DNA from: Octopus vulgaris
Taxonomy: Eukaryota
NCBI GenBank assembly: GCA_951406725.2
Contig: OX597820.1
Coordinates: forward strand, 106,516,001 to 106,580,000
Reading direction: 5' to 3'
DNA: 64,000 bases
A program made the position numbers and the translations under genes. This document shows positions 1 to 64,000 of the stretch, in pieces (positions within the stretch are counted from its first letter, which is position 1; the number at the start of each line of letters is the position of its first letter). The notes beneath the pieces were generated by a model. It was not told the origin of the DNA, made no database searches, and saw only the letters and a list, made by a program, of their open reading frames with translations.

Positions 1-2046
1 TCCTATCTTGAATTCCTCCGTTATTGCCTGGAGGACTATGATAAATAGAAGGGGGCTGAGGACTGAACCTTGGTGGACCCCTACCTCTACCCGGAATTCT
101 TCAGTGTACTCATTGCCAACCCTCACCTTACTTACAGCATCCCTGTACATGGCTTGCACAGCTCTCACTAACCATTCATCTATCCCTAGTTTCTTCATTG
201 ACCACCAGATAAGGGATCGGGGGGACCCTGTCAAAGGCTTTCTCCATGTCAACGAAAGCCAGGTACAGGGGCTTATCTTTGGCTAGGTATTTCTCCTGCA
301 GCTGTCTTACCAGAAATATAGCATCAGTGGTACTTTTCCCTGGCACGAAACCAAACTGCATTTCATCCAAACTAACTCTCTCTCTAATTAGTTGGGCTAT
401 GACCCTCTCCGTAATCTTCATTACCTGATCCAACAGCTTGATACCTCTGTAATTATTTATATCTAGGGCGTCACCTTTACCTTTGTAGCAGTTGACTAGT
501 ATGCTGCTACACCAGTCATTGGGTATGACTCCTTCGTGTATCACCTGGTTAACTATACGGGTGACTAGGCTATAGCCGACACCACCAGATATTTTGAGCA
601 TCTCTGCAGTAATTCCTGATGGGCCTGGGGCTTTCCCTGTCTTCATGCTTCTAATTGCCTTAACTACCAAGATACTGTCAACTCGGATAGCTGGTCCCTC
701 TATTGGGTCGACATTCAGCAGACTCTCTATCTCCCATTCATTTTCTTTATTCAGCAACCTTTCATAATGGCGTCTCCGAACCTCTCACTTTGCAACTCCA
801 TTTAGTGCAAGAGAACTATCATCCATGCTGACACATTTCTCTCCTACAACATCTCGATTCTCTCTCACACACTGTCTTGCAGCACGAAATACTTCAAGTC
901 TTTGATCCTCACGGCGCAGAACATTGGCAAATTTTTTCGTATTTGCTTCCCCTCTGGCTAAGTAAACCTGTCTCCTAGCTTCTCTTCTGGCAGGCTGATA
1001 CAATTCCCTGCTACCACCGTTCTTGCAGTCCTTCCAAGCCTGTCTCTTTTCTCTAATAGCCCTGTCTACAACATTGTTCCACCACCATCGAGAGGGGACT
1101 TTGCACCATCCACAGTGGTCAGTGGCTCTCAGCAGCTTGTCCCGTAGAAACCTCCAGTTGTCTTCTACACTATGTGAAGCTATATCCTCTTCTATTTCGT
1201 TAAAGGCTTCGAGTAATATGTCTCTAAATCTCTGTCCATTCGCAAAATCTTTAAGCTTCCAGACCCTTCTTTTCCATGTTAGTCATCTTCTGGGCGTCCA
1301 CTTAGATCCTAAAGTCACTAACTACCAGTCTATGTTGTGGGGTACAGTCTTCGCTTGGGAAGGTTTTGGCATTTATAAGCAGCTATCTTTCCCTTTTTCT
1401 GACGAGAATGTAGTCAATTTGGCTAGTATGTCTAGGTGACTAGGTGACTGATAGGTTTCCAGAAGTTAGTATTGCAAACCATAAGATCACTTGCATCGCA
1501 GAACTCCAGCAGCCTGGTTCCCTCCTCGTTGCGGGAACCATAGCCGTAGCCTCCATGTACGCCATGGAAGCCCCCTGTATGTTGTCCAACATGTCCATTG
1601 AAGTCACCAGCCACAGAAGAAGGTCCCTGTCATTCGTCTGCAGTAGGGTGTCATAGAATCGGTCTTTCTGTCCATCGAGTAGCTCCGATATAATGGTGAA
1701 GCACTAATCTAATCTTAAGTATTCTGTCGCATACTCTGACTACCTCAATTACCTTATCTACCCATTTTTCAGCAAGAAGTATACCAACGCCCCCGACCCC
1801 ATCAGTGTTCCCCACCCAGAAAATCTTGTACCTGCGTTCTTTGCCTGTGAGGAACCTAGCAGAACCTCCTCTCCACTTTACTTCTTGGATGCAACATATA
1901 TCAACACATCTCCGTTCAAGCATCTCAACAATCTCACTAGACCTACCTTTCAGTGTGCCAACATTGAGAGTGCCAACCCTAAGGGTGTGGGAGGGATGGG
2001 CCGGGATGGGCCCATGAGACCCTGGGACGGGGGACAGTGGCTTCAT
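1..2046 (-). mobile_element. RTE-clade LINE (APE endonuclease + reverse transcriptase), frameshifted; continues past the window start
   Basis: ORF pieces 1651-2046 (LRVGTLNVGTLKGR...CCIQEVKWRG), 1432-1614 (AGDFNGHVG) and 176-757 (KAPGPSGI, YKGKGD, NYRGIKLL, QFGFVPGKSTTDAIF, FVDMEKAFDRVP). These are typical EN and RT motifs, split by frameshifts and stops. Confidence 0.93.
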
Positions 2047-2857
2047 GTACCTGAAAAGAAAACTCGCATTTGGCAGAATTCATAGACAAACAATACAGTA
2101 GCCTTCAGTTCAACCTGCACACACTACCCTATCATATTTCACACTATATGATCATTACCTTACATAGGAGATAGCCCTAGATTAGGGGTGGGGATGGCAT
2201 GCAGCCTTTTGTAGAATTCATGGGAGGCAACCCAGCGTTGACAAAGGATAGGAACAATAGTTCCTCTCATTTGTCAACCCTGTGTTATATATATATATAT
2301 ATAATACACACATATATATATGTATGTATATGTGCATATTCATATCTATTATATAAAAGTCAATGTCTTTACGTGTGTTACTTATAGATTCGAAAACTAC
2401 TGCACCAATCCTAAAATGTGGGAGTTAAGGCCCCTATTGTGTGGTGGGGTGTCTTAAAGTCAACTAGAGAAGTTGAATTATTGGGAATCTTTTTAACTTG
2501 GTTCTTATATCTATTGTTCAAATTTCTTTGAAATCAGAAATATATGTATATTCACTGGGTTTGTAAAAGAGAGCAAAGCTACAGGAAACTAAAGTGGAAT
2601 GGTCACAATAAGCAGTTAGCTACCCTACCCGCAGTTTCAGTCGGCAGTAAAATGAAAAATGCCAAACCGATCTTCAAAAAGCTAAAATCATATACGTAAC
2701 CTGCGTTTGCACAGTGAATTTGAAAAATTATAACATATAATGATGGGACACGTGTTATTTGTCTTTAAATTATATGTTAAAGGTTATGGTGCAGTTACTG
2801 ATGAGAATTTCACCTGGCAAATTATTTTATTTTCTAAAGAAATTTGAAGCCTAGGTA

Positions 2858-3190
2858 TCATCATCATCATCATCATCGTTTAACGTCCGCTTTCCATGCT
2901 AGCATGGGTTGGACGGTTCAACTGGGGTCTGGCAAGCCCGAAGGCTGCACCAGGCCAGTCAGATCTGGCAGTGTTTCTACAGCTGGATGCCCTTCCTAAC
3001 GCCAACCACTCCGAGAGTGTAGTGGGTGATTTTATGTGCCACCGACACAGGTGCCAGACAAGGCTGGCAGACGGCCACGCTCGGATGGTGTTTTTTTTTG
3101 TGCCACCGACACAGGTGCCAGACGGCCACGCTCGGATGGTGTTTTCTTATGTGTCACCGACACAGGTGCCAGACGAGGCTGGCGAAACCG
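2858..3190 (-). mobile_element. SINE-like repeat (family 1; (GAT)n tail, internal GTGCCGGTGGCAC-type repeats) nested in the Helitron
   Basis: CATCATCATCGTTTAACGTCCGCTTTCCATGCTAGCATGGGTTGGACG...CTGGATGCCCTTCCTAACGCCAACCAC recurs at 36700, inverted at 12510-12850, and in many other places. Confidence 0.8.
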
Positions 3191-3871
3191 TAAAAAATTA
3201 GCAAGGTAAAAGTTTTTATTCATTTGAGGAGGATTGCTGGAAAACCATTGTTTCCCCCATTAAAACAACTAGTTGCTCACACAGCTGCCATATAACAAAG
3301 GGACTACAGGATGACAGTCAGCCAAAACTTTCCCTATGCTGTCTCTCTTCTTTCACCTCTTAGTGGGGTTAATTATCTTCATCTTTAGTTACAGTTTCTC
3401 ATTCGAACTACATAATACATTGTCGGATTAATTCAGTAGGGTGTTTTGAGGGAGATTTGGCTGCTATTTCTACCAGGTCTACCTACCATATAGACATCTG
3501 AACTTAATTTTTATTCACATTTTAAAATTTTATAATCTTTTCCATAAATCAACTATCGTAAAAATTTTCTACCATGACCTCACATTTTCTATGTATGTGT
3601 GTTTGTGTATCTTAAAAGACGTGATTAGACAGAGGTCCAATAGAATAGTTCTCAGAAACAGACTACATACAAATTCTTTCTTCACAACTCCTGAAGCTGT
3701 TTTCTGCAAAGATATTTTCACTTGTCCAGGCATTGCTATTACAGACAAATTAACAACAATTCGACTAGAGAGATAAACACAAACCACCTCATGCTGACTG
3801 CAAAAATCCCGCCAAATTAGCCAGAAAAACACACACACATCCATTTCATATATTTTCTTTCAATTTCTGCT

Positions 3872-5148
3872 TTCTTGGATGCTCTCGGCTGAACCAGAAA
3901 AACTTTTCTCATGAACCTCCTGCTCGCCAAAATTCACCAGGAAAATCGGATTGCCATAGCGGTTGCATTGTGGCAACTCTACTGCATGGTGGTCGTACGG
4001 CACACTCAGCCTTCCAATTACCACTAGATTTGACCAAACAGGAAAATCCAACTTGTAATGTTAGTCGTGGCTCAGCCATGGGGAATCTTCTCACTGAGTG
4101 CAGCCTTATCAATTGGGATGAGGCAACCATGAGTCATAAGGTGGCTTTTGAGGCGCTTGATCGGTCTCTTCAAGACCTGAGACACAATATGAGAGTGATG
4201 GGTGGAGTGACTGTTTTGCTTGCTGGCGACTTCCAACAAACTCTACCTGTCATTCCACAGGGGACAAGAGCTGATGAGGTAAATGCTTCCATAAAATCAT
4301 CCTACTTATGGCACCACATTGAGAAACTTCACCTGACTACAAACATGAGAGTTCACGTGCATGGCAATGAAAGCACAGCCACATTCTCAGCACAGCTTCT
4401 CGACATTGGTAATGGAACTGCAGCTGGTGATACTGATGGTTTCATCCATTTACCATTTGGTAATTTTGTGCCTACTGTGGATGATTTGATGTCTTCAGTT
4501 TTTCCTGACATTGCAAACCAAAGCCTTGACACAACTTGCCTACAAGGAAGAGCAATTTTGGTGCCTCACAATAAAACAGTTGACGCTATCAATAATAAAC
4601 TTCTCGATCTGCTTCCTGGAGAAAAACTCTCCTTCAAGTCCATTGACATGCATGAAAACCTGGATGATATGACCGTTTTCAGAACAGAATTCCCTAATTC
4701 CCAAATGCCCACAGGACTTCTGCCTCACGAACTCCATCTTAAGGTTGGCATGCCCATCATGCTGCTGTGGAATTTGGATACTCCAATAATGTGTAACGGC
4801 ACACGGATGATAATCAAAAAATTATACTCCCAAGTTCTGCAGGCAACCATCTTGAATGGATCGGCTGCTGGTCAAGATGTTCTTATAGCCCCAATGTCCC
4901 TCACTCCCTCCGATACAATCTACAAGTTTAAGCGGCTTCAATTTCCTATCAAACTCTCCTTTGCAATGACAATAAATAAGGCACAGGGTCAATCATTGCA
5001 AATGGTTGGTTTAAATCTCACAGAACAAATGTTCTCCCACGGTCAACTTTACATTGGATGCTCCTGTGTTGGCAGGCCACAAAGTCTATGCATTTGTGCA
5101 TCAGAAGGGAAAACGAGAAACGTTGCCTACAATGAAGCGCTCCACTGA
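3872..5148 (+). pseudogene. Helitron RepHel PIF1-family helicase domain, decayed; Rep domain absent
   Basis: Walker A is degraded to FLDALG*TRKTF (stop at 3890-3892), followed by a frameshift near 3967. ORF 3970-5148 then has WDEATM, GDFQQTLPV, CNGTRM, QFPIKLSFAMTINKAQGQS and FSHGQLY. Confidence 0.9.
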
Positions 5149-6238
5149 AAAGACAGCATTTCTTCACATCTTTTAAATCACCCCAGTCATCTGCCACCTC
5201 AAAAGCTTCGTAGTCGCCATGCCAGCCAACGTAACTCAATGACACACACCTTCACTCACTCACTCTATCTCTTTTTCTCACCCTCTTTCTCTCTCACATA
5301 CACATGCACAAGTACGCATGCACACACACATACACACATCCATTTCACATACCTTCTTTCAATTTCTGTTCTCTGCAAATAAAATTTTTACGAATACAAC
5401 TGTTTGCAAAAATAGGGATTAATGTATAATTTCTTTCTATGTTCATAATTAAATAAATGTTTTAATAATTAGACAGAGGTCCAATACAATAGCTCTCAGA
5501 AATAGACCACGTACAAATTCTTTCTTCACAACTCCTAAAGCTGTTTTCTGACGGGGGGGGGGGGGAATTTTCATACAGCTGGAGGCTCCAATCGAAACGG
5601 GATCCGAACATTTTCTTTATTCACATTGATAGCTGTGTTGATGTTTTCATAAGTGTTGTAAATGTATTGATAATCTACATGTTATTTTATTTTTAAATCT
5701 ACATGCAAATTTATTTGCATGTCTACCATAAAACTAAATGTCAGTCTGTTTCTACATTCATTGTAAATCTATTTCAACCACTTGCACCCCTATTTTAACA
5801 CTCTGGGAATGCACAAGAGCCCTTTTAAGAGTTATTTACTTTGAATTGTTATCATCTCATATCTAATTAGCCTGTTATTACGTAACATGCTTCATGATTT
5901 TAGTATACATACTTTATTAGTATTTCCTCCTAAGTTCTATATACTCTGGGAATGCATTAAAGCCCTTTCCCGGGGCTACTTTATCTCAATTTTTACTATC
6001 AGGTAACTAATTTCATATTATTATGTAACTAACTTCACAATTTAGGTATTCATAACTTACTGGGATTTCCTAATAACATCCTGTGTAAGACAGTTCAGTA
6101 TTCTCAATAAATGCACAAAAAAACTGTTTTAAGGCCTACATACATTGTATTGTTGTTATTGGATTAGCAGAACAATTATGAGAATGGAACCAAGGGATAA
6201 GCCCTGCTTTTCAAGGAATTACCGGGTACGTCAGCTAG

Positions 6239-6269
<31 letters not shown>

Positions 6270-6274
6270 CTTTT

Positions 6275-6630
6275 ATCTTATGCTTGTTTCAGTCATTTGA
6301 CTGCAGCTGTACTTGAAGGGTTTTAGTTGAACAAATCAACCCCAGGATTTATTTTCTTTTTTAAGCCTAGTACTTATTTTATCAGTCCCTTTTGCCAAAC
6401 CACTAAGTTACAGGGACATAGACACACCAACAGAAATACAAAGACACACACACACAGATATATACATATATACATGACAGGCTTCTTTCAATTACCATCA
6501 ACCAAATCTGCTCACAAGTTTTTGGTCAGCTCAAGGCTATAGGAGACACTTACCCAAGGTGCCATGCAGTGGGACTGAACCCAGAACCATGTGGTTGGAA
6601 AGAAAACTTCTTATCACACAACCATGTCAG
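6275..6630 (-). mobile_element. tRNA-derived SINE (family 2, Octopus OK/OR-like)
   Basis: Matches the copy at 43900-44350 (TTGTTTCAGTCATTTGACTGCAGC...CCAAGGTGCC..CAGTGGGACTGAACCC). The minus strand gives a B-box-like GGTTCAGTCCC. Confidence 0.75.
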
Positions 6631-8808
6631 CAATTTCAGTTTCTATATGTATATACATAAAAATTTATGTACATGTATGTGTCTGGTTGTGTTTCCTTGT
6701 TTTGACATCCTTATAATTGTTTTTGAGTGTTACTGCCATACAAGCAATGTCATCCATTTCTATTATTCCACAAGAACATGTCAAGCCATAGGGAAATACT
6801 ACCTTGCTTAGAAATAGATGAGGTTTGGTGACAGGTAGGGCATCTGGCTGCAGAAAATCTAACTCCATTTGACTCATGCAAGCAGGAAAAAGAGGATGTT
6901 AAATGATGATAACGAGCATAATAATGAGCAAGCCATAAAATCAATAACTAAATAAGACACTAATGTTCATCTGTAAAGATTTGTCTACTGAGGAAATGGT
7001 TGACAAAACAGTGAAGCAGGAAAACATCTGAGACAATGAAATAGCATTAAATTAAAACCGTCATCTGTAGATCATATTAAATGTATACAACTCATTTGAA
7101 GGCTTGATGCTGTGGAATTCTCTAAGATGAAATCTCTTCACAGACTTGTGTCAAAAACACGACAGATTGGAGCAAAATGAACATAGTTGCTGCAATGACA
7201 AATGTGAATGGTAGACATGATTCACCTTTCTTGAGACTTGTCAATGCTAAGCACCCACTTGTTCTCTACATAATGAAATCCATGTTTTGAAACATTCACT
7301 GGTATTGCAGAAGTTTGCTGGATTGTTGAAAACCTCAGTGTATGCAACTAAAACAACATAAATTAAAATTGCCATTTGTGTATCATACTAAATGTATATA
7401 CACCATTAAAGGGCTTCATGTTGTGGAATTGTCAGATAAAATCCTCTCACAGATTTACTGAGTTGAAAACAGACTTGTATTAGTGTGTCCACATTTAGTA
7501 GAATACACAAATAGCGACATTAATTGAAATAAAAACAAAAAGAGTAAATAAAGCTGTTTACTCTCCATATGCATTCAAGTCAAACAAAACTGCAACCTCA
7601 TTCGTTCTTAATTTCAGTTATTTTCATTAACAACTTCAAAAAGCAAAAAAGAATAAAATAGACAATTTATAAACAAACATAAATTAAACTCTAATTTGTT
7701 TTATTGTTTTTGGTGTTTTTTTTTTGTTTTAATTTTATTACATGAAAGAAGGAAAACAGATGGAGAGGAACAAAGGAAACAAGGGGAAAAAAATAATGGA
7801 AAAGACGAAAGACATGCTATCATTTCTATAAAAAAATTATTTTTTTAAAAAATTCAACAGAAATTGTTCCTTTTAGATTTGAAAGCTTCTAATAAGGAAC
7901 GACAGTTTCTATTAAAGCAATAGCGTTTTTACCTTAGAATATACATTCTGTCTTGAGTCTTCTCAAATCAAACCAATAGCAGAAAAACTGCCAGTGTTGT
8001 TTTTTGTTTGTTTTTTTTTTCAAGATAATGGTTCCGGATGAAATGATCATCTATGTAGAGCACTGAGTCAAGTAATTTTGTGTGAAAAATGTGTTCAAAT
8101 GCCCACATACATGGCACACTTACATACACACATTCATTAATATACTCAATCACATACACATACCACCACACACCACTGTATGAATTAAGGCAGGACTACA
8201 GCTTGATATGTATTCACAGTGATACCGTAAACTTTTTAATGCTTTTTTTTTTTTTTCCATTTTACCAACTTAAGGAATTAAGGTAGCTCACAGCCAAGGT
8301 AACCTTCAAAAGAAAATTACTTTCTTAGAAATTCTAATTCGAGCACCACACCAAACAAACCTTGCTGTTAAGAGCCCAAAAAGAGGGCTTCTATATGGAC
8401 ATTTGAACGGCTCAAAATAACAGCTAGCTCTCCCTTGACAAACTATCTACCGTCTGTAAAATGAGGAATCACTTTTGTGAACTTTTAAATCTAAGAATAA
8501 CATTCCCCATAAATAAGACAGGACGGCCATAGCTGGAGTACTGATTGAAATCATTCATTCATCAGCTGCTTCTATATCATAGATCTATCCAAACAACTGA
8601 CTGGGACTCCTCAACAATGAACTTGGCTTTCATCAATGGCATTTACATTTCCACATGTATATAGTGCAGTATGTATGTGTGTGTGAAAAGGATTTTAAAT
8701 AATGTCTTTCAATTACACAAACAACTGCCTAGAATTCACTATGAATATAATACCTATTACATATACACACACATACACATATATAGTTACACACATCGAT
8801 AAATACAG

Positions 8809-8841
<33 letters not shown>

Positions 8842-8973
8842 AGTTGTTCATAAATTATCTTTACAACTTCTATAATTTATTGTAGCAAAGTTGAGATCCA
8901 TTGATGCTTTGCATACAACCAATGGATCCTGCAAGGAAGTGTTCTGTTGTTTCTAATAAAATTCTGTTTGGAG

Positions 8974-9223
8974 TAACATGGCAATCCTGGTTTAGGACAT
9001 ATGTTGCTGTAATTTAGCCCCAGGAGACAATTATTCTGTGTTGATGAAGGGAAATAATCCAGAGATCATGATACACACATATTGTTTTGAACTGAGTGGG
9101 GGTGCAAGATTCCCTTGTTCGAAAAATATAAGGACACAGATCGTGTCGTATAGCCAGCTAGGGATGATGTCTCCTGGGGCTAAATTACAGCAACATTTTA
9201 CCTAAACCAGGACTGCCATGTTA
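8974..9223. repeat. Inverted-repeat element with ~55-bp arms
   Basis: TAACATGGCAATCCTGGTTTAGG...TTAGCCCCAGGAGACA (8974-9029) is the reverse complement of 9168-9223 with few mismatches. Confidence 0.8.
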
Positions 9224-9952
9224 TGTTGGCAAACAATCTTTACTCCAAAGTACAGTTTCTGAATATCTCTCATTGCTAGATTTTAAAATAGTAATTTTCT
9301 AAAATTCTATTCGTTTACTTATGTTTTCCAAAATTTGCTGAATTATTCTGATTTTTCACTTGTTTTTTCAATTTTTTCAAATTGTAATGGATAATTTAGG
9401 AACACACTGTGTGTGTACACACATACATTCACACACACACACATCTTAATATTTTGCTTAGGCATAGCGAGACTTTATATATATTACTCACATACACACA
9501 TGTATATGCAATGGGTTTCTTTCAGTTTCCTTCAACCAAATCCACTCACAAGGCATTGCTCAGCCCGGGGCCACAGTAGAAGACACTTGCCCAAGGTGTC
9601 ACACAGTAGGACTGAACTCAAGACAATATGGTTAGGAAGCAAGCTTCTCAACCACACAGCCATGCTTGTGTCTACACACACAGAAAATGTTTATTTGTAT
9701 ACATTATTAATGAATCTCATAAGCTAAACTATTAACCATGTATAAGGTTTTCAAAACAAGGTACAAAATAAAACATTATAAAAAAAACACCTTAAAAAAA
9801 CTGAGAAAAATATAGAAAAAATAATAAGTTTTGCACATGGCCTAAATGCCAACATATGACAACCGATGGTAGAATTAGTACAATCAAAGCTGTTGTAGGT
9901 GTTATTATTATCATTATTATCACACTATTCTATATTTTTGAGATGAGGAATT

Positions 9953-10261
9953 ATGTACATTATTTACAATGGACAGACAGGTGTCCTCATCTTGTTTGTT
10001 GTTACTACAACATTTCAGCTGATGTACTCTCCGGCCCTCATCAGGTGTTCTGGTGGGATTTTGAACCCAACCCTTTATTTGACTAATAAAAAATTAAAAA
10101 AAGAATACCTTAGGAATGAGAACAGAGTACCCCATTGGTCAAATAAAGGGTTGGGTTTGAAATTCCACCAGAACACCTGATGAAGGGTGAAGAGTGCATC
10201 AGCCAAAACTTGGTAACAACAAAGTGAGGACACCTATCTGTCCATTGTAAATAATGTACAT
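9953..10261. mobile_element. Palindromic Penelope-like (inverted pLTR) element with a hammerhead core in each arm
   Basis: Arms 9953-10087 and 10134-10261 are reverse complements. Each has ACAC-CTGATGA-R-stem-(G/A)AAA on the outward-reading strand. Confidence 0.7.
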
Positions 10262-10339
10262 TATAATCATCGTCATTATTATTATTATTGTCGTCATCAT
10301 CATCATTATTATTATTAACATTACTATAGTTGTTGTTAT

Positions 10340-11790
10340 TAAGGCAATATGCTAGCAGAATTGCTAGCACACTGGACAAAATGCTTAGTGGCATTTTGTT
10401 CATCTTTACATTCTGAGTTCAAACTCTGCGGGTGTCAACTTTACCTTTCACCCTTTAGGGGTTGATGAAATAAGAAAAGTTGAGTTCAGGGGATCTATAA
10501 TTGAGTAGCCATCCGCCCCCAAAATTTCAGGCCTTATGCCTATAGTTGAAAGGATTCCTACTATTATTATCATCTTGTTATCTTCAGATGATTGAAGAAA
10601 ATCATTTTCAAAGTGTACAATAATACTGTTACAAATATGCACACACACATGCACCAACATACAGATATATATATCTTTTACACACACACACACACATTAT
10701 TTTCTCATGCTATCTAGAAGACCTCTACCAGGAGATAAGCACCTATAAGTTTGTGTATGCATATGTATGCATGTACACACATGCTCACACACACACAAGT
10801 ATTAATAAATTATAACTAATTTAGATATTGGCAAAAGTAAACAACAACAAAAAAAAAACAAAGAAAATTATTTCAAATTTCTTAAGACCTAACAAAATCT
10901 TAGGTGGTGATGATACATCAATAATGATAATAACTCCTATTTTAGTATAGAGCCAGCAATTCTGAAGGAAGGCAGAAGTTAATTACATCAACTCCAGTGC
11001 TCAACTGGTATAGTTTATATCAACTCTGAAAGGATGAAAGGTGAAATTCACCTTGGTGACATCTAACACAGAATTAAAGCGCTGGAATAAATGTCACTAA
11101 GCATTTCATCTGATGTGCTGGCTTGCCACCTTGACGACAACAATGACAATAACAATGGTTTCAAATTTTTAGCAGTAAGCTAAAATTTGAGAGGAGGGGC
11201 AGTTGACAAGATCAACATCAGCACTCAACTGGTACTTTATTATCAACCCTGAAAGGGATGAAAGACAATGCTGACCTCAGTGGAATTTGAACTCAGAACA
11301 AAAAGGAGCAGAAGAACTACTGCAGAGTTTTCTATCTTATTCTGCAAAGCTAATAATGATAATGGTTTCAAATTTTGCCACAAGGGCAGCAATTTTGATG
11401 GGAGAGGATCAGCTTTGATCCTAGGGTTCAACTAGTAGTTAATTTATCAATCCCAAAAGGATGAAAGGCAACGTCAACCTCAGCAGAATATGAACATAGC
11501 GACGGGTGAAATACTGCTAAGCATTTTGTCCAGCATGCAAACCACCTTAATAATAATAATCTTGTCTACTAAAGGCACAAGGCCTGAATTTTTTTGGGGG
11601 GGAGGGGGGGGGGCTAGTCAATTATGTCAACCCCTGTGTTCAACTGGTACTTATTTTATCTACCCCAAAAGGATGAAAGACAAAGTTGACTTAGGTGAAT
11701 TTGAACTCAGAATGTAAGGATGAACAAAATAGTGCTAAGCATTTTGCTCACCATCCTCGCAGTTCTGCCAGGTCACTACCTTAATCATTT
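10340..11790. mobile_element. Cluster of family-3 tRNA-derived SINEs with (AAT)n-type spacers
   Basis: Repeated GCTGGCAGAA / GAGTTCAAA / GCCTTTCATCC / AGTACCAGTTGAG-like blocks: one + copy (10340-10570) and several - copies (10940-11790). Confidence 0.7.
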
Positions 11791-12026
11791 TTTTACATTG
11801 GCACAGATCTACAATGGTTGGATTAGTGAGTGTATGGTGGAGAGATCATAGCAGATTAAAACAACACCAGAAGGGAAAAAAACAAAAAAAACAGCAGCTT
11901 GACCTGGCAGGATTTCAACTCCCAAGAAGTCAAATGCTGCATCCATAGAGAACAGGGTATTTTATCTTATCAATCTATTACTATTTTTTCCTTCTGTCCT
12001 ACCACTTTAACAACAATAACAACAAC

Positions 12027-12068
<42 letters not shown>

Positions 12069-12466
12069 CAACAACAGTCAAATAACTAAAATGAAGATTG
12101 CAATTTTTTTAATAGCAACATAACCTTCAAAATAATAGAAAAATTATACCAAAAATAAAGACATGTCACTAGAAAAATATAGTACCATTTCTAAACACCT
12201 TTATCTAACCCTGCAGTTAATTGCTCATGAGAAATTCATATGTATGTGTATATGCATACATCTACATGTAAACACACATATTCATAAACATACACACACA
12301 CACATATACATACATACATATATATACATACACACAAACATAAATACATATATATGGATACATATGTATATATATAGATATACATATATATATATATATA
12401 CACGCATATGTATATATATACATATACATATATACATATATACATACATATATATATATATACACA

Positions 12467-12503
<37 letters not shown>

Positions 12504-12509
12504 ATCAAA

Positions 12510-12850
12510 ATCGTAATCGATCAACATCAATGGAATTTGTAGCTGTGATACCAGTGCCGGTGGCATGTAAGAGAACCATCCGAACGTGGCTGTAGCCAGC
12601 TCTGCCTTGACTGGCCTCCGTGCCGGTGGCACATAAAAAGCACCATCCGATCGTGGCCGTTGCCAGCCTCGTCTGGTCTCCGTGCCGGTGGCACGTAAAA
12701 GGCACCATCTGATTGTGGCCGTTTGCTAACCTTGTCTGGCACCTGTGCCGGTGGCACATAAAAAGCACCCACTACACTCACGGAGTGGTTGGCGTTAGGA
12801 AGGGCATCCAGCTGTAAAAACACTACCAGATCAGACTGGGCTTGGTGCAG
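12510..12850 (+). mobile_element. Family-1 SINE-like repeat with four internal ~58-bp units
   Basis: GTGCCGGTGGCA units near 12553, 12620, 12682 and 12745, followed by GAGTGGTTGGCGTTAGGAAGGGCATCCAGCTGTA. Confidence 0.8.
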
Positions 12851-12852
12851 AT

Positions 12853-13575
12853 AGATATAGATACATATACATACATACATATATAAATATATACATACAT
12901 ACATACATATATAAATATATACATACATACATACATATATAAATATATACATACATACATATATATATAAATATATATATACATACATATATATATAAAT
13001 ATATATATACATACATATATAATAAATATATATATACATACATACATAAATATATATATATACATACATACATAAATATATATATATACATACATACATA
13101 AATATATATATATACATACATAAATATATATATACATACATACATAAATATATACATACATACATAAATATATATATACATACATACATAAATATATATA
13201 TACATACATACATAAATATATATATACATACATACATAAATATATATATACATACATATATAAATATATATATACATACATATATAAATATATATATACA
13301 TACATATATAAATATATATATACATACATATATAAATATATATATACATACATATATAAATATATATATATATATACATACATAAATATATATACACATA
13401 CATATATATATACACATACATATATATATATATACACATACATATATCCATATATACACATACATATATACACATACATATATACATATATACACATACA
13501 TATATACATATATACACATACATATATACACACATACATATATATACATACATATATACATATATATACATACAT

Positions 13576-13627
<52 letters not shown>

Positions 13628-13990
13628 GTGTGTGTGTGTTTGTGTGTATATATATATATATATGTTTGTGTATATATATATACATGGATATATATATATA
13701 TATGCATATATATATTTATATATATATAAACAAACATATATATCTATGCACAACCATATATATATATACACAAACATATATATATATATATACACAAACA
13801 TATATATATATATATACACAAACATATATATATATATATACACAAACATATATATATATATATACACAAACATATATATATATACACAAACATATATATA
13901 TATATATATATATACACAAACATATAGGTACATATACATAAATACATATATATACATATCTATGCGTGTGTGTAAACAGACATACACACA
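12853..13990. repeat. Compound (TA/CATA/CA) microsatellite with higher-order ~24-bp units
   Basis: Directly visible: units such as ACATACATATATAAATATATATAT and ACACAAACATATATATATATATAT. Confidence 0.95.
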
Positions 13991-14524
13991 CAAAGTCTTT
14001 CTAGCCAAGAACAAACACTAATCTAAAAAAACCACTGAGTTTCCTTATCTAAACCTGATGAAAACCTAATACATTTTTTTTCAAACAGCATAAACAAACA
14101 GCTTTTATGAAACATTTATCCACACTTTCAGGATATTTGGCTGAGGTTATTGGTTTTGCTTTCTAAAGAGAAAGGGTGGAACTGAATATGAAAAAAAAAA
14201 AAAAGAAAAAAAAACAATGAAAAATAATATATGTACGTATATATGTTGATAAAATGCGGTTTTGCGTATATATTTGTATAGATGTGTTTTGTGATCAACT
14301 TAAGTATTTAACCAAAGCTTAAAATTGGAGGTAGATTAAATTGGTCCAATCTCAGAGCTAGGACCATATGATATACACAACTTTAGCTAAATGGGGAAAG
14401 AAAGACCAACAAAAGACAAATCAAAAATTGATAATATATTAATATACAACTGCCACCCATGTGGTTTATCATGTGATAGGTGGTGTGGCAGCATCTTCTG
14501 GTAAAAATGCTTCAAGAAAGAAAA

Positions 14525-14574
<50 letters not shown>

Positions 14575-14700
14575 TAAGTATTGGTGGGTTTAATATAATG
14601 AAAAGTAAAATTCAAAGATAAATTAGAATTTATAAATGAATACAAACGTGCATATATTTGTGTATGTATGGGTCAAATAGATACATCCCTATTATGTGTG

Positions 14701-14740
<40 letters not shown>

Positions 14741-15674
14741 CACACACATATATATATATACACAAGGTATATTATATAAATTCAGTTGCTGTGTACAACA
14801 GAAACAGGAAACATGGAATAACAATGGGATGAAACCTCAAAATAATGGATAAACTCTCTCTACCATATGTTTTATGTACATTTCCCCCTCATTTGTAAAT
14901 AAAGTAGAGAACACATATCTATAGAGAGGGATAGGAGCATGAGAGGTATAGAGACAGGTAGGTAGACAAAGAAAATGAGAGAAAGAAATTAGTATATGAA
15001 GATTTACTCCAAATGCTCCAATCATGTGCAAAGATTCACATAATGACAGGAAAACAATAAAATTCTTTATAGTGGGGCAATACAATTTAAAGAAGATATT
15101 TTTGAGGATATTCATAAAAGTAATTCTGCTACTAATTGAGGCACTATATAAAAAGACACATGGCCTAGTGGTTAGGGCAATGCACTTATGAACGCATGAT
15201 CATGGTTTCAATTCCTAGACCAAGTAGCGTGTTGTGTTTTTGAGCAAAAGCCTTCGTAACATATTGCTCTGCAATCACTCCAACATTTGATGCATGGTAC
15301 ATCATGCACCTGTTCAGGTAATGTCGATTTGATGGAGGGACATTAAGCAAAAGCTAAATACTCATACATCATCTTCAATGGGAGAGTTCACCATACAAAA
15401 AGAATAAGAATCTTTTCTAATATATATTAGACACATTGGTAGCTAAGATTAGTTATCCAAACGAAAATGGAAGCTCATTAGCCAGTGCAGTACCAAGTTC
15501 TTAGTCCAGTTTATTTAACTGTAGCTGGAACATGTACCATAAGGACATGTCATTCACCATTGTAACTAGTAAGAATACAATGGATTTGATGTTTTATTAG
15601 TATGTATTGCTGAGGTCAAGGATTCTCTTTTGGGCATAAAAACCAGCAACAGACCCACCAAAATGCCTTGTTAA

Positions 15675-15891
15675 CCCTTTAACATTTAAATTGGCTATAT
15701 TCAGCCAAAATATTCCACTGGTTTTATGTTCAAACAGGCTATATCCAGCCTCTCACACCTATCTGACAATATCATTCCAAAAATAAATAATCACATCATT
15801 GAAATCTTAAAGCCAAAAGATAATGCATGATTAACTAAAAACAATGCAAATAAAAATAATACACTGAACAGAGTAATCTGAAGCTAAAGGG
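15675..15891. mobile_element. piggyBac-like MITE
   Basis: TTAA|CCCTTTA...TAAAGGG|TTAA. Related copies at about 41078-41298, 45848-46032 and 47654-47873. Confidence 0.8.
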
Positions 15892-17914
15892 TTAAAAAAC
15901 TGAGATAATTTTTTATTGTTTACAATTACTAAATGGTTAAAACTAGGATATATTCATTCAACAAGCATTGTTCTTAAACACAAGAAGTGCCTCACAGGAA
16001 AATATTACATATGATTTGAGATTATATTTTTAAAAAAGGAGAGAGAGAGAGAGAGAGAGACCCTGCTCTAATTCAATTCATCCAAGAGTTTCACTCATTA
16101 TAATTACGCTGCCCCCATTACTGCCATCCCTACTCCACCCTGCAATATTTGTACCCCAGATAATCCCTAACCCTAAAGATATGTTGAATCACACAAAATG
16201 AATGAATATTTCAGAGTATGAAGTTGGAGATATAGAAACTAATTTGTAATTTATTGGCTCAGAATATTTAACCCTTTTGACACCAATCTGCCAAAGACCA
16301 CTCCTGGATGGTTCTACATTATTTCCTATTTTGAAGTGAACTCAAAACTTTCCATTAAGATTCCATGTTAATTTATGTTCCAAACATCAGCTTAATAATG
16401 ACAAAGTTATCTCACTAAATTCTTCATTATTTTAAAAATCAATTGAAACAATGGAGTATTTTTCAACAGAAATAAGGTTCAATATGGTCTAAGTTAAAAC
16501 CTTCCATCAAAATTTCATGCTAGATTATGTTCCCAACACCAGCTGAATAATGACAAAAGTTGTTTTACTAAAATTCTTCATTATTTTCAAAATTAACTGA
16601 AACAGAAATATGGTTTTGAAAGGGTTACACTGGTTTCTTCCACACAATATGTAGTAATAGTTATGGGAGCTAGTGAATGACCTTACTGGAAAGTAAATAA
16701 ATAAGTTTTAAACAATTCACTTAGCTGGAGAAACAATGACAACCAAGGTTACTAATATGATATATTCTAACAATCACCGTCCCCAAACAAAGGTTAATTG
16801 AGATAGAATTCTTTAAATGGCTTTCCTCCAGATGCTGAGTCCAAATAAAAGTCAAACTGTAAATGAAAAGAAAATCACTACAAACGTGAATCATCGATAT
16901 GTTTAACATAACCCTTTGGGGGTTTCTTTTTGTTTTCACGTCTTTACCACTAAAATAAAAAAAAATTTAAATGGATTAAAAAAGGATTAATAAAGCATGA
17001 TAGCACCTGAATATATTTTGTTATAAAAGGCTGCTGAACAATGCCACATCCGGGGAACAGATATGGGATCATTATAATACAAGGTCAGTTCATTAGTGTT
17101 CTTTTAGTCCTAGATGTGTTGCTGCAGTTTAGGCTCATGTTAGCCCTGATCTAGCAGAAATTTGGTCAAAGACATTCCAGCTATGACCATCTCAGTTTTT
17201 ATATATACATTGTCCAATATGCCCTTTCAGTTTTTAAGACAGTAGAATAAGATTTGAGGGAGAATTGACTGCTATTACTAGCAACTCAAGCAATGTTGTA
17301 GATTTCTGTATGTGTGTCAGGTTCCTGGAAGCATGGGGTGAGGTGTCATTTGCTTGTAGCATAGTTACAGACATTAGTCAACATGCAGCGCAACAGGACA
17401 AGAATGGTAAGCAGTAAGACAATACAGCATTGCAGCATCATGACTGCACCATACAGTGTTGCAACAATGATGCAGTTTCTAACACCACAGCATGGCTGCA
17501 ATGCCTCATACCATATGACTACATGACTGACATGCCTCGCATCACAGAACAACCACATTCTGGTAACCAAAGCACAGCCACAGAGTTTGGTTCCGTTATT
17601 TCTAGATGCACATCATGCAAAAACACACGTTGCAGTCATCTCAGTGCTACAAAAACACAGGAGTGATTAACAGAAGAAGATGAGAAAGGCAGTGGAAGAT
17701 CATACATGTGGCAATCAAGTTTGTAATTGTAACAGTGTCGATGCAGTTTAACAGCGGCAAATGCACAGTGATTAAGTACACAGGTGGGATGGAATACAGT
17801 TTCACACTTCATGGCTGTCATCTTGCATAACCATGCAAATATTATGAAGTTGGTTGGTGTATACTGGAAATAGTTCAAGCAATTACATGTGTGCACACGT
17901 ATGTGTGTGTATAC

Positions 17915-17946
<32 letters not shown>

Positions 17947-18040
17947 GTGTATACACAAACATGTATGAGCACACATAAATGTGTGTATGTAATATATACA
18001 CACATACGTGTATGCAATATATGCATATACATACAGGCAC

Positions 18041-18073
<33 letters not shown>

Positions 18074-18616
18074 CACATACACATGTAAATACACGTACAT
18101 ATACACACATACATGTGTGTGTATGTAATATACACACATATACATATATGTGTGTGTGTGTATACATACACACACAAACACACATACGTACATAGTGTGT
18201 GTGTATCTGAGAGAGAGAGAGAGAGTGGTACAGCATTTGTCATGCATATTAACACCTATCTTCTTATATATTTTAATGACAGAAAAAGGTGGGGCTTTCA
18301 CTGATAAGAATTTTGATCAATCAGCATTAAGAAAATTCTAGTTTTTAATATTCTACAAATTATTGTTGATATTATTGCTTATTAATTGTATCATCAATGT
18401 TGTTACAGTTGTGAGTTAATGTTCAATTGCACATCAATGTTATACTATAACACTCGATTAATTATTACTAAGTTTAATGTGTGTGTGTATAAAACATACA
18501 TGCATACACAAACAGATACATATATATAGACATGTGTACATACACATATGTATGTGTACATACATATGTATACATTCATATGCAGAAATATATATATATA
18601 TACACACACATACATA

Positions 18617-18664
<48 letters not shown>

Positions 18665-19314
18665 CATATATTAATAAAAAGTATAAAATACAAACATAGC
18701 TTGTCTTATATATGTATGTACACACACACACACACACAAGAATAACTGTCCATCTACTGGAAGCACAAGGCCTCACATTTTGGAGGAAGGGATTAAGTCG
18801 ATTACATAGACCCCAGCATAATTTGCAACAACCCAGTACAAACACCAACCGAGTGTGAAAAATAAGCTCAATTACATTATTCACTGAAATAAGCTCTGTT
18901 CTCCCACCCAACAAGCAAGGGCCATACATATATGTGTGTGCATGTGTATTATATATATATAGCTAGATAGATAGATACACACATACACATATGAATACAT
19001 ACATAATGATACACATACATGCATGAATATATACACATACATATATACTCATGTATAAATACATTATATCTAAAACAGCTCGATTTGGTTACATGCTACT
19101 TTTTTTTTCACAGACCCTTAACAGGGCTTCTGGAAGGGTGAATGATTTGGCATTCCAGAAGCCCAAAGGAGTGAGGCTCCCGTTAGGATCCTGTGAAACT
19201 TGGAGCATCTAACTTAACTGTTTCAAATAATACACCTAACACCAACTAAATGTGCTGAATGCCCTTTTCTTTCATTTGTCCACTCACTTGTATGTTTGTA
19301 TATGTGTATATGTA

Positions 19315-19379
<65 letters not shown>

Positions 19380-19796
19380 ATGTTTGTTTTGGGCAAAACT
19401 AGGCATCTAGGCATAGAAACAATATATCATTAAACTGAAGGTTTATCCAATATTTTGTAGCAAGGTACATATTAATTTTCACATGGTAAATATTGACAGT
19501 GACTTTAAAGTTTTGAGGTGGCTTGCCATCATCATACTGATGATGGGAAGCAAGCCGAAACTTCGAAATGGCTGTCAACCTTTTCCTCATAAAAATGTAT
19601 GTGTGTGTGTATGTGTACTTGTTATATCAACCTCAGCTGTTCAGATCTTTTACCGATGTCAACAGCCCAGCAAAACTCTGAATGCACTGTCAAGTTTTGA
19701 TATATTGAACACTTTTTCCCCTCTACCCAACATATGTATTTTTACAAACTTTAGATTATACATATATATATCACTCACTCTACATTGCTCATATAT

Positions 19797-19844
<48 letters not shown>

Positions 19845-20816
19845 GTGTACATGTGTGTGTGTATGTATATATATATAATCATCATATATATACACACACA
19901 CACACATCTTTATCTTCTTTCTTGCCCTGCCCTCCAAAATTAAAAAATACTCTAAATGTATTGCTTGATAAACTCACACATGCAAGTATACAAATGCTCA
20001 CATGTGTACAGGCACACACACCCATAAGCTCACACATGCACATATACACATATGCATGTGCATATTCACGTGTGTGTGTGTGTGTGTGTGTGTGTGCATG
20101 TGTGTTACCAGCTGCTATCTTTTATGCACCTTCTCCCTATTTTTTAAATTTTACTGGCAATCAAATGTGTTGAGTTCCAAGAGGCTACGGTAACTAAAAT
20201 ATCACAAGGCTGTATATTGCATGCACTCAAAAATTTTCTTATTTCATTACCAAACATTATAACCCACACAAACACACATAGACAATCATTCATAGATATA
20301 TATATATATATGCAGGCACACATGGAGTTATATGTGTTGCTATGTGTGTGTGTGTGAGTAAGAAAGAGAGAGAGAGAGAGAGAGAGCATGTAATGCACAT
20401 ATGCAGACACTCTCATAAATCAATTTATACATACATAACATGCACAAGATCGCACACACTCACACAAACGCAAATAAGTATGGCAGGTATGTGATGATAC
20501 CAGTATACACAAATACACACACACACATATATATATACACACATACATACACTCACACATTCATATATGAAAAGTTTAGGCAACAAACTTGCTGCCGTGA
20601 TGATACCCTCCCTCCATTCAGTGATTAAATATATATATATATGTATATATATATATACATACATTTATATACACACACACACCAAGAGCCATCCACATTT
20701 GTATTTCTGTTTATGATTTAATATATTTCTGTAATAAGAGTCTTTTTCTTTTTTTCTTAAAAAATTCCTCAAAGTATATGAAGCAGGTGAAAAAAAAAGT
20801 CTCATTCAGTTCCATG

Positions 20817-20822
20817 TTTATT
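20817..20822 (-). promoter_or_regulatory. Candidate poly(A) signal of the receptor gene
   Basis: AATAAA on the minus strand about 420 nt after the stop codon, with a U-rich tract downstream. The motif is common in AT-rich DNA. Confidence 0.25.
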
Positions 20823-21243
20823 TTTTTGTTTTGTTTTTTTTTTCTTGGGGGAGTTGGGTGATGAGGAGAGGGTATAATACCAATATCAGAGATACAAGCA
20901 ATTGGTTTTTAAGTTGTTACTTGTCTGCATTTGGGACTTGCACTTGCCGTGTTGTAGACAGTTAAGAAATGTGTCCTGTTACTATTTTTTGTAAGGCTGC
21001 CTACATCATCTGCCATCGAGAGCTTGCTCTTGTCATCAAACTTTCTCTCGAAAGAGACAAGCTAACAGAATATTTTACAGCAACGATTCACTTATTTTCT
21101 TCATATTAATATTATTGTTATTATTGTTGTTATCCTCATCATCATTACTCTTATTCTTAACTTTTCTCCCTCTGAACTTGTATTCTTGTAATGGTCATCT
21201 TTCCATCTTTAAAACACTTCAATTTGTTTTTTCAGTCTGTCTG

Positions 21244-21375
21244 CTACAGCTTAATTGTAGATTCTATGTCTATCTTGATTTTTCCTAATGTCTTTTTCAC
21301 TCGAAGTGCTGTCAATCGTGCAGCTGGATGATGAAGCCAGCATTCACTCATTACTTTTGACATTTTACTCAAATA
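21244..21375 (-). CDS. BMPR1: BMP type I receptor, last coding exon (kinase subdomain XI, stop)
   Basis: ttgcag|[43 protein letters not shown]; phase 0 matches the previous exon. Confidence 0.93.
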
Positions 21376-22843
21376 CTGCAACAAAGAAAAGAAATTAGAA
21401 TACATTATTAAAAAAGAATATCTGAACTCAATCTACACACACACACATCATCAAACATCCATTCTCCATGGGTTGGACAATTTGACAGGAGTTGGCCAGG
21501 TGGAGAGCTGCCCATGCTCCATATGTCTGTTTTGGCATGGGTTCTATGGCTGGATGCTCTTCCTAATGCCAACCACTTTCCAGTGTGTGCTAGGTGCTTT
21601 TATGTGGCACTGGCACAGGCACCTTTACACAGCACCAGCATCCACTACACACATTACATTGTGGATGAAGCCATAATAACCATTTAAAGTACATACTGTA
21701 ATACACGTTGCAGCAGAAAAACCTTGCACTCATTTCAATACACATTAGCTCGTGAAGTTAGGCAGGTGGTAACAATACCTTTATGTAGCTAATGCTTTAC
21801 TGTCTCTGCCCCACCCACACCCCCAAGTAACCATCATGGTCTGAACTTGTGCATACCATGCACTTACTGTTGAAATGTTTGTAAATCACCTGTAAAAAGG
21901 AGGGTTTCCCTTTTTGCCACACCCTGTATATATTTTTCTTTCATTTTTCCATAGTATTATACACTATTTTGTTCTACACCTACAACCTGTGTCACAATTT
22001 CTCTACACCTGGAATGCTGTAGAATGGTGTCAGTGACAAAGTCATCAATCATCATCACTGTTTCATGAACATGTCACATGCTGGCATGGGCTAGATGGTT
22101 TGACAGGATTTGATGGGCCCAAGGATGGCATTGTGCTCCAGTGTCTACTATAGCATGGTTTCTGTGGCTGGATGCCCTTCATATTGCCAAATCTGATGAA
22201 ATTCACGAGTTTTCTACATCATAGTTATTTCATTTTCAAGTCACTTGCCCAACATGTACAACTGTTAAATATGTGTGTATGAGTAAGTAAGTGAGAGACA
22301 GTGTGTGTGTGTACAGGTATGTCTATATGAGTAAGAAGTTTGCTTCACCACTATGTGGCAATGTGGGCAAATGTCTTCTTACTATAACCACGAAATTTCT
22401 TTTTATAATATCTGCAGATGTTATTTTATTTGATTTATCTAATGGCATATTTAACTAGACCTTGCTCGTTTCCTACTTGCAGCAAAAGCAACAGGATTAC
22501 ACACACACATCCCTCTATTATACTTTAGACTCTCTACACCCAGAATAAAGCCACCTCCTACTCTAGTACAATCTCATTCAGTCAGGAGGCTTTTTTCTTT
22601 GTTTAGCAAGTTACTTGACAACTTAACTAGTGCTGGTGTCCTGAAAAAAATCACGCAATATACTCTGTAAAGTGGTTGGCATTAGTAAGGGCTTCCAACA
22701 ATAGAAACCATGCTGAAGAAGACACTATAGCCTGATGCAGTTCTTCTAGTTAACTGGATACTGTCTAACCATAACGCGTGGAAAACAGGTGTTAAATGTT
22801 GTTGATCATACATACATAGAGAGAAACAGAAAGGAGTACTTAC

Positions 22844-22974
22844 ATGATCACTGACCCAGCGATTAGGAATAAGAGGCCGTTTCTTCTCAATACACACAAC
22901 CCTTTTAAGATCTTCATAGCTGGGATCAGGTGAGAGGTAATCATAATATGGAAGCTGAGCATCTTCAACAATTC
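22844..22974 (-). CDS. BMPR1: BMP type I receptor exon (kinase subdomain X)
   Basis: tttcag|(G)[43 protein letters not shown]|gtaagt. Confidence 0.95.
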
Positions 22975-23003
22975 CTGAAAGAAATAAAATATAAAGATGT
23001 ATA

Positions 23004-23049
<46 letters not shown>

Positions 23050-23054
23050 CCAAA

Positions 23055-23425
23055 AATAAAACAAAGGAAAAACACAATGCGAGGACATGCTACATGCAAA
23101 GTATTAACAGATGCTCAGGGAAGGAAAGAAAGTTAGTTTTATGTTTCGAGCAAAGCTCTTCTTCAGAAACAGGAGACAGAGGAAAGTCCAAGAGAAAAGG
23201 ACGACAGAGGGGGAACAAAAAAGCGCCAACAATCCACATGTAGTTACATTTTGAAATGTAACTACACACACACACACATGTGTGTGTGTGTGAATCGTTG
23301 GTGATTTACTTCCTCCATCTTCCCTTCTATAGGACTTTCCTCTGTTTCCGAAGAAGAGCGTCTGCTAATACTTCACATGTCCTATGTCCTCACGTTGTTG
23401 TTTTTCTGTGTTTGTTCTTCTTTTT
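23055..23425. mobile_element. Palindromic Penelope-like element (second family), intronic
   Basis: Left arm (...GAGGACATG...GTATTAACAGATGCTC...GAGGAAAGTCC) mirrors the right arm (GGACTTTCCTCTG...GAGCGTCTGCTAATAC...TGTCCTC). The right arm has an internal deletion at a GAGC microhomology. Confidence 0.7.
23136..23170 (-). ncRNA. Minimal type I hammerhead ribozyme motif, possibly inactive
   Basis: GUUU-CUGAAGA-A-GAGC-UUU-GCUC-GAAAC-AUA-AAAC: both core boxes, stem II GAGC/GCUC and stem I GUUU/AAAC. Stem III has a C-A mismatch. Confidence 0.7.
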
Positions 23426-23434
23426 GGGATTTAC

Positions 23435-23466
<32 letters not shown>

Positions 23467-26327
23467 GAAATATATTTTAAGTAGAGGAAGTAAACGTGTA
23501 TAAAGTGTAAGTTAAAACTAATGCCAGAGATATATGGACTGAAGCAGCAAATGACTGGGACAAGAGAGCTCTTCTCAGTGATTGAAGACAAAGCATGCAA
23601 GTAAGTTATGATTTGCATTACAAGTGTTGTAGGTTCATTATCATCATCTAATGTCTACTTTTGCATGCTTGTATAGCTCAAGTGGAATTTGTTGAAACAA
23701 ATTTTCTATGTCCATTCTTCCTCCTCTCTCTCCCCAGATATACAAGAAGTCAAAACTCAATCCGCACTTTTGCCACAACATATCTTTATTATTATTATTA
23801 TCACACTGCCCTCTGCGCATTTGTGCTTATAGTTGGTACTATTGTGGACACTTGAGTTTGATCTTGATTGTGCCATTTTTCTTTCTGGCTTAACGGTGTA
23901 AGCATGGCTGCTCCACTAGCAGTGTGCACCAAAGAACAACAACAAGCAGTGATCCGATTCCTAGAGAGGAATCAGGCTTGTATGCTCTGAGAGATCAGTA
24001 TCCATCTGCATTACATGACCAAACCAGCATGGTCTTCTCTCTCACATACTGCATCTAATTCCTCTTAATACACCAGCGCTGTGGAACATGTACACTTACA
24101 TTACACATCCAGCAGAGCATACAAGCCTGATTCCTCTCTAGCCTTCATGTCCACTGCATTCAGGGCCCACATCTCACTATGTAGCATTGCTGAGCACTCC
24201 ACAGACATGCATACCCTAAACGTAGTTTTCAGGGAGATTCAGCAGGTCACAATGTGACAAAGCTGGCTCTTTGAATTACAGGTACAACTCAATTTTGCCA
24301 GCTGAGTGGACTGGAGCAATAAAGTGAAATAAAGCGTCCTGCTCAAGGACACAACATGCCACCAGAAATCGAACTCACAACCTTACAATCGTAAGCTGAA
24401 TACCTCTAACCACTAATCCACAGGCCTTCATTATTAAAAAGTCTACACTAAACTGCTAATAATACACAGTAGTATTGTTTCACTGTAAGACTACACTAAT
24501 GTTTTACACACAAACAATGAATCAATTGCTTAAAATTAGTAACAAACAGTATTCTTAAAGCTGACCAGAAAACAAAGGAAGTCTCTGTCTAGAAGTGTTT
24601 CACTGCAATGGACAGCCAATAAGCTTGTTTTGATATGACCCAGTTCTTCTTTTGTTTGTATAAAGGTCTTAAACATTACACACATGCATGCAGACACACA
24701 CAACATAAAATTCTTTAAACAAACAGTATGAATAAATGTTTATCATTATTATTATTAATAATAATAATAATAATAATAAAATAATAATAATAATAATAGT
24801 TGTTGTCGTCGTCGTCATCCAAACTGTCCATTCGAGGTTGGAAATCAAACCACTCATCTTCTGCTGTATACCAATTACTAGTAAAGTAGATGGGCTACTT
24901 TATTAGTAGTGAGCTAAAATGTGACCGGTTTCAAACAAAAAAGACAGAAAAAACCCTCAGTTCAACTGTTAAATACTAAACAAAACATCCCTTTTTGTTT
25001 GTTTATTTAATCGAGATAACATGCTGCTGGAGAAACTCTTATCCAATGTGGATACCCTTTCTACTAGGAACTACTTCTCTATGAACAAATGGAAATACTA
25101 AACTAAGAAAGCAGAGTTATGTCCTTTATGAAATGGATGTCGTTAAGTTCAAGCATTTTAAAATTAAATTTATGTAGTCATTATTTGTGTTCAATCAAAG
25201 TGTTTCAGATGGAATGAAAACGCTGTCTGTGGCTCAATAAGAAAACAGGTTGCAAACTCAATGCCTTGTTTATTAACTCATTATTTCAAATACTCTTCTA
25301 AGAGACATGTATGGTCATCAGGATAATAATAATAATAAACTTCTACTAAAGGCACAAGGCCTGAAATTTGTGGGAAGGGGAGCAATCAATTACATCGACC
25401 CCAGTGTTTCACTGGTACTTAATTTATTAACCCACTGAAAGGATGAAAGGACTCAGAACATAGTGATAGGCAAAATACAGCTAAGTATTCTGTCCAGCAT
25501 GCTGACGGTTCTGCCAGCTCACCACCTTGCTTAATAATAAAAACTAGTAGTAGTAGTAGTACTCAGTGGAAATTCCACAATAAATAAGAAATTGTTTTAG
25601 ATGGTTGTAAGTTTATATAGAGCCATAAAAATTAGTGTTCCTTTATAAACTCTATATTATAAAAGTCAAAAGTACTAAGCTGTTTTTGAACTGCGTCCAC
25701 AAGTAGTAGAGATATTGAATTGAAAAAGGATGGGGAGGTGGAGGCAAAAATTGTTGGTGGGACAATGATGAATAATTTTGTGGGATTCTACCAAGTTAGC
25801 TGCTATGCATCAAAACTTTTTTGAGTCAATGCTCAGGAGAGTAAGGCATTCAAAATATGGTGAGTGATGGAGAGTATTCATTGGATGTAAGTCTCTGGAC
25901 AGCTTCCAACATATCAATATTCTGGATAATATGGGGCTTCCAGACTAGAGTTGCAAGCTCTAAATGTTGATGCGCCATAGACATGTACAGCTTTAGATAA
26001 ATAGCTAATAAACGAGTAACCTTTTTGACACTTCACAACCATGTGGTGCTAAGTTCAACCTCACTGTGTGGCACCTTGAATATTCTCTGCCCATAGCCTC
26101 AGCTTCACCAATGCCTTGCATGTTAGATTCAACAGATGGAAACTGTGCAGAAGTTTGTCATCGATGTATATATATCAGTTAACTATTCACATATTGCTTT
26201 CAATTGGAAAAACAAAAATTTCTATACATACTGAAACTGTGATCTACCAACGATAGAAATACATATATTTACAATATAACTACAAAAAGAAAATATAGAG
26301 AAAAAAAAGCAGGTGCATAAGCAGTAC

Positions 26328-26503
26328 CTTTATGAACACACCGACGTGCAATTTCCCATAGAACTAAACCAAGAGCATACACATCTGCCTGTTTGAATGA
26401 TTCAAAATGTTTCCTATTTATAGTATCATCCAATATTTCTGGGCTCATATACAATTTGGTGCCCTGTCGAGAATTCGGTGCAATATCCACTTCATTAGTT
26501 TCA
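26328..26503 (-). CDS. BMPR1: BMP type I receptor exon (activation segment, subdomains VIII-IX)
   Basis: ttgcag|(S)[58 protein letters not shown](G)|gtactg. Confidence 0.95.
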
Positions 26504-26838
26504 CTGCAATAGAAAAGGGAGAAGATATATATACTTAAAGATATATATACTCCTATAACACATACATGTAAAAAAATATTTGAGTAAACGTGATTGCATT
26601 GTAAGTTTTTGCTAGGATAGATAACTCTGCTTGACTAAATCTGTGAAGTTGACAAATTCGCTAAACTTTTTATGCAAATTGACTTAATGTACTAAAGTAC
26701 ACAAATGCTGACATGAACCGGAAAAAATGCAATGTTTTTTTCTTATCACCCCTTCCTACTAAATTTTAGATATTTGTCTGTGCTGGAAAAAGAGGTGTGT
26801 GTGTGTCTTTCTCTCTCTATATATACACACACACACAC

Positions 26839-26889
<51 letters not shown>

Positions 26890-26964
26890 CAAAGATCCAA
26901 ATGTTCTCTGTATAGAATACACTTAATAGTGCTCAAGGGATTTAAACTTGAGTGGGTATAGAAG

Positions 26965-27480
26965 TTAACAAAGGGATAAGCAAGTTAGATCAATATATAA
27001 AGGATTTGTAAAACTGTTCCCCAACCCCTTTCATTCTCTATATCATTTGTATTCTGTGTACGTAAGACCTTATATGTAAACACATACACTTTTTGCATTT
27101 CATGTATTTAATATACTTTACAAATACTTTAATAATTATATACGTAATTATAACAAGGGATTGGCTATAAGCCCCTCCACGTGCTAGAAAAATAGATGCC
27201 TAAAGACGTTATTACCACCTTAAAAAACTCTGAAAAATAAAACATGGGCTATTTTTTTTTAGTTTTTAATGTGGTAATAGCGTCTTTAGTTACCTATTTT
27301 TCTAGCATGTGGAGAGGTTTATAGCCAATCCCATGGTATAATTATTCAAGTATTTGTAAAATTTATGTATAAGGTTTTTATTTCCCTTAGTAAAATCATT
27401 TATGATTTTTACCCTTTACTATAATTTAATACACTTTATATATTGATCTATGTCTAACTTGCTTATCCCTACATTTACTT
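26965..27480. repeat. Foldback/palindromic element, about 500 bp
   Basis: GGGATTGGCTATAA...CTAGAAAAATAG...TAAAGACGTTATTACCAC (27157-27228) mirrors 27261-27335. Outer arms GGGATAAGCAAGTTAGA / TCTAACTTGCTTATCCC. Confidence 0.8.
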
Positions 27481-27849
27481 ATACAGCTATCTTAGGTCCT
27501 TGCAGTGTATAAAGATAGGGTATTTCCAGAGAAGCACTCAACCTGAGTTCTGGGCTGCTATTAACACTATCAAATTCAAGACTAATACTGAAGTTTAAGT
27601 GTAGAAAATCCCTATTTCACGATAGTAAAACTGTTGTGTGAGTGTGGCAAAGAGTAAATCATAATACAAATAATATGAAAACAAAGAAATCCTCTAACAC
27701 ATCTTTAAAGATTTGTTACAATTGTTTCTGTACCAACTCTGCTTGCAATGCCAATTTGCACAAAATTTCGAAGTGAAAATTTACATAATGTTTGCAGTTT
27801 TAGATGTTAGAGTGGCACTTGATCAGACTTGCATCAAAGATGCACCGTC

Positions 27850-28110
27850 ACATAAGCAAAAAGCAATGTCTAGAAGACGCACAATGCAGCATGCAAAAGA
27901 GAAGACCATGATGGTTTGGACATGTGATGCATATGAATGAAAATAACTGTATAAAGAAGTGCTGATCACTGAAAGTGGATGGCACCTGTGAAAGAGGGAG
28001 ACTCCGGAAGATATGGAATGAAGTGGTGAGGACTGATCTCTGGATGCTGGGCCTCATGAAGGAGATGACAACGGACTGAGAAGTCTGGTGATATGAGGTT
28101 CTTGAGAAGA
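27850..28110 (+). mobile_element. Decayed 3' fragment of an RTE LINE
   Basis: Translates roughly to ...WFGHVMHMNENNCIKKC...VDGTCERGRLRKIWNEVVRTDL, the typical RTE C-terminus. Confidence 0.65.
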
Positions 28111-29151
28111 CCCACCCACTTCAGTGAAACTGAGTTCTAGAAGTGCTGTGTGTTCCACCCACACCTGACAAGAAAACTTTTCACGCACTCTACCCCAACA
28201 AACTAAACTAGATCTCTTCCTCACATTTCCTCTTTTCATACACTATGCTTATCTCTTGCTCCCCAATCCTCTCCTTACTACTCTTCTCACTGTATCATTG
28301 CTATTTTGTAATCCCCTACCCCTTGTATATACCCAGGTTTCACCAGTCACTGCATTCACCACCCCTACACTCAGTGCATCCAGGTGAAATCTCTACTCCC
28401 TACTCACACTCCATTTATATTATGATCCCCGTACCTTGAGGGTATGCCCGGGCATTTGCCATCATCTATGTCTCATTTATATTCTGAGTATGCCCTGGCA
28501 CTTTGCTACCATCTATCTCTTGCATCCTTGCTCTCTTCTACTCTCTCTCTTTCTCTTTCTTGCTCTTCATGTAGCCATGTATCTCCTCTACTGCAACACA
28601 TTCTTGATCATGCTCTCTTTCTATCTTTCTCTCTCTCTCTTTGACCAAGTAACCATGTATGGCAAGACACCTGTTTCTGTTTCTTTGTCACACTCTAACC
28701 ATTCACCATCTGGCACAAGATCACGTCCTCCAATGACCCCTCCCCTCTCAAAGGATCTTTGTCTTACAAGTTACTTGGTGACCCTGCCAGTACTGGTGCC
28801 ATGTAAAAAGCATCCAATCCATACTGTAGAGTGGTTGGCGTTTGGAAGGGCATCCAACTGTAAAAACCACGCCAAAACAGACAGTGAAGCTTGGTGAAGT
28901 CATCTGCCTAGCCAGCTCCAGTCAAACCGTCCAACCCATGCCAGCATAGAAAGCGGGCGTTAAATAATGATGATGATGACGTTTCAGCAATCAACCAAAC
29001 TATGTTTCATTGAGGCCTAATATGAGCTGAAGAATGTTGTCCAGAGTTGTCAGAATGCCAAAATTCAAACTTAAATGCATTCCATATCTAAGAAATAATC
29101 ACGGAGTTATCTCCCATCTTTTATTTTAATTCCAAATCTGTTTATTTAGAC

Positions 29152-29401
29152 CAGGAGTGGCAAATTTCTTCGTGGAATCGTTAATAGTTTAACAGCTCCA
29201 CACCATCATGTGAATTTCTAAAATGAAATTTAAAAATATAAATGAAATATTTCTTGATTTATAAATGATAATTTCTTTTGTTGTTTTGTGTCACTACTGC
29301 TTTTTAATAGTTATTTAAAGAGATTTTTTAGGTGTTCATGAACCTCTAAAATAACCTCACAGGCCCACAGGGATCAATATTAACCACTTTGCCGACCCCT
29401 C
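29152..29401. mobile_element. Possible hAT-like MITE
   Basis: Imperfect termini CAGGAGTGGCAAA / TTTGCCGACCCCTC. Confidence 0.4.
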
Positions 29402-31884
29402 AGTTACATAATTAATGTACTTCTCACTACTATCTCCAGTGGTTGAGTGTCTACCTCTGACAAAACCTAAGAAGGTCAAAATCACGTGATCTAGTAGTCT
29501 TGGTGGTGGTGATGGCAAGTGATTTATCTTCTGCTAATAATGTAAACAAGAGTGCTTATATGCACCAAATTTCCATGTGAGAAATTCTCTTATGGTAACT
29601 ATCCCAGTAATTTGTGTTCTAACACATCCAATTTTTAAGTGGGGACAAATATTACCTTTTGGTATTAATACCGCTTCTGTTACTAATAATTATTTACTAA
29701 AGCTATAATTTAATTATCTTGGCTTGCTGCCACCACAGTAAGATACTGTCTATTAAACCATGGAATAGTTTTAGATGGGTAGACTGGGCCAAAAAAAGTC
29801 AATAATTATAAGCAGTGTCCCAGCATAGCCACAGCCCTGGGGTGAAATGTATAAAAGAACATAAGAAATGTATGGTTAGAGCATCTGCTTGGTTTTTGTT
29901 TTGTTTTGCTTGTTTTTTACTCTTTTAGGAAGGGGCCAGCAGATAGACATAGGCTCTTCCTCAACTCTCAGAAGTACCCAGACAATAAAAATCAGAAGTT
30001 AAATGATGTTATATGGGATATATATTCATATATTTTATTCCACACACAATGTTATCTTTATCAATGTGGACTTTTAGGCTAGCTCCTGCAGAGGGCTAAC
30101 TGTGCCTCAGCCTAGAGCTAAATAGCATGACTATATGTCAATAATTACTATTATGCCCCAGTGGTGTTTGATCAGAGGTTAAGGACAGGTGTGAATTAAT
30201 TCTGTAATGCAGTCATTCTGTTGTTCCAGTCCCAATTTCAATTCCAACTGTTGGCCAATTTATCCCAAAGTTGTTATCTCGATATAAAATTAATGAAACA
30301 AATGTCATTTATCTCTGACATCATCAGACAAACACCAATTAAGATGGTGTGAATCAGTCAAGCTTTACCTGCTAGAAATAGCAACCCAAATGCTTTTAAA
30401 TCTGATCCCAATGATCCAAATGAAGTGCAGATTCTCAATCCTGGGATCATCCTGATTCCAGAAAGGTATAATATGTGTATGTAGAGTAATTGTAGACTGA
30501 GGTACAGGTGTCCCAGGTGGACAGGCAGAATTTCACTTTTGTGATTACAGACTGACACTTTAATTCAATGTAAAAAATTATCAATTATAGCTGTCACTAT
30601 CACAGCACAAAATGACTGTGTCAAAAATACATCAAGTTGGATTAATATTATCGTTAGCAACTGAACAATGGTGCAAACACAATGACAATATTCTGGTGGA
30701 CCAATATTCTAACCGTTTCACCCTTTCACCTCAATAAACATTTCACAAGAAATAATTTAACTTCTGTGATATATGTACACAGTTAATTTCGTAAGCAAAA
30801 AAAAAAAAATGTGATCAGAGAAACCGCAGTTGTCTCCCCTACTGTCCATTAACAAGGCTATTCTCTTAAAAGTTAAACCAACAGGTTTTCAAATTAGTTT
30901 TAGAATGCCCAGAAAAATAACTATATAGCAGTAGTGGTATGTTGAAATGGTTCGTTTTCGATTAGATAACGATGTTGGGACGGTTTTGACAGATCTAAGC
31001 TATTTGGAAGAAAATGTTTGTCTGGAAAATTTCGTTCAAGAATTCTGGCCACATTGTTCAGTGAATACATCAGCATTTTTTGAAATTTCAAGGTTAGTGT
31101 AAAGAAACACCATGAACCTTTTTATGCTGCTCTGGAGAAATTAGAAGTTTGGGGGTTCTTTTCTAAAAAATTCAACATACACTCCAGGTAAAAAAATTTT
31201 GTTTAATATTTGGCTAGTCAAACTTTAATATAAAAGATATGAATTACTATAATTCTTGTGAATATTCAAGATTTGCAGCTTATGAAATATTTCATATGAA
31301 TTATGAAATATCTAAGTCATGTGAAATTGGCAAAATGATTATTTTCATCACCACACATATAACTTTGAAACTTTCCTACTACATCAACGATATTAGCATC
31401 TATTTTATTGTAGATATTATGTTTTATCTAACATTTCCTCACCCTCAGCTCAACAGTAATCACTCATAACTCTCTCAACCATATTCTTCTTTAGTACTGG
31501 TGCCACAATAAAATGCACCCAGTGCAGTTACATGTAGGGCTGCAAAGAACTTTTAATCTTGTTGAAAATACATCAACCTTTTTAATGATGATGCCTTGAT
31601 ATCCAGCCATAGAAACCAAGCCAAAAATTAAACTTAGGAATGAAACCTAGTTCTCTGATTCATCTAAGAGAGGAAAAAAAATAATCCATTCAGCCCATGC
31701 CAGCATGGACAGTGAACATAATACAGTGACCATGGCAATAATAATGATGAAACATAAAAGTTCAAAAATAACAGGACACACACTAAAACTTAGGAAATGC
31801 AAGTAACAGGGAAAAAGAAATACAGATGTGTGTGTGTGTGTGTGCATGTGCACGCATGTATAAGGACTGAAATAATCACTGTAC

Positions 31885-31990
31885 CTAATATATTTGACAC
31901 AAAGCCCAAGATCTGCTATACAACATGTTAGGTTTTTCTTCACCAAAATATTCTTACTTTTTATGTCTCGATGAGCTAATGCAGGTTTAC
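31885..31990 (-). CDS. BMPR1: BMP type I receptor exon (catalytic loop and DLG)
   Basis: ttcaag|(G)[34 protein letters not shown](S)|gtacag. Confidence 0.95.
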
Positions 31991-33369
31991 CTTGAAGAGA
32001 ACAGAAGTAAATGTTTTTATCAATATCAACAACAATGCAAGCAACAGAAGAAGAGTAATAAAGAAAAATAATTAATAAATTAGCATCATAACAATCTAAC
32101 TATACTATCATCAAAAAATTACTGTCTCTTCCATCTGAGCCAGACAGACATGCACTCACATTTGAACTAAAACAAAATTTCTAACTTCATTAGACTAAAA
32201 CTTGGATTGTGAACATACATTTTAAAACAAAAATTCTGCCCTCTTAACATTAGATATGCTCAATTGGAAACAAAATTTCACTAATGTGGAATCTTCTATA
32301 TAGCTAACCAAGCTGTTAGAAATAATAGCCAAACCTCTCTGCCCACAGGCATCTTTAAAAAAAATTATACATTGGACAAAGTAGTTTCAGATATGCAAAA
32401 TATAAGATGGTCACAACAGTAACATGTTTGAGTTTAGGCCTGCTCAGACAGGGCTAATCTGAGGAGCTCACTGCTAGATGCATTTCAATGTACAGCAATT
32501 TACTTTTTCCTTTCTTTAACTTGGTAGATAATATCAATTACATTCACTTGCTATATGGACCATATGGATCTTTTAATGCACATATTTTAACAAAAATACT
32601 GCATCGACTTATTTTATAGCTGTTGTGCCTTTCCTGGTATTATCATCATCATCATCATCAATTAATGCCATCTGTCTTCCGTGCTGGCATGGGTTGGAAG
32701 GTTTGACAGGATCTGACAAGGCAGAGGACAATTTCAAGCTCCAATTTCTTCTTTGTTTTTTGTTTTTTTTTACAGCAAGATTCCTTTCCTAATGTCAACC
32801 ACTTTACAAAGTGTACTGGGTGCTTCTTTCATAACACCAGTACTAGTGAGGTCACCAGATAACGCACAAGACAAGACCCCTTCAAGTGAGTGGGAGTATA
32901 GGCAGAGAAGGAGGTAACATTATGCAATGACAGGTAGGTTAGATAAAAACATTAAATATCATGAGTTCTATGACTGTTAATGGAGTTAATTTTTCTGACA
33001 TTGACTGAAATAGAAAAATGTTTCAACTAATAAATAATATACATTGCTTTATGAATTTTCATGAGGAGTTTACTTTTTGATAGATTATAAAATGCTATTT
33101 TAAACAGAACTGCATTTGCACATTATTCTACTTTTACATAGTCTAATCACATCAATATTAGATATTTAAATGAAAATAGATGTCCATCTCTGAGTGTGTA
33201 TGAGAGACACAGACTGAGGTTAGTAGAATAATGTGTTTTGCTTATGGGTGTATATTAATAACCAGAGCATATGTGTAATTAAAACATTTTAACTTTACAG
33301 CTCATGTACATAAAAAAAAAAAAAGGAATCATCAAAGAGAAAAAAGAAAATTAATGAACAAGGACTAAC

Positions 33370-33549
33370 CTTTTGCTCCATATATTTCTGCATGAAGGAA
33401 TGCAAGACCTGCTACTGTTGAGTGAGCTAAGCGCATCATATCAACAGCATTCAATGTGGTTGCCCTAAGGAAATCATATAGTGACCCATGATCATGGTAG
33501 TCTGTTATGAGATATAGCTGTGTACCTTTGATATCAGCAGCTAGAAATC
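33370..33549 (-). CDS. BMPR1: BMP type I receptor exon (L45 loop, subdomains V-VIa)
   Basis: ttttag|(G)[59 protein letters not shown](G)|gttagt. Confidence 0.95.
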
Positions 33550-35395
33550 CTAAAAGACAAGAAGAGAAAGAGGAAAGGTTACTTTCATTATGTAACATAA
33601 GCCTACTCTTTATAATGAGCTCTTTCTACTGAAAGACAAGCATCTGGTGAAAAGAAAAGTGTATAATCAGCAGAATTCCAATATATGACCAGCTCTTATT
33701 TTCATCAGCTTTTTGGATTGTCCTCATCATCATTGTTTTAATGTCCACTGCTCCATGCTTGCATGCATCAGACAATTATAAATTATACTGTGCTCCTGGT
33801 GTCAACAGTGATGTGCTATGATTAGGGTTGAGGATGTTCTAGTATTTGGCAATTTTAGTGTTTCTGATTTGGTACAGAATCCGTTTAACATAAAATGTAA
33901 CAACTGATTTTTGCTACTTGGGTATGGAACATTGCAGAAACTAAAACAAAAAAGTATAAAAATGCTCATAATTACCAAATTAAAAACTAAAACTATTTTG
34001 TTATAGATACAGAGAAAATCATTTCTGCTTTATGTCATAAGAAGAGAGATAACCCAATTTCTTCACTTACATTTTCATTTACTTAACTATTTTTCTCTCA
34101 AATTGTGTGTTATATGTGTTCAGGTCTTGCTTTGAGCATTGCGTTGTACTTTTTTTTTATTCTTGTTGAGTTTGCAGGAAGGTTCAGTGCCCATAACGTT
34201 CGTTGACCATCCAAGACCAGAGAGCTTGATGCTGCTAATGTTTCATTTAAACTACTGCAGGTCAAGACCTGCTGGCAAAATAACATGAACAGGGAGATTC
34301 TAGAGGGATGATGGTGCGGGGAGAGAGGAGTGGGGTAATAATAATGGTTTATGTGGGGATGAGGGGGTTGAATGCACCAAGACTGAGAAGAGATGGAAAG
34401 ACAAGTGGATTGCAAGTATTTGAGTGGTGGATGTATGGAACAGAGGCTATTAGATACAATGCAATACACATATGCATACACAAAGTGCATGCATGTGGGT
34501 GTGTGCATTTGTGTGTAAGTGAGAGTGTGCATGCCTTCAGTGCCAAATCATCCATATCCAATCAACCCAAACAATCTATATCATCCATAGCACCTGTTTT
34601 ACAACTATGGTGTACTGGGCCATGAATATAATGAAGTGTCAGTGAAGCCTCCAACAGCTGCTGCTATTCTTTTATAATAAATACAATAAGAAAAACAAAA
34701 TTAAAATACAAGGTACTACTTTAGTCCATCATGACATAGTTCTTAGCTCAGACCAGACCTGTATCAAACATTCTATCTAACACTAACAACTTTGACAATT
34801 CACCAAATAGAAGAGGGATTTAATTTTCTTTGGTGGGTACAATTTACAATCTAGTTTAAAGTCTGTAACCTAAAGCTCCACAGTTTAAGAAATAGTGAAT
34901 GGTGATATTGTCTTTGGTTTGAATACTGAGAATGTAGTTGATTTTTCAAAGAAGTTGGGGGTTTTTTTTTGTTGTTTTTTTTTTGTATAAAAGGAGAAAA
35001 ATCCACTGCAATAATTGTTTTATTTCAGTCCCTCCTAGATTGTTGACCTGCAATAGCTTAAACAAATTGTTAACTGCATCAAGGTCTCAAGTCTTGAAGG
35101 GTCAACAAAGGCTATCTTCCTGCAGATTCAACAAAAGCAAAAAAAAAAAATTTTTTTTTAAATATAAAGCAATGTTTGCAGCAAAACTTGAACATATAAC
35201 ACACACAATGAAGAGAGCAATGTATCACAATGTGTCAATAACAAAAACCTATCTCCTATAAGGTGCTCTTTTTCAGGCTTCTGAAACATGTTTCTGACTC
35301 CATCTTGTATGCTATCAAAACATCAGTTACAGAGTAATCTTGATATTTACAACAAACTATAATTTACCCATAATATGTCTTTACAAACAGCTGTA

Positions 35396-35438
<43 letters not shown>

Positions 35439-35448
<10 letters not shown>

Positions 35449-35544
35449 GAATGGAGTTGAACGATGAATTAACAAAATTCCTTTATTTTCGACATATGTT
35501 TCGAATTTTGTTAATTCGTCGTTCAACTCCATTCTTTCATATAT
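35439..35544. repeat. Near-perfect 42-bp-arm hairpin with a hammerhead 3'-half remnant in the loop
   Basis: ATATATGAAAGAATGGAGTTGAACGATGAATTAACAAAATTC mirrors 35503-35544. The loop reads CGAAAC-ATAT-GTC-GAAAATAAA on the minus strand. Confidence 0.8.
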
Positions 35545-35926
35545 TTATATTAAAAAAACACACAAATTTCCACACGAAAGCACGTAACTTCAAACATGTC
35601 TTCTCTGATGTGAATTAACCAGGTACCGGTTAACTGAATTATCCATAACAAGATAATTCATTCAACTACTCATATATATATATATATATATATATATACA
35701 TGTGTGTGTGTTCATGTATATGAAAGAAAATGGAATTAACATCATTTATTTAAAATCACTACAATTGTTTTGATGCATTCTCACACCCAGGTGAGGTGTT
35801 GTACAATCATTATTTAACACCCAAGATGTGGAATGCACTTCCTCGGGTGAATATTTAAATAGGTTCTTCATGAGATCCTCTACCCATTTCACTTGTATGT
35901 TTGTGTGTGTGTGCGTGCGTGCGCGC

Positions 35927-35977
<51 letters not shown>

Positions 35978-36695
35978 TACACTTTTGTACTTTGGAAGAG
36001 ACATGCTGCCCATAAAACATGCACACATTGGTCAAATTTCATTACAGTAGTTATATTATCAGTTAACTATATAATAAATTAATTAATTGGTATGTCTCAA
36101 AGATTTTTCTTCACACCCTGTGACCAACCATTAGATTCCATAATAGAAACTAGGAGCAAGGAGTGTGTTATAGCATGAAAGAAATATGTGAAGTCAGAGG
36201 CTGTGATGAAAGAACTTGATTAATCAATTAATATATTAATTAACCAAATGTCTAATTAACTGGTAGTAAAACTGCAACGAAACACAACCAGCAACCAGTG
36301 TGTCTGCTTTATCACCAACATGACACTCCCAGAGGATAACAATATGTGCTTCAAGAATGTTGCAAAACAAAACAAATGATGAAATGAAATGAAATGGGGA
36401 GGGGGGAGTGTGTGTGTGTGTGTGAAAATGAGCATGTATCAATGAATGTTTGTGTTTAGAAAAGTGAAATGTGTGGGTGTGAGTGAAAGACAATGTATGT
36501 GTGTGCATGCGTTAATGTGTATGAGAGAGTGAGAGAGAGATAGTGTGTGTGTGTGTGACTGACAGAGAAAATGTTTATGCATGAGATTGCATAAACACGT
36601 GCCCGGATAAATAAAATAATTGTCAACTACTAACGACAGTAATATGAGGGAGACGACCAGCTGTATATGTGTGTATAGACAGACACAGACATAAA

Positions 36696-37435
36696 TCATC
36701 ATCATCATCATTTAACGTCCGCTTTCCATGCTAGCATGGGTTGGACGATTTGACTGAGGACTGGCAAACCATATGGCTGTGTCAGGCCCCAATCTGATCT
36801 AGAAGAGTTTCTACAGCTGGATGCCCTTCCTAACGCCAACCACTCCAAGAGTGTAGTGGGTGCCTTTACGTGCCACCGGCACAAGGGCCAGTTAGGCGGC
36901 ACTAGCAACGGCCACGCTCAAAATGGTGTTTTTTACGTGCCACCTGCACAGGAGCCAGTCCAGCAGCACTGGCAACGACCTCGCTCGAATGTTTTGTTCA
37001 CGTGCCAGTAAGGTGACACTGGTAACGATCATGCTCAAATGGTGCTTTTTACATGCCACCAGCACGGAAGCCAGACAGCTGCTCTGACAGTGATCCTGCT
37101 CAGATGGAGCTGTTGGCGCTCCACTGGCACGGGTGCTAGTCATCGAATTTGGTTCAATTTCAATTTCACTTGCTCCAACAGATCTTCGCAAGCAGAGTTT
37201 AGTGTCAAATGAAGGGAGGTTGGTATGGGTGCCAGTCGTCAAATTTGGTTCGATTTTGAATTCAATTTCGATTTCACTTGCCTCAGCAGGTCTTCGCAAG
37301 CAGAGTTTTGTGTCCAAAGAAGGAAAGTTATGCATAAAGTGGGATGGCTACATCCCTGGTAAAGGTCACAGGTTATGGTCTCACTTCTCCTGCCAGGTCT
37401 TCTCACACACAGCATATTTCCAAAGGTCTCGGTCA
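36696..37435 (-). mobile_element. Long copy of the family-1 SINE-like repeat with internal tandem units
   Basis: Same tail and core as 2858-3190. Repeated ACGTGCCA units and a duplicated TCTTCGCAAGCAGAGTTT block. Confidence 0.75.
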
Positions 37436-38574
37436 CATTATTAAATACAATTTAACACAGAAAAAAAATTAGGCCTAGTGCTCTATATCTCTAGTTTCAC
37501 ACCTATTGCTTGCCAAGCAACCTTTTTACCAATTACACTACTGAGTGCCTGCCTTTTCCTCATCACACATTTAATAATATAGATAATTATACACCCTTTA
37601 ACTGTATTGTTTAATCTCTAAATGTGGCTCATTTGCTTCACAAATAATTCATTCAATCACTTAGCTGTAGCACATAATATACTGAAGTATCACACTTCTA
37701 TTTGATATTTGTGATAAGAATTAACCTTGTTAATATGGTAAAAGTTATGAATTAAAGTTTGGGAAGGGTGTCAAACAAGGAGATACCATCTCTCTACATA
37801 TGATGATCATCATCATCATTTAATGTCCATTTCCATGCTGACATAGGTTGGATGGTTTGACAGGAGCCGACCAGCTGACACACTGCTCAGGCTCCATGTC
37901 TGTTCTGACATGGTTTCTGTGGATGGATGCTCTTCCTAATACCAACCACTTTACAGAGTATACTGGGTGCTTTTATGTAGCACCAGCACCCACAAGCCTG
38001 CTAGAATCATTCAGCTGAAGAGGGATGTAGGTGATATACCTGTATGCAAGACAACCACAATTTTACTTAACTTAACAGACCTTCTCAAGCACAGCAAACT
38101 GCCAGAAGTCTTAGTCCCTTGTCATCTCCATGAGACCCAATGTTTGAAGATCCTTTCTCACCACTTTGTCCTACATCTTTCTGGGTCTACCCCTTTCACA
38201 TGTTCCCATCACAATTAGAGATTGGCACTTCTTTATGCAGCTGTCCTGATCAATACACATCACATGACCATAACACTACATCAAGAGCATGAGATCCAAT
38301 TGACAGAACATAAAACACATAGCACAATATAGGAGATGCTGATGAAGGGTTCATCATGTAACTAACTGAACAAATACCAAGTTAAAAGAAAAAAAAATGA
38401 ATAGTGACAGTACAGGTAGTAGGGTCCAGCTTAGCAAGAACCCAGTGGTTGGAATAAGTAAAATAGAAAAACAAGATATGTGCATAAGTACATGCACACA
38501 CACACACACACACACATACATACATACATACACACAAATATACAAGAGCCATATACCATGTTGCTTCATAATAA

Positions 38575-39830
38575 GGCTGGTAAGGAAGATTTAAGAAACT
38601 ATCGCCCCATATACCACATCACACTTCTATAAGCTGTTTACAAAGGTCATCCTCACCAGACTATCAAAACTCCTGGATGATCAGAAATTAAGGGAGCAAG
38701 TAGGTTTCTGTAAGAACTACAATACAATAGATCACATATTCACATTAACACAACTTGTAGAATGGGTGAATGACTACACACTGCTTCAGTGCTTCACTTT
38801 CATTGACTATGAAAAGGCCTTTGATAGTGTCGAGACAAATGCAGTATTATAATCTCTGGTAATGCAAGGTGTCAAGATGCAATACATCTAACTGCTCAGA
38901 GATGTGAACTCTGGATGCACCAAGATATAGCTCTGTTATTGCTACTAGTAAGAGTTCCAATTAGGAAGGGTGTCAAACAAGGAGATACCATCTCTCTACA
39001 ACTCTTCAATGCATTTCATCAGAGACATTGATTGGACAGGTGACGTGAACATCAATGGCAGCTACTAATACACCTCTGATTCACAGATGACATTATACTA
39101 ATGGCCATAACCACAGATCAGCTGGAGACTACAGTGACAGAGATGGACACTGTTGGTTCAGCAGTAGACCTTAAAACGAACCACATAAAAACAAAATACA
39201 TGCAGTCCAAAGATGTAGTGCAAGGCCAAATACGTGTAGGAAATGATGAAATCAAGGAAGTAAAGGAGAACATTTACTTAGGACACAGTAAATATGTGCC
39301 AACACATGAATGCTGAAATCTCAAAAAGAATAAGGACAAGATGGAAAACGTTTACCTCAATAAAGAATGTGCACAAAACAAAGCAGGACAAGACATGTAT
39401 GTGAGACCCTTCAATAGCACCCTCCTCCATGTGCTCTTCTATGCGAGACAGGTCAACTATGAAAATGGAAGATCATCGATTGGCTATGACACAAACGAAC
39501 ATGGAATGATCCATGCTAGGAATATCTTTTCAAGAGCATATTTGAAATGAGATAATTCAAGAATGGAATGGAGTGAACAATGTAATCACAGAATACCAAA
39601 AGCACAAGTTCTGCTGGGCTGGACATATTGCAAGGTTCAAACAACAGGTGGACCTGTGCAATTGCCAAATGGTATTCAAGAGAGCAGAAAAGGGGCTACT
39701 TGAAAGGCTTCCACAATGATGGGAAGATGATTTAGTTAAACAATTTGAGACAAGATGGAAAAGAATGGTGTAATCAAGGAAGGTTTGGAAGCACATTGCG
39801 ACCAGCAAGTCTGCTGGTCTGATGGATATG
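38575..39830 (+). mobile_element. Old 5'-truncated RTE LINE (RT domain to 3' end), antisense in an intron
   Basis: KEDLRNYRP, YKLFTKVILTRL, IDHIFTL, FIDYEKAFDSVE, RKGVKQGDTIS, FTDDI, YLG, WAGHIAR, with many stops and frameshifts. Confidence 0.9.
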
Positions 39831-39936
39831 GTGATACATAAACATACATCCATACACACACTATGCATTTATGCACATAAGTGTGTATGTGCATGCATGT
39901 ATGCTTAAAAAAAAAAAAGCTGTTTGTTTTCCTTAC

Positions 39937-40129
39937 CTAATATATTATCATGTCTAAGCAGCACTGTTTGGTAAAGTTCAGTTTCTCTGAACCAACTATC
40001 TTCTTCTGTGGTAAAAAATATCTTCACTGCAACATTTTCCCCTCTCCACTTGCCTTTCCACACCTCACCATACCGACCTTTTCCTATACTCTTAATCAAA
40101 TATATTTGCTTCGCTATTGTGCGCTGAAC
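39937..40129 (-). CDS. BMPR1: BMP type I receptor exon (end of GS region, kinase I-IV)
   Basis: ttgtag|[64 protein letters not shown](G)|gtaagg. FFTTEE is characteristic of ALK3/6/Tkv. Confidence 0.97.
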
Positions 40130-42169
40130 CTACAATGAAAAAGAAAAGCTTTTATGAAAATTATCAATGACAAGAAATTTCAATTCTATAATTTTTCTTT
40201 TTCTCAATTATTTTTTTTCAATGTGAAATTCTAATTTAATATATTTTTTTATAAATTAAAATTAGAAGGCAAAGATTTTTAATTATAAACTTCAAAAGAG
40301 AAAAAAAATTTTCATGGACATTAGAAAACTTCCTTTGTTTTCATCTTTTCTTTTCTCACTTCCATGTGGATTTTTTTAATATATTTTTTTCTATAAATTA
40401 ATATTGTTGGGTAGAGAGTTCTATTATAGTTCCATTCACATCTAGGATGCTTTACAGAAATTCCAAACTGACCTTGGTACATGATTGGTATTTATTGTAT
40501 ATTGTCAACCCTAGAAAAGGGCAAAAGTCAAAGCCTGCATCAGTAGGTTTTGATCACAAAATGTAAATGGACGTAGTTGGATACTATAAGGCATTTTACC
40601 TGAGATTCTAAATATTTTACCAATTCACATTTATAATATTTTTTCTGAAATGAAAAGTTAAATTTATACTCAAAAACAATAAAAATATTAAAAAAGAAAT
40701 TGAAAATGAATCATTATTTCAATTTTTATGGTTTGAATGATTTCAAGTTTTAAATTCTGTGTGATTTCCTTACAACAAAAACATGTTCCTGAGCAAGGTA
40801 ATACTTCCCCCATGACCTGACACAACCAGGAAGATTAAACCTAAAGGTCACTGCTTGTATGATGGTGACGCTCCTTTACAACTGTCACACAAATTCAAGA
40901 CAAAGTGACACAAACACAAACACACACACACACACACACACACACATAGTGGACTTCTTTCAGTTTCAGTCCTCAGAAACTTCACATGGTTTTGGTCAAG
41001 CCAGTGCCAGAAAACACTTGCACAAGATGCAGTGGTACTGAACCCAAAACCACATAGTCGGGAAGCAAACCATGTAACCCTTTAGCATTCAGATTATTCT
41101 GTCAAATGTAATGCTTATTAATTACCATTCTTTTGAATCAATCATGCACTGTCTTGTAGTTTTGAGATTTCAATGGTGTGATTGTTTACTTTTAGTATGA
41201 CATTGTAGGATAGGTGTAAGAGACCAAATTTGGCCAGTTTGAACATTAAACAAGTAGTATATTTTGGCCAGATATGGCCAGTTCAAATGCTAAAGAATTA
41301 AACATATAATCATGTCTGCACATATCAGTATAAAGTGAGTGCGTGTATGCAAGTGTGTGTGTAGTCAGTTAATATGATGTAATTAATTAAATTCACTAGT
41401 CAGAGATGTAATTGTTTATAGATGTAGTAGAAACGGCTATAGTCAATTTGACAGGCAAAAGTTTGCTTTGTCTTGGTCAGTCATTATTATGCACTCACTT
41501 GTATTGACAGCCAATTAAATCCTGGGTGACCTTTCAGAATAGAACTGCAGAGATGATACTCAACTGCTGCATCCACGAGGAAGTAGGTAAGAGTGAATGT
41601 GTGTGCATGTATGTGAGAGAGCATACATGAGGGTGTGTGTGTGTGTGCTACAATATATGGAGGTGCAGTATTTTTTATCTTTTACTTGTTTCAGTTATGG
41701 TGTGCTGCTTCAAAGGGTTTTTAATCAAACAAACTGGCCCCAAACTAAACCCCAAAACCATGTGGTTGGGAAGCAAGTGTCTTAATCACACAGCCACACT
41801 CTAGTACCCATAAGTAAGTATAGGAGGTAAAATATACATGTTTTTATTAATTTATGTTTGGTTCTATGAATAGTCAGATAGTGTAAATATTGAAGTACAC
41901 CATCTGTTTTGTAGGGGTGGGGGAAAGGATCAACTTCAACAAAGTTTAGTTTTAAATGTTGTACATAAAAGGGCTCAAAATCTGTAAATAAAATAATTCA
42001 ATAAATAACTATTGATCAGTAAAATGTGTAGTCATATGTGGGTCTATGTTTTTGTGAAGGAGATCAGCATATTTTGATTTTACCAGAATATTCAGGATGG
42101 AATCAATTAACTGCTTCCCGTCAAAACTGTTGGTCTTGCAAATTAAATACAACTGCTTTGAAGTATCAG

Positions 42170-42815
42170 AGAAAATAACAAGCAGTATTTTTTCCAGCAG
42201 TTTATGTTGTGAGTTCAAATCCCACCAAAGTCAAGTTTGCTTTTTCATTCCCCTGGATATCTTTAAAAATGAAGTACCACCCTAAGATAATAAAGGTAGA
42301 TGGTATCAGTTAACCCTCAAAACTGCTGGTCTCTTGCCTCAGTTAGGAACAATTATTATTTTTATTAAGGTGGCAAGCTGGCAGAATCACTGGCACATTG
42401 GACAAAATGTTAAATGGTATTACTTCTGGATCTTTATGTTTTGAGTTCAAATTATGCTAACATCAACTTTGCCTTTAATCTTTTTGGGATAGATAACAAA
42501 GTACCAGTCAACTACTGGGGCTGATATAATCAAATAAACCCCTTCCCCTAAAATTGCTCACCTTGTGTCAAAATTTGAGAGAATTATTATTATTATTACT
42601 ATTAATAATAATGTTTAGTGGCATTTTGTTCATCTTTACATTTTGAGTTCAAATTCTGCCACGGTCAACTTTGCCTTTCATCTTTTCAGGTTCAGTGAAA
42701 TAAATAACAGTAAAGCACTAGTGTTGATGTAATCAACTAGACCTCTCCCTCAAAATTTCAGAATTTGTCCCTATAGTAGAAATAATAATAATAATGATTA
42801 TTATCATCATCATCA

Positions 42816-42846
<31 letters not shown>

Positions 42847-43320
42847 TAAGGTAGCAAACTGGCAAAATCTTTAGCATACCTGACATAATGCTTAACAGCA
42901 TTTCACTCATCTTTGTTCTGAGTTCATATTCTGCCAAGGCTAACCTTTCATCCTTTTGAGTACCAGTTAAGAACTGCGGTCAATGTAATCAATTTACCCA
43001 CTTCACCCAAATTGCTGGCTTTGTGTCAACATTTGAAATAATAATTATTATTATTATTATTATTGAAGGCAGTGAGCTAGCAGAATTGTTACTGTGCCTG
43101 ACAAAATATTTAGTGGCATTTCTTTTAGTTTTACGTTGAGTTCAAATTCCATCAAGGTCAACTTTGCCTTTCATCTTTTTAGGGTTGATGAAGTAAGTAC
43201 CAAACACTGGATTCAATGCAATCAACTAACCCCCTCCCCCAAAATCTCAGGTCTTGTGTGCCTAGAATAGAAAGGATTATTATTATCATTATTATTGCTG
43301 TTATTATTATTACTATTACC
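42170..43320 (+). mobile_element. Head-to-tail array of about five family-3 SINE copies separated by (ATT)n
   Basis: Recurrent AAGGT/CGGCAAGCTGGCAGAA...GAGTTCAAATT...GTACCAG...AAAATTGCT-like units, each ending in ATTATTATT. Confidence 0.75.
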
Positions 43321-43511
43321 ATTATTTCCTTTGATGTTCTAAGAAGAAGAAATGGTAGATATTGACATTTGTATTTCTCAAAAGTATATTATTAATGTTG
43401 TTAATGAAGTGAAATGGTTTCAACCAGGACTGAAACCATGTCACTCAATCAGTTTATTACTACAGAACCTAGTAAGCATCAAGAGCAGCACCCACAAATT
43501 TTTTAACTCAC

Positions 43512-43635
43512 CAAAAGTGGTAAACCTGATCCACTACCAGAACTGTGGTTTATCAAGTCTTTAATACATTCTCCTGGGTGTATCTGATTTTCTTCATCCA
43601 TGTACTGGGATCTTAGTAATCCTGTTCGACAAAAT
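43512..43635 (-). CDS. BMPR1: BMP type I receptor exon (juxtamembrane + GS box)
   Basis: ttgcag|(R)FCRTGLLRSQYMDEENQIHPGECIKDLINHSSGSGSGLPLL|gtgagt. Confidence 0.95.
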
Positions 43636-43899
43636 CTGCAACAAAAAAAAAATATTTGAATAAAAACTGGATTTAAAAAATGAACCTTTCTGTTAGTGTA
43701 TTTTTCTTGAAATACATTACCTTCATTTCAATTAATTTTGAAAATAATAAAGAATTTAGTAAATTAACTTTTGTCATTACCAACCTGGGATAAAAAATTA
43801 GCATAAAATTTTTATGGAAAGTTTTCATTTAGATTCCTTTAAAATAGCAAATTTGTATCACAGAATCAGGAGTTTCAGATGGGTTGCTATCAAAAGAGC

Positions 43900-44150
43900 T
43901 CTCTTACTTGTTTCAGTCATTTGACTGCAGCCATGCTGGAGCACCGCCTTTAGTCGAGCAACTCGACCCCGGGACTTATTCTTTGTAAGCCCAGTACTTA
44001 TTCTATCGGTCTCTTTTGCCAAACCGCTAAGTGACGGGGACATAAACACACCAGCATTGGTTGTCAAGCAATACTAGGGGGACAAACACAGACACACACA
44101 TATATATCATCATTGTTTAACATCCGCTTTCCATGCTAGCATGGGTTGGA

Positions 44151-44187
<37 letters not shown>

Positions 44188-44350
44188 GACGGGCTTCTTT
44201 CAGTTTCCGTCTACCAAATCCACTCACAAGGCTTTGGTCGGCCCGAGGCTATAGTAGAAGACACTTGCCCAAGGTGCCACACAGTGGGACTGAACCCGGA
44301 ACCATATGGTTGGTAAGCAAGCTACTTACCACACAGCCACTCCTGCGCCT
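43900..44350 (-). mobile_element. Near full-length family-2 tRNA-derived SINE with a family-1 tail fragment inserted at about 44107-44150
   Basis: Minus-strand head GTGGCTGTGTGGTAAG (A box) ... GGTTCAGTCCC (B box); central CA/TA microsatellite. Confidence 0.8.
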
Positions 44351-46864
44351 ATAAATAACTTTACAAATTAATATTTCTAGTAAGAATTTTATGTAAAAGA
44401 ACTAATAACAGAACTTGAAATTATGAAATAATTTAGCAACTCTTATCAATTGTTATTAAGTGCAGATTTTGGGAGATCACAATCCATTAGTCTCCTAATA
44501 ATCTAATTGTTGCTAAATGAGTGTTATAAGATATTTACTCAAACCAATCAATAGCTTGTATGTAGCTGAGAAAACACTTAGGGACAGCTTACAGATTCGT
44601 ACTCTAGACCACATTAGATTCCATGTAGATGATGGTGAAAGACAAGATTTGTTATTCTATTTTACTACCTGTTATCATTGTTTCAATGTCTACTTTTTTT
44701 CCCTTGCTTGCATGGTCTGAATGGAATATATTGAGGCAAATTTCCTATGGCTTCCCATCACCAGCCCTCACATGTTTACAAGTAAGATAATATTTCTCCA
44801 TGGCCAGATACGTTTTCACAGAAAGACACTGCTTATATGATGTCACTTCATGTCAAGATGAGGAGACACGTACATGTGCACACACATGACAATCTTCTTT
44901 TGTTTTCCATCTAGCAAATCTAGTTACAAGGCTTTGGTTGGCCCAGAATTATCATGAAAACACTTGCCTATGGTACCACACAGTGAGACTGAACCTGTAA
45001 CCAAGGGGTTGGGAAACAAACTCCTGAACTAAACAACCATGACTGTGCCTATATCTTAGGTTTATATATGATCAAAAGCTTCTATAATGGCTCATAGGAG
45101 TCAGGCAGGACTAACCCAGTCAGTACACAACAGTCTCAATTCCTGAGGGATGCATTAGTAGTTAATAGTTGGCAGCCTAGCTCAGTATTTCGGCCTAATG
45201 TAAACAATCAACAATTGCAGTTAATTTGATGTAATAAGCAGAGTTGTTGTTGCTGCTATTATTATTATTATTACTCTATTTCATGTGGATGGGATGGAAA
45301 ATTCACTCGTAGTAATTGTAGTGATCTGAAGTGTTGCTGGCATGTGAAATGGGGGGGAAGAGAGTTAGAAGGACTTTGTGGATAGTTTGGTGTGCAGCTT
45401 GCAAGGCCTGAGTGGCTGGAGTAGCTACATACAGCAGCTACTATTTTAGTAAACAGAGTTGTTTAGCCCAGCTTTTTTTTTTCTTCTTTCTTTTAAGTTA
45501 ATGTGTTCGTTGGTGATAAGTTGGACTATCTCAGTTTTCACACTTAATAATCACAAATAAGATAATGACTCTGAAGTAGAGTCATTGAAGTTCAAGATGA
45601 CAAGGAAAATGCACTCAAGTTCTTTTTTTTTTTTTTAAGTAGAAGGAGGACAGATAAAACAGGCTATAAAAACAAAATTAATAATAGAAATTTAAAAGAA
45701 AAAGTAAACAAAAAACATCTTGCCAAGAGGATTGCTGAGGCAGTAATATGAGGGACTGGTTGCTTCACAGTACCCTAGATGAGACAACTGGTTTCTGCTT
45801 AACACTTAATAACAACACACCTGAAACCAAAGTGTTTGTAACCAAAGCCTTTAACATTTAAACCAGCCAAAATATTCTATCCATTTTAGGTTTAAATTCA
45901 TCAGATCTTGCCCTAATGCCTACTTTACAATGTCATTCTAAAAATAGTCACATCATTAAAATCTCTAGGTTACAAGATAATGGCTGATTAATTCTAAACA
46001 ATGTGAAAAAAATAAGCATTGCATTTGTCAGAATAGCATGAACACTAAAGGGTTAAATTAAAATCATGATAAAAATATCATTATGTTTTTGCATTTGGTT
46101 AGCAAAATTCATGATGAGTAATTGCATTGAAATAGATTTTGAAACATCTTGGGAGGGTCACAATGCTAATAAGGAACACAAGCACTGGTTCTATTTCACT
46201 TCTTTTATTATCATTAGTTAACCATTTAACCAATTAAGTAGTTTGATTAATCAATTTCTTAATAATAATAAAAGAAGTGAAATAAAACTAGTGCATGTTT
46301 CATATTGGTACAATAATCCTCCTCAGATACAAAAAAAAAATCTTAATGTAACATAAATATGTACATATATTATATAATCCATGGTCATGATAAGTGCAGG
46401 CATGGCTGAAAGGTTTAGGAGTTTGCTTTCCAATCACATAATTTTGGGTTCAAACCCACTGCTGGTAGCTTGGTTGAGTGTCTTCCATTATAGTCCAGGA
46501 CCAACCAAAGATTTGTTAGTGGATTTGGTAGACAGAAACTCAAAGACACTCATCATGTATGCATGCATATGTATATGTATGCACATACATAATGTCTCCT
46601 TGTATTGTCATCTTGTCACTACGCCACAGTTGAAAACAAACATCACCATTGTACAAACAGTGTCCTTTTTTTTTTCAATCTTTCATGAAAATATGTCTGG
46701 CCATGGGGAAATATTACTTTACTTGAAAACAAGCCACAGAAAATTTGCCTCAATAAATTCAATCTGATACCCGCAAGCATGGAAAAGTGGAGACAAACAC
46801 ATGTGTCAAGTGAGACACCCACCTTTATATCTAAGAATGTATGTATGTGAATGCGTGTGTGTAC

Positions 46865-46931
<67 letters not shown>

Positions 46932-47265
46932 TCTAACATTCCGTGCTTTCATGGGTTGACAAGAGCTGGCTAGTTAGAAGACTGCACCAGGCTTCAGTGT
47001 CTGTTTTTATATTATATATATATATCCTTTAAGTTTGTTTATGGGAAACATTTTTGTGTGTGCTCACAAAAAGCTCCTATGCTATTTTTTCTAGCTCCAC
47101 TTATTATTCCCATCTTCCAGAGTAATTTTATGACTGCAGGTATGCTAGGGCACCACCTTGAAGAAATTTCCAAACTTATTGGCCAGACTACTTATTCTAC
47201 TGGTTTCTTTTGCCAAACCGATAAGTTATCGTGACATAAACACACCAGCACTAGTGGGACGGACG

Positions 47266-47318
<53 letters not shown>

Positions 47319-47598
47319 TTCTTTCAGTTTCCATCTACTAAACCCACTCACAAGGCTTTGGTGAGCCCAAGGCTACAGCAGAAGACACTTGCCCAAAGTG
47401 CCATACAGTGAGACTAATCCCCAAAACATGTAGTTGGCAAGCAAGCTTCTTGCCACACACACACCACATGACATTCACCTCCCAATGAAGATTATTTCAT
47501 ACATAGTGTCCCAAATACCTTCAATTCATCAATAATAAAAATATTTAAAACTAAAAATCTGTTGCATTATTTATAACTTCTGTTATCAATGATAATTA

Positions 47599-47988
47599 CC
47601 ATATTTTAATATATATATATAAGGAACCCATTTTTGTCAAAAATTAGGTTTAACCCTTTAGCATTCAGATTATTCTGTCAAATGTAAAGCCTGTTTAATC
47701 ACATTGTTTTAAATTAATTGTACAGCATCTTGTAACTCTGAGATTTTGATGATGCCCCTGTTTATTTTTAGAATGACTTTGTAGGGTAGGTGTGAAAGGT
47801 CAGAGCTGGCTGGTTTGAGCATATAACAAGAAGACAATTTTGGCCTGATATGGCTGGTTTAAACACTAAAGGGTTAAAAAAAATGGGAGTTTCTTATACA
47901 TGGATAGTATTATAATCCCTTACAAAACCTTTTTCCCAAATTTTAAGCCCAAATGATGAGGAGATTCCTTATACATGTTAAGATATGG
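47599..47988. mobile_element. pogo/Tc-like MITE containing a nested piggyBac-like MITE (47654-47873)
   Basis: Outer TA|CCATATTTTAA...TTAAGATATGG|TA; inner TTAA|CCCTTTAG...CTAAAGGG|TTAA. Confidence 0.7.
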
Positions 47989-50193
47989 TAAATTAGACAA
48001 GCCAGTGGCTGAACAAGAACAAGATGCATTTTTCAGGCTTAAACATCAGAGTAGAAGGTCAGATAAAAGACATAGGTATGTTGAACTAAAATATATACAC
48101 ACTGAATAGTGTCTTCCAATTGCAATGGTAAAGAAACTGAAGTGTCACAGTAAGGAAGCAGCATTTTCACTGCTCAACATGAAATTCTAGCAGTTTACAA
48201 CAAAGGTAAAATTGAAGTGAACAGCTGCTGTTATTGTGCAACCTTCAAACAAAAGAAGTGCAGCTGTCAACATCAGAGGAATCCTTAAAATATCCTGTCG
48301 TGAACCTAAGAGCCAGCTCTATTATGATTTCAAAAGATGTTAATGTATTCTTTCCAGAATAATCTCATTGACATCCTGTTGATAACAATTTTCTTTTTTC
48401 TTTACATTATAAATGTCTTTATCAAATAGTTTACACTTGTTTTAACTGTTTCCTAATAAAATCATATTTACATAAAGAATATCTGAATGACTTGAACCAT
48501 TTATGACTCAATTTCTACTCAATTATGAGTAGACTGAGTAAAAAGTGTTTCAAATAATATTAAACATCAAGATTTAGGTAGGGTTTAAGTAACAAAATAT
48601 GTTATTTTATAAATTAGGATACAGAGAGCATTGGAGTCTTGCAATATCATTAATGTAATGTTTTGATTGAGATTTTTATTTAAATATGAACATTTAGTAT
48701 GACTGATTTGTAACAGGTTGGTATTAAGAGGGTTACATAAATCTTTACAAAACATCATGAAGTTTATACTTGAGAGGCTACTGAATTATATTTTGAAGGT
48801 TGATATTGAAATAGAAGACAAAGAATTAAACTATATATAGAGGGGGCACCACTTGCTCTCTATTACTGACTTCTTGGTCCCCAGGACTCATATAAAATTT
48901 CCCACCACCCCTTTGAAAACACTGCTAAACATGGATAAAAAGTATTGTGAAGTTGAACTCAAAGAATACTAAGGATATTATTAGTAAGCTCAAGTTGAGA
49001 CTCAAAAGCTGCTTACAAACTCAGTTTACAAACCTCAGTTTATAAGGTTTGTCTTTTAATTGCCTTATGAGATTGTTGAAGGATTGTCTTTTCCCCCAGA
49101 AGCTTGAACTATTGATTATACAAGCACTTGACCTCATCAGTAAAACAGACTTCACACAATTGTTCCTAACTTCTGGTGAGTTATAGTCACTTAGCTGGAG
49201 ATAAAGTAGACATAGAATAACAAGCTCATAATACTATATGATGTAATAATCTGCAATAATTTCATCCAGAAGTGAAACACCTTCATACAAAAAAAATGTT
49301 TCTGGTTCTTTGCAAAACCCCATAAAAAGGCATTTCTGAATTGCTTTGAAACATATGACATGGGTTCCACCAAAGCTATTTTCCCATATATTCATTTATT
49401 CAGTTCTCACTGTGCCTTGTGGCAGTTCAGGCGACAGCAAGATCATTCCACCTTCCAACACTGAAAGCATCCTTTTCCTATATAGCCTAAGTTAAATAAA
49501 TTAAATGCCTAACCTAAAAGACACAACAAATACTTGTACTCTAATAACAATCCAAGGCAAAAGAAGAGGAGCTAACGTTATCAAGTGATTATGGCCATGC
49601 ATTCACCAAGCAACTACAACTATGCATTCATCAAGCATCTCTATATTCAAATACATATTTTTTTGTATATATTTTCCAGCAAACTATTTTCATATCTGCA
49701 TCAACTACTTAATTGTGAAACAAAACTCCAATTTGTATCAACTGCACAGGTTTGCTTTGAGACCAAACAAGTGCAGCAGTAAATTCCAAACTTAACACCA
49801 GCATCTTTATCATAACTATCAAGCTGTTGTACGTCACAACAGCATAATTCATCCTTCCACCAAAAAATATAAGAATTTGAAGATAAATCTTGGATAAAAA
49901 AAACAAAACAATCTTTTTATTATTAAATAAGGCTTCTGTTGCCATACTTTGGTTGAAATACACTGAATTAAATTAATTTTGAAAATAATGAAATTAATTT
50001 TGAAAAAAATGAAAAAATAATACAACTTTGTCATCATTAACCTGATGTTTGGAACAAATTAAATGGAAATTTTAATGGAAGGTTTTAATCTGGATTACTT
50101 TAAAAGAAGAAGTTTGTATCGTAGAACAAGCGATAGTTGCTGGCAGGTTGGTGTAAAAAAAATGGATGAAAGCAAAACCAACAGATAACTTAC

Positions 50194-50302
50194 CTTTGAT
50201 GACCCCAGTGCATTGCTATAATTAACAATATTACACAAAATAATAGTGAAACTGCAACAACAATTTTGCAGGTATTGTTAAAGTTGGTATCAGTTTGAGG
50301 AC
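50194..50302 (-). CDS. BMPR1: BMP type I receptor exon (transmembrane helix)
   Basis: ttttag|(G)PQTDTNFNNTCKIVVAVSLLFCVILLIIAMHWGHQ(R)|gtaagt; phases 1 and 2 fit both neighbours. Confidence 0.9.
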
Positions 50303-52069
50303 CTAAAAAGATTTTAAAAAAAAACAAAACATAATAGCATAAATATATTCTTGCAAATATAGCCATGCACTTTTATAACCTCTACCCACCCACACACCTT
50401 TTCTCCTGTCCCCACCCACCTTTACTCACCTTGTATCTTGAGAGTCTACTCATTCCTACTATTTTTATCTCTTTCTAACTCTACCCTGGCCACTCATATT
50501 CTGTACTGGTCCCATCTCTAACACTTTAACCCTTCAAACTGACTCCCCCTCTACTATACACCCAGTCAGTTGATGGAGAGCTTAGTCTTCCAAGCTGCAT
50601 GGCAATCTCACTAATCCTTGTACCATGAGAAAAGCACCTGAAACATAATGTAAAATGATTGGCATCAGGAAGGGCATCCAGCTGCAGAAACGATGCCAAA
50701 GCAGGCACTGAAACCTGATGCAATCCTTGGGCTTGTAGGCTCCTGTCAAACCATGCAACCCATGCCCTCATGGAAGATGGACATTAAATGATGATAAAGA
50801 ATAACACAAATATATATTAGGGTAATAATTAAACTGATGCAATTATTTGTTTTTATTTAATCATATAATAAATAAGAAAAGAAAGGGCTAAGTGAATTAT
50901 ACATTTATCAGTTATTCATTTATGTTTGGTATGTGGTAACAGAACAGCAAAGCCAGAAAATACTTCAGCCGAGAACAACTGCTGATACTCTACAAAAATT
51001 AGATCCACAATAAAGTATTACTCCCATATCTTAGATAGTACTACTGTTGTTACTGATTATGATGATGATGATATTACACACACAGGCATCCTAGGTCATA
51101 TCTAAGGAATGACCACTCAACTGATTGGCAAGAAACTGCACACCAATACACTCCAGTCTCTGGCCTACAGACTTGCTGACTCCTGACTTTTCTATTACTG
51201 TTACTACTATGGCCTTTACAATTCAGTATTTCAAATTTACTAATAAACATGTCATATAAGCATTAAAAATAAACAAACAAAAAATGAAAAATACTTTCAT
51301 TTAGAAAGATATCTCCAAAAGAACTAGTACCATCTTACAGAATTTGTACAACTATGTGAAATTAAATTTTAAAAATTGAGAAAATCATTTGGCAGCAACA
51401 ATTTTTTTTTTTAATTCCTTTTCATATGTTATTATTATCATCACTATGTATAGTTGTTTCCAGAAATAAAATTAATCTTTAGACTCAAGCAGGAAATTTA
51501 ACAGTTCATTAGACAAGGTGTTTCCATCTTTTAAAACTTAGGTGTTTCATTCAAGTCCTAAAATATGAGGCAATATGCCAACAAGAACACAGCTGTGTAA
51601 CAACAATAACCACTGACTGATTAGTTCCTTTATGGTAATTGTTGGGAAGAGAAAGCTGTAGAATTTTGGGCATGTCCTGAGTACCCACATCTTAAAAGGA
51701 AGAGTCAATAACAACTGAGGAAGAGGTAAAATCAATGAATAGACTGGAAGACCTGTGGTTGAGTGCACAACCAGGACCAGTAGTAAGAATTAATGCAGAG
51801 AAATGGTGTATGCATCCATGGTTTCTGACTCACAGCAATGAGGATGGGAGTAAGCAAAAAGGTAAGTTCATTAAATTGTGCATTACAATGCTATTATTTT
51901 TAACAGGTTGGCCAACCACTTAGAAGGTCACTCATTGGCTAATTAGCTATGAAGTTTTGAATAGATTTGCACCATCATAGATGTATTACAATATTCATGT
52001 GTACATCAACTGCAGAGAAAAATATTGATCAGTAAAAATCAGTCAAGAAATGAAAAAGTGTATACTTAC

Positions 52070-52190
52070 CAGGGATTGGAGTTGTACTCCGTTCTATGAA
52101 TGTGGGCTTCAAATCTCTATTGCAGTAATCTTCCCCATCACAACATGCTACAGTCTGAGGGGTAACATGAGGAACCAAATCCCCTTTACA
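52070..52190 (-). CDS. BMPR1: BMP type I receptor exon (ectodomain Cys box)
   Basis: attcag|CKGDLVPHVTPQTVACCDGEDYCNRDLKPTFIERSTTPIP(G)|gtaagt; CC-x5-CN box. Confidence 0.95.
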
Positions 52191-53612
52191 CTGAATATAT
52201 AAATAACATAAAATACATATATAAATACATAAACACCTACATACACAGTCAAACATGCATACATGTAAACACAGAGTCAAAGATACATACACATAATTAT
52301 ATAAAAAACACCCGCATTGTCAAACACTGAGTAAGGCTTCTGTCATTTTTTTAAGGAGTGTGAAGAATACATGTCTGATGAGAGAGGTTAACCATCCTAA
52401 CCAGATAGTAGGGTACTGGCAATCAGAAATTCATCTCAAATATAACTTCCATGTAAGTAACACCATTATATTTTTATATACACACACGTGTGTGTGTGTG
52501 TGTGTGTGTGGCATGCAAGGAGATGAATCCAACAATATTAGAATTATCTCCCTTGAGGGGACAAGCAAACAGAGAGGTAGACATACTGCCAATTATGTTC
52601 TCTCTTTCTTTCTCTCTAAGGTAGCAAGCTGGCAGAATCATAAGCACTCTGGACAAAATGCTTAGTGGCATTTCGTTTGTCCATACATTCTGAATGGAAA
52701 TTTTGCTGAGGTGGACTTTGCCTTTCATCCTTTCAGAGTCAATGAAATAACTACCAGTTGATCACTAGGGTTGATGTAATTGACTTGTCCCCTCCCCTAA
52801 AATTTCAGGCCTTGTGCCAATAGTAGAAAGAGTATTCTCTCTCTCTCTCTCATGCATGCACACTCACAAATAATATCCAATAGGTTTCAGTTGACAGCAT
52901 GTCAGGCCATAATTAATTTAACATCACATAATGTATGTGGTGTGTGTGTGTGCGTACCCGTGCATGCATGCGTATGTATGTGTTGCAAAGGAAAGGAAAT
53001 TAATAAATAACAGAATGAAAAATTAAATGAAGTGAAAAAAGCAGAAGAAAATCTTGATTAATTCTAATTGTTGATTAAGAAACAGAAGCCCGTAATATTG
53101 TCAATGCTAACATAAAATGACTGTTCTTGTCAGTTCAGTATGGTCTGTACACAATTAATTAAAGACAGCTAGTGCCTTCAACTATAGCTCCTGACTGACC
53201 AAAGCCATGTGAGTGGATTTGGTATTTAGAAACTGAAAGAAGCATCTGTCTCTCTCTCTGTGATATATATATATATAGAGAGAGAGAGAAAGTATTTCCT
53301 CATCTCCACGTGTTTTGCTCACTGTGGCTTTGTGAACAGTATTGTCTGCTTGCAATCTATCACAAAATTATGTCCATGCTTGTTGACATGTCTCAACATT
53401 GTTTGATCTTTATAAAATAAAAACTTTTTCATATGGTGTAGTTTGCTTTCAGATCTCCATGTAAACATGTCTGAATTGTTTGTTGCTTGCTAGACAAGAA
53501 GATTATTACCTCACTTGGAAATTAAGAGGAGGCTGGCAACAGGAAAGGCTTCTGGCTATAGAAAACTCAGCCCCAATATACTCTGTATGGAAAAGTAGAC
53601 AGTAAAACAATG

Positions 53613-53653
<41 letters not shown>

Positions 53654-54714
53654 AGTGAGTGAGAGACAGAGAGAGAAATCATTCTAACGTCCATTTCCCA
53701 TACTGGCATGGATGGTTCAATAGAGGAGCTGGCAACCCATTGGACTGCACTAAATTCTAATGTTTGCTTTGGCATGGTTTCTATAGCTGAATGTCCTTAA
53801 TGCCAACCACTTCACTTGGAAAAAAAAGAAGATGGTGATAAAGATGTGTCAGGGAGCATCCTCAAGTTACAGGAAGGTGAATATAAGTGGAGTGGGTGGG
53901 TAAATTTGTATGAGAGTGAGAGGAAAGTGGCAGATGAACAGAGGGAAATGGAGTAGTGAACACAGGTGGAGGTGTGGTCAATCATTAATATCAACTGGAG
54001 GGAAAGGTGGAGGAAGTAGGAGTGGGTCAGGGAGGCAACAGGTGGCAGCACAGATGATGTGAAGTGGGGGTGGGTGGAACTAATAGATGAACCAAGGTAA
54101 TAGAGGAAAGCTTACACGTTGGCAAAATGAGGGGTAACATGAGGGGGAAAGAGGAGGTGGAAGGGGATGTTCAATGGAAAATAAGAGGGAAAGGGATTGT
54201 ACTGAGAATGTAGGGGGAAAAGGAAGCAGTTCCAGGGTGGGAGAGTGGTAGAGAGATTTGTCAGGGGCAGATTTGGTGCAAGGGCATAGACATAAGCAAT
54301 ATGCTTTTATTGACACAGAGGGCTGGGTCTTCTCAAGCACAGCAAATCACCAATCATCTTCTATGAGGCTCAACTTCCAAATAACACAAATACATTTCCA
54401 AGTAGGGTAATACTTCTTCCATGGCCAGACATGTTTTCCATGGCAGACTGAGAACAAACAACATCACTTGTATGTCATTGATGCTCATTTACACACACAA
54501 TGGGTTTCTTTCAGTTACAAAATCCACTCACAAAGCTTTTTATAATCCAGGTGCTATAGTAGAAAACACTTATTCAAGGTGTGATGCAGTAGGAATGAAC
54601 CTGAAATGAGTGTGTGTGTGTGGGGGGGGGGGGGGTTAACTTTAGATTAACATATTCTAGCAATATGTCATGTTTCAACATTTTTAACTCATTTATTGTT
54701 GACAAATAATATTG

Positions 54715-56685
54715 CTTTCAAATTTTGGCACATGGTCAGCAACTTCAGAGGAAGGTGATTGTCAATTACATCATCGCCAGTACTCAACTGGTACTTATTT
54801 TATCAACACCAAAAGGATGAAAGGCAGTCAACCTCAGCAGAAATTGAACTCAGAATATGAAGATGGGTGAAATGTCACTAAGCATTTTGCTCAACATGCT
54901 AACGATTCTGCCTGCTCGCCGCCTTGACAAATAATATTAATTCAACAAATATATTTACAAACTCTATGACAAAAAAAAAATCTCTTGATTAGTGCCAACA
55001 GTTTCTTTAGAGGTTTATAGTGATTGTCCAAGAAATTAGATTAAAAAATTATTTCTAGTTTTTTATATCCTTGTTTTTTAAGTTAATCATGTTTTGTTAT
55101 ACACACATGAATCTATGAAGCCACTAATAATTGCTTTCTTTCATAGCTACATGCTTCCCTCCCCCACTCAAACACTAAAGCTGAAACAACATTTATTTTA
55201 TGCTAAGCAAGGCTCTAGTCTTCAGCAGAAGCACAATTGCTGCTATGCAGGTTGTTGACCAGAATCCTGCACCAAATCCTATATTCGAAAAAATTGAAGT
55301 CTTCACTTTCATTCTAATTATAATCAATGGTATTAAGATGATGATGATAGATGGATGATAACTGCTGGCACAAGGCCAGCAATCTTAGAGAAGGGCTTCA
55401 GTTGATTATATCAACTCCAGTGGCTCAACTGGTATTTATCTTATTGGCTCTGAAATAATGACAGGTGTGTCAACCTTGGAAGCATTTGATCTCTGAATGT
55501 AAAGAACTAGAAGAAATGAAGCTAAGCCTTTTTCTCCAATGTGCTTATGATTCTAACCTCAGTTCCAAATTTTGGCACATGGCCAGAAATTTTAAGAGGA
55601 AAGCGTTAGTCAATACCATTGATCACAAGACTTTTCTGGTATTATATCTTATTGACCCCTGGAAGGATGAATGATAAAGTTGAACACAAAACATGGAAGA
55701 AAAACCAGAAGAAATATTACTAAGAATTTTGTCTGACATGCTAACAATTCTGCCAGCTCAAGGAAGAAGTGTATTAAATTGAATCAACTCCATCAGTAAT
55801 TGGTTGATATTTTATTAATCTCAGAGGGATGGAACCAAAGCCAACCTCAATCTCATTTCAACACAAAATGTAGAATGACAAGCCTAAGCACTATACCACT
55901 ATACCACTTCTGCTAGTCTACCACACTAACAAGAAAAATAATTTCTAAGTACAGCACAGGTCCACAAATTTCAAAAAAGGGGTATAATAAATTAAATTAA
56001 GCCTAATAAATAATGAGTAACTGTTTCACCCAACTTAGAAGGAAAGGAAGGCGAAGTTGACTTGAATGAAGTGAAAAATCAGAATTTAACCCAGAGCATA
56101 CTCAATACTATACAGCATTTAGTCTGGAATATACCATTTTTCTCAATTGTTCATACTTAATAATGGTAATGTTTTCTAACTTAGTTACAAGGCCAGTAGT
56201 TTTGAAGGGTAGGAATAAGTTGAATGCTTGACTGGTACTTTATTTTATCAACCATGGAGAGATGAAAAGCAAAGTTGACCTCAAGGGATTTTGAACTCAG
56301 AACACAGCAACAGGTGAAATACCACTAAGCATTTAGCCCGGCATGCTAAAGAGTCTGCCAGCTCACCATCTTACCAATAATAATAATACCCCAGTGTCAC
56401 TTTGATGGCATGCACTGCTCTAAAATTCAATAATATTAATAATAATAATCATAATAATAATAATATTAATAATAATGGTTTCAAGTTTTGGCTCAGGGCC
56501 TGCAAGTGCAGGTGAAGGGTCAAATTGAACACATCAACTCCAGTGTTCCACTGGTATTTAATTTATCGACCCCGAAAGGATGAAAGGCAAAGTTGACCTA
56601 AGTGGAATTTGAACTCAGAACACAGAGACAGACAAAATGCTTAGCAGCATTTTGTCCAACATGCTAACAATTCTACTAGCTCATA
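54715..56685 (-). mobile_element. Array of family-3 SINE copies of differing decay
   Basis: Repeated AATTTTGGCACA...CAACTGGTACTTATTTTATC...GGATGAAAGGC...TTGAACTCAGAA...TTCTGCCAGCTC-like units. Confidence 0.7.
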
Positions 56686-56709
56686 GCCTTCTATGATGAT
56701 GATGATGAT

Positions 56710-56764
<55 letters not shown>

Positions 56765-57239
56765 GTCTTGGTATAAAAGATGGGCTACAGCAAATATTCT
56801 GCTCAATACCACAGATTTGCTTGTCAGTTGTTTGACCTTAACCAGTTGAGCATGTCCCTTAGTGGCTGACGATATGTGCATCTCTGATCACGAGCAGAAG
56901 TAGTGGGGGAGCATCATAGCCATGTGTTGAGAGGGATTCTTTGGGGTTTGAATAATTCACCTCTGGAAACATGGGTGGTTCTTTCAACATCCTTAAACAA
57001 CCCTTATTCAAGGACCTTTTGAGCGGGATGGGCTACTCAACCTGAAGAAAATTCTAACTGGGCCCCACCTGCAAGTTCATGTGCTGTTTATCTTGATATG
57101 AGATCACCATGTCGCGCACATATGGTTGTGATGCATATGCCTGGTGTACCTTTATCAGACGGGTAGTCATGATGGGTATATTGGGCTCCGTATATTTTAC
57201 CCCAGTGTCACTTTGATGGCATGCACTGCTCTCTCACTC

Positions 57240-57240
<1 letters not shown>
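56765..57240. mobile_element. Unclassified interspersed repeat inserted in (AAT)n
   Basis: A 475-bp GC-richer block flanked by (AAT)n on both sides. A 35-bp stretch near its end recurs exactly at 56387-56421, also within (AAT)n. Confidence 0.55.
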
Positions 57241-57278
<38 letters not shown>

Positions 57279-58250
57279 TTCTATCATAGGTATGTGAGCA
57301 CAAATTTTAGAAGAGGGCATAACCAATTTAATCAACCCTGTTCATAACTGGAGTTGATTAAAGACTGCAATTAAAAACCAATCATGGTCTTTATTAACAT
57401 TACATGTTAACAGAAGTCTCCGTAAACTACAACACCTACAAACTGTTTTAATTGCAGTAAACATTTGTAAGTTTTCATCTAATTCCCAATATAGCTTGAG
57501 GGCTACAATTTCTAATTACACACAAAGAACTGATCATAATTCTATATGGAATTAATTTCTACAGGTTTAGCAATTTCTTGCCAATAGTTCACAACCTATT
57601 ACACAGAAAAACAATGTCATTTTTTATTATTATTTTCCCAATTTCTTCTACAATTTGCTATCTTTAATTTATACATTATGCTGTGCATATGTGTACATAG
57701 ATACTCGGAGTACATAATTACGTAAGCAAAGGCATGGCTATGTGGCTAAAAAGTCTAGTTTCGAACAACACACTTTTAGATCAGTCATACTGTATAACAC
57801 ATTGGGCAAGTATATTCTACCATAGTCCTTGGCCAACCAAAGCTTTCTGAGATGTTGACAGAAAGTTAATGAAACCTGTCGTGTGTGTGTGCGTGCGCAT
57901 GCATGTGTGCGTGCACACCACTCATACAAGCATACAGCAACTGCCACACACAAGTGTTTGCATGTGCACGCACACGATAGCCTCACGCATACACACATCC
58001 ATATGCACAAAAAGCACACACTAGGTTACTTATACACATACATACATACAAACAAAGGTGCACATAATTTGCAGCTTACCCACACATACATTTACACACG
58101 CTTGCCCCCATTCACACATACACACACCTTCCTCAGATATACACACACGCTTGCACACCCAAGTTCAGCCAGGTCACCATTATTATTTTACTTTCACTCA
58201 GTTCTTTCTTTTCAGACGTCATCAGGAAAAGGTAATTTAAATTCCTTAAA

Positions 58251-59315
58251 ATGACATATCTATTGAACTTTCAAAGAGGTCAATTTGTTAGTGCTCGTAT
58301 GGCAGGCACTAGCATAACAAAAACAGCTGAAATGTTTGGTGTATCAAGAAGTACTGTCTCAAAAGTAATGACAGCCTTTGAGAAAGAGGTCAAAACCTCC
58401 TTGTCGAAACAAAACTCCGAAAGAAAACCGAAACTTTCAGATACGGACCGCTGGACTCTTACGTGAATTGTTAGAAAGGATCACAAAAGTACAGCTCCCA
58501 AAATTACTGCAGAGCTTAATGACCACCTCGAGAACCCAGCTTCCACAAAAACTGTTCACCAGGAGCTGTACAAAGCTAGATTTCATGGGAGGGCTGCAAT
58601 CAGAAAACCACTACTTTCAAAAATAAATGTTGCAAAGCATTTAGAGTGGAATAAGAACCTATAGAATTGGTCCCTAGAGCAGTGAAAGAATGGTATTTTC
58701 TCAGATGATTCATCCTTTACCTCATTTCTGACCACCGGCTGAGCATACATGCGGAGACAGCCAAAAGAAGCATTTGACCCAGATTGCCTTCTTCCAACTC
58801 TTAAACATAGAAGAGGATCTGTGATGATGGGGGGGGGGTCTATATCTTGGAAATCCACCAGCCCTGTGGTTTCCCATCATGGCAGAATTAATAGTCTGAT
58901 CAAATTCATCCTATGGTTGCAGAACTGTTTCCAGATTGAAACGCAATCTTTCAGGATGATAATGTACCAATTCACACAGCTAAAGTTGTTACTGAATGGC
59001 ACGAGGAACATTCTAGTGAAGTTGAACATCTTATCTAGCCACCACTGTCTCCAGATCTCAATATTATTGAACGTTTATGGTGCATTTTAGAAAAACAAGT
59101 AAGGAGTCGATATCTTCCACCATCATCACTACAAGAACAGGAGACTGTTTTAGCTGAAGAATGGACAAAAATTTCTTTGGAAACAAATTCAAATTTTGTA
59201 CGACTTCATACCTTGTAGAATTCAAGCTGTAATTACTGCCAAAGGCAGTCCTACCCATATTAAAATAAATTTGTTTGAAATTTTAAGATGTTTCCATTAT
59301 TTTGTCCAACCCTTG
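58251..59315 (+). mobile_element. Dead Tc1-family DNA transposon (transposase pseudogene + right terminus)
   Basis: HTH region (RGQFVSARMAGTSITKTAEMFGVSRSTVSKV), RKPLLSK, IFSDDS, FQDDNVPIH, PDLNIIE; several stops and frameshifts. Ends TTTTGTCCAACCCTTG|TA; left TIR not found. Confidence 0.9.
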
Positions 59316-61922
59316 TATGTATAACAAGGTTGTAATCTTTTGAATTACAGGTACTATGCTGCCTACAGGCTTCCATACAATTTTATCCATAAGACATGAA
59401 TTGACAGTTGACCTGAGGCTACAGAAAATTACATTTGCCCAGGATATCATACAGTGGCATTGGACCTAGGATCTGAGTTGCAAAGTGAACTTCTTAACCG
59501 TTTAGCCACTCTGCACCTATTTTATACAGTACACACCAAGAAATAATGATAAAACATTTTACAATGACAGCAGCCATCTTGAATAACAATAACTAGCATA
59601 ATTCTTTTTATTTGAAACCATTTAAATAAATTTACATTTAAAGAAATAAAAATTGACTAAGGGAGACAAATTTTCTTTTTTAATTGTTCAGTTTTGTTCT
59701 ATTTCCTGTAGCATAAATGCAATTTTCGAATTGATTTTTTTTACTTGCTCAGTTGCAAGCATCAGTTCAAATCAGAAACGGTACATAGCAGTTTCTTGCA
59801 TGACTTATTATGTAGAATCACTTAAGATATTAATATATACATTAAGGCGCTTGTTGTAAACTTTAAGTCTTGCTTTGAGACAAATACCTGCAAATCTGTG
59901 CGACAAACAAACAAAAAAAGATAAATAACAGCTGCAGCTAGAACAATGAATGACCCTAAATAACAAGTGCTGACAGTCATCCGAGAGCAACAACGACAAA
60001 AGACATCTAACCACTACAGCAGTTAATTGTCATCATTATTATTAACATTTAACTACATTTCTACCAACAATTTGTACTCAACCACATTTGCATTGAAAGT
60101 AATAGACAAAGACAAATGTAACAGCAAATAAAAAGAAAAAAAGAAACATATAATAACAACATTGTCAAAATTAAATGCCAATAAAAGGTATTATTCATAA
60201 ATTTATAAATGTAACAACAGAAAATACCAACAACTCCAGTACAATGTATCATTAAAAGCTTTTTCACATTATTTCTTTATATAAACATGAGAAGAGAATA
60301 ACAAAGCTTAATGGAGTAAACCTCAAGCAGCTGGTGGTTTCCAGTCAAATGGCAGAATTCATTCAGCAGAAAAGCAAGCTTAAATGCTGCCTTGAAGTTT
60401 AAGAATACAAAACTTTTCGAAAAAAAAACAAAAAACACTGTGTTGTGGCCCTCAGAACAACATTATTTAACAATTTTCTCCAGAGTAATTGACATTTGAA
60501 ACACTTATAAAGAATGATGAATTTGGGAGGGTTTTTGGCAATCCTCTGTATTTCAGCCAATTCAACTACTGATGGGACCAAAAACCTGAAAATCATGAAA
60601 TCAAGGGAATAAGACTGACATGGGTACAGAGCTGAACAGATGTAGGCCAATCTTTGGTTGAAACATATCTAAGTTATTTAAGTACTAATGTGAGTAGTTA
60701 TATAGCTCTTCCACAGTAAGAAACCTGTTCCCTTCTAACCATTTATCATTTAACATAAAGCCACCTCCCTCTCAACTACAGTCCCACTCAATCAAGGGTG
60801 ATCTTATGCTTGCAAGTTACAAGCCAACCTCACTAGTGCTGGTGGTATGAAAAGAGCACCCAGTGCACTCTGTAAAATGGTTGGCATTAGAAAAGAGATC
60901 TAGCCACTGAAACCATGCCAAAGTAAACACTGGAACACAAGGCAGTCCTCAAACCCATTAGAGCCTGTCAAACCTTCCAACACATACCAGTAAGGATATG
61001 CATGGAAAAAGATGATAATGATGACAACAACGACGATGACAATAATGATAATAAATATCTAAAAGTTCTGTCAGACAAGTTCAGCAGTCTGTCAACATCA
61101 TTAAGTCTGCTACATTTTCAGTTAACCAAACATCAACGGCACCATTCTTTTGACAAAGTTTTACTTCTACTTGTAGAACCAAGAGATGAGCAGCCAGCCC
61201 ATTTCAAAGTTTTAAGGTTGGTATTTCCATGGAGAAAAGGCTATCAGGCACCAGGAAGATATGAAGGAACTTCACTGAAATGCTAACAGAAAAATGAAGG
61301 ACAACCTAGAAACTCAGAGACCCTCTCTATCATGCCAAACATTTTACAGTGTAAACTGGGTGCCCTTTTTGTGCTACTAGCACTAATGAAATCACTATGC
61401 AGCTTGCAATACTATGAACCCCAAGGAGGGGGCTTTATGCTAGGAGATGAGGAGTAAAAGCATGAGCAAGGACCAGCGCAAAACAAGTTTCTTGTAGCTG
61501 TAGCTACATGTATAATCTTTACATCTCATGTAACTGTAGCTACACAAGATAAAATTAGTGAAGTGTCAGGGTAGACCTTCAAGGTACAAAGGGAGTTGTT
61601 TCTAGGATCATATAAACTTCCACTCAGGAGATGACAGGAGCAATCAAGTTGCAAAAATAACATTTGAAGATATTCTCTTTCCTGCTAAATATTGGTATTC
61701 AAGAAGAGAGAGACTGATATATGGTTAGTACAGAAGATAAAGAGGCTGGCATCTGGGTATTTATTTATGCATTAGTATCACCAAGATACAGCAGATAAAC
61801 AACTCCAATTTTCCCCCATTTTGAGCAGTCAGGCATCAAGACTTGCATAAAAATTTTCTAATCAGGATGATCTTTGCCAATTCATTAGGTGTGAGCATGA
61901 GGAAAAAAAAAAGAAATCAGCC

Positions 61923-62025
<103 letters not shown>

Positions 62026-62121
62026 GCGCATGCATGCCTGTGCACATGAACAAAGGTATGCATACATCTTTATTGGAAACTTAGAATACTTTGAAAAATT
62101 GCAAAATGGAAATAAACTCAC

Positions 62122-62297
62122 CTGAAGGACAGTGCTTTCATGTGGAGGCAAACACCCAAAACTCCAAACATCAACTGCTATATTGTTTTCTATTTTTTCT
62201 TCTATTGCAGTGAAACATTTGCTTCCTTCTTTTGCAAGGCAAGAATTATTGACGACAGCTCCTGCACAAGGATTGCAGAAACACAATAATGAATCCA
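62122..62297 (-). CDS. BMPR1: BMP type I receptor exon (ectodomain N-half); first coding exon found in the window
   Basis: tttcag|(x)DSLLCFCNPCAGAVVNNSCLAKEGSKCFTAIEE...SFGCLPPHESTVLQ|gtgagt. With the next exon it gives the 10-Cys Tkv-like ectodomain. It starts in phase 1, so an upstream signal-peptide exon is needed. Confidence 0.92.
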
Positions 62298-64000
62298 CTG
62301 AAAAAGGAAATGAAATACAAATTTATAAAGGCATAAATAAATACTTGTAATAGACAAGACTTCTTTTAATACATTGTAAGTTACAACCATTATCAAGACC
62401 ATGCTGGGAAAGATGAGGATGATTCCTTTAACCATTTTGTTACCATATTTCTATTGAAATATACCCTGTATTTTTCAATTGATTTAAGAAATAATGAATA
62501 ATATAGTAAAATAGCTTTACTGTTATTAAGCAGATGATTGGAGCCAGATAGATCTGGATGAAAAGAGGTAATTGGTGGGGTCAGTAGAATACTGTTTAGT
62601 ATTGATTAACATGGGTCAGGATCAATTGGATGAGGATGTATGTTGAAAGACCCAAAACACCCAGTGACTCTAGGATGCAACACTGACAATGTGTCCAAGC
62701 ACTGTTTCTGTATGTGTATACTGAACTTAAATTGCAACCCTTATTGAGATGACATTTTGGGTCTCTATTCTTTTAACCCTTTTGTAACCACATTGTTGAA
62801 ATATACTTTTTATTTCGATTCATTCCAAAAATAATGAAAAATGTAGTAAAATAACTGTTGTTATTAAGCTCATGTTTGGATCAAAAATTAACATGAAATT
62901 TTGACTTGGATCACTTTAAAACAGAAAGCTTGTACCACAGAACCAAAAGCAGTCTTGGGCAGAATAGGATCAAAGATTAAAAATTTTATTTTTTTTTAAA
63001 TTCTGATTTATTTTTGCATGATACTTGCCCAATTGTCTTAATGTCTTATTAGGAGATTAATTACTAAGATATCTATATCTATAAAAGGAAAGTGTGAATA
63101 GCTGAGCTTAAAGAACTTTGAAAAACAAACAAGGTGTCAGAAGATTGTATTCTGTTGTTAATACTGTAGTGTGTCCATGGCCAACACACTTGCCTAACTC
63201 TCAAATGGTTCAGTATATCCATGTAAAACTGGTAAGTATTGACTTGCAATGCTAAATTCAATTCTTGTTGTGGGGAAAGGTTACTAAGATAAACTGATCT
63301 ATCCAAGGAAAGATTTTTCTGATCCCACTTCTGATCCTACAGTAATCAGAGATAAACCTAAAAAAATTGTATGCATGACCCTGAACTAACATACACACAC
63401 ACACCACACTACACCACATGCATGCACACACACACACAAGGAAGACTATTACTGACTATTAATAACATTGTGCACTCAAAACAAATTCATACTTGTGGCT
63501 CCATTGGTGACTAATGACCCCAGCCCTTGATAAATGTATATGTCCACAGATATTGCAGACAAAGCTTCCCCCATTCACTACACTGGCAGTGCATTTTCGA
63601 GCAGCTTGCTTAAATTCGGCATGAAAAATGCATATTTCTTTTTAATACCCATTCCTTCCTTTACTTGTTTGCTCCATTGATAGCAATGACAAACAGTGCT
63701 TTCCCAATTGACCTCCCAAATTTCACATACTTTAAACAATCCTTAAACTGTAGCCTTGGTTTCTGCTGGTAGTGCTTTCCACAGAAAAATTTGTCATATA
63801 GTATCTGCTTAGGGATCCTCCAATCATGTATCCAAACAATGTAAACAGTGCTTGTGCACCATCACCTCAATTCTTAGGATGTGGGCTCCTCTCAAGACCT
63901 CTGTGTCTCAGACATCTCTGATGGAAGTGTTCAAGGACACCTACATGATGCCTGTAAAGGGTTTATGTCTCACATAAGTAAATGAATAATGTCAATGTCA

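Follow-up and report, generated by a model that had tools for sequence, protein, structure and literature searches.

The receptor gene and its exons

The window, the whole 64,000-nt stretch of Octopus vulgaris DNA analysed here, carries on its minus strand a gene for a BMP type I receptor, of which ten exons, running from 62297 to 21244, join with zero mismatches into residues 31-510 of P0001, an annotated BMP receptor type-1B-like (BMPR1B-like) protein that is identical in O. vulgaris and O. sinensis. The window did not yield the first coding exon. The ligand-binding (Activin_recp) domain is encoded by an exon for its first part (62122..62297) and another that holds the cysteine box (52070..52190). 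These are followed by a hydrophobic exon for the transmembrane helix (50194..50302), a GS box exon with the SGSGSG and LPLL motifs (43512..43635), and a kinase N-lobe exon carrying the Gly-rich loop, VAVK (K241), and the αC glutamate E254 (39937..40129). Downstream lie the kinase exon with a shortened L45 (β4-β5) loop (33370..33549), the catalytic loop exon (31885..31990), with HRD at 31973-31965 and DLG at 31913-31905, the activation segment exon (26328..26503), matched with 0 mismatches by contigs of the sets X15 and X16, a C-lobe exon (22844..22974), and the last coding exon with the stop codon (21244..21375), all on the minus strand.

Domain searches place a cysteine-rich ectodomain at residues 33-113 (PF01064, 33.4 bits against a cut-off of 20.9), a GS domain at 188-212 (PF08515), and, downstream of it, a complete kinase at 217-494 (PF00069), with a single transmembrane helix predicted from residue 135 in the hydrophobic exon 50302-50194. 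A quick tree of 25 rows keeps the cephalopod sequences apart from the ALK1/2 (support 100) and ALK4/5/7 (99) clades and places them within an ALK3/6 group (94), a placement with which a provisional 46-row tree agrees. Judged by sequence, the gene is a cephalopod ALK3/6 (BMPR1) orthologue by descent, 63-64% identical to its chiton and Solemya orthologues, and in the ESM Atlas every cluster returned was BMPR1B-like or related. Domain order, GS box, catalytic residues, fold, and tree position are shared with BMPR1A/BMPR1B (ALK3/ALK6), Thickveins, and mollusc BMPR1, whereas the cephalopod protein differs from them in an L45 loop that is four residues short and in the substitutions A360C, H320F, and I272L, to which octopods add R382L. 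Two features of BMPR1-type receptors are thus lacking, the full-length L45 loop and, in octopods, the invariant Arg of GTKRY, and because of the short loop the protein is classed as an ALK3/6 orthologue by descent rather than as a canonical Smad1/5-docking member.

Two related gene models deviate elsewhere: in P0002, from O. bimaculoides, sequence without relation to the GS-box exon takes its place and the final exon is absent, probably through gene-model error, and P0121, an annotated 491-aa O. vulgaris isoform, diverges past residue 474 and misses the final part of the kinase C-lobe.

The L45 deletion and its distribution

By the textbook account, the L45 loop determines which Smad a receptor selects. 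When the octopus protein is aligned with human BMPR1B (3mdy), the sole gap in the kinase is one of four residues at this loop, which reads DIKG-TQL; the missing residues may be placed as TGSW or as GSWT, the two placements being equivalent. An earlier sequence-only reading of the window had claimed a deletion in the L45 loop of a BMP type I receptor, with GSWT missing, and the alignment bears out both points. It had also described AADIKGTQL as in frame and mid-exon. The frame and the exonic position stand: nucleotides 33541-33518, on a minus strand that it left unstated, read GCT GCT GAT ATC AAA GGT ACA CAG, or AADIKGTQ. The final Leu codon, however, lies beyond them at 33517-33515, and the loop sits near the 5′ end of the exon rather than in its middle. 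The shortened hairpin, D275-I-K-G-T-Q-L281, spans 33515..33535 (minus strand), and the deletion point falls at 33524/33523 or, equivalently, at 33521/33520. The exon itself (33549-33370) is 180 nt long, 12 nt below the full-loop exon, with AG/GT boundaries and an intact frame.

Two sets of contigs, X15 and X16, come from two studies under two species labels and are taken to be RNA by guess, not by record. Both span the L45 exon without a mismatch or gap (X15 record 18 at 33368-33550; X16 record 25 at 33368-33548). The X16 contig also contains exon 26503-26328 and can be read as a spliced product, because the 104-letter spacer between the two exons fits the intervening 106-nt exon less two shared letters. 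Assembly error is excluded by these gap-free spliced contigs together with the identical loop in O. bimaculoides, Argonauta hians, and P0003, so that the assembly error named as a refuting outcome in the sequence-only reading did not materialise. Since the short loop recurs in four named species and in P0003, an 80%-identical relative, the chance that it is an artefact of assembly or annotation is negligible. Word shares of 0.93-0.95 in the DNA runs, of which X1-X3 may be the source, are unable to exclude a 12-nt difference and were not taken as proof. Among the pieces listed for runs X10 and X14, none lay over the L45 exon. A micro-exon or alternative splice adding the 12 nt is likewise ruled out, as no intron interrupts the loop within its exon and a search of both strands of the window found no stretch coding for GSWT. 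The deletion is confirmed as genuine in octopus BMPR1.

The short loop is present in O. vulgaris/O. sinensis (P0001), O. bimaculoides (P0002), A. hians (P0122), and P0003. Among the 122 proteins from the BMPR1 search, it is four residues short in 5/5 cephalopod-type rows and in 0/117 other BMPR1 rows, of which 115 have the canonical loop, one is a single residue short, and one is a duplicated gene model. A common lophotrochozoan trait, an eventuality that the earlier reading had raised, is ruled out by this count. Its statement that the length of the loop is strongly conserved is borne out more widely: in addition to these 115 of 117, the loop is canonical in 133 of 146 divergent representatives (146 mapped of 150), in 62/62 mapped metagenome loci (80 fetched), and in 116/116 mapped ALK1/2-type matches (120 examined), and a degenerate short-loop pattern gave 0 matches in metagenome contigs. 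The remaining divergent representatives comprise nine with longer loops, two at one residue short, one at three short, and one at four short. The last is P0171, a long-branch receptor of the tsetse fly Glossina brevipalpis without the SGSGSG box, and the row at three short belongs to a 10-member long-branch cluster (P0146/P0272-P0280), in which the loop is short in 10/10 and P0280 has HGD for HRD. Odd, divergent receptors thus do carry short loops, but no second case was found in a conservative ALK3/6 among the sequences compared.

In the 25-row quick tree, P0003 groups as the sister of the octopod sequences (support 100); it may belong to a squid or cuttlefish. The lineages of octopus and squid separated more than 250 million years ago. 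If P0003 is indeed a squid or cuttlefish protein, the deletion would be older than that split; on the aligned proteins, it is older than the divergence of Octopus from Argonauta and than one deeper divergence. The alignment that the sequence-only reading had proposed for dating the deletion thus revealed a loop shared across cephalopod lineages, whereas the canonical paralogue that it was also meant to reveal was not seen among the best 120 of 4479 matches. That the trait is common to cephalopod lineages, and that the invariant Arg of GTKRY carries a second lesion, had both been missed. The receptor gene is already annotated, and the L45 deletion is apparently undescribed: no published report of it was found in searches confined to the open literature.

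Predicted fold, catalytic residues, and selection on the kinase

A structure model built on 119 diverse rows resolved the N-lobe, with block pLDDT of 91-98 over residues 211-300, whereas one built on 60 close rows left it unresolved (pLDDT <50 over 243-288) and was set aside. In the former, predicted strands 271-277 and 280-286 are joined by a two-residue G278-T279 turn that replaces the L45 loop. Model residues 209-505 superpose on residues 200-500 of TGFBR1 (1py5) over 297 of 301 residues, with an rmsd of 1.0 Å and a Z score of 45.3, and Foldseek agrees, the fold matching TGFBR1/ACVR1 at about 1 Å. Because of this superposition, the deletion is predicted to trim a protruding hairpin without effect on the fold, giving a normally folded type I kinase with the L45 loop cut to a turn, in a model whose confidence is low at the GS stretch (190-206).

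The catalytic set is present (K241, E254, H336-R337-D338, K340, N343, D356 of DLG, and the APE glutamate E387), and GxGxxG, VAVK, HRD, DLG, and the GS box are all intact in O. vulgaris, as had been noted from the sequence. The accompanying suggestion of a catalytically competent receptor is in keeping with the predicted kinase fold. D275 is retained, and of the BMPR1-type loop residues I276, K277, G278, and T279 remain. In ALK2, the Asp at the base of L45, Asp-269, is described as touching the GS helix, and L45 is counted among the family-defining insertions, according to the available part of PMC3481300. D275 is its octopus counterpart, so the GS-contacting Asp is kept.

All cephalopod-type rows share A360C, H320F, and I272L; residue 360 is Ala in 117/117 other BMPR1 rows, and its codon here (31901-31899, minus strand) places a Cys two residues past DLG. 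R382L, encoded by a Leu codon at 26454-26452 (minus strand) in place of the invariant Arg of GTKRY, occurs in Octopus and Argonauta, while Arg is found in P0003 and in all non-cephalopod rows of both the BMPR1 (117/117) and ALK1/2-type (116/116) sets. P0003, which keeps Arg382, has changes of its own at conserved kinase sites (G226A, R224K, K342T, and G379S). In the alignment, R382 maps to ALK1 Arg374, Trp and Gln variants of which are reported, in the accessible part of PMC10779873, to reach the cell surface and bind BMP9 and yet to fail to signal. By orthologue numbering, R382 would correspond to human BMPR1A R406, and R406L, found homozygous in a syndromic patient, slightly raised pSmad1/5/8 and lowered p-p38 when overexpressed, as far as the available text of PMC6825850 describes. 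The evidence from these ALK1 and BMPR1A variants points in both directions.

The ratio of kinase to ectodomain divergence in the octopods (0.43 and 0.41) ranks first and second among 28 mollusc-type rows (range 0.22-0.43), and the octopod ectodomain is not accelerated. Between P0001 and P0003, the GS region is 100% and the N-lobe 93% identical, and C-lobe identity, at 0.82, is the same as the median for 12 mollusc pairs with similar ectodomain identity. The GS and C-lobe figures give no support to strong relaxation of the kinase, which appears from these comparisons to be under purifying selection and not decaying.

This conservation, along with the number of copies detected, bears on the suggestion of the sequence-only reading that the gene encodes a decoy or a non-Smad paralogue beside a canonical ALK3/6. 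The intact ligand-binding domain, the lost Smad loop, and the R382L of octopods would all suit such a role. However, the kinase and GS box are conserved, the latter at 100% with P0003, the gene takes the place of the cephalopod ALK3/6 in the tree, and a second cephalopod-named ALK3/6, with or without the full loop, was not found among the best 120 of 4479 matches (8000 candidates scored), a set with a cut-off of 563 bits where other mollusc orthologues score 565-719. On these sequences, the receptor is likely the only cephalopod ALK3/6, and the suggestion of a decoy or paralogue, which we consider very improbable, did not hold up. BAMBI has no kinase domain, unlike the octopus receptor with its full conserved kinase and GS box. 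BAMBI itself, a type I-like pseudoreceptor, phosphorylates no Smads, according to the available text of PMC5569090.

Possible routes from BMP to Smad1/5

Altered coupling to Smad1/5, as the sequence-only reading proposed, may follow from the deletion, and the form that this would take can be weighed against what is described in other animals. L45 pairs with the L3 loop of the Smad and is the receptor's R-Smad-selecting element, as the accessible parts of PMC6953019 and PMC7175140 have it, and exactly this part is lost from the structure model. In zebrafish, BMP signalling is described as needing both Bmpr1 and Acvr1 with only the kinase of Acvr1 essential, and the loss of Bmpr1 as being rescued by kinase-dead and GS-mutant Bmpr1 (PMC8054026, available text). 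Furthermore, one type I receptor is reported to be able to phosphorylate and activate ACVR1 (PMC5832415, in part). In cuttlefish, beads carrying Noggin produced ectopic suckers in 8/12 limbs, in a study whose available portion leaves Smads unmentioned (PMC6581508); BMP signalling thus works in these animals, and some receptor must relay BMP.

The most economical reading is a ligand-capturing ALK3/6 paired with a Smad-phosphorylating ALK1/2. In this explanation, to which we lean with confidence just short of even, the deletion is fixed in a cephalopod ALK3/6 that likely binds BMP2/4, is predicted to have a folded and probably active kinase, likely docks Smad1/5 poorly, and would rely on an ALK1/2 partner. 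Ligand would be captured in a mixed complex of ALK3/6, ALK1/2, and type II receptors; the shortened L45 loop would have cost the receptor its Smad docking, with ALK1/2 phosphorylating Smad1/5 in its place; the retained GS box and kinase could serve the activation of ALK1/2 or non-Smad outputs; and octopods may later have lost the substrate-side Arg (R382L) under the changed role. A stricter form of the proposal, tentative and held with rather less than even confidence, is a hard-wired split in which cephalopods, having lost the Smad-docking loop from their only ALK3/6, use it to bind ligand and activate, and send all BMP signalling to Smad1/5 through ALK1/2.

As for the partner itself, no mollusc-named row was found among the best 120 of 4121 ALK1/2 matches, in a search by locus exon query that is uninformative for presence or absence; searching through metagenome loci and one locus exon returned only echinoderm, vertebrate, and non-mollusc lophotrochozoan rows. 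ALK1/2 also goes unmentioned in the material checked from three cephalopod papers (PMC4361686, PMC9068888, and PMC11202396).

Several observations stand against reliance on a partner. The kinase is without marked decay, the GS region and C-lobe are conserved between P0001 and P0003, and the conserved GS box counts against a pure scaffold because GS-mutant Bmpr1 rescued in zebrafish. Additionally, I276, K277, G278, and T279 are kept, P0003 keeps its Arg, and R406L did not lower pSmad1/5/8. The strongest rival holds that Smad1/5 is still a direct substrate of the receptor, for whose docking the phosphorylated GS box and the I-K-G-T left in the loop would be enough, perhaps helped by a matching alteration of the L3 loop in cephalopod Smad1/5. 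This is a real possibility, though well below an even chance. The complete GS box identity and 93% N-lobe identity with P0003 in the absence of clear kinase decay, the intact catalytic residues, and the apparent standing of the gene as sole ALK3/6 in animals that need BMP2/4 signalling are all consistent with direct phosphorylation, as is the report, in the available part of PMC6825850, that R406L left pSmad1/5/8 unabolished. Against it, the length of the loop is near-invariant in every set examined, the protruding hairpin is gone in the predicted structure, and the remaining short loops sit on long-branch receptors with further lesions (P0280 and P0171).

Engineered L45 mutants of ALK5, reportedly described by Yu in 2002 and by Itoh in 2003, are said to lose Smad activation and to gain no breadth; like the octopus receptor they keep a kinase and have a damaged docking loop, but they are laboratory point mutants of a TGF-β receptor, whereas the octopus has a BMP receptor in which a naturally arisen deletion is fixed. 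Their behaviour speaks against the idea that loss of the selectivity loop made the receptor promiscuous, with BMP activating both Smad1/5 and Smad2/3. In favour of promiscuity, L45 is described as branch-selecting rather than catalytic (PMC6953019 and PMC7175140, in part), and ACVR1 phosphorylated SMAD2 in vitro, so that selectivity is not absolute (PMC5832415, in part); we regard it as unlikely, and both it and the decoy are less likely than reliance on an ALK1/2 partner or direct signalling.

Two known systems resemble the preferred arrangement of a ligand-capturing ALK3/6 beside ALK1/2. In the zebrafish Bmpr1/Acvr1l pair, which responds to BMP2/7, Bmpr1 is needed and Smad phosphorylation by Bmpr1 is dispensable, according to the available text of Tajer et al. 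2021 (PMC8054026). The likeness is a proposed one, and zebrafish Bmpr1 has the full loop and signals alone in other contexts, whereas in cephalopods the change would be built into the receptor itself. Transphosphorylation of ACVR1 by TGFBR1, in which a type I kinase activates ALK1/2 and then Smad1/5 (Ramachandran et al. 2018, PMC5832415, in part), suggests by analogy a possible use of the octopus kinase; TGFBR1, unlike the octopus receptor, keeps its L45 loop and, as that source describes, its own Smad2/3 output.

A natural deletion in what is apparently the only cephalopod ALK3/6 offers a test of whether Smad docking requires the loop, and it poses a second question, left open in the available text of PMC8054026, namely the role of BMPR1 where it need not phosphorylate Smads itself. 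Either outcome would be informative: a receptor that signals normally would be an exception to the L45 rule, whereas one that fails to signal would mean that a lineage noted for its anatomical innovations has rewired a core developmental pathway, and experiments on BMP in squid, cuttlefish, and octopus would have to be read differently.

Mobile and repeated DNA is also found in the window. A 459-codon open frame at 3769-5145 (plus strand) with the PIF1 helicase domains PF05970 and PF21530 is likely a piece of a Helitron-type transposon, and a reverse transcriptase fragment at 179-784 (minus strand; PF00078) is likely a LINE remnant. Very high contig depth in four runs at about 28585-29201, 36606-38456, and 40925-44000 marks high-copy repeats in the introns of the receptor gene.
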